A DNA stretch of 63,976 bases, filler included, from Octopus bimaculoides (lineage: Eukaryota): the NCBI RefSeq assembly GCF_001194135.2. It is 7 parts of 5 records of this genome, joined end to end, with 100 filler letters (N's around TTAATTAATTAA, not from the genome) between each part and the next. Parts side by side here need not be neighbours in the genome. Positions count along the whole stretch, not along the records: positions 31,887 to 36,507 come from NW_026398135.1; 6 more parts are not named here. One strand, 5' to 3'. Both the position numbers and the translations under genes were made by a program. Shown here piece after piece: positions 1 to 63,976 of this stretch (the stretch's first letter is position 1; each line of letters opens with the position of its first letter). The notes under the pieces were generated by a model, which saw only the letters and a program-made list of their open reading frames with translations, had not been told where the DNA came from and ran no database searches.

Positions 1-832
1 ATATATATATATATAAATAAACATGTATATATACATACACATATATATTTGTTCACACACATCTACATGTACACACGCTCATACACACACATATTTATAT
101 GTTGTGAGAGAGACAGGGATTGCGCATGCGAAGTGAGAGAGAGAGAGAGAGGGAAAAAGTCGAGCGATCGTGTGAGAAATGTATTTTGATGGTACATCAA
201 ATAACCAGAAATTGCTCTGATTGGCGTGTGTATGTATACATTGTTGGAATGACTCATCCTTAGCGGCTCCGTTCTCTCCCACAGCTCTCCGAAGAATTCC
301 ACATAATTAATTTTCCCCCCTGCAAATAATCTGGACTATGTTCTCTCCATCTCAAAGATAGTAGTACTAAGTAGAATTTAACCACTTATCTGTGTATGCC
401 TATGTGTGTTTATCCTGGTTTGGTAGAATCGAGGGCGGGGGATAGGCAGAACCATTAATCGTTAGAGGCATTGATCAAAATGTTTCCCGCAGTGATTTCT
501 TTCTCAGCGCATTACATTTTAGGTTTGAATCCTACCGACGTCAGCTCTGCTTTACTCCCATTTAGGATCAGTAAAAGAATGCACCAGTCATGTATTGAGA
601 TCAGTGATATTGTCTAGGTCTTTCCTCTGAAAGTCACTGACTCTGCGCATAAATCAGTAGCAACATACATACATACATACATACATACATACATACATAC
701 ATACATACACGTATATGGATATATGCGGTGCGTGAGTAAAGACCTCCACTATATATAAAATGCCCAAGATGCCCTGTATGGCACAGCGGCACACATGCGA
801 CACTCAGATAGTTGAGGGTCCAAGTCAAGCAG

Positions 833-883
<51 letters not shown>

Positions 884-1997
884 ATCATTTCCAGTATTTT
901 GTGCGATTGCATACGTGCATGTATATACGACAGTGGGAGAAACGGAGGTGTGGATGGATGGATGGATAGAGACTGTGGAACATGTTGGGAGGCTCTATAC
1001 ATGGTAGAATGGAACATGAGTAGCCATTATGAGGCACTGAAAATGCATGCAGATTTGTTACACTGACACCTACAACAGCCATTCTTATGCAATCAAACGT
1101 GCTCGCCCATATGCCTATTTCCATGAATATATCTGAATTGTTTATGTCATCTATTTTCTTTTTTGTTCCTTTTTTCTTTCACCATCTATTTGTGCTCGTC
1201 TCTGTGTGTGCGCACGTGTGCTTGTGTGCGTAAGAGAGAGAGAGAGAGAGTGAGGGTGTGCGTGTGCGTGCGTGTGTGTGCGTGCGTGTGTGTGCGTGTG
1301 TGCCCGTGTGTGTGTGTACGCACGCCTGTATGCGCCCTAGTGTGTGCACACGAACCACACTGTCCGCGTGCGATTTTGTGTGCGTGTACATGTATCCCGT
1401 TTACGCGACTGTGAGCCGAACGAATGCCGACGCATGAAATGTTAGACAAGAGAAAGAATATGTGCCAAAATCGGTAAAGAGAATCGTTTAGAATATAACA
1501 TAGATTGGGTTGATATTTGCCAGCATTTTGTAGACATGTTGGTGGCGACGCAAACGGTACTGATGGAAAACAGCAATAAAAAACAGCCATTCTTGCCATC
1601 AATCACGTGGCTTGATATTACTTTAAGTCTTATTTGTTTTCAATTACATATATACGCGCTCGTGTGCATACATACACTTACACACAGAGGTTCATTCATA
1701 TATATCTCTCTCTATATATATATGGCATACACTTTCTCTCATAACACGCTTGCCAGATCGTAGATTTTCTGGCTTCCTATGAGTATTGAATTAGTACCGG
1801 TATTTTATTAGACATTTAAGGAATAAATTTCTCATCACACATATTGTGTTCAAGTAAAGTAATATTTATCTCTTTCTCTCTCATTTCTTCCCCCTTTCTC
1901 TTCGCATATATCAAACTCTGTGTATGTTCATAATTGTCTATCTACGTACACCTTTCAAAATATTCATACATCCATTTATCCTTTATATCTATCTATC

Positions 1998-2042
<45 letters not shown>

Positions 2043-2234
2043 NNNNNNNNNNNNNNNNNNNNNNNNNNNNNNNNNNNNNNNNNNNNNNNNNNNNNNNNNN
2101 NNNNNNNNNNNNNNNNNNNNNNNNNNNNNNNNNNNNNNNNNNNNNNNNNNNNNNNNNNNNNNNNNNNNNNNNNNNNNNNNNNNNNNNNNNNNNNNNNNNN
2201 NNNNNNNNNAAACCCATTCATATTCCTAGATACA

Positions 2235-2282
<48 letters not shown>

Positions 2283-2894
2283 CTTATATAAAATATACAT
2301 ATACACAAAATATAATATACACACAAATATGTACATATATACATACATATGTATATACATATATATGTAAATATATTCATATATAAATGTTTACTTGACA
2401 TAGATGTATATAAGCACACACATACGCGTATATATATAAATATATACGCACATATATAAATATATACACACACCTGCATACATACATATGTGTGTGTACT
2501 TGTACGTATGCACACACTTGTGTGTATGTATGTGTTCGTGTGTGTATGTGTGTGTGTGTACAATAGGCATAGATGCTTATTTTGCATTACCTATATCCTT
2601 TACTGCATCATCTTCTAAAAACAAAACGTTTCCCCAGAACTGCACAAAAGAATCACATAAAGCGAAATAAATTCTACTAAACTTTTCAATTGTATTTTAT
2701 GAATATAGGAAATAAATTCATATTGCATAGCTGATTAATGCTCAACCCAAGACAATATACACTTTGCAGTGGTAATTTAGTTACAAAACGATGAGTATTT
2801 CTCTCTCTTTCCATGTGCATGTGTGCGCATATGCGTACATAAATACACACTAACGAGTGTGTGTGTGCATGTGTGTTTTCGTAAATTCTCCCAT

Positions 2895-2927
<33 letters not shown>

Positions 2928-5153
2928 NNNNNNNNNNNNNNNNNNNNNNNNNNNNNNNNNNNNNNNNNNNNNNNNNNNNNNNNNNNNNNNNNNNNNNNNN
3001 NNNNNNNNNNNNNNNNNNNNNNNNNNNNNNNNNNNNNNNNNNNNNNNNNNNNNNNNNNNNNNNNNNNNNNNNNNNNNNNNNNNNNNNNNNNNNNNNNNNN
3101 NNNNNNNNNNNNNNNNNNNNNNNNNNNNNNNNNNNNNNNNNNNNNNNNTATACGTTCATAGACACACTCAGACACTCTCTTTCACACACACACACATTAA
3201 TAGTCTTTCGAGGTTTAGACTCAGGATTCCATTGTTTAGTGCCGTTCACGGACAAATAAACAAAATATTGTTTTGAATAAGCTTCAATTTGATTGTCTAT
3301 TGAAATACCCACGCCTATATGCAGACTCTCCCACGAAAAGACACAAACACATACATAAAGTTAATCCAACACATGCACAATCACACCCCGCCAAACACAC
3401 ACAAACACGAACAAACTCACACATACATACTCAATTAAGCGTATTCACTGGCGCAAACACAAAACATTAAAACAGCTGAACGCCGTCCTGTAAAAATCTC
3501 AGTCTTTTAGTTAAGCAGTAATGGTTCACTCATGAATAACTGGAGACTGCAGGGCGGTTTCAGTTTCCACTTGATAATCATTCACCTAATGTTCAACTGC
3601 TTCTATCGTTAACGAAATCTATGAATGTCTCACAATTGTCTCCTCTTCAATTTCCAGCCTCTTGAATATGTTTAGACACCAACATTGCTTATATAAAATA
3701 TTAGTAGTAATTGAATAAGAGAAGGTGAAATGGTTGAGTTAACTGAGCGAGCGAATGCATGAAATATGGTAATTAGAGTAGTTATTTTCAGTTTTTGATT
3801 TTTCACTTTCTATTTGAATCAATAAAATAAGTGCCAGTTGTTGATTAATCGGTGATCTGCACCGATTGAACTCGTTTCTGATCAAAGGCGCTCCATCCAT
3901 GATCATCCATTATACTATTCAGTTATAATGCATGTGGTATTACACTATCTAATATGTTCTTCTTTTTAGAAGGTATAATACAGTTGAAGGGAGATTTATT
4001 AAGCAGTCAATCCAAATACAGAAAGCTTGTGGCTTCGAACAGTGTACTGAAGATGGAAAACAAATAGGCAAGACAGATGAGGATCTATACAAGAGAAACT
4101 GTAGAATAGAAAATTACCCTAGAACATGAATCGCCTAAGAAAACTAAATAGCCTTGCATAATTCATGAGACAAGAACTTAAAAATCCATAATGGAGACAT
4201 GGAGACGAATGAAAACCTTTGTACAAAATATGTGCAAGATGCTTATTCACGTGTAAGAATAGGTAGCATATCTATATGGATGGACAGTTGTGTGGCAGCA
4301 ATATTATTAGAAACCAAGAGCAGTGGATTGGTAGAAACTCTAGAGCATCCGCTAAAGTTCATTACATTATTTTCCTCAGCTCTGAATGTTCTGACCAGGA
4401 AAAATTTTGCGTTTCATGCTTTGCTGTCGATGAAATAAATTACCAGACAAGAACTGGAGTCGATATAATCGACTACGTCTTCCCTAAAAGTTTTAGGCCT
4501 TGTACCTAAATTACAGTAATATCAATAGTAGCTCAAACAGCATACATAGTTGTTTAGATTTAGGTTGTATGAAATGCATTCCAACCATGATTACCTAGTT
4601 TATTTTCTAAGAAAATTGTATCTTGGACTACATTATCTAATGTGATAATTTTTAAGAGAATGTAATTCTGAGCGATTTGGTTGCTATCTTTAACAGATCA
4701 TGTGTCATATAGAGACTCCGTCTTTGTGTATTCTAGACTTTCATTGGCATATTTGAAAATCAGATGCAGTAGCAGTAGAAGAAGCTATAAGCACATTTTA
4801 TAAATGTTACAGACTATATATAAAAATAAATGATTTAATGAAAGTTCACGTGAGCTGTTCATCTAAATTTATGCAAGCAGAAAAATCAAACTAATACAAA
4901 AAAGTAACAGCAAACAATAAAAAAGCAAAAACAGTTTCCAGCGAATAAGTTATAGCATGCCATATTCTAAATCATCCAAGTAAGAACAGGAATCACCATT
5001 TTCCAGTTTTATTTATTCCAACGTCTTCTTTTGTTTTTCAATAAGTTTGGTTGCATGTGTACACTCACACACAGACGTATATCTATGTGAATATTAGAAT
5101 TATCGAATCCAAGTCATTCATACAGTGTGAGTTGTCAAGAATGAAGCTTGATA

Positions 5154-5239
<86 letters not shown>

Positions 5240-8102
5240 CCGACCTATCTATCTATACTCACACATGTTAGTATATGTATATATACAATCATGTATATAT
5301 TTGTATATGTATATACATTCACACATTCGCACGTGTGTAAGTATATTATATATATGTATATATAAATACATACACACACACACACATATATATATGCATA
5401 TATGTATGTATATGCATGTATGTATATAATTTTGTGCACATGTATATTCAATATAAAATGTTTGAGCGTGTATATGTGTGTATGCGAATTTGTATTTAGT
5501 GCATCAGCGTTTGCACGTTACTATACATGTATATATAGAAATGTATCTCGAGGGTTATTTGTAGATAGATAGATATAGTTCGATTTTCGTGACAACCACT
5601 TTATGTGTGGTCATTCGTTCAGAAGGTGAAAGCAGATGCGCTCCTATTGAAGCAAATTGCTATCAGATATTACAATTCTTTTCCTGTTTAAAAGAGCTTC
5701 CATCATTTCCTCTTTGTCCTCCCCCTTCCACTCCATTTTACTACTCTCTTATTCGTTTTTGTATAATTTCTTTCTTTTATTAAAAGCTTGACTGCACAAC
5801 TTACTATAAACGGTCCATCTGATACAGGATGCTTCTTGCCTGACAACGGTCAAACAATTAACTTAATGGTCTAACGCACAGATTACCCATAAATTCACAA
5901 TCTAACCAACTAGCGAACAACTTCCCCAACATCTTCCATCGATCGTACTACACCCAACACTTTCACATGTATTTACAGCGAGCTTCCTGGTGTATCTAAC
6001 CAATATCCAGTGCGCATGAATTCCGCCATTTTGAATTGAGATATACCGAAGAAGAGTAAGTGATACAGATTAATGTAAGAATAGCGTACGCCAAACAGAA
6101 CATCGTCGTCTGGTTAGCGCAAATCCTTCCTATATAAAGAAAAATAGAAAAATAAAATAGAAAAACAAACCTGACACATTAACTTTCTATCTTTTTCTTC
6201 TGATAGTTGTTTCTTTATCAATTAAATACGAGGATTCTATAGTTGTAACACACATTTTACTGTTGTGTAAATCTCAGCAGTAATGCTTCGTACCGATAAA
6301 GAGATAAAGACCAAACCAATATAAATCTGATGATGTTTTGAGAACATTAAGAAACCAAAACGTTCGTTCTGTTTTGCCGAACTGCGACCAAAGTTTGATA
6401 CTTGGTCGACGCCGCGCTTACAACGTGTATAAATAAGCCGTATATATATGACATGATTCAACTCTTAACTTTTTCTGTAAAACACCGTTTCTTTCCCTCA
6501 TCAAAAATAAAATAAATATTTATATTGATATAATAAAATATGAAGCATCGAACGATGTATCGCTGTTAGCGAGATTTTGTAGCAGGTGCATTTCTTTATA
6601 TTTCTCTTATATAGCAATCGGCGCCCATCATTATTTTCCTGGGAATATAGCTCGCTTGAAGAATGGAAGCTGTCTTTAGTGTGTGTCCAACAGAAACAAT
6701 CCTACAAAATGCACACTAGGACAGATGATATTAAACCGGGCGACGAATTATGTCTACGACTCCATTTACGTATTTACTTTTTATTTCTCTCTCTAAAACC
6801 GCCTTGGTTAGTCTCAGATACTTTTGGACAATAAGGCATCTTATCAGAGGTTAATTTACCTCATAGATGTCCTCATAGACGCTGCCTATTATTTGACAGC
6901 TGTACCTTCTAAAATTAAAAAAAACAAACCCTTAGATTTAAATGCAGAAAAATATCCACTTCTTGGGAACGACAAAAATCAATACGATTTAAACATTAAT
7001 TTAGTGAAGTATTACATGATTCGGTGGCGGTAATAAATGGTTAAAAAACAGGTTCAGTTTTTTTTTTTTTTACCTTTTCACTGATCAAATATAAATGAGG
7101 ACGTATTGAAAACAATTGCTCAAGTGTCACGATAACAGAGCTAACTATAAAATACAACAAAGGAAAAAAATAAATAGAATTAAATCAGAGTTAAAAGAAA
7201 TAACATGATGTTACTTCTATCAGCCTCGTATAGTGTCATATATAAAAGAGTGAATTTCAATAAAAGAATCAAACCAAAGAGTAAAATTTGTCAAATGACA
7301 TAAATGCGTGTAGTGCGAGATGAAGTAAATTCTGACGCTTGGAACAGAACTCTTTTAAAAATATTTCAATAAGCATTGACTTTGACGCATGATTTTCTGT
7401 CCACTTCAAAACTGTTGATATTAGAAACATTCTAAATAAAAAGTAATGTAAAATGTTTCTACTTTGTACTACTCGAGTCAATGAGGGAGATTTTATATGT
7501 TACTTGACATGGTAGAAATAACAGCAAATTTTCACTCTAATCTTACATTGCTATGTTTTTGTTTGCTTATTCGTTTTTTAAAGAATTAATGTCTTTAATC
7601 CAGGGTCTACTCGATCAGGGCTAATGGGATGCTAAATAGCAACATTAGTTGCAATTCTACTTTATACGTCATAACCTCTCTATTTTAATGAGACGAAAAG
7701 CATGGGACAAGAAATCTAAGGAAAGTCGTAGCTTAAATATCCAACCAATAGTTCCATTCTAGAAACCAGTTTACAAATAAAAATAAAAGAAACACTTGCT
7801 GAAAATATCCGCCATTTAAATTGAATTCGCACAGAAGTTGTACGACTACAATTATTTGGTAATATACTTTGGTACAAAGAGAATGAAAGAGCCTGCAAGA
7901 TTGCATGTATGTCTGTATGATAAAAGAGTTTTCTTTACACTATATCTATTCTGGTTCGCCCTTAAAGCCCAGCACATTTGACAAACGTCTTCACCGTAGT
8001 TTCGAGTTGTTCAATACGTATTGAGTACAATATCGCCGGATGGTAATGCAAATACGCATTGCACAATGGCACGTAAACATTCTCATTTGGTCTCTGTCAC
8101 TT

Positions 8103-8138
<36 letters not shown>

Positions 8139-8717
8139 TTTTTCTCTCTATTTCTCACACATACATAAATAAACAAATAGAAAGAATAACAAATGCTATA
8201 CAACATAAATTGCTGATTTAACAAAGTTATCTCTGCTTCAGTAGAGTGTGGCATAATTACCAAATGGCAATTAAGACGAGCTCTATATGAAAAGGAAAGA
8301 TAAACCCAAAAGTTAATAATTCTCAAACGCTGACATGTCATTGAAAAAAGGACGGGCTAATTGTCCGGATAAAAGAAAACCGTCGTGAACATATGTTACT
8401 GCCTCAATAGGTATCACCAGCCTGGTAATTTTCATACCTGATCTCCAGTAGTCAAGGAACTTAGTCATATAAGAAAGAGTAGAACACATATGGGAAATGA
8501 AACAAACCATGAGAGATTGTTTCCTCGAGCTTTCAATAACATAGGGTGATGATTAGTTACATAACGTAAAGTACATAAGACTTATATTGTCAAATCATCA
8601 GAAAAGTGTAAACTTTATGCATAACATTGGCATTACTGGATCGTATAAATGCTGACACGATCAACTATCGCATCTGTATGTATGTATACTCATACATACA
8701 TACATACATACATATAT

Positions 8718-8800
<83 letters not shown>

Positions 8801-9982
8801 CATCTCTCTCTTTCTGTCTCTGCATGTCTGTCTGTCTGTCTCTCTCACTACATATATATATATACGCACACACATATATATACTACACACATATATGTAT
8901 ATATATATATATATATATATNNNNNNNNNNNNNNNNNNNNNNNNNNNNNNNNNNNNNTATACGAACATACAGTTACTACTTTCACACAAGTCACTCATGC
9001 TGCTAGAAACAGTAATTAGCCCTTCTGTAGCAAACCAACAAAATATTATTCCAAGTTGTGATATAAAATAAGATTTCAGCCAATAAATGAAAATAAACAA
9101 GAAGAAGAAAAATTGATATCAATCCTCTTAATACTAGTTTTTATATATTTATATACAGTAATAATATATGACGCTACTGAAATATATAATTCAAATAAAA
9201 ATCAAAAGCAAATGTCTGAAAAATAAGAAAACTTTCCGAGGAATTAACAAAACTGCGCACACCATTGTCTCTTCAGACTGGACAATTTCAATAAAATATA
9301 TATACAAAAATAAACAGTCTGACATCCGAGATAGTTTAATTTAGTTCTACTTAGTCACGAAATAGGGATAGTTACACCTATACGCACATCGCTCAGACAT
9401 ACACACATCTACATACATACGCACAGGACACACACATATTTATATACTCATACACGAACTATTATTGGAACATCTATGCTCTAAGCATGCATAAATAATA
9501 ACATAGGCCGGCAAAGAGACTCAGTTTTGTACACAGAGAGATTAACAACTGTTGCTGCGGAGGAAAATTACTTGTATGATGTCAAACTAAAAGATGCCAG
9601 GAATAATATAACATAACAACCTTGATTACATATGGGTGACTGTATTCGAGAAAGAAATTTAAAAATATAAAACGAATTGACTTTAGAGATGGACAAAAAA
9701 ATAAATGTAATTCCTGGGATAGATATCATGGGATATTGGATATTTGTGTTCGGTCTCAGTTTAATCATTCTGAAGTAATACCGTTTTGGAAGCTGCTAAA
9801 TAATTCCTCAGCATGATTACAGACTTTTGTAGATACGTGCTGGTCAGTTATTAAGTACAAGAGTACAGATATATACACATCTCTTTTGTGTGCGTGTATG
9901 TGGGCGTGTGTGCGCGCGCATTTAAACACACACACACACACACACACTCGTACACGCGTTCTATATGGAGATATATATATTG

Positions 9983-10195
9983 GTCTCATAGTTTGGCAAA
10001 AGGCCACCGATTTTGGGGGAGACGTAAGTCGATTAGATCGATTCCAGAGCTTGACTACTGATACTCGTTTTATTGACACCGAAAGGATGAATGACAAAGT
10101 CGACCTCGGAGAAATTTGAACTAAGAGCGCAAAGACGGACGAAATGCCACTAATCATTTTGTCCTGCGTGATAACGATTCTGCCAGCTCACCGCT
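9983..10195 (-). repeat. SINE family A copy
   Basis: Reverse complement of the 46246 head (aacgattctgccagctcaccgc). Confidence 0.8.
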
Positions 10196-11427
10196 TTTCA
10201 TGCGCACATATATATTACTGACGCATTGATACTGTCCGTTTTTTCTCTCTTCTGTTAGCATATACAAAAATAAACTTATAGATATGAACCGGAATCGAGT
10301 GTGAATACTTTTTATAATTAGATAAGTACGCTGAACGATAATAGGCGTCTGCTTTTTTTTATGCAATTCCACCGCTGACAGAAACAAGAGCGTATCTTCT
10401 AGTATAGTTTGAATCACCATTAGAATCTCATCAACAGCCGTTTACTTCACTTTCTAATACCCTCAGTGAACTTGTATTTATAGCGACTATCACTACGAAG
10501 CTTCTTAAATCAGGTACATTTTGCGTTTTTTAACTCAGTTCTGGCTATTAGCTCGAACAAATGAATTACTGTCACGTTGTTATAATTCAGAATTAACGTA
10601 TGTTAGCCAAAGCTTCATATGTATGCTAAATATGTAGCAGTGTCACTATGAGCTTTATCAACTATGCACCAATACTAAATGATTTTCTAAAAGGTTGTTT
10701 ATGTTGTACGAAAATCAACAAGAAATTGAAATTTATAACTTATATCTCACCAGTAAAATGCTTCATGCAGGTCACATGATATTTATGTTCTCTTTTCATC
10801 TGATAACGTCATATAGTGCTTTTCTGTCTCTTTCATCTTTAGCTAAATATTCTCCCATCTTCTATCCTTAACCAATCAGTCTCTTATTTAGTTTTCTAAA
10901 CACACACATCACACCATACACATATCACACTATACAAATATTTGATTTTGTGATATATAAGAAGACAGCAGAGTTGCGGAAGCGTCGAGGTGCTGACTCT
11001 ATATATTTTCCCTCCAAACCACTTGCAATCAATTTTATAATGGTTTTTACTTATTCACAATTCCGCCCTCATTAATGATCAAAGCATAACAGTCGTTTCT
11101 ATCCGGCCGTTTATATCTACATTGCATTTATTGTCTAATGTTTTCTTAATTATCAGGACAACAATGTTCAAGATGTTCTTACATTTTAAGCCAATGGTAT
11201 GTGATTTGAAATAGAATCACTTGGCATTACTAGTAGGTCGGACAACTGCATAGAGGCTTCCTCGTTGGCTCACTGCTCATTTTTTAACCGCATATCGTGG
11301 CTTGTGCAATTATGATTAATCATAATATATACTGTACATTGATATTTCATAGCATCATGGCACCGACATTGCGGAAAATGCATATATAAATAAATATACA
11401 TCATTCTATGATTGTGATCCTCATATC

Positions 11428-11531
<104 letters not shown>

Positions 11532-12429
11532 NNNNNNNNNNNNNNNNNNNNNNNNNNNNNNNNNNNNNNNNNNNNNNNNNNNNNNNNNNNNNNNNNNNNN
11601 NNNNNNNNNNNNNNNNNNNNNNNNNNNNNNNNNNNNNNNNNNNNNNNNNNNNNNNNNNNNNNNNNNNNNNNNNNNNNNNNNNNNNNNNNNNNNNNNNNNN
11701 NNNNNNNNNNNNNNNNNNNNNNNNNNNNNNNNNNNNNNNNNNNNNNNNNNNNNNNNNNNNNNNNNNNNNNNNNNNNNATATATATATGCATATATGTATT
11801 TGCAACTGCAGTTGTAGGTAGACAGATGTATGCGCAATAAATGCACAAGTATACATTTAAATACACACCACACCTACTCATTGATAAATATCCTTTTCTT
11901 AACTATTTACACAGCAATCCTCAAACATAATCTCGCATAAACTTTTACTATCTTTAAGTGTTTTTGTTTCTATACCCCAGCCCACACAAGCTGTATCATG
12001 ACTTGATAAATCACTCCCATATACATAGGCATATCTGCAGTACTTCAAAACGCAATTGGTGCAGTAATATAAGTGCTCTTTTCTTCAGCAGTAGAATCAA
12101 TATCTTTCTTGGCTTCATGCAATAGCCACCCACAACCGAGTAACACCCACAAGCCTCCCACTCATGCAGTGCAAATTCTCAGTCATTGCTGTGGCCTTCA
12201 GGAAAAGTACAACCCACGTATGTGTAAGGGAGCAGTGGATTATATTTAATATGCCTAGTCCTCCCTATGGTATCTCATGCGACAAACCACTGCATTTACT
12301 TAGTCAGGTAGCTGAATAATATATTCTTTCTCGGAAATTCCCATCACCAACATGGTATGCAATCAGCCATAAACGAAGCTTTAAGCAGCTGCTTAGTATG
12401 ATCTTGTTACCGAAGGAAAAGATACAAAA

Positions 12430-12476
12430 TAATAAAAATAATAATAATAGTAATAATGACAACAACAACAACAATT

Positions 12477-12526
<50 letters not shown>

Positions 12527-13093
12527 CATAATAATAATAATAATAATAATGATAATAATAATAATTGCCCTGATGCAGTACCACACAGTAACTTTCATAG
12601 CTTCTGATTTTAACTCATTGGAAATGTTATCATGTACATTGTTTCGTCTTTGTATAAAAGTTGGGCTACAGCAAATATTCTGCTCAATACCACAGATTTG
12701 CTTGTCAAATGTTTGACCTTAACCAGTTGTGCATGTCCCTTGGTGGCTGAAGATATGTGCGTCTCTGATCACGAGCAGAAGTAGTGCATGTGTTGAGAGA
12801 AGTCCTTTGGGGTTTAGATAATTCACCTCTGGAAACATGGGTGCTTCGTTCATCATCCTTAAACAACGTTTATTCAGGGTTCTTTTGAGAGGGATGGGCT
12901 ACTCGACCTGAAAAGAAATTCTAACTTGGCTCCACCTGCGAGGTCATGCGCTGTTTATCTTGATATAAAATCACAATGTTGCGCACATAGGGTTGTGATG
13001 CATGTGCCTGGTGTACCCTTACCAGACGGGTCTTTTACCCTAATATCACCTTGATGGCACGCACTGCTCTCTCACTCGGTAATAATAATAATC

Positions 13094-13142
<49 letters not shown>

Positions 13143-13310
13143 CGATGATGATGATGATGTTGATGATGATGATGATGATGATGACCATGATGATGATGCT
13201 CATGATGATGATGATCATGTTTATGACGGTGGTAGTGGTGGTTGCGTGATTATCTTTATTATTATTATTATTATTATTATTATGATGATGATGATGATGA
13301 TGAGGAGGAG
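12430..13310. repeat. Trinucleotide microsatellite blocks (AAT, AAC, GAT, ATT, AGG); window-wide there are also (AT)n, (AC)n, (AG)n, (ATCT)n, (ATAC)n runs, many beside gaps
   Basis: Direct reading, e.g. (ATCT)n 833-882 and 5153-5255, (AT)n 37070-37215, (AAG)n 61603-61660. Confidence 0.95.
12566..13079 (+). repeat. Interspersed repeat between (AAT)n tracts, probably the 3' UTR of a Dong-type LINE
   Basis: Complex, more GC-rich 510 bp flanked by AAT runs on both sides like the Dong fragments; family assignment is inference. Confidence 0.45.
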
Positions 13311-14054
13311 GAGGATGGTGATTTTTTAATAAGAATAATAAGAAAACGCACGTGCCAGCGATATATGCGTCATCTCTGGAAATTTAATTTAATTTTATAG
13401 ATCTGCAGAGCAAATCTTGATAAAAAAAAAAAATATATATATATATATTTCATCTCATATTTAAGGCTCCTCTATGCCACCTTTTGCATCATAGTAAATT
13501 GTAGTACGAGGATAAATGTTGAAATACATCAAAGTTATGACGTAAATGAGAAAGGAAAAGGCTGAGAATCAATGGAACAGATGGAAAAAATGAGAAAGAA
13601 AGAAATTCACAAACTCATAGAATCAAGAACTATGGATAGAACTGCCGATAGATTGCCAAACTGATAATGGCTCATCTACTCTCATCGGTAATACAGAGTG
13701 TTAATGGCTAAGTAACATGACCGTGAAAACGGTTATTTCACGGACCTCTATGTAGATATAATGTGGCGGCATCCTTTTATAAATAACAAGCATTACTGTT
13801 GAAAATTCTACCGTTACCTAGAAAATTATAAGACTGTTTGAAGCTTGTAATAGAAGTTTTCGTTTGAAATTGTATATTTGTATTGAAGCGTTTGAGTATT
13901 GAAATAAAGTAAAGCCGATGTAGGATGTACTGAAGATGCAGTCTTAGGAGAGAACATCTTTGAAATCTATATTCTTTGTTACACACTTGTCAGCCTTTGA
14001 TTACGAGTGGCTATTTATTATTTTTACTTAAAATAATAATAACATTAATTATAA

Positions 14055-14102
<48 letters not shown>

Positions 14103-14139
14103 CATCATCATCATCATTGATGTTGTTGTTGTTGTGTAA

Positions 14140-14266
14140 AGGCGACGAGCTGGCAGAATCGTTAGCAAGCCTGGCAAAATGTTTAGCGGCATTTCATCCG
14201 CCCTTACGCACTGGGTTCAAATTCCTCCGAGGTCGAATTTGCCTTTCATCGGGGTCGATCAATTAA
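14140..14266 (+). repeat. SINE family A copy, 3'-truncated
   Basis: ggcgacgagctggcagaatcgttagc..ccgaggtcga. Confidence 0.8.
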
Positions 14267-14330
14267 GTAGTGGTTAAAAACGCGGGCTACTAACCCCAAG
14301 ATTCCGAGTTCGATTCCAAGCAATGAGCTA
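14267..14330 (+). repeat. tRNA(Ile)-like SINE head fragment
   Basis: A box AGTGGTTA, B box GAGTTCGATTCC; GCTACTAACCCCAAG resembles GCTAATAACGCCAAG of tRNA-Ile(AAT); no acceptor stem. Confidence 0.55.
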
Positions 14331-14371
14331 AACAACAACAACAACAGCAACAACAACAACAATAATAATAA

Positions 14372-14625
14372 TAATCTAAAAACAGAAACAATTCCTATCA
14401 TAATAGGCGCCTTAGGTATGATAAAAAAATATTCAGACAAATACATAACAAAAACACCAGGACTTACAAATATATATAACATACAGAAAATTGCACTACT
14501 CGGCACTGCACACATCCTACGCAAAACACTTTCAATACAGCAACCATAAGAGCATCACAGCAAACCACAGCACATACCCAAGGCACCCAGAGCTGCGCTC
14601 GGTAGTGAAGTGAAAGCACGCTACA
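14372..14625 (+). mobile_element. R4/Dong-type 3' end, 5'-truncated, between (AAC/AAT)n tracts
   Basis: NLKTETIPIIIGALGMIKKYSDKYITKTPGLTNIYNIQKIALLGTAHILRKTLSI; near-identical reverse complement of 40600-40860. Confidence 0.85.
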
Positions 14626-14917
14626 ATAATAATGATAATAATAAATCTATTTGAAAATGATACCAGGCTTACCATCTCTACAGGAGGTGCAAAATATCGT
14701 GCTAACTGGAACGACTCATGTACTAAGAAGAGCATTATCGTTGTGAAAACAACATCCATTCATGATTTTTTTTTTTTTTTTTTTTNNNNNNNNNNNNNNN
14801 NNNNNNNNNNNNNNTTGCGTGTGTAAATTGGGAATGCATACAACGTTTCTCTGCCCTAGGTGTACGGAAAACACTCGGCGAGAAATGGGAAAAGATTTGA
14901 AGAAAGTAAAAAAAAAC

Positions 14918-14953
<36 letters not shown>

Positions 14954-15001
14954 TCGAAAAACACCTTAGGAATGAGAACCCAGGTTTGAAATTTCCCCAA
15001 G

Positions 15002-15045
15002 GCACCTGAAGAAGAGTTGAGGGTATATCAGCCGAAACGTTGTGT
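15002..15045 (+). ncRNA. Decayed minimal hammerhead-ribozyme-like fold in a PLE-type tail (tail about 14951-15145)
   Basis: GCAC-CTGAAGA-..GTTG..CAGC-C-GAAA-CGT-T-GTGT: intact core, stem I 4 bp (one G-U), imperfect stem II, palindromic AACGTT. Confidence 0.45.
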
Positions 15046-15850
15046 TAACAGCAAACAAGATGAAGACAAATATCCGTCGAATGTAAATAATGTAAATAAT
15101 GTACATCGTGTACATAATTCCTCATCTCTTAAATATAGAACTGTACTTCCATTTAGATATGGCACCTCCATTTAATATGTTAGATTGATCCAAAGTTCTT
15201 TGAAAGTCGCCTTGAATCACCCTACGTACCTACACTCATTTCGGGATCATGTCACATTATTTTATTTTAAAATCTTATGGCAATTATTGTTATTTATCTA
15301 TTTACTTCTTTATGAATGTGTAATTATTGCTTCGTTCATCTCACGCGTTCACTCAAAGTATGCTTTACCGCTTATAGCTTCTTAATGTTTTCATATGTAT
15401 TTTACGTATTATTTGTATAGCCTCCAACGTTATAGGCCCTTGCGGCCAATAAAATAAATCTTTATTTTTTTAAAAATCAGAAAAACATATGTTAAAAGAA
15501 GTCGGCAAAAAACAGTGAATGGCCGTATATCTTAATCACACTGTTTTTCGTTTACTTCTTAGTTTTCGTCAGATACTTACATTTTTATTGTCTTTGGATT
15601 TTCTCTTTTTTTATTGATACTTTTTTCACTGCATTTTGTTTTTATGTATCGTGACTGTTCTGAGACACCAGTAATGACTTTATAAATTTAACAATGTATT
15701 TTCTTGTATATATTTCCTTAAATAGTTTCTTATTGTTTGTTTCTTAAATGTTTCCATTTGTTATTTTTTGTATCATTTTAGTTGCTAGCGTTGTCATTAT
15801 TTTTGTTGTTGCTGCTGTTGTTGCTGTTGCTGTTGTTATTGTCATCGTCG

Positions 15851-15884
<34 letters not shown>

Positions 15885-17256
15885 AATCATTTTTTGTATT
15901 GTTATTGTTTTTATTTTCGTTATTATTTTCTGTTATCTCAGCTAATAAGTTCTACATAAACTACTATTCTGGAGATAATTGATTGGATAAGAGCGTAATC
16001 TCTCTCTCTTTTTTAAGCTACTAAACTGTTTAACTCTAAGCTTATAAGCATACGTGTATGTATGTATGTATTTATGTATGTATGTATGTATTATGCACGT
16101 ACGTACGTACGTATGTATATACGTTTGATTGTCTATATGTTTGTATGTATGTGCATAAACAAAGTACACTCACACAGAACATACAAATATACAGTGTGCG
16201 ATCACATGTATTTATATCTATGTATATCCAGCTCTATACATATAAATCATACTATGAAAAAAATCTATGTAATAAAGAAAAAAAAATATTAATACACATA
16301 AATATATAAGTACATAATTTGTATAAATAGATATTTAGAAATATACACTCACGTATACATACACACTGGTATGTAAACACGCTTACACAAATACATATAG
16401 AGATTTTTATAGAAATACACATTACCTGTATGAAATGCGAATACATATGCACGTATTTATACACAATCGCACGCAAGCACAGGTAGGTATACGTACGTAT
16501 ATACATAAGTTTAGCAGTACGCGTACGTACGCGTAAGGAACCGCGGAGACATAAAATACAAGAATATATAACTGAAACAATGATGAATTGCACATACACG
16601 CAAGTATTGAAATATTGTGTGCGCTCGTATGTTCGTTTGTGTGTGTTAGTGTTTGTGTATATGTGTGTGTGTGTTTATGTGTATGTGTATGTCTTGTGTG
16701 TGTATGTGTGTGTGTGTGTGTGTGTGTATGTCTGTGTGTGTGCTTGCATTAGCTTCCTTGATAAATAACTATAAATACTAGCCTGCCTAATGTTCAATGC
16801 GTATATATACACATATGTATACATATATATATGGAGAAAAATAAAACAAAATGCCAAAAGAAAAAAAAAAAATGGAACCGTCACTTAGCATGCGTGTTTA
16901 TATTTGTTTACATGACAAATTGCAAGTATCGACCTTGTAGCATATACGGAAACATTCACAGGTAAAAACATGCATGCAATACACACAGGCGCACACACAC
17001 ATACGCACACGCACACACTCGCACACACTCGCACAGAGACACACGTGTATGTGTGGTTGTAGTATTTTATGTCTTTCTGAATGGCGTGTAAATGAACCGG
17101 TGTGAGTTTGTTTATATCCCCATGCCTTGGCGTTTTGGCAATTAGTTTGAGTTCTGGACTTTGAAAACAAGTTGTGGAGTCGATTTGCTCGGCTAAAGCC
17201 TTCATGGCATTGTCCAAGTATGTCTGCGATCCACAGACTTAAGCTAGTAATTCATA

Positions 17257-17326
<70 letters not shown>

Positions 17327-18489
17327 TAATATATATATATACACATCTATTTTATATTAGTAAGTATTAATATTTCTGTATCATCTATATACGTATGTGT
17401 TTGAGTTTGTGTATGTGTATGAATATATACGCACATACACACACGCGCACACACACGCACACGCACATGCACACATGCAAACACACACACAAAAACACAC
17501 GCATATATATTTAGTTATATATGCAGAGCAACACACGCATGCACATTCCTATATTCATTGTACATTACCTGTCCGAATGCCATATGCACATATTTTATGC
17601 TGCAATGCCGAGTGGTTCAAGAAATAGGCTGACACATTCTATTGATTTTTAACATGGCTGTTTGAAAGCTGCAGTCGCCACTTGCAGTGTCACTAATTGC
17701 TCAATATTACAAATATAGAAGACACACACACCATCAACACAAGCAAAAAAGCAATCATGGAAGCCACTAATATGGTCATATAACAAGCTGAAAGTAATAA
17801 CCTCTTTAGCTTATATCCGAACTCTACCGTAATAGCAAATGAAAAACAGTAATAATACACTAAATGTTCTGGAAAATATATAGACGGGAGGTTCATTGCT
17901 GGAAGCCATTACCAGTATGCCTTCTCATTCAGGATTGACCTGGGTCGAAATAACGGTACGACTATAACAACCAATATTTCAATATTTGCGAATCGACACC
18001 AGTTATATGGAAAATAGTAAATTTGTAAGTGTAAATGAAGTTTGAAATGAGTCTCTGAAGTACTATATTTCACATGAACGCTTCAGGTGTCGTATTCTTC
18101 GCAATACCATTTTGTGGATGAATAAAATGTTTGCGTCTTTGAATAGTGTGTGACTGAAGTAATTCGTTCATTATAAAACGCATTGCACCGGGTGGCTTTC
18201 TATCATTTACTTAAAAATTATATAAGAGTGCACGTACATACATCATACATAGCTACGTAACTAAACACACACACACACACACACACATACATACATACAT
18301 ACAAACACACCCCCATATGTACGTATATAAGTCCGAGTGTGTGAGTGTGCATCACGTCTAGAATAAAGACCAGGTACTGCAATAGCTTGGGTTTCATTAA
18401 AAGCTGATCAAATGAGAAGGCCGTTGAAAAGCGATAAAAATGGCTGTGCTCCAGCATGTCCACAGCCCTTCTGCGGGCTGGAAAATATA

Positions 18490-18569
<80 letters not shown>

Positions 18570-18572
18570 ATA

Positions 18573-19452
18573 TTAAGTCGTCAAGTATGGAATTTGTAGA
18601 AAAAGTTTGCTAATGTTTTATAAATACAAGGAATAGTTTTATTCATCAAAGTATTTCACCCATATTGTCAATATACTTTTCCCATTTAAGTGGTAGCTTG
18701 TCCAGCCTAGAAATGTAAAAGCCAGGCAATCCAGAGTCAATAAAATCTTGGAAGGCTTGTTTTATAGCATCGTCCGAATTAAATTTTTTTCCAATCAAAT
18801 GGTTATCCAAATTCTGGAAGAAGTGGTAGTCAATGGGAACAAGATCAGGTGAGTATGGTGGATGATGGAGAACTTCCAACTCCAACTCCAGTAGTTTCGC
18901 CAATGTCACTTTTGTGATGTGTGGTCTTGCGTTGTCTTGCAATAAAATAGGAGTGGATCTGTTGACTAATCTAGGCTATTTTTTAGTAAGTTTCTGCATC
19001 ATGTGGTTCAGTTGGCTGCAGTATACCTCAGCCGTGATTGATGAAACAGGTTTAATGAAATCATAATGGATCACACTTGCACCAGACCACCAAACGCACA
19101 TCATCAGCTTCTTGTGATGAATTTTGCTTTTTGGGTAGTGTTTTGGTGGCTCGTCCTTGTCCAACCATTGTGCTAAACGTTTACGATTGTTATATTGGAA
19201 CGAAATTTTGCAAACCAATTTGAAACTATCTGCTGCGTGGTAACATTAGAATGAAATACTTCATTAATATTCCGAGCTGTCTGTGATGGTGTATTTTGCA
19301 AGAAAGAACTTATATTTCAGTTAGAATAAAGAGATGTATGTGTCATCTTTTTAACAAAAATAAAGATTGTCAAAATATAATAATGGCGCAAAGTGAGCAG
19401 CTCTGAAAGCTTACCATATACCTTACAACATATTTCATACTTGACGACCTAA
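18573..19452 (-). mobile_element. Mariner (DD34D, resembles Hsmar1/cecropia type) transposon, internally deleted and non-autonomous
   Basis: TIRs ttaagtcgtcaagtatggaat (18573) and atttcatacttgacgacctaa (to 19452) with 2 mismatches; TA on both flanks; 880 bp long. Confidence 0.92.
18646..19218 (-). pseudogene. Mariner transposase catalytic-domain remnant
   Basis: YNNRKRLAQWLDKDEPPK..KKLMMCVWW, QDNARPH and YSPDLVPIDYHFF motifs; broken frame; HTH region and first Asp motif absent. Confidence 0.92.
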
Positions 19453-19984
19453 TACATATATACTCCTCTTTCTCCATCACGCACACACACACATACACAC
19501 ACACACACACACCTACACACCCACACATATAGTTGGAGACTAATGATAATGCATCTCTAAGACAGTGGCATATGAAGTAATCATTGGTCCCCGAATCACT
19601 AAGTTATGGCGTCGTAAAAAAACAACACCGCTTTTTCAAGAAGTAGGTGGGGAATGACACAGAAGAGAAATCAGACACATAAACACACACATACATACAC
19701 AGACATACACACACACGACGAACTTCCACACAATTTCCATCTACCAAATTCACTTAAAAGAGAATGGTCAGTGCAGGTCCAATTAGAATACACACCACAA
19801 GCGTCACGCTGTGGAACTGAGACCGAAACTACGTGGTCAAATCGAGTTTCTAAACCACATGAACATGCCATGCCGGTACCTATATGGATACATAACACAC
19901 ACATCCACACACTCAGACACTCACACAGAGAGGCCTGCATGCATATCTGAGTGTTTATATTTGTCAACGATTTGCAAACAAGTG

Positions 19985-20115
19985 GTATAGTGGTTTAGGT
20001 GTTGGACTCATTATCGTAACATAGTGGTTTCGATTCCTGGAGAGGGTGGTGCGTTGTATTCTTAAGCAAAATTGTTCATTTCAGTTTGCTCTAGTCCATT
20101 CAGCTAGTAAAATGA
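19985..20115 (+). repeat. Diverged tRNA-derived SINE head (third family)
   Basis: tagtggtttagg..gtttcgattcctgg boxes followed by ttgctctagtccattcagct..aaatgagt. Confidence 0.5.
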
Positions 20116-20149
20116 GTATCCATGTGACGGATGTGGGATAGTTAGTGAC

Positions 20150-20740
20150 ATGGTGATATTTACGATTATAGATGGTGGATAGTTGGATATGGTATATATG
20201 TAATGTGTAGTCTCATTCGGTTTCTTCTGAATGTGTATTGATAGTTACTGTCCTTTACAGCAACATTCAAATAGTCTGCTTGTTAAGGTTTAGTATCTCT
20301 GGCAATGTTTAGTATGAATTGTTTTACTAGTACAGTAATGTCTTTTCTGCATATATTCGGTGCATCCAGAGTTCATATTCATTAAATTTCAGAGGTCAGC
20401 AAATTTGTACAACACTTCGTTGAATAGTGGAAATGTAAAGTAGAATTGGTTTTGACAGAATAGTGTAGCAAGTCCACTTATCTCAGTAAGTTTGTATGAA
20501 TACGTTGGTTAGAGTTCTTTTTAATGCATATACTATAATCGAATGAAACTTGGGGTTCTTAGTGTGTAAAATGATTTTAGTTTCTTCTTCAGAGATAGGG
20601 AAAATTGGTTGGCGCAGGAAAGTGGTTTTCAAGTACGGTTTTGGTTATAGCTAATATCGATGTTATTGAATGTGTATTTATCGTAGAATTGTTTTGAATT
20701 GAACCATTTGATTACAGTAAAAGCATTCTTCCATAATTTG
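20150..20740 (-). mobile_element. Penelope-like element RT/thumb remnant
   Basis: Frameshifted minus-strand peptides TVIKWF, ISEEETKIILHTK, RKDITVLVKQFILNI, ADYLNV and KKPNETTHYIYTISNYPPSII match the PLE RT pattern (VI.WF; RKD; DFLDV; RKPN..YI..SNHPP.I). Confidence 0.72.
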
Positions 20741-21377
20741 CGATGGTAATTATTCTTAATATATATTTATTATTGTGTAGGGAAGGTACTCTCACAACTA
20801 TCCTTTTACCAACAGTTTGTAGCAATAAGTTATTTTATAAATATAGTCATAAAATTATGCTGTCACTCACAAGTATACACTCACCCACACATTCACAAAC
20901 ACACGTGTATACATTGGACAAACATACCAAACACATCTTAAACACTCATGCTCTTATTCACAAATATACACACACTGTTACATACAACTACACACACAAA
21001 CAATTATATTTTAGATTTATGGGGTCATTAGGTGACGTCAGTTATGAACAATACTGTATTCTGTTTCTTTCGCAGTATTTAAAAAAAAATATTTGTTTAA
21101 AGTACAATATCAAAATAAAAATTACAGTTCTGACATACCATAAAAATATAATTGACAATCAGACAATATAATACTGTGTTTTTCTTCAGTTCTCTATTGA
21201 TCACGTGATAAGCTTTCTGCCGTTTCCATTTGGACACATGGTACGGTCTGATTTCTCTTCAGTCTATTTAGACAAGACATTATATTTCACTTTCATCCTT
21301 TATCTTCATACTTCACTGTCCCTCTCCGTTAGCAGCAAAATGTTCTATCATTGTCTCACTATCACTTTGTCTCTATC

Positions 21378-21442
<65 letters not shown>

Positions 21443-23661
21443 TTTCTATCTGTGTGTGTGTGTGTGTCTGTATGTATATATGTATGTATGTTCGTATGTT
21501 TGTCTCGCTATCTATCGGTTTGTCATCTGTGTGTCCCAGGGTTCGGTGCCTGTCTGTGTGTCTGTCTGTCTGTCATGCTGTCTCTATATATCTGCTTGCC
21601 TTCTATGTACCTTTTCTCCTTGTATCCATACAACTGGTGATAAAATCTGCTCTCTCTCCCCCCTCTCTCTATAGTTACTTCTTCGTCAGACATGTTCATT
21701 CTTTTTCTCCATCTTCATATTTTGGCTGGAGACATAATGCATACAACACAAGTTCTATTTGTTTTCATAAATTACAAGTGTTTTTTGATAACTGCGCGTG
21801 CGTGCACCTCCCCCCCCCCTACACACAAAAAGAGCAAATAAAAAATTGCATATAAAGAAGAGAAAAATTGATGTTCAAGTATTCTGTAATTTTATTCCAA
21901 ATTCGTTCATTCACGTTTCGAAAGATTTTATTTTATAAAACCGCTGCTGTCAACAGTTAAATAATACAATCTGATATTTTTAAATGCGTCGAAATATTCA
22001 TGTGACTTCTTAGTTTTGAGTATGCGATTTCATTGCATAAATGATGTAAATGATGTAAAGTATTGTGTATATATATATGAATGCATGTATGATGTAAAGT
22101 ATTGTATATATATGTATACATACATAAAAACACTATATATGCATATATACATACAAACACACGTAATGACAGGCTCACTTCTGTTTTCGAGTTGTCTTTT
22201 TTTTCTACAAATGTACGTATCTAAGTACATAATTTTTACATTAAGTACACACAGAGACTTAAATACATATAAACTTACATGGTTCTTATCCAATCAATAA
22301 TGTCAGCCCTTCACAAAAACATTTAGCCTTCAAACGTCTTATTAGAAAGCAAGATGTCAATACCAACTTATTTTCGTTATCTTGATAAAGACCTTTACCA
22401 GAATAACATAAAATACAGTAAGACATGAAAATGAAATATAAATACAGCGAGCATATATGATTTCCTTACACCGGACAACTTAACCCCTAGTGGCCTGTGC
22501 ATCAAGGGTTTAGATGAAAGTTACTTATATGTGCTATGCATGCTAAATCTTAGTTTAACATCATCTTAGAAAAATGTTTAACGGCAATCACTCCATTATT
22601 GCTTCAATGACTCTCGCTACTTTCACTTTAGTTCTTACTTTCCCTCCCTCTTTCCTTCCTTCTTTCCTTCTTTCTTTTACTGTTTCTCTGCCTCTCTTTC
22701 TTTCGTTCCTTCTTTCTCTCTTTTTATCTCTCTCTCTCTCACTCTCTTTCTCTTCATTCTTTTACAGTAGATTACTTACAAATCTGCTTTAATAACGTTC
22801 TTATACAAACGTATACACATTCATACATATATACATATATATGCATATACACATACATATCCACATGATTGTGTCTATAATATGTATGTAAATGTATATA
22901 CGAGTGAGCATTTGTGTGTCAGCCTATATATGGGTATATATTTCTGTATGTGTGACTGTGGATGTATATATTGTGCATGCCTGTGTACGTATACACATGT
23001 CATTTCATTACATTCTTAAAGCAGGCTCTGTATGGAAGAAGATTCTTTTATATTTAACCTTCCATTGTTCTAACTACAGCTTTAAATCCTCGCATATTCC
23101 TCCTGATCTTTAAGAAGACATTCAATTTTTGATGCTTCCGCATTCTCTGCATATGCACATTCTAAATAGAAGCTAGCAGTTACAAACGAACGCATATAAT
23201 ACTGGAGCAGCTCGTACGCATACAGGCATACATATACATACTCACACAAAATCAACAGAACTGAACATACCAGTATGTTCAAATGATTTCACATAAATAT
23301 ATACACGTGCATGTAGGTAGAAAGAGTATTGTATGTGATTTAAATTCCAACACAAGTATTTAAAGTAATAATATTGGACTCAAACGAAAAGATTAGATTG
23401 TACTTTCACAAAGCTAATTCTTTTACTGCATCCGTACAAAACATTCAGTTTGATCATACATCTGCTTTTGTCATGGCATGTATATGTGCATGTGTGTGTG
23501 TATGTGCGCGCGCGTGTGTTTTATATACCTATATATATTTATATATATATATACTTATGTATATATGTATATATGTGTGTCTGCGAGTTTGTATGTATGT
23601 ATGTTTGTGTCATATATACATATATTTACGCACATACGCTAATACACACACACACACCCAT

Positions 23662-23714
<53 letters not shown>

Positions 23715-24382
23715 NNNNNNNNNNNNNNNNNNNNNNNNNNNNNNNNNNNNNNNNNNNNNNNNNNNNNNNNNNNNNNNNNNNNNNNNNNNNNNNNNNNNNN
23801 NNNNNNNNNNNNNNNNNNNNNNNNNNNNNNNNNNNNNNNNNNNNNNNNNNNNNNNNNNNNNNNNNNNNNNNNNNNNNNNNNNNNNNNNNNNNNNNNNNNN
23901 NNNNNNNNNNNNNNNNNNNNNNNNNNNNNNNNNNNNNNNNNNNNNNNNNNNNNNNNNNNNNNNNNNNNNNNNNNNNNNNNNNNNNNNNNNNNNNNNNNNN
24001 NNNNNNNNNNNNNNNNNNNNNNNNNNNNNNNNNNNNNNNNNNNNNNNNNNNNNNNNNNNNNNNNNNNNNNNNNNNNNNNNNNNNNNNNNNNNNNNNNNNN
24101 NNNNNNNNNNNNNNNNNNNNNNNNNNNNNNNNNNNNNNNNNNNNNNNNNNNNNNNNNNNNNNNNNNNNNNNNNNNNNNNNNNNNNNNNNNNNNNNNNNNN
24201 NNNNNNNNNNNNNNNNNNNNNNNNNNNNNNNNNNNNNNNNNNNNNNNNNNNNNNNNNNNNNNNNNNNNNNNNNNNNNNNNNNNNNNNNNNNNNNNNNNNN
24301 NNNNNNNNNNNCACACACACATATATATATATATACATACATACATACATACATACATACATACATACATACATACATGCAT

Positions 24383-24458
<76 letters not shown>

Positions 24459-24616
24459 TTATAAAGAAATATTTTCAGTCCTAGAGACGTTTTTGTAACT
24501 ATCTTCAGTCGACTGAACGGCATGAACACATACATTGCATATATATATATATATGCCGAAGATGAAAAAACGACTCAAACCGTATATACTTATGAATATG
24601 TATGTGCGTGTGTCTA

Positions 24617-24654
<38 letters not shown>

Positions 24655-24799
24655 GACAGTAGATAGATAGAAAGATAGATAGATAGATGGACAGATAGAT
24701 AGATATTTGTGTGTGAGTGCGTGTATGTATCTATGTATATATATGTATATATTTGTGTGTCTATTATGTATAATATGTGTGTGTATATATCTATATATG

Positions 24800-25390
24800 T
24801 AGGAGAATGTACGAAAAAACAACTACAGACGAGGACAGGTGGTGTAAACAACAAAAGGATGTATTAGTATGACGCTCGGGAATACGGAATGTCTTTAACG
24901 TTTCGAGCTACGCTCTTCAACAGAAAGAATACGGAGACAAGGAGAAAAACACAGAGAAAAAAAATTGAATAGTGTTCGGTCAACGGTCAATCATAGCTAT
25001 GGCTGACCGGAAGTTAGAAATTTTTTTACACAGGAGAGCTAAGAAAAGGAGGAGATAACAAAAGGGGTAGAAAGAACGAGGGGCTGTGTGTGTGAGAGAT
25101 AGAATGCTGGTGATCTTGACGTATGCATGTGTGAAAATGGGGAGGGGAGAAGGAGTTGGTCAGTTGTAGTGTGTGCGTGGTGTGATGTGAGGGTGTTGGT
25201 AGGTGGGAAATGCATGAGTGGAGTGTGGGTTAGGTTGAGGGTGGGGGTAGATGCAGGTATGTGGGTAGGGGGGTGTAATAAATTGGATGGGGTGGAGTGG
25301 GAAGGTAGAGTAGGAGTGTGTTGGGGTGGGGTAGGATGAGCTTATGAGGTGGGTTGACGATGAAGCGGGAAGGGGAAGGTGGATGTAATA
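24800..25390 (-). mobile_element. Penelope-like terminal remnant containing a minimal hammerhead-like fold
   Basis: ctgttgaagagcgtagctcgaaacgtt resembles the PLE CTGATGA..CGAAAC signature; boundaries approximate. Confidence 0.55.
24892..24928 (-). ncRNA. Minimal type I hammerhead-ribozyme-like fold (core variant CUGUUGA)
   Basis: TCTTT-CTGTTGA-A-GAGC-GTA-GCTC-GAAA-CGT-T-AAAGA: stem I 5 bp, stem II 4 bp, palindromic AACGTT stem III. Confidence 0.55.
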
Positions 25391-25732
25391 GAGGAGGAAG
25401 GTGGGTATGGGAGGGGGGAAAGAGAGGAAGAGAAAGAGAGTGAGAGAGAAGAGAGTGAGACTGAGAGAAGAGAGTGAGTGTGAGAGAGAGGGAAAGAGAG
25501 AAGAGAGTGAGAGAGAGAGTAAGAGAGAAGAGAGTGAGAGAGAGAGGAAGAGAGAAGAGAGTGAGAGAGAGTAAGAGAGAGGAGAGAAAGAGTAGGGGTG
25601 AAGAGAAGTAGGAATGAAGAGAAGTAGGAATGAAGAGAAGTAGGAAGAGAAGTAGAAGTGAAGAGAAGTAGGAGTGAAGAGAAGTAGGAGTGAAGAGAAG
25701 TAAGAATGAAGAGAAGTAGGAATGAAGAGAGG
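25390..25732. repeat. Polypurine tract with about 8 copies of 16-bp gaagagaagtagga(a/g)t
   Basis: Almost exclusively A/G on the + strand. Confidence 0.85.
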
Positions 25733-26439
25733 TGTGCTTGCGTGTGCATGTGTGTGAATGTATGTGTGTGTGTGTGTGTGTGTGTGAACGTGTGCGTGCG
25801 TGTGCGTGCGTGTGTGTGCGCTTGCGTACGCGTGAAATTTTCTATGTACCTAAACCTGAGAACTTTATAGATGATATGTTAAGGTTCGAATATGAGTCGG
25901 TTTTTCAGTTTGTAAGTAGCTTTGCTTATACAAACAACCTATTGCTTCCTGTGCTTTAGGAAGTATATATATATATTCGTTTATATTTACTACGTTCTTT
26001 TTCTTTTACTCCCCCAGTGTTTGCATGTTTCTTTCCTGTCAACTTGTCGTGTCACGATATGTGCTTCTACATATCTGCGAATACGTTTCCGCGTATGGAA
26101 TGTTGGGCTGTGGGTGGTGGAGAAAATGAAAATAGCTACAAAGAGTTCTGCATAATTCGCCTTTGCTTTTACTGGTTTTAAACTTGCTAGCATGCATGCA
26201 TACTAACGTAGCAATTTGTTAAGCACAGCCACACAAAAAGGAGGTGTCATCAACGAATACAAGCAGATGCACGCATAAACTTACACTCACTTGTACATGT
26301 GGTGGAAATATCTATCAGCCTATCAATCTATCTATCTATCTATCTATCCATCTATCCATCAATCTATCTATCTATCTATCTGTCCATCTATATATTTCTC
26401 CACCTTTCTGTGTGTGTGCTTATATATATAGATGTGTAC

Positions 26440-26479
<40 letters not shown>

Positions 26480-26495
26480 TTGTGTGTGTGTATAT

Positions 26496-26536
<41 letters not shown>

Positions 26537-27180
26537 AAAATAAAATACATATATGTATATATATATATATACGATATATATATATTGTGTGTATTTATAT
26601 ATATATATATATATATATATGCATGCACATATGTGTATGTATGTATATCTATCTGTCTATCGCTTTATATCTTTCACTCTCTCAATCACTTTCTCTCTCT
26701 CTCTCTCTATCTATCTATATATATATATCGGTATGCATGTATGCATGCATGTATGTATGTATGTATGTATGTATGCATGTGTGTGTGTACTATATATGTA
26801 CCTGCAGTTACATATGTCTGAGTTTATCACATTTCATCGAAAGGAAGATGATGAAGGGGAATCAAATCCGCTTATGATTTAATATTGCGTACGCACTCAG
26901 TATTTGATGGATTTTTATTTCTTAGAGTGGCTTCTTAACAAAGAAATAAAAAGTCAAAACGCAACGTGTCTCACGAGGACACACGAACATACACACACAC
27001 ACTCTCTCTCTCGTTCGTGCGCACACGTACACGCACACGCACACGAGCGTAAACATACACTTACACACACACACAAAGAGAGGAGACAGAGCAGATCTCG
27101 TCGCATATATAAATGCTGAAAAACTATAAATGCTTGCAGATGTATGTGCAGTAATGTGTGACTCTGTGTGTGACTGCGTG

Positions 27181-27214
<34 letters not shown>

Positions 27215-27423
27215 GGCACCGATGCTCTGCTCTGCTCACNNNNNNNNNNNNNNNNNNNNNNNNNNNNNNNNNNNNNNNNNNNNNNNNNNNNNNNNNNNNN
27301 NNNNNNNNNNNNNNNNNNNNNNNNNNNNNNNNNNNNNNNNNNNNNNNNNNNNNNNNNNNNNNNNNNNNNNNNNNNNNNNNNNNNNNNNNNNNNNNNNNNN
27401 NNNNNNNNNNNNNNNNNNNNNNN

Positions 27424-27468
<45 letters not shown>

Positions 27469-27652
27469 GATAGATAGAGAGGCTCAGAGAGAGGGAGAGA
27501 GAAGCCGGTACACACATATACACGCACACACATATCTATGTATAAATATATATATTTATATATATATATATATAGACTATACATAATATACACACACAAG
27601 TAAATATATAATTGTATATAAATGCTTGTATGTATATATGTGTTCTTGCTTT

Positions 27653-27690
<38 letters not shown>

Positions 27691-30147
27691 GCTCGCTGTG
27701 TCATACACACACACTGTCTCTCTCGCTATCTTTCTACCTACACAGGTGTAGATAATTTGATAAATGTATGTATGTACATTTACATATACATACAGTTACA
27801 GACATCTCAGCGTGTATATTTGTACATATTCTTATGCACTCAGAAGATGCAATACTTGTGCACACATAGCACAAACTGTTAAACACAAGAAGCTCATTAT
27901 ACGAGAAACAAAACCTTTGAAATAGAATCTCTCTTTGATAAAAGCCAATAGATCAATCACATTGACATTGAAAATGATCGAATCAATATATATTCAATGA
28001 CAGCTGCAGATTTTCTTCCTTTACATCTTATATTCTCTCCCAAACTGTCTTGCAGTTCTTATTCCACTTATATCAAACCATAAATTTAACGTCCACCTCC
28101 TTCAGAATTGATCCATAGATTCGGTACTTAACTCTGGTTTTGTGTAGTGTTAAGAGGAAGAGAGATTTATTCTACTCAAACTGTGCGGAGCTCAAAAATC
28201 TATTTCAGGTATCATAATAGAAGCCTTCAGGTTAAGACCTTGAGATCAAGTGGTTTGAGATTGAGTCGGGTATTTTGAATAAAGTTATGCAAAGAGTCAC
28301 ATCGAAAGTACCCTAGTAGTGAAGTTTGAATTTATGACTCCGGCGATGTTGGTTCAATACGTTACTTATTTGTTCAGTATTCTTTTCCAATATCTTTTGG
28401 AAGATTAATTTCTGCTTAATGCATAGGGTTTTTCGGCGTACCTATCTATCCATATGCTTATAGGGATTTATCTTTAAATTTCATATTTTAATATTCGTCA
28501 TATATGGGAAATAAAACACAAATGTTACTGCTTTATTTTCAGATATGAGAGCAACCATGATAGCGTGCAGATAAATAGATGAGTATTGCTTATCTACTCA
28601 CTGGAATCGCATACATCAGTGATATTTACTTAAGAATTGATCCTTAACAGTAATGTGTATTCTCTCAATATTCCTCCATCATAATACATTGTCTGAAGTC
28701 AGAAGGAAGAGCACATTGAAGAAGATATGTATATATATGCTGAGTGAAGATACTGAGTCTGAATATAAAATAGGATCGCCGTAGTTATAACGCTTTTGAG
28801 AAGTCTATTCGTTTAGTACTTGATGGAGATGTACAGCACCAAAAACAAAAGAAGGAGCAACAACAGTAGCATGAATACGATTAATTTAACATGCTTTACA
28901 TTTTTTTTGAGCTTACCTTTGTATAGAACATTTAAAGATAATAATTTTAGAAACGCTATAATATAAACATCCATTATGTTGTCAAAGATCTCTTCTGGAA
29001 TTGAATCGCAAACGTGGAATAATTGTGCACGCGTCTTGAAATGTGCATTATATGTATGTATATGTACCCGCATACATACATACACACACACATATACATA
29101 TATATATATTCATGTGTGTGTGTGTGTGTGTGTGTGTTAGTGTGCATTTGCGTGCGCATGTCTGTGTAACATGGATGCATATGTGTATATACCGTGCATC
29201 CAAGACATTTGATGCAGGCCAGATGTGACTGATCGTGCAAAAAGGACTGCGGAGAATAGTCTCAACGACCGTTTAGCGTGTACTGGCCGGTAATTGCGTT
29301 CTTATTAACTGCTATACGAGCGTCACGAAGTTTACAGACAACATTTCTTGAATATCTTTGCTTTGCAAATACAATCAATTAGGTTACAGATTGAAAGTGA
29401 AAAAGTTGTTGACTTTCTAAAAGAAATGCCTAGCACTCAGTTAGCTAGAAACCCAACAGACTCATTGAAATTTATTTCCATTAGCAATATGATCAGAGAT
29501 GTCTAAAAGTCTACCGCTGCCCATTCCGCTCATAACAGAGAGAATGTATATCAAGTGATTAGAAAAGAAGTTTCTTCAGCTTCAGCTTCTTTATGGCACT
29601 AAGGGAAGGTGAACTATATCAGATGCTCAAACTCTATCAGAGATCAACCGACAATATCCTAATGTAATTCTACTGAAGTATTATCTTGAAATATAGCGCG
29701 AACTCTCATCTGTCATGTACGACAGATGAGAGTTCCACCGTTTCTTGCTTAATAAGAATATGTTTTGTTTATCGGGATCAAATGTTTGTGTTGTACATTA
29801 GCTCACTCCTTCCATCAAATCCTCATTGCCTGTAGACGTACACGACTTGCCACATGTTAGGTATGGAAGGATAGCGAAACAGTGTGAAATGAGAGGTTAG
29901 AAAATATAAAACAAATTAAAATTGGTCTTTAGAATTCGGTTCCCGCTTGTCGGACACTTACTTGGGGTGCATGCGTTTGTTCGTTCAACGTACTAATTTT
30001 GCCAGACATTATCAATGCATTAGTGTCTAAATCCAATGTTTTCACGGAGATCAACAGTAGCGTATATATTTTATGCATTTAGGTGGATCTACGGCACAAG
30101 ATTACATATATAATTATGTTATTGTAATAATTAAATTATTATTACCA

Positions 30148-31108
30148 GGCGGCGAACTGACAGAGTCGTTAGCACATCAGGTAAAATGCCTAGCGATATT
30201 TTGTCCGTCTTTATTTTCTGAGCTCAAATGCCACCACAGCAGACTTTGCCGTTCATTCTTTTTGGGCTTATGAGATGACAGTTGCGCACTGGAGTCGATA
30301 TAATCGACTTAAGTCTCTCCTCGAAATTGCTTGCTTTGTGCCAAAATTTGACGTCATTATTATATTTGCTTAAATCAACGCATTGATTTAAAGTTGTATC
30401 TAAGTAACTCTTATTAAATTTACTGTATTTCTTTGGCGCTTGGTTAAATGTTATCATGTACATACTTCACCATGTCTGATGACTAGGTCTGTGACAAAGT
30501 TAGAAATAAGTATACTTTATTGTTATTGTCATTTGAACAATATTAATTCCATATTAAATATTGATTTTAAATTTTGGCACAAGGTCAGCAATTTTGAAGA
30601 AGAGGCTAAGTTGATTACATTGACATCAGAGATCGCCTGGTACTTATTTTATCAACCCCGAATGGATGAAAGTCAAATTCGATCCAGCAGTAATGGTGAA
30701 ATGCCGCTAAGCATTTTCCCCGGAGTGCTAACGTTTCTGCAAGTACGCCAACTTATGGTAATTACTTTACCGACCCCGAAATGATAACAGTTAAAGTCGA
30801 CTTCGGCTACATTTGAACTCACAACATAATGACAGATGAAACAACGCTAAGCATCTGGCACAGCGTGTTAACGATTCTACCAGCTCGCCGTCTTACTTTC
30901 TAACTAAATATAAGTTTAAAATTTCGGTGGGTGGGAGCAGCAAGTCCATTGCATCGACACCAATGCTCAACTGGTACTTATTTTATCAATTCCAAGAGGA
31001 GGAAAGGCAAAGTCGCCTTTGATGGACATTGAACACAGAACGTGAAGACAGACGAGATACTGCTAAGCATTTTGATAGGCGTACTAACGATTCTACCAGC
31101 TCGCCGCC
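30148..31108. repeat. Cluster of SINE family A copies: + at 30148-30360; - at about 30568-30892 (compound) and 30916-31108
   Basis: Head motifs ggcggcgaactgacagagtcgttagc (+) and aacgattctaccagctcgccg (-, twice). Confidence 0.8.
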
Positions 31109-31786
31109 CTAATTACCAACTGGATATTAATATACAATAATAACCGAGCGATAACGTGTGCTTGTAATAAAAATACAATGGAAATTGATTAGACGTGAGT
31201 TCTAAGCGCATCTCACCGCCGGATGCAATCTTTTTATTTGGATCATCGAATAGACTGTTTAAGAGACGGCGGTAACTTTGCCTAATCAGATATCAGCAGA
31301 TACAACTTTTATGTGAGGTAATAAAATAGCAAGGTTGTCAGGATAAAATTGATTGATGAGTGACAGTAACTGTTATATATTGCATCGATTGAAAATAAAC
31401 CCAGCCAATACTAGCTTTGTTCGACGCTTTTTGCATTACGGAATTGAACACAACCTCTCTATTCAGCCCCTCCCACACACACACTTACATGGATATATAC
31501 CTATGTACACATGTATTCATACACACGCATTTATATATATATACTTACATATATATATGCATATATTTATATATATATATATACCTGCATACATATATGC
31601 ATATATATTTCTGCATATATGCATATATATACATATAGGTATATACAAACATACATTTATATATACACGAGTATAAATATAAATGTATATATAAGTATGT
31701 ATATATATACATGTATGTATATATATATATGCATGTATGTATATATACACATATATGTATATATGCATACATACACACGTGCATAT

Positions 31787-31886
31787 NNNNNNNNNNNNNN
31801 NNNNNNNNNNNNNNNNNNNNNNNNNNNNNNTTAATTAATTAANNNNNNNNNNNNNNNNNNNNNNNNNNNNNNNNNNNNNNNNNNNN
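31787..31886. other. Artificial 100-bp scaffold linker N44-TTAATTAATTAA-N44 (also 36508-36607, 40943-41042, 47446-47545, 51844-51943, 61503-61602)
   Basis: Six identical copies of exact length; the 12-mer gives stop codons in all six frames. Confidence 0.95.
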
Positions 31887-32486
31887 CGTGAACGACGCTC
31901 CGACGTAGTCGAGTGTGAGAAGTTTCGCGGAAGAAAGAAGCATTGACAAATATATGTACAGATGAATCAAGTGAGAATGCAAGCTGTCAATTTAATAAAG
32001 GTTCAATTGCAAATCTGGAGAATTTAGTAACATCCTAACAGTATTGTTGAAATTGAAATATTCTATAATTGGTGACGAAATAATATTGTTTTAATGGTTC
32101 GCAAAAAATGGAAAGTATTAGTTAGTCAAGCTGAAAATCTTACAAAGATTACGATCAACGTGCTATGGAGAAATTGGTTTTGGTCATATTTATTGTTAAA
32201 TGCAATTACTGTATACTCAAATGAACTGATCACAGAATCCGTTTGAATTTGCCGTCCAAAGAAAATGATATTGAATGATGTAGCAATATTGGACAGGAGA
32301 AATTAATAAGTATGTGTGAGAACTGGTTTAAACTAAATAAAGTTGCCGGATTTTCCACAAAGAAATGTTTTCTTTGTCAGTGATTGATAGATATTGAGTG
32401 AACATGCGGGGACTGATGACAAATTTAGAAACAACGTTTGAAAAAGAATCTATGATTTAGGTACTTCTGTTAATAATAAAACTTAC

Positions 32487-32555
32487 GGGGTTTAGTTGTT
32501 GGTGGAGTTGATACAGTTGATGGAGTGAGTGGTGCCATTGTTGTTCTGATAGGGT
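32487..32555 (-). CDS. Cassette copy 1, exon D (69 bp): linker HPIRTTMAPLTPSTVSTPPTTKP
   Basis: Acceptor ccttctctgttgcag|, donor |gtaagt; phase 1-1. Confidence 0.85.
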
Positions 32556-32690
32556 CTGCAACAGAGAAGGGAAGGCAAAATATTGGATGGAAGGATCATT
32601 TAAATTTCGATGAAATTGTAAATTTATTACATGCAGTAGAAATCGATGTTAATGTATATAACGATGGAAAAGTTGATATTAACTGCTTAC

Positions 32691-32817
32691 GTTTACAGAG
32701 CTTTGCAGAGAGAGACACGAACATATCTTGTAATGGATGGCTTGGCAAAAGTTCAATTTCTACCAAGCTTTGACCATTATGTTGTGGAATGTCTATAGTT
32801 CGATCTGGAGTGGATGT
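32691..32817 (-). CDS. Cassette copy 1, exon C (127 bp): TSTPDRTIDIPQHNGQSLVEIELLPSHPLQDMFVSLSAKLCK
   Basis: Acceptor tttcatttattag|, donor |gtaagc; phase 0 to 1; ends in the closing Cys of the domain. Confidence 0.85.
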
Positions 32818-33049
32818 CTAATAAATGAAATGAAAATTTAATTGAAATAGTCTTCAGCTACATAGAAATTGTGAACATAAAGCAGTTTACATTTTCAAAG
32901 ATTCAAATTATACTATGAATATTATCGATTAAGTTTGCAACAAAAAATCGAATGTTTAAAATGTGACAACTTGGAGCGTTTGAACATTGTATTTTGTAAT
33001 TCGAAATGGTTTTGTGAATAGAACGAAGAAAACAACCGCTAGTGTATAC

Positions 33050-33309
33050 CTTGATTAGGATTTTTGCTGATGGACGGGATATGAAAACTGTATAGGACTT
33101 CACATTCTCGTGTCGAACAAGGCGAATTGAACCTCCGGCATCTAGGTTGGGGCCAATATCTAATGTGATAATCCTCGTGTCATTCGTATTAGTTCTCCAT
33201 GCAAAACCTGGTCTGATGTCACCGGGATTGCCAATTAACGGATTGAGAGAGATGGCTGTATCTGGGATGAAAGATTCATCATCCATCGCTTCTGATATGT
33301 CACACAACA
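33050..33309 (-). CDS. Cassette copy 1, exon B (260 bp): LCDISEAMDDESFIPDTAISLNPLIGNPGDIRPGFAWRTNTNDTRIITLDIGPNLDAGGSIRLVRHENVKSYTVFISRPSAKILIK, N-terminal part of discoidin/F5-8C-like domain
   Basis: Acceptor ttttctttgacag|, donor AAG|gtatac; phase 1 to 0. Motif spacing parallels F5/8 type C domains (C..M....IPD..I; AW; I.LDxG; V.SY.V). Partly overlaps ORF-track entry 32903-33325. Confidence 0.85.
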
Positions 33310-33428
33310 CTGTCAAAGAAAACAATCACCTCTTGTATAATGAGAAATTAAGTCAAACAGTGATTCTGTTGTATATGTGAAAGAAATGAAACAATAGATT
33401 GGCGAGAATTTGTATCCATATAACTCAT

Positions 33429-33491
33429 ATTGTGTGGTGGTGGATGGGCTTGGAGAAACTATTGAAGATCCCATTGCTGTGGCGGCAGGTT
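33429..33491 (-). CDS. Cassette exon A (63 bp): PTS linker (Q)PAATAMGSSIVSPSPSTTTQ; donor reads atgagt instead of gtgagt
   Basis: Acceptor ataatgcag|; 63 bp is phase 1-1 and in frame with D' upstream and B downstream; the donor dinucleotide is non-canonical. Confidence 0.6.
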
Positions 33492-33859
33492 CTGCATTAT
33501 AAATGACGTAATTATAAAATGAACTACAGCAACGTACATGATTTATCTTCAATAAATATGATGCAACTGTAGACTCATTTGCGGCGATATGAAGCGGACA
33601 ATTAAAAGCAATTGTTGATGCGTTGTTTTGAAGGGTAGGAAATATCTGTCGTCACCGCGTTAGAATAACAAGTTGTTTGTTTAAGTCGCGTCTTTTTTGA
33701 GCACGCTTTGATTGTAGAATTGTTGTCTTTTTTATATTGTTCGTTATTGGTATTGTTTTTATTAGTGTTAAAAATTGCTTACGCGACTTGCGCGTAATTG
33801 TTTTCGGCTGCTGTTTTTGTACCCATTGGTGGGTGAAAGAATGTAGCTTTCATTATGGA

Positions 33860-34790
33860 AAACTACGCAAAGACCGCTGTTGTCTGAGGAGGTACGCCGT
33901 TGGAAGGGCAGCATATCAAATTAAACATAGAAGAAACAATAAGAAGCGTACAATGTGTTCAAAGAGAGAGAGAGACGCGATAAAGCTAGTCCCTCTGGAG
34001 GAAACAGTCATGGTGTACCGCACGGTAGCGGTCGCCACCAACAGAATAGAAGTCCTATCAGTGGATGCTGTGGAAGTATGTCTGGGATCCCGAATAAAAA
34101 ATGCAATATTTTAAGCAGAAGAAGCAGAAAACACGGCACGGTGCAGGTGAGGTTTGCCACGAATGAAGAGGCGGCTTCCTATTCCACCACTATTCTACGT
34201 TCAGACAAAGTAGCGCTGCTGCCCACGTATAGAGGCGGACGCAGTGTTCGAATTCGTATAGGAGGAGTGCTACCAGACATAAAGTCAGAGTGGTTGGTGG
34301 CAGCTGTTCTGGCTGTCACCGAGGAGAATCCTGAATTGGGACCATTAGGAAGAACGACCATGTTGAACTGGTGGTGATGCGGTGTCGAGATGTGGTTCTT
34401 TGCCTCTTTCGAAGACATACAAGGAATCCCCTACCAAATAGAGATTACGGGAAAAAATTCACTCAAAGTAATTGTTGAGGATCGTCGACCCAATTGTTAA
34501 GGATATGGAATGAAAAGGCATTTGGTGTCACAATTCTCCAAGCACGAACATCCTCAGAGTGAGAAGATTGTGGAAAAAGAACAAGAAGTGGAAACTGAAG
34601 AAAAAATCGAAACAAAGAAAGACGGAGATGGCAAAAGCGATACAAAGTGCGTCAGAGACACAGAAGAAGAAGAAGTAAACACAGAGGAAGACATAACGAA
34701 AGCGGCAAAGGAGGGGAGTGACGGGTTTGTCAGTGCCAAAAGTTAAAAAAAGGCGAAATCAAGCGTGCATTCGTAAGGACCAGCAGCAGA
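33860..34790 (+). mobile_element. Tx1-like ORF1 remnant (no ORF2) inside the intron of the cassette gene, antisense to it
   Basis: RKHGTVQVRFATNEEA..LLPTYRGGRSVRIRIGGV parallels KFGTIEVRFKVEEEA..LIPSYRSQCLARVRVINV at about 42890; decayed VIVEDRRPNC knuckle lead-in; stops and frameshifts. Confidence 0.65.
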
Positions 34791-35692
34791 AACAGAGAGG
34801 ACGCCCCCAAAAAGGAAATAATCATGCTGATTTCTTACATGAAAATTAAACTAGTTTACATATAATGTCGTGAAAAGAATACGAAAGATGGTGATGAGGT
34901 TTATGTGTGAAGGCGGATGGTGAAGGAGGGGCTGAATTTTAAAGAAAATTCAGAATATAAGGTTTAGAGATATTGGAGAGATTGAGAATTATTATCCATA
35001 TTAAGACGAAAGAAACGAAAACAACGTCGTTTTTATAGCTGAAGGTCGTTTTGAATGATGAATTATTTGTGTGAAAAATTTTGGAAATGCTGTGTGGACG
35101 TCATACGTGAACATCCGTACGTGAACGACGCTCCGACGTAGTCAAGTGTGAGAAGTTTCGCTGAAGAAATAAGCGATGGCAAATATATGTACAGATGAAT
35201 CAAATGAGAATGCAAGTTGTCAATTGAAAACAAGGACAATTGAGAAACATCTTAACAGTATATAACACAAAAATATCGTCGAAAATGTGAAATATTTAGC
35301 AGTTAGGGGCGAGAGAATATTGTTGTAACAGTTCGAAAATAAAAATAACATTAGAATTTCGTCAACTTAAACAGCTTGCAATCCATTACGATCAATGTGC
35401 AATGGAGAAATTGGTTTTGGTCACATTTATTGCTAAATGTAATGACTGTATACTCAAATGAACTGATCACAGAAATATCTCTGAAAATGATGTTGAATAA
35501 GGTAGCAATATATGACACGATGTGTGAGACATGGTTTAAATTAAATAAACGTGCCGGAGTTTTCACAAAGAAACTCTTTTGTGTCAGTGATTAATGTAAA
35601 TTGAGTGAACATGCGATGAGTGATCACGACTTGAGAAAGAATGTTAACACACATTTATGCTTAAGGGCAAGTATGTTAATAGTAAAACTCAC

Positions 35693-35761
35693 GTGGTGTA
35701 GTTGTCGGTTGAGTTGATGCGGTTGCTGAAGTGACTGGTGCTATTGTTGTGGCAATAGGGT
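35693..35761 (-). CDS. Cassette copy 2, exon D' (69 bp): Pro/Thr/Ser linker HPIATTIAPVTSATASTQPTTTP
   Basis: Acceptor ttgcag|, donor |gtgagt; phase 1-1; the preceding intron is 135 bp in both copies. Confidence 0.85.
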
Positions 35762-35896
35762 CTGCAATGTCAAATGGAAGGCAAAATATTCAATGCGAGG
35801 ATCATTTAAATTTACATGAAATTGTAACTAGATTGCATGCGGTAGAAATCGATGTAAATGTATTTAATGATGGGAAATTTGATATAAGCTGCTCAC

Positions 35897-36023
35897 GTTT
35901 GCATAGCTTTGCAGAGACAGATACCAACATATCTTGTGTTGGATCGATTGGGAAAAGTTCAATTTCTACCACAGTTTGACCATTATGTTGTGGAATGGCA
36001 ACTGGTCGTTCTGGAGAGGATTC
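35897..36023 (-). CDS. Cassette copy 2, exon C' (127 bp): ESSPERPVAIPQHNGQTVVEIELFPIDPTQDMLVSVSAKLCK
   Basis: Acceptor ctattag|, donor |gtgagc; phase 0 to 1; same length as exon C; stop-free. Confidence 0.85.
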
Positions 36024-36416
36024 CTAATAGATGAAAGGTAAAATAAACTGAAATAGTCTAGAACAGCAAGAAAAGATGAACTGTATAATTGGTGATTGTT
36101 TTTAGATATCATCAGAAAAAGGTAAATGAAAATCATTAGTTTGTATGTTCCTAAAAAAAATATTTTTTGGTACAATTAGGTAAAGAAAAAAAACTGATAT
36201 AAATATGAAGAGCAGAAAAACGCTGAAAATTATGCCGTTCGTCTTTTCAATGTTTGAAAGTACCCTATAATATGTAAGAATGACTATTATCGATTAATTT
36301 ATGAAAATATATCGAACAATTAATATAGGAAATATCATGAGCTATCAAATAGTGAATGGTGTGATTCAAAACATTGCTGTAAATAGAATGACAAAGAAAG
36401 GGCCACGAGGGAATAC

Positions 36417-36507
36417 CTGGATTTGTGTTTTTGCAGATGGATGTGATATGGAAACATTATAGGATTTCACGTTGTCGTGTTGAACAAGGCGAATTATAGC
36501 GCCAAAA
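36417..36507 (-). CDS. Cassette copy 2, exon B' (3' part, 5' part lost in gap): discoidin/F5-8C-like domain, FGAIIRLVQHDNVKSYNVSISHPSAKTQIQ
   Basis: Open frame homologous to exon B of copy 1 (IRLVRHENVKSYTVFISRPSAK); ends CAG|gtattc, phase 0, at the same position as the copy 1 donor. Confidence 0.8.
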
Positions 36508-36847
36508 NNNNNNNNNNNNNNNNNNNNNNNNNNNNNNNNNNNNNNNNNNNNTTAATTAATTAANNNNNNNNNNNNNNNNNNNNNNNNNNNNNNNNNNNNN
36601 NNNNNNNATATATATATATATATGTATGTATGTATGTATGTTTTAATATTTCACTAAGGCATTGCATCGTTGTGTGAGTTGTGTTCTTCTTTTATATATG
36701 TATATATATATATATACACATATATATGTATGTATAAAAGAACACAAATCACACAATCATGCTGTGTGTGTGTGTGTGTACGTGTGTTTGTGTGTGTGTG
36801 AATGTATGTGTGTATGTATGTATGTATGTATGTATGTATGTATGTAT

Positions 36848-37040
36848 CAGGGCATTTAATCTGGGTGTGCTAGGTATGCACTGCACACCCGTCAAAAATG
36901 GCAAATTCATTATAAATATTAACCTTACTCATTAATTTAATTACAAATCTTAATGGAAGACTTTTGTTATACCCCTGCTTGAAATTTGGTGGAATTGGGT
37001 GTGGCAGCACACCCAATACAACAACCACCATACATCACTG
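36848..37040. mobile_element. Possible hAT-like MITE
   Basis: CAGGG.. and ..CACTG termini; gggtgtg..gcacaccc motif near both ends; no clear TSD (microsatellite flanks). Confidence 0.35.
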
Positions 37041-37110
<70 letters not shown>

Positions 37111-37119
37111 ATGTGTATG

Positions 37120-37222
<103 letters not shown>

Positions 37223-38198
37223 GTATATGTATATAAGTGCATATATGTGTGTATAAATACACATACACACACATGAACACGCAAACATGCACACACAAAT
37301 ATCAATTTTTTTTTTTCCTAGGACATTCCATTGCCGAAGCTAACTAAAAAACTGTTCTGAATTTCTTTATCGATATCTAAGTTAAGTACTCGTGCAGTAA
37401 CATAATAACTGGAATCCTGTCTATTATATTTATTGAAAGAATTTATTTAATCACTTACATGATTCACATGTTAACTAGCTGAATAATAGGTCAGAATTTC
37501 TAATGAAAATGTCTATGCTGAAATATATCATTATTCAGCTGTACCCAAGTATCTTTTATTAGATAGTATTTTGGGAAACATTTACACTAACATAAAGAAA
37601 ATGTAGTTACATACTTGTTTAGTTAATAGTGAATAGTTTTTAATGCAATATTGTCCTATTATATATATATTTTCTTTAGCACATATAGGTATTTATCTAT
37701 GTACAATTTTTTTAATATAGATATTATATGTATGCAAAATATGAGTTTGAAAAATGGAATTTAGGTAATGATATATATATATTTTTTTTTCTTTTCAAAG
37801 TTTCAGCTCAGAGCTGCGGCCATGCTGATGCACCACCGTGGATATATGTAAGTTTTAACCATAAATTTCAACCAGATTTAACTGAAGATATTTTATTGTA
37901 TTATATCATAACTATAAAGTACTTTATTTAACTCATATGTAACTAATTCTATTTAACTCATGTTAAACTCATCACTTAGTTTTGATATATGACATATATA
38001 TACATACATATATGTGTGTGTGGGGGGGGTGCATACGTATGTGAGCAGATATTTTCTGTGCATTATATGAATTACATTTGGTTGTTTCTCTATATGCCTG
38101 TGTATGTGTATTTGTGTATATGTATGTACATGTGTGCATGCGTGTGTATGTGCGTGCCTGTGCATGTGTGTGTGTGCGTATGTATGTGTATGCACGCA

Positions 38199-38235
<37 letters not shown>

Positions 38236-38544
38236 TTTCTTGGTTTTACATTTAAAATTTTTCACCAATAAAGAATTGCTTTTTATCTAGAAACAAGGCT
38301 CTTTCATTGGAATTTAGACATGAAAAGAGTAAACATAAATATCAACATAAATATCTGTATCTATGTGGTTATGTGCACATGCATACATGTGTATATATAA
38401 AGAGAGAGGGGAGGGGGAGAGAGAGGAAGAGAGAGGGGGAGAGAAAGAGAGATGAATACATGCATACATGTATACATAAACACAAATGCATATATATATA
38501 TATATATACATATATATATACATATATATATATANNNNNNNNNN

Positions 38545-38910
38545 GCTTAATATGTTTTGCTAAAATTGTTGTTTCTTTTCAGATATCATCAGAAGTAATT
38601 AAAAGTAATTAAAATTCATTCAAATGACAGATCTGTTGGACTGTCAAAGAGGTAAAATTGTTGGTGCTCGTATGGCAGGTGCTAGCGTAATGGAAACAGC
38701 CAAAATGTTTGGTCTATCAAGAAGTACTTTCTCAAAAGTCATGACAGCATTTGAGAAAGAGGGAAAAACCTCAGTGTCGAAACAAAACTCCGGAAGAAAG
38801 CCAAAACTTTCAGACTTTTGCGCAAATTGTTAGAAAGGATCACAAAAGTACAGCTCCCAAAACTACTGCAGAGCTTAATTACCACCTCAAGAACCCAGTT
38901 TCCACAAAAA
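38545..38910 (+). mobile_element. Tc1-like transposase N-terminal (paired-like HTH) fragment, frameshifted, runs into a gap
   Basis: MTDLLDCQRGKIVGARMAGASVMETAKMFGLSRSTFSKVMTAFEKEGKT..GRKPKLS, then in another frame QIVRKDHKSTAPKTTAELN, typical of Tc1 transposases. Confidence 0.85.
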
Positions 38911-40014
38911 NNNNNNNNNNNNNNNNNNNNNNNNNNNNNNNNNNNNNNNNNNNNNNNNNNNNNNNNNNNNNNNNNNNNNNNNNNNNNNNNNNNNNNNNNN
39001 NNNNNNNNNNNNNNNNNNNNNNNNNNNNNNNNNNNNNNNNNNNNNNNNNNNNNNNNNNNNNNNNNNNNNNNNNNNNNNNNNNNNNNNNNNNNNNNNNNNN
39101 NNNNNNNNNNNNNNNNNNNNNNNNNNNNNNNNNNNNNNNNNNNNNNNNNNNNNNNNNNNNNNNNNNNNNNNNNNNNNNNNNNNNNNNNNNNNNNNNNNNN
39201 NNNNNNNNNNNNNNNNNNNNNNNNNNNNNNNNNNNNNNNNNNNNNNNNNNNNNNNNNNNNNNNNNNNNNNNNNNNNNNNNNNNNNNNNNNNNNNNNNNNN
39301 NNNNNNNNNNNNNNNNNNNNNNNNNNNNNNNNNNNNNNNNNNNNNNNNNNNNNNNNNNNNNNNNNNNNNNNNNNNNNNNNNNNNNNNNNNNNNNNNNNNN
39401 NNNNNNNNNNNNNNNNNNNNNNNNNNNNNNNNNNNNNNNNNNNNNNNNNNNNNNNNNNNNNNNNNNNNNNNNNNNNNNNNNNNNNNNNNNNNNNNNNNNN
39501 NNNNNNNNNNNNNNNNNNNNNNNNNNNNNNNNNNNNNNNNNNNNNNNNNNNNNNNNNNNNNNNNNNNNNNNNNNNNNNNNNNNNNNNNNNNNNNNNNNNN
39601 NNNNNNNNNNNNNNNNNNNNNNNNNNNNNNNNNNNNNNNNNNNNNNNNNNNNNNNNNNNNNNNNNNNNNNNNNNNNNNNNNNNNNNNNNNNNNNNNNNNN
39701 NNNNNNNNNNNNNNNNNNNNNNNNNNNNNNNNNNNNNNNNNNNNNNNNNNNNNNNNNNNNNNNNNNNNNNNNNNNNNNNNNNNNNNNNNNNNNNNNNNNN
39801 NNNNNNNNNNNNNNNNNNNNNNNNNNNNNNNNNNNNNNNNNNNNNNNNNNNNNNNNNNNNNNNNNNNNNNNNNNNNNNNNNNNNNNNNNNNNNNNNNNNN
39901 NNATATATATATATATATATAGTAGCATTTCTCTGTGTGTTCATAAATGTATGTCGGTGTGTGTGTGTATGTATGTATGTGTCTATATACATATATATAT
40001 ATATATGGGCACAT

Positions 40015-40059
<45 letters not shown>

Positions 40060-40061
<2 letters not shown>

Positions 40062-40251
40062 ATATATATATCATCATCATCATCGTTTAATGTCCGCTTT
40101 CCATGCTGGCATGGGTTGGACGATTTGACTGAGGACTGGCGAACCAGATGGCTGCACCAGGCTCCAATCTGATCTGGCAGAGTTTCTACAGCTGGATGCC
40201 CTTCTTAACGCCAACCTCTCTGAGAGTGTAGTGGGTACTTTTACGTACCAC
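40060..40251 (-). mobile_element. RTE-family 3'-terminal piece (or RTE-tailed SINE)
   Basis: Homologous to 54090-54260; (GAT)n run at 40016-40083. Confidence 0.7.
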
Positions 40252-40575
40252 CTGAAAATTGCGAAAATGACAAGAGTAGATGGTACCACTCTCAGTGTAG
40301 ACCTGTGAGTCAGAAGAAAGGAATTGGAAAGGGCACTCGTTCTTGGTATTTAGGGTGATCTTGGGTGGTAGGGTTCCTTGATTATCCCTAAAGGTCTTCC
40401 TGTAACAAAGGACCCCCATCACTATCATTTTTTCCCCCTCTTCTTCTAGTGTTGTATACTATGTATACTTCCCTTCTTATAATGAATACTTTTTTTATCA
40501 TTCCATCATGCGTAAACCCCCACACTTTATTGTATTGTCCCCCTCACCCTTCATCTTGGTGGAAAATAAAAGAAA
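40252..40575 (+). mobile_element. 5'-truncated 3' end of the Tx1-like family
   Basis: Aligns with about 45810-46150 (gtgtagacct.tgagtc.gag..aaggaattgga.agggcact..); ends aataaaagaa followed by (ATT)n. Confidence 0.8.
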
Positions 40576-40599
40576 TCATTATTATTATTATTATTATTA

Positions 40600-40942
40600 T
40601 CCAGTAGTTTTATTTTTATAACGTGCTTTCACTTCACTACCGAGCGCAGCTCTGTGTGCCTCGGGTATGTGCTGTGGTGCTCTTATCGTTACTGTATTGA
40701 AAGTGTTTTGCGTAGAATGTGTGCAGTACCCAGTAGTGCAATTTTCTGTATGTTATATATATTTGTAAGTCCTGGTGTTTTTGTTATGTATTTGTCTGAA
40801 TATTTTTTTATTATACCTAAGGCACCTACTATGATAGGAATTGTTTCTGTTTTTAGATTCCACATTCGAGTTACCTCTATTTCCAGGTCTTTGTATTTTG
40901 AAAGTTTTTCTATTTCTTTTAGAGAAACGTTGTCACCTGCTG
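40600..40942 (-). mobile_element. R4/Dong-type 3' end (RLE C-terminus plus UTR)
   Basis: AGDNVSLKEIEKLSKYKDLEIEVTRMWNLKTETIPIIVGALG..LLGTAHILRKTLSIQ*; adjacent (AAT)n tail. Confidence 0.88.
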
Positions 40943-41042
40943 NNNNNNNNNNNNNNNNNNNNNNNNNNNNNNNNNNNNNNNNNNNNTTAATTAATTAANN
41001 NNNNNNNNNNNNNNNNNNNNNNNNNNNNNNNNNNNNNNNNNN

Positions 41043-41122
41043 CGACCTCGGCGGAATTTGAACTCAGAACGTAACGGCAGACAAAATACCGGCGTGCTAA
41101 CGTTTCTGCCAGCTCACCGCCT
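41043..41122 (-). repeat. SINE family A head
   Basis: cgacctcggcggaatttgaactcag..ccagctcaccgcc. Confidence 0.8.
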
Positions 41123-42126
41123 TACATATATATATTACAGTTATGTTAAGACATGTGATACGGGAAAGTGCAGCATTGACGACAAAACATTTGTGGAGTA
41201 AACGATGGGCTGATTCGACTATACGACATGTCATGCGTCCGTTTGGAAGATTCCAGGCCCTAACCGATCATAGAAAATTGAGTGTGGGTCATGTGATTTT
41301 TGAACGCACTGCAAAGCTGTCAGTGGTTATACTCTCCTTTGCGGCGGTCGGCGCTGTATCTAAAACAACCCATTGTATGGTTGCAGGTCGAATGAATGTA
41401 GGTGTAATGGAGATATTGTACGCAAATGGGTACATTCCGGAAAGGGGCTGCAATGGGAGACAGCAACGAGGAAGTGAACTATTGAAATGATGCAGAATGC
41501 GAAGGGTTGACATTGGATTCTTGGTGTGGCTGAGGAATAAAAAACATAAACAGAGCTTATGCTGTCACATGAGAATATGTAGTAATGAATTGCTTGAAAA
41601 AATAAGGCGTAATGACACATGCACTTGTAGTAACGCCGTGCGCATGCGTAGTCTCACGCATGCGTGGAATTAAACAAGCAAGCGTTCTCGCTTCTATTCT
41701 ATCTCTTTCTCGGTCGGCCGGCCATGAGCATGGAAGTGTCAAGCAGTGTCTCCAACATTCCAACTCTGGAGACAGTCTCTTTACGTGTTTAGCTGTCTCT
41801 CTTCATCTTTCGAACTTACGCTCGACAGCTCGCTTACATCTACATAACAACGTCCCAACAACTATACTCACACACACAAGAGCTAAAGATGTATATATTT
41901 ACCACCTGAATAAATGTTGTTTAAGTTGATAGTCTGGAGTTCAGCGTTCCGTTATATTTCTAATTTTATATAGGAAAGTCAGGTATACATCTAATGATGT
42001 ATAACCAACTTTCCTATACACTCATGCACACGTGATATCTGTTGTAGTCAGTCGCATTCGAAAGCTAATGGGTTGCATTAATGTAAATGTTAGTGATGGT
42101 GGGCGGGTATCGTTGGTGTTGCTGTT

Positions 42127-42405
42127 GTCCTTGAGTCTGCGATATATTTTGCTAGAGTCCTTGAGTCACTCATTTATATTGCTATGATCTTGAAGCCACT
42201 CATCTATATTGCTGTGATTCTGCAGTCACTCATTCACATTGCTGCAGTCCTTGAGTCTCTCATCTACACTACTAGAGTCATTGAGTCTCTCATCTACACG
42301 ACAAGAGTCATTGAGTCTCTCATTTACATTGCTTTAGTCCTGGAGCCTCACATCTCACTTCTGTGCTCGTTGAGTCTCTCACTTATCTGCATTGCTATGG
42401 TTCTC
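42127..42405. repeat. 30-bp minisatellite, about 9 units (gtccttgagtctctcatctacattgctaga-like)
   Basis: Units start at 42127, 42157, 42187, 42217, 42247, 42277, 42307, 42337. Confidence 0.9.
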
Positions 42406-42789
42406 GAATTTTTTTGTTAATTCCACTGGAAGACCACGCCGCTCCAACATTAAAAATTTTCTAATTCAGAGAATTGTAATTTAATATCCACACGAAACGT
42501 AGCATCTTCCGTTCCATGCTGACAAAAGAGCCTCTACATGGTCGTTTGACCAGCTAGAAACAGCAACGAAGCCACTCTCAGATCATACCTTCACTGGCTT
42601 TGATTGAAAATGTAGCATTGAATAATACAGTCCTGGGTCCTTTCATAGTATACAGGCGTTGGAATAGACGCAACTGGAATACCTTTGAACAAAGATACGC
42701 CCGTTCATTGACATTGACAAGAACTAGATATGGATTTTCAAATTTTGTTACAAGGCCAACAATTTTGGGGTGAGTGTGTTAAATCGGAG

Positions 42790-45700
42790 CAAAATGGCGC
42801 CGGATGGAAAATGCTACTGTAGCCCAAATTCAAAAATACATTGAGCGCGTGTGGAAACACAAGACCCGCTTCACTCGAGGAAACAAGTTTGGCACGATTG
42901 AAGTGCGATTTAAGGTTGAAGAAGAAGCCAGTTTCATTTCGTGACGAGTGAGGTATGACGAACTCTTCTTAATCCCCAGTTATCGTAGCCAATGCCTTGC
43001 TAGAGTTAGGGTGATAAACGTGCCTCAGACATATCCAGCACTTTATGGATGGTGGCCGTCTAGGTGGGTATAGGGGAAGAAGTGACTATCCTTGAGGTAA
43101 AGAAAATACCGCAACAGGACTGATCAGGTATAGGTTTGGAACTGACCATACAAACTAACCAAACATATATAGAGGAGGTAACTGACATGATAGACCTCTA
43201 GGATGGTACCCACCTGCCAGTGATAGAGGAGGTTAGAAAGCCAAGGTGCCACATATGTAGATCTGTGGCTAATTTAAATGTGTCCTGCCCTCAAAGAAAA
43301 CAAACCCCCCACTGCTGCCAACCCCACGAACACCATAAAAACAAAATCAAGCAGAAGTGCTAAGGACCCCCAACCCTAACCCAAACCAAGACAACGAAGG
43401 AGTTGACTCCCGGCTCCCTCGGAAAAACAAGATTCTCGGAAAAGCGAGATTCTCCCCAAACCACCAACAACAGCAGCAATGTCATGGAGAAAGAAGCGCA
43501 GACCGAAGAATGTATCACTGTTACAAAAGTGTGCAGGTGAACGAGGAGACGGGTACATAGCCCTGCTCCAAGAACACAGCCAAAACAAACACATAAGCCA
43601 CAGCTACAGCCCAAAGCACAACCACTCCAACAACAACAACAACAACAGCAAAAACAAGAAAACACAGAAACACAAAAACAACCAATAATGAAACTACTGA
43701 AACAACAAAATACTTCCAACTGTATGCAACATGTATCCATCAAGTTCACTTTTGTGAACAAAAGCAACAGTGAATTGATTGATTGATTTGGTAAATCAAA
43801 GAATAAAAAACAAAATTGAGATAGAAGGAAAGGAATTTGAAGATTTCGAAATCCCGAAGGATAGATTATTAATAAAAACGTCCTCAGACGTTTATAAAAC
43901 AATTCTTTGAAAATTCCCAGCTAGTGTTGGAATTTTAAATAAGACAATAGACAAAATGCTTTTAGAAGGGTCTTTCAAAAAACATTCGGTAGTAAAAAGG
44001 TTCGGAATACCCGGGTTTCTCGAAAATCAAGGTAAGTGGCCTCCACTTTTTCTTTCTCCGACTAACATGTCTGTGCTGAGAGTGGGGCGTGTGAACATGC
44101 GTGGCCTGTGGTTAGCTTAGAAGCAAGGTCACTTGCTCAACGATCTTAAGTCGCTTCATTAAGATGTGGCCGCCATTAGCGAAACAAGAATTTCCGGAAA
44201 GCATGCTCTAGCATCCATTTTCAAAGACTATGAGATATCCTCATCTTGTGGTCTTTTGGAACTGGGTGGCGGTGTAGCAGCGCTATCCCGGAAATCCTAA
44301 GATCTTCAAGTATGGGAAATCTTCTAGGACCCGGATGGTAAGGTGAATGGCCATTTATGCCCCGACAGGGGCTGGAAGGCCAGATTTCTCTAGGCGTCTA
44401 GAAACATTCTTGCAAACGTCCCGCACTTTAATACTAGTGGGGGACTGGAATAGTATTTTGGATCCACGGAAGGACTGTATGAATCTAGTGCATAGTAGAA
44501 AGGGATGTAAAAGCCTCAAAAACCTGTTCAGAAACGTCTAGTTGCCTGACAATTACCGACTGAATTTACTTGATGTGTCAGTGTGGACAATGATCTAACA
44601 CAACGGGTTATCCAGATAGTACCTAGATGGAGCATTTGTTAGGTCAGATGCTAGGGATAGTGTAGGTTGTCCACAATTTAAATTGGGCGGTTGCTCAGAC
44701 CACAAACTTGTGATATGCACTATTGATTTAGATAGGGCCTATAGACAGTGATCCTGTTATTGGAAGTTGAACGCGTCCTTACCGACACGCAAAGACTACA
44801 GGGACCTGATTAGCGAACTAGTTAAGCGGCAGTTGATAGAGGCAATTGTCAACAACCGGTAGTGGATCGCCCTGAAGAGGACGATTAGAGTAGAATCGAT
44901 AGCGTTTAACAAAAAGCTAGGCATAGAAAGAATTAGATTAGAGGGAGAACTAGTTAGCTAACTAGAAGAGTTGACGTGCTAGCGGCGAGAAAAGGCCCTT
45001 GGCCATTTCTTTAAGGCAAAACACTAAGGCTGCGTTGTCAGAGTTAAGGCCAGTGCTCTCAAACAAGAAGAAACTAGATGGTTAACGCGTGGGGGCTCCG
45101 TTTGTGAGGCATGTCTTTCTGCAGCTCGTCTCTTTGACGGAGCTGCAGTCCTGGGTGAAGGATAGACCGAGACAAGGCATCTATCACCTAGAATGTCGTC
45201 CGGTGCTCTGTCCTCTACCAGTCGGGAAATGGAAGCGGCGGATGTTCCACTTTAGCAATATATAGGAGATTACTGGTGCGGAAGTGCCTGGGCGTTGACG
45301 AATACGAACTGGCTAGTCTGTTCAAGAAGACTTTCCGGTCAGGAACTACCATGAATAATTTCCAGATGTCTTTGGCTTGGCACTGCTACTGGAGGTGAGG
45401 GCACCACCGGTTCGAGATAAACTCTACAGACACAGATGTGCTGTCAGACTGGCTTGTCCGAGGTGCGCGCAGAGTAACGAAACCGTTTTGTACGTACTCG
45501 TTCGGTGTCCGAGCACGGCTGCCTTGTGGAGCTATGTCGAACAGCTGCTGTTGGTGTGGGACAGATCAGTCTATCAGCTGAGTCTATAGTAATGATTGCC
45601 CGCCGCCTTCCTTTTAATCGGACAGGTAAGGTAATTTTCTTTTGTCAGGTGGCGGTGGCAAATGAAGTTGTCTGGTGGAGAGGCTGAAAGGCATGAGAAC

Positions 45701-46160
45701 AGAGACATTTGGTAGAGCCCTTATCAACTTTTTCAAGTTTTACTTGAGACAGGAAGTGAGGGGGAAGAGTGGGGTACTGTCCTCGAATGAATTTGTTGAA
45801 AGCTGGGAGAAAGTTGCAAAAATGGCAGAAGTGTAGACCTATGAGTCGGAGAAAAGGAATTGGAGAGGGCACTTGCCCTTAGTGTTCAGGGAGATCTTGG
45901 ATGGCGGGGTTCCTCGATTACCCCTAGAAGTCTTCCTGTGTCAGGAGGACCACATCACTATCATCCTTTTTTCCTTCTTCTTTTCTGTTACTGTTGTATA
46001 CTATGTATATTCCCTTCTTTGTTTTATTGTATACCGCGAACTTTTTTCTTTTCTTAAAAAAAAGTCATTTCATTATTTGTACCTCCACCAGTAAAACCAC
46101 ACACACACTTTACGTCTGTCATTGTATATAACTCCATCATCCATCGCCCTGGTAGCTAAT
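42790..46160 (+). mobile_element. Tx1/L1-clade non-LTR retrotransposon, decayed: ORF1 with zinc knuckle, APE endonuclease, RT core deleted, C-terminal zinc finger, 3' UTR
   Basis: ORF1 KFGTIEVRFKVEEEA and RCHICRSVANLNVSC (about 43250); ORF2 from 44067 with VAAISET, YAP, LVGDWN, SDH, YWKLNASL; CPRCAQSNETVLYVLVRC at about 45450; many stops and frameshifts; AATAAAA near 46140. Confidence 0.85.
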
Positions 46161-46245
46161 AAAAGAATTCATCACCCTCCTCCTCCGCCTCCTCCTCCGC
46201 CTCCTCCTCCGCCTCCGCCTCCTCATCATCATCGTTATTATTAAA

Positions 46246-46456
46246 GCGGTGAGCTGGCAGAATCGTTAGCACGCCGAGAGAAATGCTTAGCGGTATTTCG
46301 TCTGCCGCTACGTTCTGAATTAAAATTCCGCCGAGGTCGACTTTGCTTTTCTCCCTTCCAGGATCGATAAATTAAGTACCAGTTGAACACTGAGGTCGAT
46401 GTAATTAACTCATCCACTCCTACAAAATTGCTGCCCTTGTGGCAAAATTTGAAACC
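46246..46456 (+). repeat. tRNA-derived SINE family A (head gcggtgagctggcagaatcgttagc), full length
   Basis: Internal Pol III-like boxes; ends aaaatttgaaacc followed by (ATT)n; many homologues in the window. Confidence 0.85.
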
Positions 46457-47128
46457 ATTATTATTATTATTATTATTATTGTTGTTGTTGTTTTGCTCCT
46501 GCCGTTACTGAGGAAAAAAAAGGTGGCGTAAAATGATTTAGTGCAGGAATTTTGTTTCATTCGCAGTCATTTCTACCAACACTCCATCTTCTAAATAGCT
46601 TTTATAAATATTACTATGTTAAGCAAGCTATCGAAGATTGGTTTTGTCCCAAGCAATAAAAAGCGATCGGTATCCATAAAGAACAAAATAGATGTAAGGG
46701 AAACAACTCTTTCATATAAAGAGTTATCGTTCTTATCTATTTATTTATTTATATTTGTATTAGTTTATTTCACAATATTGGCTTAGATTTCTTTTCGTTT
46801 CGCTTTTCATTCTTTATATTTTTCGTTCACCCCTGCTGTATTTATACACTCACAAACTCTCACAGACATAAACATACATACAAATATAGAAGTATATATA
46901 GATACATATCAAAACAGAAGATTGGAACAAAATTCTGGTATTACTTATTCACAGTTCCCAAAAAGTCTTTCTACTCTCCTGTTTTGATATGTAATTACTC
47001 TACAAATACTATTTTCCAGTATCTTTCAACTCTTATGCATGCCTCACACAAATATAACATCGTCATACAATTTTAGAGTACTGAAATAAGCAGATGTGAT
47101 TCATGAGGACACAGCTTGGATCATAACC

Positions 47129-47159
<31 letters not shown>

Positions 47160-47163
47160 CATA

Positions 47164-47430
47164 CAGTAATCCTTCGCCATGTCGCGGTTCAACTATCGCG
47201 GTTCACTTATCGCGGTTCACTCATCGCGGTTCAACTATCGCGGTTCAACTATCGCGGTTCACTTATCGCGGTTTATTATTCAAGCTTACGTCGATTCCTC
47301 GGTGGTGTTGTTTTGCATTTATAATAAGATAAACATACAAATTATAAAAATAATAAATAAAAATATACAAATTTTCACCTATCGCAGGGGGTTTTGGAAC
47401 ATAACTCCCGCGATACTCGAGGGATTATTG
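47164..47430. mobile_element. Tigger/pogo-like MITE
   Basis: Ends cagtaatccttcg.. and ..cgagggattattg are inverted; preceded by TA; internal 14-bp array. Confidence 0.7.
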
Positions 47431-47545
47431 TGTGTGTTCATATATNNNNNNNNNNNNNNNNNNNNNNNNNNNNNNNNNNNNNNNNNNNNTTAATTAATTA
47501 ANNNNNNNNNNNNNNNNNNNNNNNNNNNNNNNNNNNNNNNNNNNN

Positions 47546-47598
<53 letters not shown>

Positions 47599-48176
47599 TC
47601 TTAGATTACAGATCTGTATGTCTGTGTATACATGTGTTTGATGGTGTGTGTGTGTGAAAGAGAGAGAGAGCGTGCGTGCGTGTGTGTGCGCGCACGCATA
47701 TGGAAAAGAAGAGAAAAGGAAAGAGACTATGTAAATGAGGGGCAGAGAGAGGGAATGGAAGATAACCCAATCCAAATAGAAGTGATTGCACATTTAACTG
47801 ACAGCTTAATATTTATAATGAATGATACCTTACAACTTTCAAATATTCAGACTCCAGTTGTATTTTCCATGTTATTTCATTTTTCTTTTACCGTTTTTTT
47901 CCTTCTGTTTTTTCACCGAAACATTTCTATGTTTGTATTTATCCTTGCCGTCACTGTCAGAAAACATACAATGGTGAGTTATGCAATAGAATTGAAAATT
48001 ATCTGTCAATGTAATCAGTTTAGCTGACCTCAAATCCGATAAGTATAGGTATGTATGTAAGTGTTTATGAGCGTGTCTATATGTGTATGTGTGTTTGTTT
48101 GTGTGTGTATGTGCATGTGTGTGTATGTGCATGTATGCGTATCTATGTGTCGGAGTTTTTTGTACATGTATGTATA

Positions 48177-48210
<34 letters not shown>

Positions 48211-48419
48211 CTCTTCTATTTTTAAATATTTGATGTCTTTCTGTAAGGAAGGAACTTGTTTCTTATAACGATACAAAGTTCATTGAAATGTAATATAATT
48301 AACACAAACGATGCCACATGTTGAACATGATAAAAGTTTGGCCAAGTTTTACTGTTCCACTTACAGATTGTATTCGTAATATGTGTTCGTTCCCCCCGCC
48401 CCCATCTCACCCACCTCGA

Positions 48420-51345
48420 AAATTCCCAGCTTTTCTTGATTGTGACTTTATTAACAAAACCAAGTGCATCAATTGTTATTGATGTAAATGTGGATTTATA
48501 ATCTGAAGATACGTAGAATCTGAAGGTTACAAAGCAGTTAACCTCTTTCTCTTCGACTTTCGAAAATAGATATTCATATCAGATGGGTAGCTGACCGCTA
48601 TGACGATACATATTTCAATTATCTCTTCAAAACAACTTTATCTGGTCTGTTGTGTTTGTACTTGGTAGAAGTGTTGATGGAAATGTTCCACCAATATTCC
48701 TTATGTTATTGGTTGTATATCTATTTAATAACAGAAGGATTCTCTCTGTTTATCTCTGGACGAGCTTTTTATCGGGTGGTATTGTATATTGTTTTAGCGA
48801 CAAAGTCATGTTGCGATAGAGAGGTAGTACTTTGACGTCATTTGGTGGCAAAGCTGATCACATGTGTGATGTATTTCACTGAAATATGCCATAATCTACA
48901 TTACTTAAATATGATATAATCTACGTTTTCGTTTGCATTTTAGGACTCACTCTCGTCCTCTAGGTATTTTTTATCAATCTCCTACTCTTGAATTGCAAAC
49001 GCATATCCTTTGAGTGTGATGTAATGTAATAGGCACGAGTCTGTGAAAGGTTGCACTTCTTATTGATATTAGTGTAATTTTCAACTTTTCGGGAACATAT
49101 TCATGCATTTTTTTTTCTGTTTTTGTTTTAATAAACGTTTCACTCTCAGATCTTGTTTAACATGTCTTAGTCCTGCTGTTTTGAGGTAGTCAGGAAGGGA
49201 ATATTTTCTGAGGAGCTCACTGCCAACATGTAGCAATAAATTCATATGTTTGGTTGCTGCAGTTCTTTAGTAAGTGCTGACTGTGACTCACCGTACGAAA
49301 TTCGAAGGCTGTCTGCACTGAAACCTGTGCCTCCTTCTTCTCTTCTTAAGTAGAACCTGTCGATATCACTGTTTCTTCTACAGACCAATCAAGTATTCCA
49401 GATATTGGTATCAGCACTAGTATTGCAAATGCATTGTTGGATATTATCTTATTATAAGAAGTGACATCTAACTGTTATATTTTTTTAGTTTGGTGTATTA
49501 TTCTCGGGTTATTCTATCTTTATTCACAGCACATTCGTATGATGTTTTCATTAGTGCCTAGATACTTATAGTACTTTTTGCATGAATCAGGAACGATAGT
49601 AAGACGGTTAATGCAGAGGTCCTGGGTTTGCGAAACTGACTTTCCACGTTCAACAATCAAATTAGAACATTTCTTTTGGCCAAATTCCATTCCTACGAAG
49701 GCTGAAAATATTGTTGTTAATTATATCCTTGTGGGGGGAGGGGTGCAACGTAAGCATTTTTACCTTAGAACAGCAAATAAATTACAAGATATTGGAATCT
49801 CTAGTTGTTACAAACCCTAGCGTGTAGCTATTGGATTTTTGCAAAAGCAATTATAAAAGACTTAATGCCAAAATAAACAGAAGTACAGAAAAAGACTATC
49901 TCCTTGGAATATTCCCTTTGAAACATTTATAACAACGATGACGATTGCTCTTGGTTATAAGGGCTGAGGAATGTTGCCCAGACCTTTGTGAACTTCTCAA
50001 AGGCAGTGACTAAGGTAGCAGACACCTTGGCAAAGTACAGTCTTCAGCAGCCATGGATGGGGAATGATTTTTCATATTCAAAATACTGACATTTTACTAT
50101 CGTGGTTAACTTTGTAATATGGCGACGCATATTGTTGATGTTTACTCGAGATTTTTGCTTTCCTCTTGGGTTGCTTCCGTTTTGCAATTTCATAAACACA
50201 TGCACAACAGAATTCTCCAAAGTGTCCCTTAAGAGTAATAACAGCTGTGTATAGGAATTTATTAATTGTCCAGTAATTTACATCACACGATTCTATGTGC
50301 TCTGCAACAACATCGCCAAACATCTGCGGTGATTTCTCTCTTCGGGCAGCATAACTTTGTTTAGCAAAAGTTGTTCTGCATATCTCCATACTCCCTTTCT
50401 TCCTGCCTGTTTAGCACTTACTTTGTCAATGGAATTAAAATGATCCTGGATGAATCGGTTCAGACAGCTTGTGTGAAGCTTGTACATAATTTCTAGACAA
50501 GCAATAAACCTATAGTATTCTCCCAACATGGTGGTTTCGTTCTTAGTTGCAAGACTCCACTGCGCTAACACACACCAATTTGGTATGTCAGCGTAGCGCT
50601 CTGTTCTTCTGAATATACTTGTTAATAACTTTCTGTAGAAGTTCAGCTTCTACCAGTTTCCAAAAGTTAGGTCTCTTCCATTTGTCTTCCAATTATGTGG
50701 TTGTAGTTTGCTAACAGCTATGGTGAAAGTTTCAGAATTGATTGTGTATGTTTTATCATCATCGATGTTTGTACATTATTCTATCCAAACTGATTTAGCT
50801 ACAATACTTTCCTGCATAAATCCTTCTTTTCGTTCCAGACCTTAGGCTAGAATGATTCAAGATCATCCTGAAAAGGGACTTTCTTGACGGTAATATTTTA
50901 CTTCCTCATCTTTCGGTATAATACCTGTGAGATGGAACAAAATTGAGATTTATATTGGCTCGCTCAGACAGTTTTCCACAATAACTAAATTATTCGCTCA
51001 GCGTCCTGAGTTCGTGTTTTAAAGTAATTAACTTTCTCTTAAATGAAACATCACCATAGCTTTATTACTTTTTTTTTATAAGATGTAATTGGTGAGATGT
51101 GTTCTCATTGTTCCCTTGGCATTTTACTATCCTAGTTAACTTTGTAATATGGCGACGCATATCGTTGATGTTTACTCAAGATTTTTGTTTTCCACTTGTG
51201 TTGCTTCCGTTTTGTAATTTCATAAACACGTGCACAGCAGAATTCTCCAAGGTGTTCTTTAAAAGTAATAACAGCTGTGTATAGGAATTTATTAATTGTC
51301 CAGTAATTAACATCTCATGATTCTATGTGCTCTGCAACAACATCG
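48420..51345 (-). mobile_element. Heavily decayed R4/Dong-type (RLE) non-LTR retrotransposon
   Basis: Minus-strand remnants KGIFQGDS (about 49910), GMEFGQKKC and YYKYLG (about 49560-49700), CRLWH..HVISF..QHDFVAK, HNRPDKV (about 48640); many stops. Confidence 0.8.
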
Positions 51346-51948
51346 ATAACTTTTAACATGAGAGCAATTGGTTTTTTTTCTTTAATCTTTAGCTTGTCGC
51401 TCAGTAACAGCTCAGAAAAACTTTTTCACTAACTGTGGCTTCAAAATATTCGAAGTTGACTATATTCTACAGTCATCTCTGTCGAATCGGTTACCTATAG
51501 AAGTATGCAAGAGTTTAGTGACAGTGGCAGCGGCTTATTTACATTATTTTCAGCCTGTCTTATTGCAGATTTTGGCCAGTTCCCAGTGTTTTGAGTATAT
51601 TGATTGGCTTCGCAAGAATTGAAATAAAAAGTGTCATGTGATAGCCACATTTTTTTTCGGGTTTTTTTTTTTGTTTTTGTTTTTTTCACTTTCTACTTGT
51701 TTCAGTCATGGGGCACCGCCTTGAAGAATTTTTAGTTGAACGTATCAACCCCAGAATTTCTTTTTCCTTTTGACTTGTTGTAGTTATTAGACTGCGGCCA
51801 TGCTGGGGCACCAACTTGAAGAATTTTTAGTCGAATGTATCGANNNNNNNNNNNNNNNNNNNNNNNNNNNNNNNNNNNNNNNNNNNNTTAATTAATTAAN
51901 NNNNNNNNNNNNNNNNNNNNNNNNNNNNNNNNNNNNNNNNNNNACACA

Positions 51949-51984
<36 letters not shown>

Positions 51985-53194
51985 TGTTTTCAAAGAGTTG
52001 TCCCAGCTGATTTGAAAAAACGATTTTATAGGAATTTTCTGAATTTTATTTAACTGATTGAATTTCAAACTCTCTGTTGTCAGCAATCACTCAAGTAACG
52101 TAACACTGGAAGTATAAACTGTACTCATATCAACATCACAGACCTTGCAGCATGTTAGATTAAGAAATTATTGAACTCATACCTATCCCATTTATCAATC
52201 ACATTTGCTTACTATTTTCCCATCACATTCAGACTTTAAATACAATATCTACGAGTTTCACCTGCCATCTTTCTTCGTTTACATTCATGTTTGGCATCAG
52301 TGAAAACAAAGGTGTTAAATTTACTGTTCTATCCCCAAGTTGAGGCCCCATGAACTGCTTTTCTCATTCTATCTCACCTTTGATCACATTCCGTTTTTCT
52401 TTGTTGCTTTTTCTTTTTCCTCTTTTTTTCCCTTGTACATTTGCAGAATCTATCAGCTGTCATGTTTTCTTTCCAATCACAAAAGCATCTTTGTTTAAAT
52501 TCTATGTTTAATAATCTAAGATTATCGCAAAATCTAAATTCTATACTGATTCGTGCTAAATTTGCCAGATTCTTATATGTTCACATGTTGAGAATAAAAG
52601 AATGGAAGAATACAAGAATAAAAGAGCATCAGTTTTTAAGCATGTCAGTGAAAGCAGCTGAAATTATTTACAAACGCTATCGTGTAAGAATCGCGAAATA
52701 TTTCCAAAGTAAAATTACAAAGTTTGGTGAGAATGATGCCAAAGTAGACAACTTGGAATTCTAAAGACATTTGACTATCTTCTGACTGTTAATGAATCTT
52801 GTCTTTTGTGTTTCTACATTTGGTGGTTCCATTCTTTGATTATTTTCAAGGAAGCATATCTATTTGGTAGGTTTGAACAGAACTAATATTATTGGTAATT
52901 ATTGTTTTACTGGATTATGGTTGAATGCAGGCATCACCAATAAAACTTCTAAGTTCAAAGTTTATCAAGGGATATATATATATTCAAACACAGACACTTA
53001 TGTGTTTGCGTGTATGTGTACATATGTGTGTATGTTTATATGTGTGTCTTTGTGTGTGTGTGTGTATATGTCTGTGTGTGTGTATACATACGTGTATGTT
53101 TATATATATATATATGTCTGTGTGTGTGTGTGTGTGTGTATATATATGTATATATATTGTCATCAATATTTTGGAAATATTTTGAGTGTCTGTA

Positions 53195-53253
<59 letters not shown>

Positions 53254-53264
53254 ACATACTTATG

Positions 53265-53297
<33 letters not shown>

Positions 53298-54084
53298 GCA
53301 TATATATATATATATTATATACACACACACACACACAGAGTTGTATATGCATATAAATATATATACATGCATATGTATACACACACACACTTACATGCGT
53401 ATCTCTATAAAACAATTGCATTATTGTGTTGGAATCACAATAAGCATTTGAGAGTCACAACCAAGTCTCTACATTCTGTTGTTCCACATCAACACCACCT
53501 GACTCCAACTCCGACTCCATTATCCACTGCATCTCAATATCTCTTTCACAAAATACTACAAAACTGGCCACAATAGGCTATAGTAATAGTCTTTGTAGGT
53601 CTTTAATGGCTATAGGGGCTTTGGCATGACGTAATTGTTCTAGTGCTCCCTCTACCCTGCAGTTTCGGATAGAATCCATTGTTAAATTACTCCTATCCTG
53701 ATGTATGTATATTTGTATGTCTGCTTAAGAGGTTTGTTTCAGAACCAAGCAGTTGTCTGTTCAATTCAGCTGCATGGCACCTTTGCTAAGTGTATTTTCT
53801 GGTGTAGAAGAATTCAGGCTAACGGATCCTGTGTCAGTTGAATTTGATACATAGAAAATGTCCGCAAGCCAGCCAGTTACATAATACATACAGTTTTACA
53901 TGTGTGTGTGTGTGTGTATCAAAGGAAACTCAAAAGAGGGCAGCAATGTTGAACTCGCTCCTTCACCAAAAGCCGGTCACATAAGATTAGTCATTGAAAT
54001 GGTGATTACACTGGTAGCGCTCCAGCATTGCCACAGTCTTGGGTCTGAAGTGTTTTAAAGAATATATATATATACACACACACA

Positions 54085-54623
54085 CATCATCATTGTTTAA
54101 CATCTGTTTTCCATGCTGGTATGGGTTGGACGGTTCTACTGGGGTCTGGGAAGCTAGGAGGCTGCACCAGGCTCCTGTCTGATCTGGCAGTGTTTCTACA
54201 GCCGGATGCCCTTCCTAATGCCAACCACTCTGAGAGTGTAGTGGGTGCTTTTTACGTGCCACTGGCACAGGTGCCAGAGGAGTTGGCATCAACCATGATC
54301 GGATGGTGCTTTTTATATGCCACCGGCATGGAAGTCAGTCAAGGCGGCACTGTCATCAGCCACATTCGGATGGTGCTTTTTATGTGCCACCGGCATGGGG
54401 ACCACAACTACAATTTCTATTTGATTGTGATTTGATTTCATTTTGATGTACTTGACTCAATAGGTCTCCTCAAGCACAGCATGTCACCCTACGATCCAAG
54501 GTACTTTTGAGTGGGCTGGTTATGCGACACTGGTGTGCGTTACAGCTGTGGACTCCCTTTATTTGCTGGGCCTTCTCAGTCACAGCATATCTCCAGAGGT
54601 CTCGGTCTTTTGTCATTGCCTCT
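54085..54623 (-). mobile_element. RTE-clade LINE 3' end with UTR and (GAT)n tail
   Basis: Minus strand EAMTKDRDLWRYAV (RTE-type C-terminus); ggcattaggaagggcatccggctgtagaaac 3' motif; internal repeats of ggatggtgcttttta. Confidence 0.7.
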
Positions 54624-55789
54624 NNNNNNNNNNNNNNNNNNNNNNNNNNNNNNNNNNNNNNNNNNNNNNNNNNNNNNNNNNNNNNNNNNNNNNNNNNNNN
54701 NNNNNNNNNNNNNNNNNNNNNNNNNNNNNNNNNNNNNNNNNNNNNNNNNNNNNNNNNNNNNNNNNNNNNNNNNNNNNNNNNNNNNNNNNNNNNNNNNNNN
54801 NNNNNNNNNNNNNNNNNNNNNNNNNNNNNNNNNNNNNNNNNNNNNNNNNNNNNNNNNNNNNNNNNNNNNNNNNNNNNNNNNNNNNNNNNNNNNNNNNNNN
54901 NNNNNNNNNNNNNNNNNNNNNNNNNNNNNNNNNNNNNNNNNNNNNNNNNNNNNNNNNNNNNNNNNNNNNNNNNNNNNNNNNNNNNNNNNNNNNNNNNNNN
55001 NNNNNNNNNNNNNNNNNNNNNNNNNNNNNNNNNNNNNNNNNNNNNNNNNNNNNNNNNNNNNNNNNNNNNNNNNNNNNNNNNNNNNNNNNNNNNNNNNNNN
55101 NNNNNNNNNNNNNNNNNNNNNNNNNNNNNNNNNNNNNNNNNNNNNNNNNNNNNNNNNNNNNNNNNNNNNNNNNNNNNNNNNNNNNNNNNNNNNNNNNNNN
55201 NNNNNNNNNNNNNNNNNNNNNNNNNNNNNNNNNNNNNNNNNNNNNNNNNNNNNNNNNNNNNNNNNNNNNNNNNNNNNTATATTACAGTTAAAAGGGTAAA
55301 GGTTTATCAATTTATTAATTTATTAATAAATCAACAATTAATAATTTTTACCAAGCCCTTCGGTATGTAAACACCATTATCGGTGGAGAACTTATTTAAA
55401 AGTTCTTAGACATTTATAAACATAATTAAGGCATCAGCAAACATTTGCTTCACCACATACCGAAGTTCAGAAATTATTTTTTTCATTTTAACCTATTTTC
55501 AATCATCTGTGAAAATTTAAAGGTAATATTCTGAAATTTAAGTACTGTGGGACTGAATGGGTTAATTTCTCTCAATATACACATCACCTGACAGTCTGCA
55601 CCTCCTCCCATACCATATATATATACACACAATGGGCTAAGGCTTTGGTTGGCCTGAGGCTATAGTAGAAGACACTTGCCTAAGGTGCCACACAGTGGGA
55701 CAGAACCTGGAACCATGTGATTGAGAAGTAAGCTTCTTACCACACAGCCACTCCTGTGCCTGTGAATTTATGTTCCAAATACCAATTTA

Positions 55790-56101
55790 ATAATAACGAA
55801 GTTGTTTTACTAAATTCTACATTATTTTCAAATTAATTGAAACAAAGATTTTGTTAATGCAACAGCAGTTTGGTAACGAAGGCACCGACTCAGTTGAAAC
55901 TGCCCCTGGTCCTATGACACTAACTTCCTCTTTTAAAGGGATTGAAATTAAAACATCCCTGAAAATATCATTGTTAATTTATGTTCTAAACGATGCTGGC
56001 TTAATAAGGATAAAGATATTTTACTGAATCTTTCATTATTTTCGAAACTGATTGAAATATAAGCAGTGCATTCAACAGGAACATGATAACATAAGGGTCA
56101 A
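55790..56101. repeat. Two partial tandem copies of an AT-rich DNA-transposon-like repeat
   Basis: About 55800-55882 resembles about 56015-56097 (ttttact.aat..cattatttt..aa...attgaaa; aacag..tg.taac..aagg); ends aagggtcaa. Confidence 0.4.
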
Positions 56102-56703
56102 AGTCAACCACATTGATTTTGTAGTTTTTCCATTTTCGTTGTTTTTGACTTTAGAATTAAGTGCCATGTGGAAGTTGGTTGTTTTTGATGTAACTCGAAG
56201 CTTTCTTTTCACAAAATTTTTCACCAATTCCAATGGTTATTGTATCTGAATCTTTGGTTTCACAGCTTTTCTTTTTTTTTCTTTTCTTTTCCACTCAGCT
56301 GCTAGCTGTTGGTCTTCATTTCCTCCTAGCAACATTTCTTGTGTGTTCTGTCACACCAGCAAGAATAATTCCCATCTTGAATTCTATGACACATTACAAT
56401 CAGTACATCTTATCAACTGTATAAGAATTTTGAATACTTATAGAGATTTACAGAGAATTCTATGCGAATTAAGAATTCCTAATTACTTTCTTAATGCGAT
56501 AAATTCATTTTGTAATTGAAAGAAAATGTTGATGTTGGTGTTTACGTATATTTTTGGTTTGAAATAAAAATCAGTGTTTGGGTTTAAGTATGAAGTGGTT
56601 TCTGAAAGAATCTGTAGCAGAGATTCTATTGTTTTTTTTTCTACCTTTCTTTTCTTTTCTTCAGCACCAACAATCATTCAACAATAGATATTTTAATCTT
56701 GAC

Positions 56704-56735
<32 letters not shown>

Positions 56736-56744
56736 GTAATAGAT

Positions 56745-56969
56745 AGATAGATAGATAGATAAGTTCTTAACTTTTGTATACAATTGCCAAATTCCATCAC
56801 TAAGGTAAACATAGCTGACGTAATACATCACTACGGCCAACTCAATGACAAAAAGTGCAACTTGAAAGTGACTTATTTATTGGTCCTTTGAACACTATTT
56901 CAGCATCTCGTGTGCCTGATGGAATTTGGCAATCGTATACAAAAGTTAAGAACTCATCTATCTATCTAC
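56745..56969. mobile_element. Unclassified MITE with 38-bp TIRs extending into inverted (AGAT)n/(ATCT)n
   Basis: 56762-56799 versus 56917-56954 are reverse complements with 1 mismatch. Confidence 0.75.
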
Positions 56970-57381
56970 TACATTTCTACTGAGTTACCATTCCTTTATA
57001 TAAACTAATAATAATAATAATAATAATAATAATCTTTTCTACTATAGGCANNNNNNNNNNNNNNNNNNNNNNNNNNNNNNNNNNNNNNNNNNNNNNNNNN
57101 NNNNNNNNNNNNNNNNNNNNNNNNNNNNNNNNNNNNNNNNNNNNNNNNNNNNNNNNNNNNNNNNNNNNNNNNNNNNNNNNNNNNNNNNNNNNNNNNNNNN
57201 NNNNNNNNNNNNNNNNNNNNNNNNNNNNNNNNNNNNNNNNNNNNNNNNNNNNNNNNNNNNNNNNNNNNNNNNNNNNNNNNNNNNNNNNNNNNNNNNNAAA
57301 GCACCATCCGAATGTGGTCGATGTCATCCCCCCCCCCATGCATTTTGCATGGCATGTGAGCAATTCTGCCAATTTACTGTC

Positions 57382-57418
<37 letters not shown>

Positions 57419-57422
57419 TAAT

Positions 57423-57646
57423 AAAATGGGTTCAATACCAACCTATCTGAAAAAACATCTGAAAACTTAGAACTATCCTACAATCTAGGTGTATTGCAAA
57501 AGTCAGCATTACTTGGAACTGCACTCATATTGCATAAAGTACTGTCTGTCTGAGGTCCTTGTTGTGACTTGACAAACAGTACGAACTCCCTGGAAGACAC
57601 ATCATCAATCAACAACCACAGAATATTGTATACTGTGCAACGTCTA
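57423..57646 (+). mobile_element. R4/Dong-type 3' end flanked by (AAT)n on both sides
   Basis: MGSIPTYLKKHLK.. and LQKSALLGTAHILHKVLSV* (with frameshifts); (AAT)n at 57385-57422 and from 57647. Confidence 0.75.
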
Positions 57647-57689
57647 TAATAATAATAACAACAATAATAATAATAGCAATAATAATTTT

Positions 57690-57885
57690 TCTACTATAGG
57701 CACAAGGCTTGAAGTTTCAGGGAACAGAGATACTTGATTGCATTAATCCCACTGTTCAACTAGTACTTATTTTATCAAACCTGAAAGGATGAAAGGCAAA
57801 GTCTACCTTGGCAGAATTTGAACTCATAATGTTAAGAAGGAAGAAATGATGCATTTTGCCCGGCATGCTAATGATTCTGCTAGTT
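57690..57885 (-). repeat. SINE family A copy
   Basis: ggcacaaggcttgaa..aaaggcaaagtc..tgattctgctagtttac. Confidence 0.7.
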
Positions 57886-58287
57886 TACTGTATGCTTGTG
57901 CGTCTGTGTTTGTCCCCCTGCCATCGCTTGACAACCAATGCTGGTGTGTTTATGTCCCCGCAGCCTAGCGGTTTGGCAAAAGAGATGGATGGAATAAGTA
58001 CTAGGCTTACAAAGAATAAGTCTTGGGGTCAATTTCTTCGATTAAAGCTCTATAAGGTGGTGCTCCAGCATGGCCACAATGAAATGATTGAAACAAGTAA
58101 AAGAAACTGAAAGAAGCATGTCATATATATGTGTGTGTGTGTGTATATATTTGTATGTCTGTGTTTGTCCCCCCACAATCGCTTGACAACATGTTGGTAT
58201 GTTTACATCCCTGTAACATAGCAGTTCAGTAAAAAAGGACCAATAAAATAAGTACTAGGCTTACAAAGAGGTCCTGGGATTGATTAG

Positions 58288-58601
58288 TAAGCCTAGTACT
58301 TATTCTATTGGTCTCTTTTGCCAAACTGCTAAGTTACGGGTACATAAACACACCAACATCGGTTGTCAAGCGATGGTGTGGGGGCAAACACAGACACACA
58401 AGCATATACACACAAACATATACACACACATACATATATAGGACGGGCTTCTTTCAGTTTCCGTCTACCAAATCCACTCACAAGGCTTTGGTTGGCCTGA
58501 GGCTATAGTAGAAGACACTTGCCCAAGGTGCCACGTAGTGGGACTGAACCTGAAACCATGTGGTTGGTAAGCAAGCTACTTACCACACAGCCACTCCTGC
58601 A
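58288..58601 (-). repeat. tRNA-derived SINE family B (head gcaggagtggctgtgtggtaag..ggttcagtcccact), near full length
   Basis: A/B-box-like head, internal (TG)n linker, body gtttgcccccacaccatcgcttgacaaccgatg; homologues at 17040-17245, 19728-19880, 51695-51843, 55625-55760, 57895-58275, 58690-58965, 60545-60870, 61322-61460. Confidence 0.85.
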
Positions 58602-59584
58602 CTTATGTAGACAAAAATTTATAGAATGCCCTATCCATAATTTTCAAATACAACTTAGGTTATAACTCCTTCTATATGCTATATATATGTGTGTTTGTGT
58701 GTGTGTGCGTGCATGTGTGTGTTCCTTCCACCACCCCCACCACCACCACTGCTTGGCAATGAGTGTTGGTTTGTTTATTCATCCATAATTTAGTGGTTCA
58801 GAAAAGGAAACCAGTGGAATAAATATAGGGGCTTAAAATAGAAAAATAAAAATAAATAAAAAAACACAAACTTGGGGTCAGTTCGTTCGAATTGACCTTT
58901 CAGTGCATTGCCCCAGTATTATCGCCACAGTCCAATGGCTGAAACAGTTCAAAGGTGGAAAAAAAAAAAAAAAAACGAAAAACAAAATTCAAGATAAGAC
59001 ACTAGATAAATATTCCTCTTGAAAAATTACCATGTCATAAATAACAAAGTTGACGATAATTATCTGTAAAAGTTTTAAGTAAATAGCAAACAGCATTATA
59101 ATTAACCAATACAATATATTCTCAAGAGGTTCTGATAGTTTTGCTGGTTTTATTTTTAATGGTGTTCTTTGCATATTTTAAACATGCTTTGCATGCAGAA
59201 TAGAGCAGTTTGTAAATGGTGAAGCTTAACAAGTTACTCTGATACAAAGAACACATTCCGCAAGAGAACTAATGTGATGTTTTTTTTTTTATCTCCAAAA
59301 TAGAGAGGTTTCCTCTCATTGTTATTTTTATGTTTACTCTAATGTCTATTTACAGTATTAGTTGTCTGTTCAAAAGACACATTTTTGTTCTCTTTTTCTT
59401 TTTTTTTTTCTAAAATTTAGTGCTCACTGCAATTATGGGAATTCATTTGTAACAGTTCCCTTTCTCTCTGTCTCTCTCTAAATTATGTATATTCAGACAA
59501 TTATTTCCCATAAGTATTATGTCTCCACAGTTATCTTTCACATTTTTGTTTCCATGCTGCTATCAGTGTTTTAAATCAGCACTA

Positions 59585-59900
59585 TTTATTTCTACAAAAT
59601 TGTCTATAATAGACAACACTCATTATAATTATCTCTCTACACTGCTCTGCAAAATTGTCTCTCCACAATAGCCAATTCTCTCCTATCTCTCTACAATAGA
59701 CAACACTACTTAATTATCTCTCTACACTACACTACAAAATTTTCTTTCTACAAAAGACAATACTCATTAAAATTATATGCTTATACTGGACAGTACTCTA
59801 CAAAATTATTTGCCTACAATGAGTACTAAACTACAAAATTTTCTCTCTACAATAGACAATACTCTACAAAATTGTCTCTCTACATTAAGCAATACTCTTT
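59585..59900. repeat. Degenerate minisatellite built from ctacaaaattgtctctctacaatagacaatact-like units
   Basis: Repeated ctacaaaatt and tctctctaca blocks. Confidence 0.75.
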
Positions 59901-61460
59901 AACTCTTCTTTATTCACCTGTCCATGATAATGGATTGATATTTTTATCAATAATCAGAGAATTGATTCCAACTACCTGATTTTGTTAGTCGTCAATGATG
60001 TATGAAGCATGCAGACCCACTAACATGGAGACATAATATGACATGCATAGATGAACATTGGGTATACAAGTACCACAAGTGTGTCAACTGAGGATACCCA
60101 GAGAAAAAGATGATGTGAGAAAAAAAAATGATCATGTTTAGATGAGAGTATGTTGGGTGCCATAGACTATAACTAATGGTGGTATGCTGCATAGCAGAGC
60201 CAAAATGAATTGAATATGGAAATCAGTGAGGATTCAATCTCCTCTTTCGCAGTAATGTGTCAATGTTAAACATGTTTCAGTCTTATTAGATCTCTTCAAT
60301 GAAGAATATATCCTTTCTACCAATCTTAGGTGATTTAAGAAGTATTTTTACTTGTTTCTCTCATTGGATTGTGGCCATGCTACAGCATCACCTTAAAAGA
60401 TTTAGTTGAGACCACAGTGCTTGTGTTCAAGTGTGGTACTTATTCTATCAGGATTAATCAGAAAATTTAACCACTTTGTCAATCCGCAACAAACATTCAC
60501 AAAGGGAATCAATAGACATGGTCTCCTGGTTAAGAGGGTTGAAATACAGTCATATGGTTTCGGGTTCAGCCCCACTGTGTGACACCTTAGGCAAATGTCT
60601 TCTTTTATAACCCTGGGCCAACCAAAACCTTGGAACTAGATTTGCATGACAGATTTCTTTCAGAAGTCTATCATACATGTATATGAGAGTGTTTGTGTAT
60701 CCCCCCCCCCCGTTTCACATCCGGTGTTTGCTTCTTTACGTCTCCATAACTTAGATCAACAAAAGAGACTAATTGGACTAAAAGTAAAATGCTGAGGTCG
60801 ATTTATTCGATTTAACCCTTTGAGGCAGTGCTCCGGCATGGCCACAGTCCAATCACTGAAACCAGTAAGGTATAATAAGAAGCTGCTGAAATATTACTCA
60901 ATCGATTTCAAAAGTAAAAACAGGCGGTACCAGAAATGGTGAAAACCAGCAGAAGAATAAAGTGCTAATGTATTTAGCAGTTGGTTTTATCAGATTTTTG
61001 GTGGTTCATTGGTCCAAAGATAAAACAGCTCCTGCATAAACGGTGTTGCTTATATGTAAATCGATTAGTTTTTGTTTTTTAAGAGACCAAAATTCTCTCT
61101 CCTGAATGCCAAAGAATGAGTAACTCAGCTACTTTGGTATAGAATGGCTGTTAATATGACTAGCGATAGATGGTGGTGTTGGGGGTGTGAGGTAGTCACG
61201 TGTGTTAGATGTCCTATTGGCCGGGGATGATGTTTCAATAGTTAATATAACCAAGGTGAGCTTAGGCTTTATCTAACTCTTTCCTTCAATATCCCCTTTC
61301 CTTTCCCACCCTCATATCGCAGGCAGCTCAGGTGTGGTTGTGTGGTAAGGAGATTGCTTCCCAACTCATGGTTCCGGGTTCAGTTTTAGGTGTCTTCTAC
61401 TAGAATTCTTCTACCAAATTCTTCTGAGTAAATTTGGTTGACAAACTGAAAAAGGCTTGT

Positions 61461-61502
<42 letters not shown>

Positions 61503-61657
61503 NNNNNNNNNNNNNNNNNNNNNNNNNNNNNNNNNNNNNNNNNNNNTTAATTAATTAANNNNNNNNNNNNNNNNNNNNNNNNNNNNNNNNNNNNNNNNNN
61601 NNAGAAGAAGAAGAAGAAGAAGAAGAAGAAGAAGAAGAAGAAGAAGAAGAAGAAGAA

Positions 61658-62537
61658 GAAGGGTTTATCATAGCAGCCCAAGATCAATGCCTACCTACAA
61701 GAAACTATCAGGCCAACATATTAAAGAATGGCAGTAGCCCAACATGTCATGTACGTCAACAACAAAATGAAATCATTGATCATGTTGTCTCAATGTACAG
61801 TTTTCTTGCGCCTACAGAGTATCTCAACAGGCATGATAGAGCAGCACAATATATTCACTGAGTAATTTGCAAAATCCTGGACCTGCCCCATGATAAACAT
61901 TGGTGGGAACACAAACCACCTCCAGTGTTTGAAAATGGTCACATCTCACTCCTCTGGAACTTCACCATTCACACTGACAGAAAGGTAGATGCGAACAGGC
62001 CAGGCATCATATTGAAAGACTTGAGACAAAAATCATGCCTCCTCATTGATATGACTGTCCCAACAGACAAAAACATATCTGTCAAGACCTACCAAAAATT
62101 GAGCAAGTATAAAGATCTTGAAATAGAAATTAGCAAAATGTGGAACTTGAAGACTAAAACAATACCTGTTATCATAGGTGCCCTAGGAATGATAGCAAGA
62201 GGGGCTGATTGCTACCTAGCTCAGACACTAGGAAACACCAAAATGCCAGAAATTCAAAAGATAGTGCTTATGGGAACTGCCCATATCCTACGTAAAATAC
62301 TCTCTATGTAATCTCAAATTTTAAAACAAACACATAATTTTTTTATGGTTTCTTAAGCATTCTCTAGAACAATACTATGTGCAAAACCAAATATATGGCA
62401 CCCTAAGCATAACACCAACATGAACTTCTAACTTGTTGTCTCTTGAGGTCTCTGGGTGAAACTTGGAGCCAACTTCTACAAATGCAAAGCAAAAGTCAGA
62501 CATAAAAAATAAAAAAATAATAATAATAATAATAATG
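61658..62537 (+). mobile_element. R4/Dong-type 3' portion: CCHC-like region plus restriction-like endonuclease, UTR, (AAT)n tail
   Basis: EGFIIAAQDQCLPTRNY..NRHDRAAQYIH..DANRPGIILKD..LLIDMTVP..KLSKYKDL..IIGALG..MGTAHILRKILSM* (ORF 61925-62311). Confidence 0.9.
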
Positions 62538-63216
62538 TTCGACGAATTGCATCAAATAGAGAATAGACAACACATCAGAAAGTGATAAGTACAGAATTTG
62601 TGGACAAAATGGTGAAACCTTACGGCATATTACCAGTCAATGAACGCCTCTAGCCTAGAAAGAATATGAGACGTCATGACAATATAGCAAGGATTGTCCA
62701 TTGGACACTTTACAGCAAATATAGACTTGACATAGCAAAACTGTGGTACGAATATAAACCTGAAGGCATCATCGAAAATGATAATGCAAAGATCCTATGG
62801 GATTTTGATTCAGTGCGACCATGTGATAGAGAAAAGGGAGCTAGACATAGTGTTAATTGAGAAAGAAAGCAAACGATGGTGGATCATAGATATAGCAGGC
62901 CCAGCTGACAAAAAGGTCTGCGATAAGGAAGAAAGAAAAGTCGATAGACATGACAGATTAGTTTGGGAGGCTGAACAGCTGTGGTCGATGAAAAAGGTGG
63001 TAGTAGTACCAGTAATTGCCGGAGTCCTGGGAACAGTGAGTAAAAATCTTGAGAAGTACATGGAACAAATAAGGGTGGTGCACTGCAAGAAAACAGCACT
63101 GCTTCGAACCGCTCGAATACACCGGAAGGTGCTCGAAAAATAAGAGGCGTTACCTTAGTTCACTGGTAGTGAACAGCTGACACTGTAGTACATCTCCAGC
63201 ATTAGAAGCTGTGCAA
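62538..63216 (+). mobile_element. Second, divergent R4/Dong-type 3' portion
   Basis: RRHDNIARIVHW..ENDNAKILWDF..IIDIAGP..VIAGVLGTV..ALLRTARIHRKVLEK*; frameshifted; followed by (AAC)n(AAT)n. Confidence 0.85.
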
Positions 63217-63220
63217 AAGC

Positions 63221-63283
<63 letters not shown>

Positions 63284-63472
63284 AATAATAATAATAATAA
63301 CAATAATAATAATAATAATAATAATAACACATAACGATATTTCGCTACTGCCCCTGCCACTTCCCATCCCCAAGCTTTCAGTTATACTGTATCATCCATT
63401 ATCCTTCACTCGCCCTAGGACGCTGGATGTGTCTCGGCATGTGATTGTAACAAACATGCAGACTAAAAGTAA

Positions 63473-63535
<63 letters not shown>

Positions 63536-63536
<1 letters not shown>

Positions 63537-63976
63537 GCCATAAACACTAGCCATAAACACTAGCCATAAACACTAGCCATAAACAAGGTGGCACCAATTA
63601 TCATAAAATACATAGAGCACTCAATGAACAAATGGCAGACAGTGCTACAGCTCCAAACAAAAGAGGGACTTGTGAAAACGAAAGCCATCCCCATTAGAAG
63701 AGGAATATTCCAGGGAGACACGTTCTCTCCACTCCTGTTCTGCCTGGCACTCACACCTTTAACAGAATTGCTAAATAGAACTGGATGCGGTTACAAATAC
63801 TATGGAAAAACAGTCAGCCACCTTCTATATATGGATGACCTAAAATTATATGCAAAAAACGACAAAGAGCTAGAAACACTACTACAGACAGTACACGGCT
63901 TTACCAAGGAAATAGAAATGAAATTCGGATTAGAAAAATGTGCCAAAGCAACCCTGAAAAGAGGAAAATTAGTTAA
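63536..63976 (+). mobile_element. R4/Dong-type reverse transcriptase domain, 5'-truncated, open frame to the window end
   Basis: KVAPIIIKYIEHSMNKWQT..RRGIFQGDTFSPLLFCLAL..SHLLYMDDLKLYA..MKFGLEKCA; no stop from about 63580 to 63976 (not in the ORF track because it runs off the end). Confidence 0.92.

What the first reader, a model, noticed from the sequence alone, without database searches (positions are those of the whole stretch)
32487..36507. Unannotated modular gene: tandem exon cassettes encoding Cys-bracketed discoidin-like domains joined by mucin-type PTS linkers
Seen: seven minus-strand exons (B' 36417-36507, C', D', A, B, C, D) splice into one stop-free frame with matched phases (B 1-0, C 0-1, linkers 1-1). 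Exon C (127 bp), exon D (69 bp) and the C-D intron (135 bp) have identical lengths in both copies. The roughly 130-aa domain runs LCDISEAMDD..AKLCK. Established: F5/8 type C (discoidin) domains have N- and C-terminal Cys, an IPD..I start, AW, LQIDLG and VTSY motifs, and each has a counterpart here. Inference: this is a secreted or surface mucin-like protein with a string of divergent carbohydrate/lipid-binding modules. Each whole module is phase 1-1, so modules can be duplicated or skipped freely, like oyster bindin F-lectin repeats. It could be a combinatorial recognition or adhesion protein (gamete, skin/sucker, mucus immunity). This is the best candidate for an undescribed system in the window.
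Basis: partly seen in the sequence, partly recalled or inferred. Interest (0 to 1): 0.8.

Follow-up and report, generated by a model that had tools for sequence, protein, structure and literature searches.

The report
Octopus mucin-like discoidin-fold repeat gene
This is a real piece of an Octopus bimaculoides gene, already in NCBI as an uncharacterised partial gene model, that encodes a string of ~130-residue sugar-binding-type beta-sandwich domains joined by short mucin-like linkers; no database names this domain family, and its relatives sit in mucin / von Willebrand-type secreted proteins.

Summary
The piece is a whole 4621-bp unplaced scaffold of Octopus bimaculoides. The seven minus-strand exons, their lengths (C 127, D 69, C-D intron 135 in both copies), their phases and one open 268-codon frame are all there. 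There are two corrections.

- Exon A has an AT donor, not GT.
- The locus is not unannotated.

AlphaFold2 gives pLDDT 92, and Foldseek returns only galactose-binding-domain-like jelly rolls: APC10, CBM32, neuropilin b1/b2. Membership of the Pfam F5/8 type C family is not met. No Pfam or PDB sequence hit exists, and the profile-profile signal is weak but in a consistent register (P about 0.004-0.02).

About 20 relatives form an unnamed family. A chromosomal octopus paralogue cluster alternates PTS exons with modules of the same exon phases. It lies between VWD-C8-TIL-LDLa and TSP1-TIL gene models. Distant relatives carry TIL, VWC, PTS repeats and 3-4 such domains in one reading frame.

The best reading is a fragment of a secreted mucin-type glycoprotein. 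Ligand, tissue and the rest of the gene are unknown. Interest is moderate.

The parts
36417..36507 (-). Exon B' (3' 91 nt of the first module's large exon; cut by the scaffold edge); ends in phase 0, donor GT
   Evidence: It is 77% identical to the 3' end of exon B with no gaps. It is not part of NCBI's model.
35897..36023 (-). Exon C' (127 nt, phase 0-1): C-terminal third of module 1, ending ..SAKLCK
   Evidence: It is the first exon of NCBI protein P0001.
35693..35761 (-). Exon D' (69 nt, phase 1-1): P/T/S-rich linker HPIATTIAPVTSATASTQPTTTP
   Evidence: P+T+S is 0.61.
33429..33491 (-). Exon A (63 nt, phase 1-1): second linker exon, QPAATAMGSSIVSPSPSTTTQ; donor is AT instead of GT, so probably a dead or skipped exon in this copy
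   Evidence: NCBI's model skips it. The homologous exon in L001 (668-730) is 63 nt with a GT donor.
33050..33309 (-). Exon B (260 nt, phase 1-0): N-terminal two thirds of module 2, LLCDISEAMDDESFIPD...AKILIK
   Evidence: The family's conserved residues D17, I20, P24, R33, P34, W38, G59, N69 and V70 lie here.
32691..32817 (-). Exon C (127 nt, phase 0-1): C-terminal third of module 2, TSTPDR...SAKLCK
32487..32555 (-). Exon D (69 nt, phase 1-1): P/T/S-rich linker HPIRTTMAPLTPSTVSTPPTTKP; the gene runs on beyond the scaffold
   Evidence: P+T+S is 0.65.
31887..32486 (-). Start of the intron after exon D; 78% identical to the intron after D' (35120-35692), so the repeat unit continues past the scaffold end

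Best explanation
The piece is an internal fragment of an Octopus bimaculoides gene for a secreted, O-glycosylated, beads-on-a-string glycoprotein of the mucin / von Willebrand-type matrix class.

Each repeat unit (about 3.2 kb) carries two short linker exons (A and D, phase 1-1) and a domain split over exons B (1-0) and C (0-1). A whole unit, or a linker exon alone, can therefore be duplicated, lost or skipped without breaking the frame.

B plus C encode a 129-residue beta-jelly-roll of the galactose-binding-domain-like (discoidin / CBM32 / APC10) fold. The domain has just two cysteines, one at each end. They most likely form the N-to-C disulfide that closes F5/8 type C domains.

The linkers (23 residues, or 44 if exon A is used) are P/T/S-rich and probably O-glycosylated stalks.

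By analogy with the fold, the globular modules would bind a glycan or other surface ligand through the loops at one end of the barrel. Many copies in a row would give multivalent cross-linking or adhesion in mucus or matrix. That is the role CysD domains play in vertebrate gel-forming mucins and SRCR domains play in DMBT1.

Shown: exons, phases, open frame, gene model, predicted fold, the family and its architectures elsewhere. Inferred: secretion, glycosylation, the disulfide, ligand binding, and that the unseen rest of this gene carries VWD/TIL-type domains.
For: - Gene structure and open frame.
- Identity to the NCBI Gnomon protein LOC128251500.
- Purifying selection on the domain but not the linkers. 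dN/dS for B+C is 0.36 (unit 2 vs L001) and 0.59-0.64 (unit 1 vs the others). For D it is 0.86-2.0. Exons have no indels in three copies, while the B-C intron and the intron after D do.
- Fold. Two independent AF2 models, for the window module (pLDDT 92.1, pTM 0.87) and a 22%-identical relative (pLDDT 95.3, pTM 0.90). Foldseek on the window-module model returns APC10, CBM32, neuropilin b1b2, GH29 CBM32, IFT25 and F-lectin, with E 1e-4 to 1e-3 and TM 0.5-0.65.
- Weak full-length profile alignment to F5/8C with both Cys aligned. Score 24.1 (P 0.0037) and 23.6 (P 0.0049). None of 120 shuffles reaches it.
- Family. About 20 true relatives were found in 1.84 billion representatives.
- Transcript evidence. 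One relative (P0004) comes from a source labelled merc/ERR1712142, which to my knowledge is a marine metatranscriptome. It runs straight across the B|C junction at the predicted place.
- Context in octopus. P0011 = XP_052821907.1 (LOC106867630) on chromosome record CM046602.1 has three modules with the same B 1-0 / C 0-1 phases, alternating with PTS exons. The gene model just upstream (TIL, VWD, C8, TIL, LDLa) ends inside module 1's exon B. The next model downstream has TSP1 and TIL.
- Context in distant relatives. Single ORFs of 860, 900 and 1738 aa carry TIL x2, VWC (weak), PTS repeats and 3-4 of these domains. L002 has a PTS ORF followed by tandem single-exon domains.
Against: - The scaffold holds no signal peptide, no VWD/TIL/TSP1 and no long PTS repeat. 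Its linkers are only 23-44 aa and TRF finds nothing.
- The window module is only 47-50% identical to the chromosomal paralogues and shares no DNA with that locus. The mucin/VWD context is therefore borrowed from relatives.
- Exons are no better conserved than introns in plain identity (77-83% vs 68-82%).
- Exon A has lost its donor, and dN/dS between the two units is 0.64, so some decay is possible.
- No binding residues can be named.
- The evidence behind the Gnomon model is not visible to me.
- The Cys-Cys distance in the model could not be read out.
Confidence: 0.7

Rival explanations
1. A stand-alone multivalent lectin or agglutinin. It would be only a signal peptide plus a variable string of these modules and linkers, with no VWD/TIL/TSP1 polymerising ends. 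It would work as a soluble pattern-recognition or agglutinating protein, like DMBT1 or oyster bindin, with module number varied by duplication or exon skipping.
For: The scaffold shows only modules and linkers. The phase 1-1 symmetry allows variable copy number, and the NCBI model already skips one linker exon. The window gene is a distinct paralogue of the chromosomal cluster (47-50% identity). L005 shows near-identical tandem units, so copy number is in flux in this family.
Against: Every relative whose wider architecture could be seen is joined to TIL/VWC, or adjoins VWD-C8-TIL, and PTS repeats. Neither end of the window gene is available, so this cannot be excluded.
Confidence: 0.2
2. A decaying duplicate or assembly leftover. 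The unplaced scaffold would hold a non-functional, partly degraded copy of a module array: a pseudogene fragment or a collapsed or alternative haplotype piece. The gene model would then be a prediction artefact.
For: It is an unplaced 4.6-kb scaffold. Exon A's donor is mutated to AT. A 1.2-kb foreign block is inserted in the D'-A intron. Exon identity is about the same as intron identity. dN/dS between the units is 0.64.
Against: All frames are open over 268 codons (P about 2e-7 by composition). The other splice sites are intact. There are no exon indels in three copies, and dN/dS is 0.36 against L001. The module folds with high confidence. Losing one phase 1-1 linker exon is harmless.
Confidence: 0.08
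3. A gamete-recognition or sucker/skin combinatorial recognition protein, whose isoform diversity comes from module skipping.
Against: There is no expression, polymorphism or isoform evidence of any kind. The linkers, not the binding domain, carry the high dN/dS. The relatives' architectures point to matrix or mucus proteins.
Confidence: 0.02

Closest known systems
F5/8 type C (discoidin, FA58C; Pfam PF00754) domains, e.g. neuropilin b1/b2, factor VIII C1/C2, lactadherin C2
   Same: The predicted jelly-roll fold is the same. There is one Cys at each end of the domain. hhalign places the family's invariant R and W on the invariant R and W of F5/8C, and aligns IPD..I with I.D.QIT, I.IDIG with WLQVDLG, and NVK.Y.V with YV..F.I.
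   Different: There is no HMMER or Pfam match for any member. The hhalign probability is only 2-9%. The module is about 20 residues shorter (129 vs about 150), with shorter loops where F5/8C has its ligand-binding spikes. It is split over two exons.
CBM32 carbohydrate-binding modules and the APC10/DOC domain (other galactose-binding-domain-like families)
   Same: They are the top Foldseek hits, with scores equal to or better than neuropilin: 4ui9_L, 4a41, 4zz5 and 6tr3, TM 0.52-0.61.
   Different: They are bacterial enzyme appendages or intracellular subunits. They share no sequence similarity, have no terminal Cys pair and have no PTS context.
CysD domains of vertebrate gel-forming mucins (MUC2, MUC5AC/B) - own knowledge
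   Same: Small non-glycosylated globular domains that interrupt PTS sequence in VWD-type secreted polymers. Their proposed role is non-covalent cross-linking.
   Different: CysD is a different, cysteine-rich fold of about 110 aa and 10 Cys. Here the knot is a two-Cys jelly roll.
DMBT1 / salivary agglutinin / gp340 (SRCR domains separated by short Ser/Thr/Pro-rich SIDs; copy-number variable; PMC5435793, PMC9038570)
   Same: Beads-on-a-string layout of about 110-130-aa binding domains and about 20-aa PTS spacers, encoded by separate symmetric exons. Tandem units change in number.
   Different: The domain fold differs (SRCR). DMBT1 has CUB and ZP domains at its C-terminal end.
SCO-spondin and mollusc SCO-spondin-like / hemolectin-like mucus proteins (PMC8487547; limpet adhesive mucus, PMC7333891)
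   Same: SCO-spondin combines VWD, LDLrA, TIL, TSP1 and one FA5/8C domain (PMC8487547). The octopus paralogue cluster lies between a TIL-VWD-C8-TIL-LDLa model and a TSP1-TIL model. Limpet pedal mucus contains SCO-spondin-like VWD-C8-TIL-LDLrA proteins and proteins with galactose-binding-superfamily domains (PMC7333891).
   Different: SCO-spondin has a single canonical FA5/8C and no PTS-linked array. Whether the three octopus models are one gene is unproven, because that locus has 4751 N. The window gene's own flanks are unknown.
Oyster bindin F-lectin repeats
   Same: Tandem, phase-symmetric lectin-fold repeats whose number can vary.
   Different: F-lectin is a different family of the same superfamily. 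Bindin is a sperm acrosomal protein with no PTS linkers. No reproductive link is shown here.

Membership tests
F5/8 type C (discoidin) domain family, Pfam PF00754 | Significant match to the family HMM or to member sequences | tested here: not met
   There is no F5_F8_type_C hit at E<=10 for the window module, the 268-aa product or any of 24 family members. The family profile finds no F5/8C chain among 177,635 PDB sequences at E<=10, although neuropilin, FV, FVIII, lactadherin and DDR2 are in that library.
F5/8 type C (discoidin) domain family, Pfam PF00754 | Profile-profile similarity in a consistent register | tested here: inconclusive
   hhalign against a 5-sequence F5/8C alignment, with sequences verified against PDB, gives:
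- score 24.1, P 0.0037, probability 8.9%
- score 23.6, P 0.0049, 141 columns from end to end
- score 20.4, P 0.019 with a 44-sequence profile

None of 120 shuffled controls reaches 24.06 (mean 11.5). An unrelated Cys-bracketed domain scores 12.
F5/8 type C (discoidin) domain family, Pfam PF00754 | Distorted beta-jelly-roll (galactose-binding-domain-like) fold | tested here: met
   AF2 pLDDT 92.1 and pTM 0.87, nearly all beta. Foldseek PDB probability is 1.00 to neuropilin b1b2 (2orx, TM 0.65), CBM32 and APC10. The fold is shared by the whole superfamily, so this does not single out F5/8C.
F5/8 type C (discoidin) domain family, Pfam PF00754 | Disulfide between a Cys at the N-terminus and a Cys at the C-terminus of the domain | tested here: inconclusive
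   There are exactly two Cys per module, at residues 3 and 128. Both are conserved in every full-length relative, and both are aligned to the F5/8C terminal Cys. The bond itself, or the Cys-Cys distance in the model, could not be read with these tools.
F5/8 type C (discoidin) domain family, Pfam PF00754 | Ligand (lipid, glycan or peptide) binding through loops at one end of the barrel | not testable with these tools
   This needs binding assays or a complex structure.
Mucin-type (PTS) glycoprotein | Pro/Thr/Ser-rich sequence between globular domains | tested here: met
   Linkers D', A and D have 61%, 57% and 65% P+T+S, against 24% in the module.
Mucin-type (PTS) glycoprotein | Long tandem-repeat PTS domains | tested here: not met
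   Linkers in the window are only 21-23 aa per exon, and TRF finds no tandem repeats. Long PTS stretches do occur in relatives: P0011/P0036 have more than 100 aa, and L008 has several hundred aa of TPSGTTVSG-type repeats.
Mucin-type (PTS) glycoprotein | Signal peptide / secretion and dense O-glycosylation | not testable with these tools
   The 5' end of the gene is outside the scaffold. Glycosylation needs experiment.
Gel-forming mucin / VWF-type polymer (VWD-C8-TIL, VWC, CTCK) | VWD, C8, TIL, VWC or CTCK domains in the same polypeptide | tested here: inconclusive
   There are none in the window, because the scaffold is too short. In the octopus paralogue locus, the upstream model with TIL, VWD, C8, TIL and LDLa ends by reading through module 1's exon B (L004 2509-2847). 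In L007, L009 and L008, TIL (above the Pfam cut-off) and VWC (below it) lie in the same ORF as 3-4 domains.
SCO-spondin | VWD + LDLrA + alternating TSP1/TIL + one FA5/8C + CTCK in one giant protein (PMC8487547) | tested here: inconclusive
   The flanks of the paralogue cluster carry VWD/C8/TIL/LDLa(weak) upstream and TSP_1/TSP1_spondin/TIL downstream. They are separate gene models in a gap-ridden region (4751 N). I could not retrieve the flanking proteins. Nothing is known for the window gene itself.

The most novel reading that the evidence does not exclude
These modules would define an unnamed, strongly diverged branch of the discoidin / galactose-binding fold. In this reading, invertebrates use it as the globular knot between PTS stretches of mucin-type polymers, in the place that CysD holds in vertebrate mucins.

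In octopus the array may have arisen by amplifying the single FA5/8C slot of a SCO-spondin-like gene and adding O-glycosylated linker exons. That would give a copy-number-plastic, multivalent adhesive or microbe-binding component of cephalopod mucus.
Probability: 0.25. Interest if true: 0.55.

Novelty: new variant of a known kind. Interest (0 to 1): 0.38.

Why it matters
Cephalopod mucus, skin and sucker secretions are poorly characterised at the molecular level. The genes concerned are repetitive and fall into assembly gaps: this copy is an orphan 4.6-kb scaffold, and the chromosomal paralogue locus has 15% N and is split into several gene models.

This finding gives three things.
- A clean domain definition. 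It is about 130 aa with two Cys. R33, W38 and V70 are invariant, and D17, I20, P24, P34, G59 and N69 nearly so. There is a 24-44-sequence seed alignment and two high-confidence models, for a family with no Pfam entry.
- A recurrent architecture, PTS plus discoidin-fold module, joined to TIL/VWC/VWD. This widens the known ways of building mucin-type polymers.
- A testable link between mollusc SCO-spondin-like adhesive mucus proteins and lectin-fold repeats.

It is not a new kind of system. The fold, the modular exon logic and the protein class are all familiar.

Tried and rejected
- Pfam and PDB sequence searches with the single module, the 268-aa product, all 24 family members and the family profile found nothing meaningful.
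- In the exhaustive HMMER search, the long hits P0008, P0022-24, P0027 and P0028 are repeat-driven false positives: TPR, PKD and low-complexity repeat proteins.
- The word-indexed protein search is lossy. It missed P0011, and it missed the 826-aa upstream protein even when queried with that protein's own C-terminus. I could therefore not name the VWD-bearing neighbour.
- Enlarging the family profile to 44 sequences did not strengthen the F5/8C signal.
- 'Domain X', the other Cys-bracketed module in L008 and L009, is not detectably related.
- The GC-rich insertion's ORFs have no Pfam hit, with or without bridging stops. They have no match in the other loci.
- Rfam and TRF find nothing on the piece. 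The bacterial promoter/terminator scan is irrelevant for a eukaryote.
- The 93%-conserved 90-nt intronic block has no stable RNA fold, with z from -1.4 to +0.35.
- Literature searches for the run accession, and for cephalopod gel-forming mucins or discoidin in octopus mucus, gave nothing specific.
- A metagenome scan with the broad alignment A5 was rejected as too diverse. The narrower A6 worked.

Full report
**What the piece is.** Places 31887-36507 are 4621 bases. The only public protein identical to its translation is NCBI 'uncharacterized protein LOC128251500, partial [Octopus bimaculoides]' (P0001, 217 aa). That protein is carried on a contig of exactly 4621 bp. The piece is therefore a whole unplaced scaffold of the California two-spot octopus, and the gene runs off both ends.

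**The observation.**
- The exons are B' 36417-36507, C' 35897-36023, D' 35693-35761, A 33429-33491, B 33050-33309, C 32691-32817 and D 32487-32555.
- All have polypyrimidine-AG acceptors. All but A have GT donors.
- Joined, they give one open frame of 268 codons. Base composition alone would give that with P about 2e-7.
- The phases are as stated: B 1-0, C 0-1, and A and D 1-1.
- Exon C (127), exon D (69) and the C-D intron (135) have the same lengths in both copies.
- The two units are a diverged tandem duplication, spaced 3206-3367 bp, with blocks 73-93% identical.

**Two corrections to the observation.**
- Exon A is followed by ATGAGT, not GTGAGT. The next GT lies 4 nt further on and would shift the frame, so in this copy A is most likely skipped.
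- The locus is not unannotated.

**A third copy.** It lies on a Logan contig (L001, run SRR11869389, 74-77% identical in DNA; species unknown).
- It has A 63 nt with a normal GT donor, B 260, C 127 and D 69.
- Its A-B intron is 119 nt and its C-D intron 135 nt, the same lengths as in the window.

**Is it under selection?**
- Plain identity between the two window units is no higher in exons (77-83%) than in introns (68-82%).
- The exons carry no indels in any of the three copies. The B-C intron and the intron after D do.
- Nei-Gojobori dN/dS for the domain exons is 0.36 (unit 2 vs L001) and 0.59-0.64 (unit 1 vs the others).
- The linker exon D gives 0.86-2.0.
- So the domain is constrained and the linker is free to change apart from its composition.

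**What the domain is.**
- The 129-131-aa module has no Pfam match and no PDB sequence match.
- An exhaustive HMMER search of 1.84 billion representatives found 28 hits. About 20 are real.
- Most real hits are single exon-B-type ORFs from raw assemblies.
- The rest are a 309-aa octopus protein (P0011), a 542-aa JGI protein with three domains after a Cys-rich stretch (P0015), and P0004. P0004's source is labelled merc/ERR1712142, which to my knowledge is a marine metatranscriptome. It runs uninterrupted across the B|C junction exactly where the window's intron is removed.
- A 24-sequence alignment (A3) shows R33, W38 and V70 invariant. D17, I20, P24, P34, G59 and N69 are nearly so.
- With that alignment AlphaFold2 gives pLDDT 92.1 and pTM 0.87, almost all beta.
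- A second model, of a 22%-identical relative, gives pLDDT 95.3 and pTM 0.90.

**Fold assignment.** Foldseek against the PDB returns only galactose-binding-domain-like jelly rolls, with E 1e-4 to 1e-3 and TM 0.5-0.65:
- APC10
- CBM32 modules
- neuropilin-1/2 b1b2
- GH29 fucosidase CBM32
- IFT25
- F-lectin

**Is it a discoidin (F5/8 type C) domain in the family sense?**
- By HMMER, no. None of the 24 members touches PF00754 even at E<=10.
- The family profile finds no F5/8C chain in the PDB.
- I then built a small F5/8C alignment: neuropilin-1 b1 and b2, factor VIII C1 and C2, and lactadherin C2.
- The results were score 24.1 with P 0.0037, and score 23.6 with P 0.0049 over 141 columns from end to end.
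- In the alignment the first Cys falls on the first Cys and the last Cys on the last Cys. In both runs DIRP falls on ARL, GW on (N)AW, I.I..G on WLQVDLG and NVK.Y.V on YV..F.I.
- None of 120 column- or block-shuffled controls reached the real score (mean 11.5, sd 2.6, max 20.9). An unrelated Cys-bracketed domain scored 12.
- Against this, the hhalign probability is only 2-9%. Enlarging the profile to 44 sequences lowered the score to 20.4.
- I conclude the fold is the same, and remote homology to F5/8C is plausible but unproven. The family is its own sequence family, about 20 residues shorter than canonical discoidin domains.

**Context in octopus.**
- P0011 is XP_052821907.1 (LOC106867630) on chromosome record CM046602.1.
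- The 31-kb locus (L004) holds three modules, 47-50% identical in protein to the window's.
- Each module is split B|C with the same phases, 1-0 and 0-1.
- Each is preceded by a PTS exon, and the third is followed by a long PTS exon that runs into an assembly gap.
- The locus has 4751 N and retroelement debris.
- The gene model immediately upstream (826 aa; TIL, VWD, C8, TIL, weak LDLa) ends at L004:2847. That is the stop reached by reading through the donor of module 1's exon B.
- The next model downstream carries TSP_1, TSP1_spondin and TIL.
- An older model of LOC106867630 (P0036) even joins the PTS region to an exon inside that downstream model.
- So the three models are probably fragments of one large VWD/TIL/TSP1 gene with a PTS-plus-module centre. 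This is inference, and I could not retrieve the neighbours by search.

**Context in the literature.**
- The combination VWD, LDLrA, TIL and TSP1 plus one FA5/8C is the make-up of SCO-spondin (PMC8487547).
- Limpet adhesive pedal mucus contains SCO-spondin-like VWD-C8-TIL-LDLrA proteins, and other proteins with galactose-binding-superfamily domains (PMC7333891).

**Context in distant relatives.** A scan of JGI metagenome contigs gave three contigs with long uninterrupted ORFs.
- L007 (860 aa) and L009 (900 aa) have two TIL domains (above Pfam's cut-off) and a VWC (below it). After those come a short PTS stretch and three of these domains.
- L008 (1738 aa, open at both ends) has three rounds of a different Cys-bracketed domain plus long TPSGTTVSG-type PTS repeats. 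TIL and VWC follow, and then four of these domains with His-rich spacers.
- L002 has a PTS ORF followed by tandem single-exon domains.
- An ENA contig (L005) has near-identical 2.07-kb tandem units of B and C exons, which shows recent unit duplication.
- Wherever the wider architecture is visible, the family sits in mucin / von Willebrand-type secreted proteins.

**Best explanation.**
- The window is an internal fragment of such a gene. The product is a string of two-Cys jelly-roll modules held apart by short, probably O-glycosylated P/T/S stalks. The linkers are 57-65% P+T+S, against 24% in the module.
- It is encoded by phase-symmetric units that can be duplicated, lost or skipped in frame.
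- The modules most likely act as multivalent binding or cross-linking knots, as the fold and the company they keep suggest.
- Secretion, glycosylation, the disulfide and ligand binding are inferred, not shown.

**Rivals.**
- A stand-alone agglutinin or lectin without polymerising ends. This cannot be excluded, because the gene's ends are missing.
- A decaying copy. The dead donor of exon A, a 1.2-kb insertion and an unplaced scaffold point that way. The open frames, intact sites and dN/dS of 0.36 argue against it.

**Novelty and interest.**
- The gene models exist in NCBI but are uncharacterised.
- The domain family has no Pfam entry, no solved structure and, as far as my searches went, no paper.
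- The fold, the exon logic and the protein class are all familiar.
- I rate it a new variant of a known kind and of moderate interest.

Noticed in passing
window 33570-34810 (ORFs on the + strand: 33955-34377, 34390-34500, 34510-34746): A block of about 1.2 kb with GC 0.45-0.5, against 0.30-0.38 around it, lies inside the D'-A intron. It is absent from the homologous intron of L001 (106 nt there against 1246 nt here). Its broken + strand ORFs read ...GTVQVRFATNEEAA...IEITGKNSLKVIVEDRRPNC*GYGMKRHLVSQF..., followed by a Glu/Lys-rich tail. This looks like a decayed retroelement gag-like gene (RNA-binding domain plus a broken CCHC knuckle). No Pfam hit supports that.
   Followed up: partly
window 32556-32690 and 35762-35896; L001 1432-1566; also window 33310-33428 and L001 731-849: The C-D intron is exactly 135 nt in all three copies. 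It is 81.5% identical with no gaps between the two window copies, and a conserved in-frame stop (..KFK*) follows read-through from exon C. The A-B intron is exactly 119 nt in both the window and L001. The B-C intron varies (393, 232 and 195 nt). This could be chance for short introns or a length constraint.
   Followed up: partly
window 32148-32237 and 35385-35474; L001 25-95: A 90-nt intronic block is 93% identical between the two units, higher than the exons (77-83%). The same block occurs in L001 in the opposite orientation relative to the gene. It has no significant RNA fold (z from -1.4 to +0.35) and no Rfam hit. It may be a small mobile-element fragment.
   Followed up: partly
L004 (CM046602.1:7748395-7779607, O. 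bimaculoides), whole locus: The chromosomal paralogue region has 4751 N in 31 kb, plus retroelement ORFs (integrase- and RT-like, about 3670-5480 and 16430-17950). Its three adjacent same-strand gene models look like fragments of one large VWD/TIL - PTS/module - TSP1/TIL gene. The upstream model ends by reading through an exon-B donor.
   Followed up: partly
L008 2-2100 and L009 22-687: A second Cys-bracketed domain of about 120 aa (PC[ML][TQ].M.NQGV.P... to ...V.ACxxx) alternates with long PTS tandem repeats upstream of the TIL/VWC region. It has no Pfam hit and no hhalign similarity to the octopus family (score 12). It is another unnamed mucin-interrupting domain.
   Followed up: partly
L005 2068-2304 / 2618-2737 and 4141-4377 / 4692-4811 (ENA ERZ21867824 ctg118745l): Two neighbouring 2.07-kb units have almost identical B and C exons, and no PTS exons between modules. 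This points to very recent unit duplication, or gene conversion, in another (unidentified) genome. A 1494-aa minus-strand ORF at 12166-16650 is probably a transposon.
   Followed up: no
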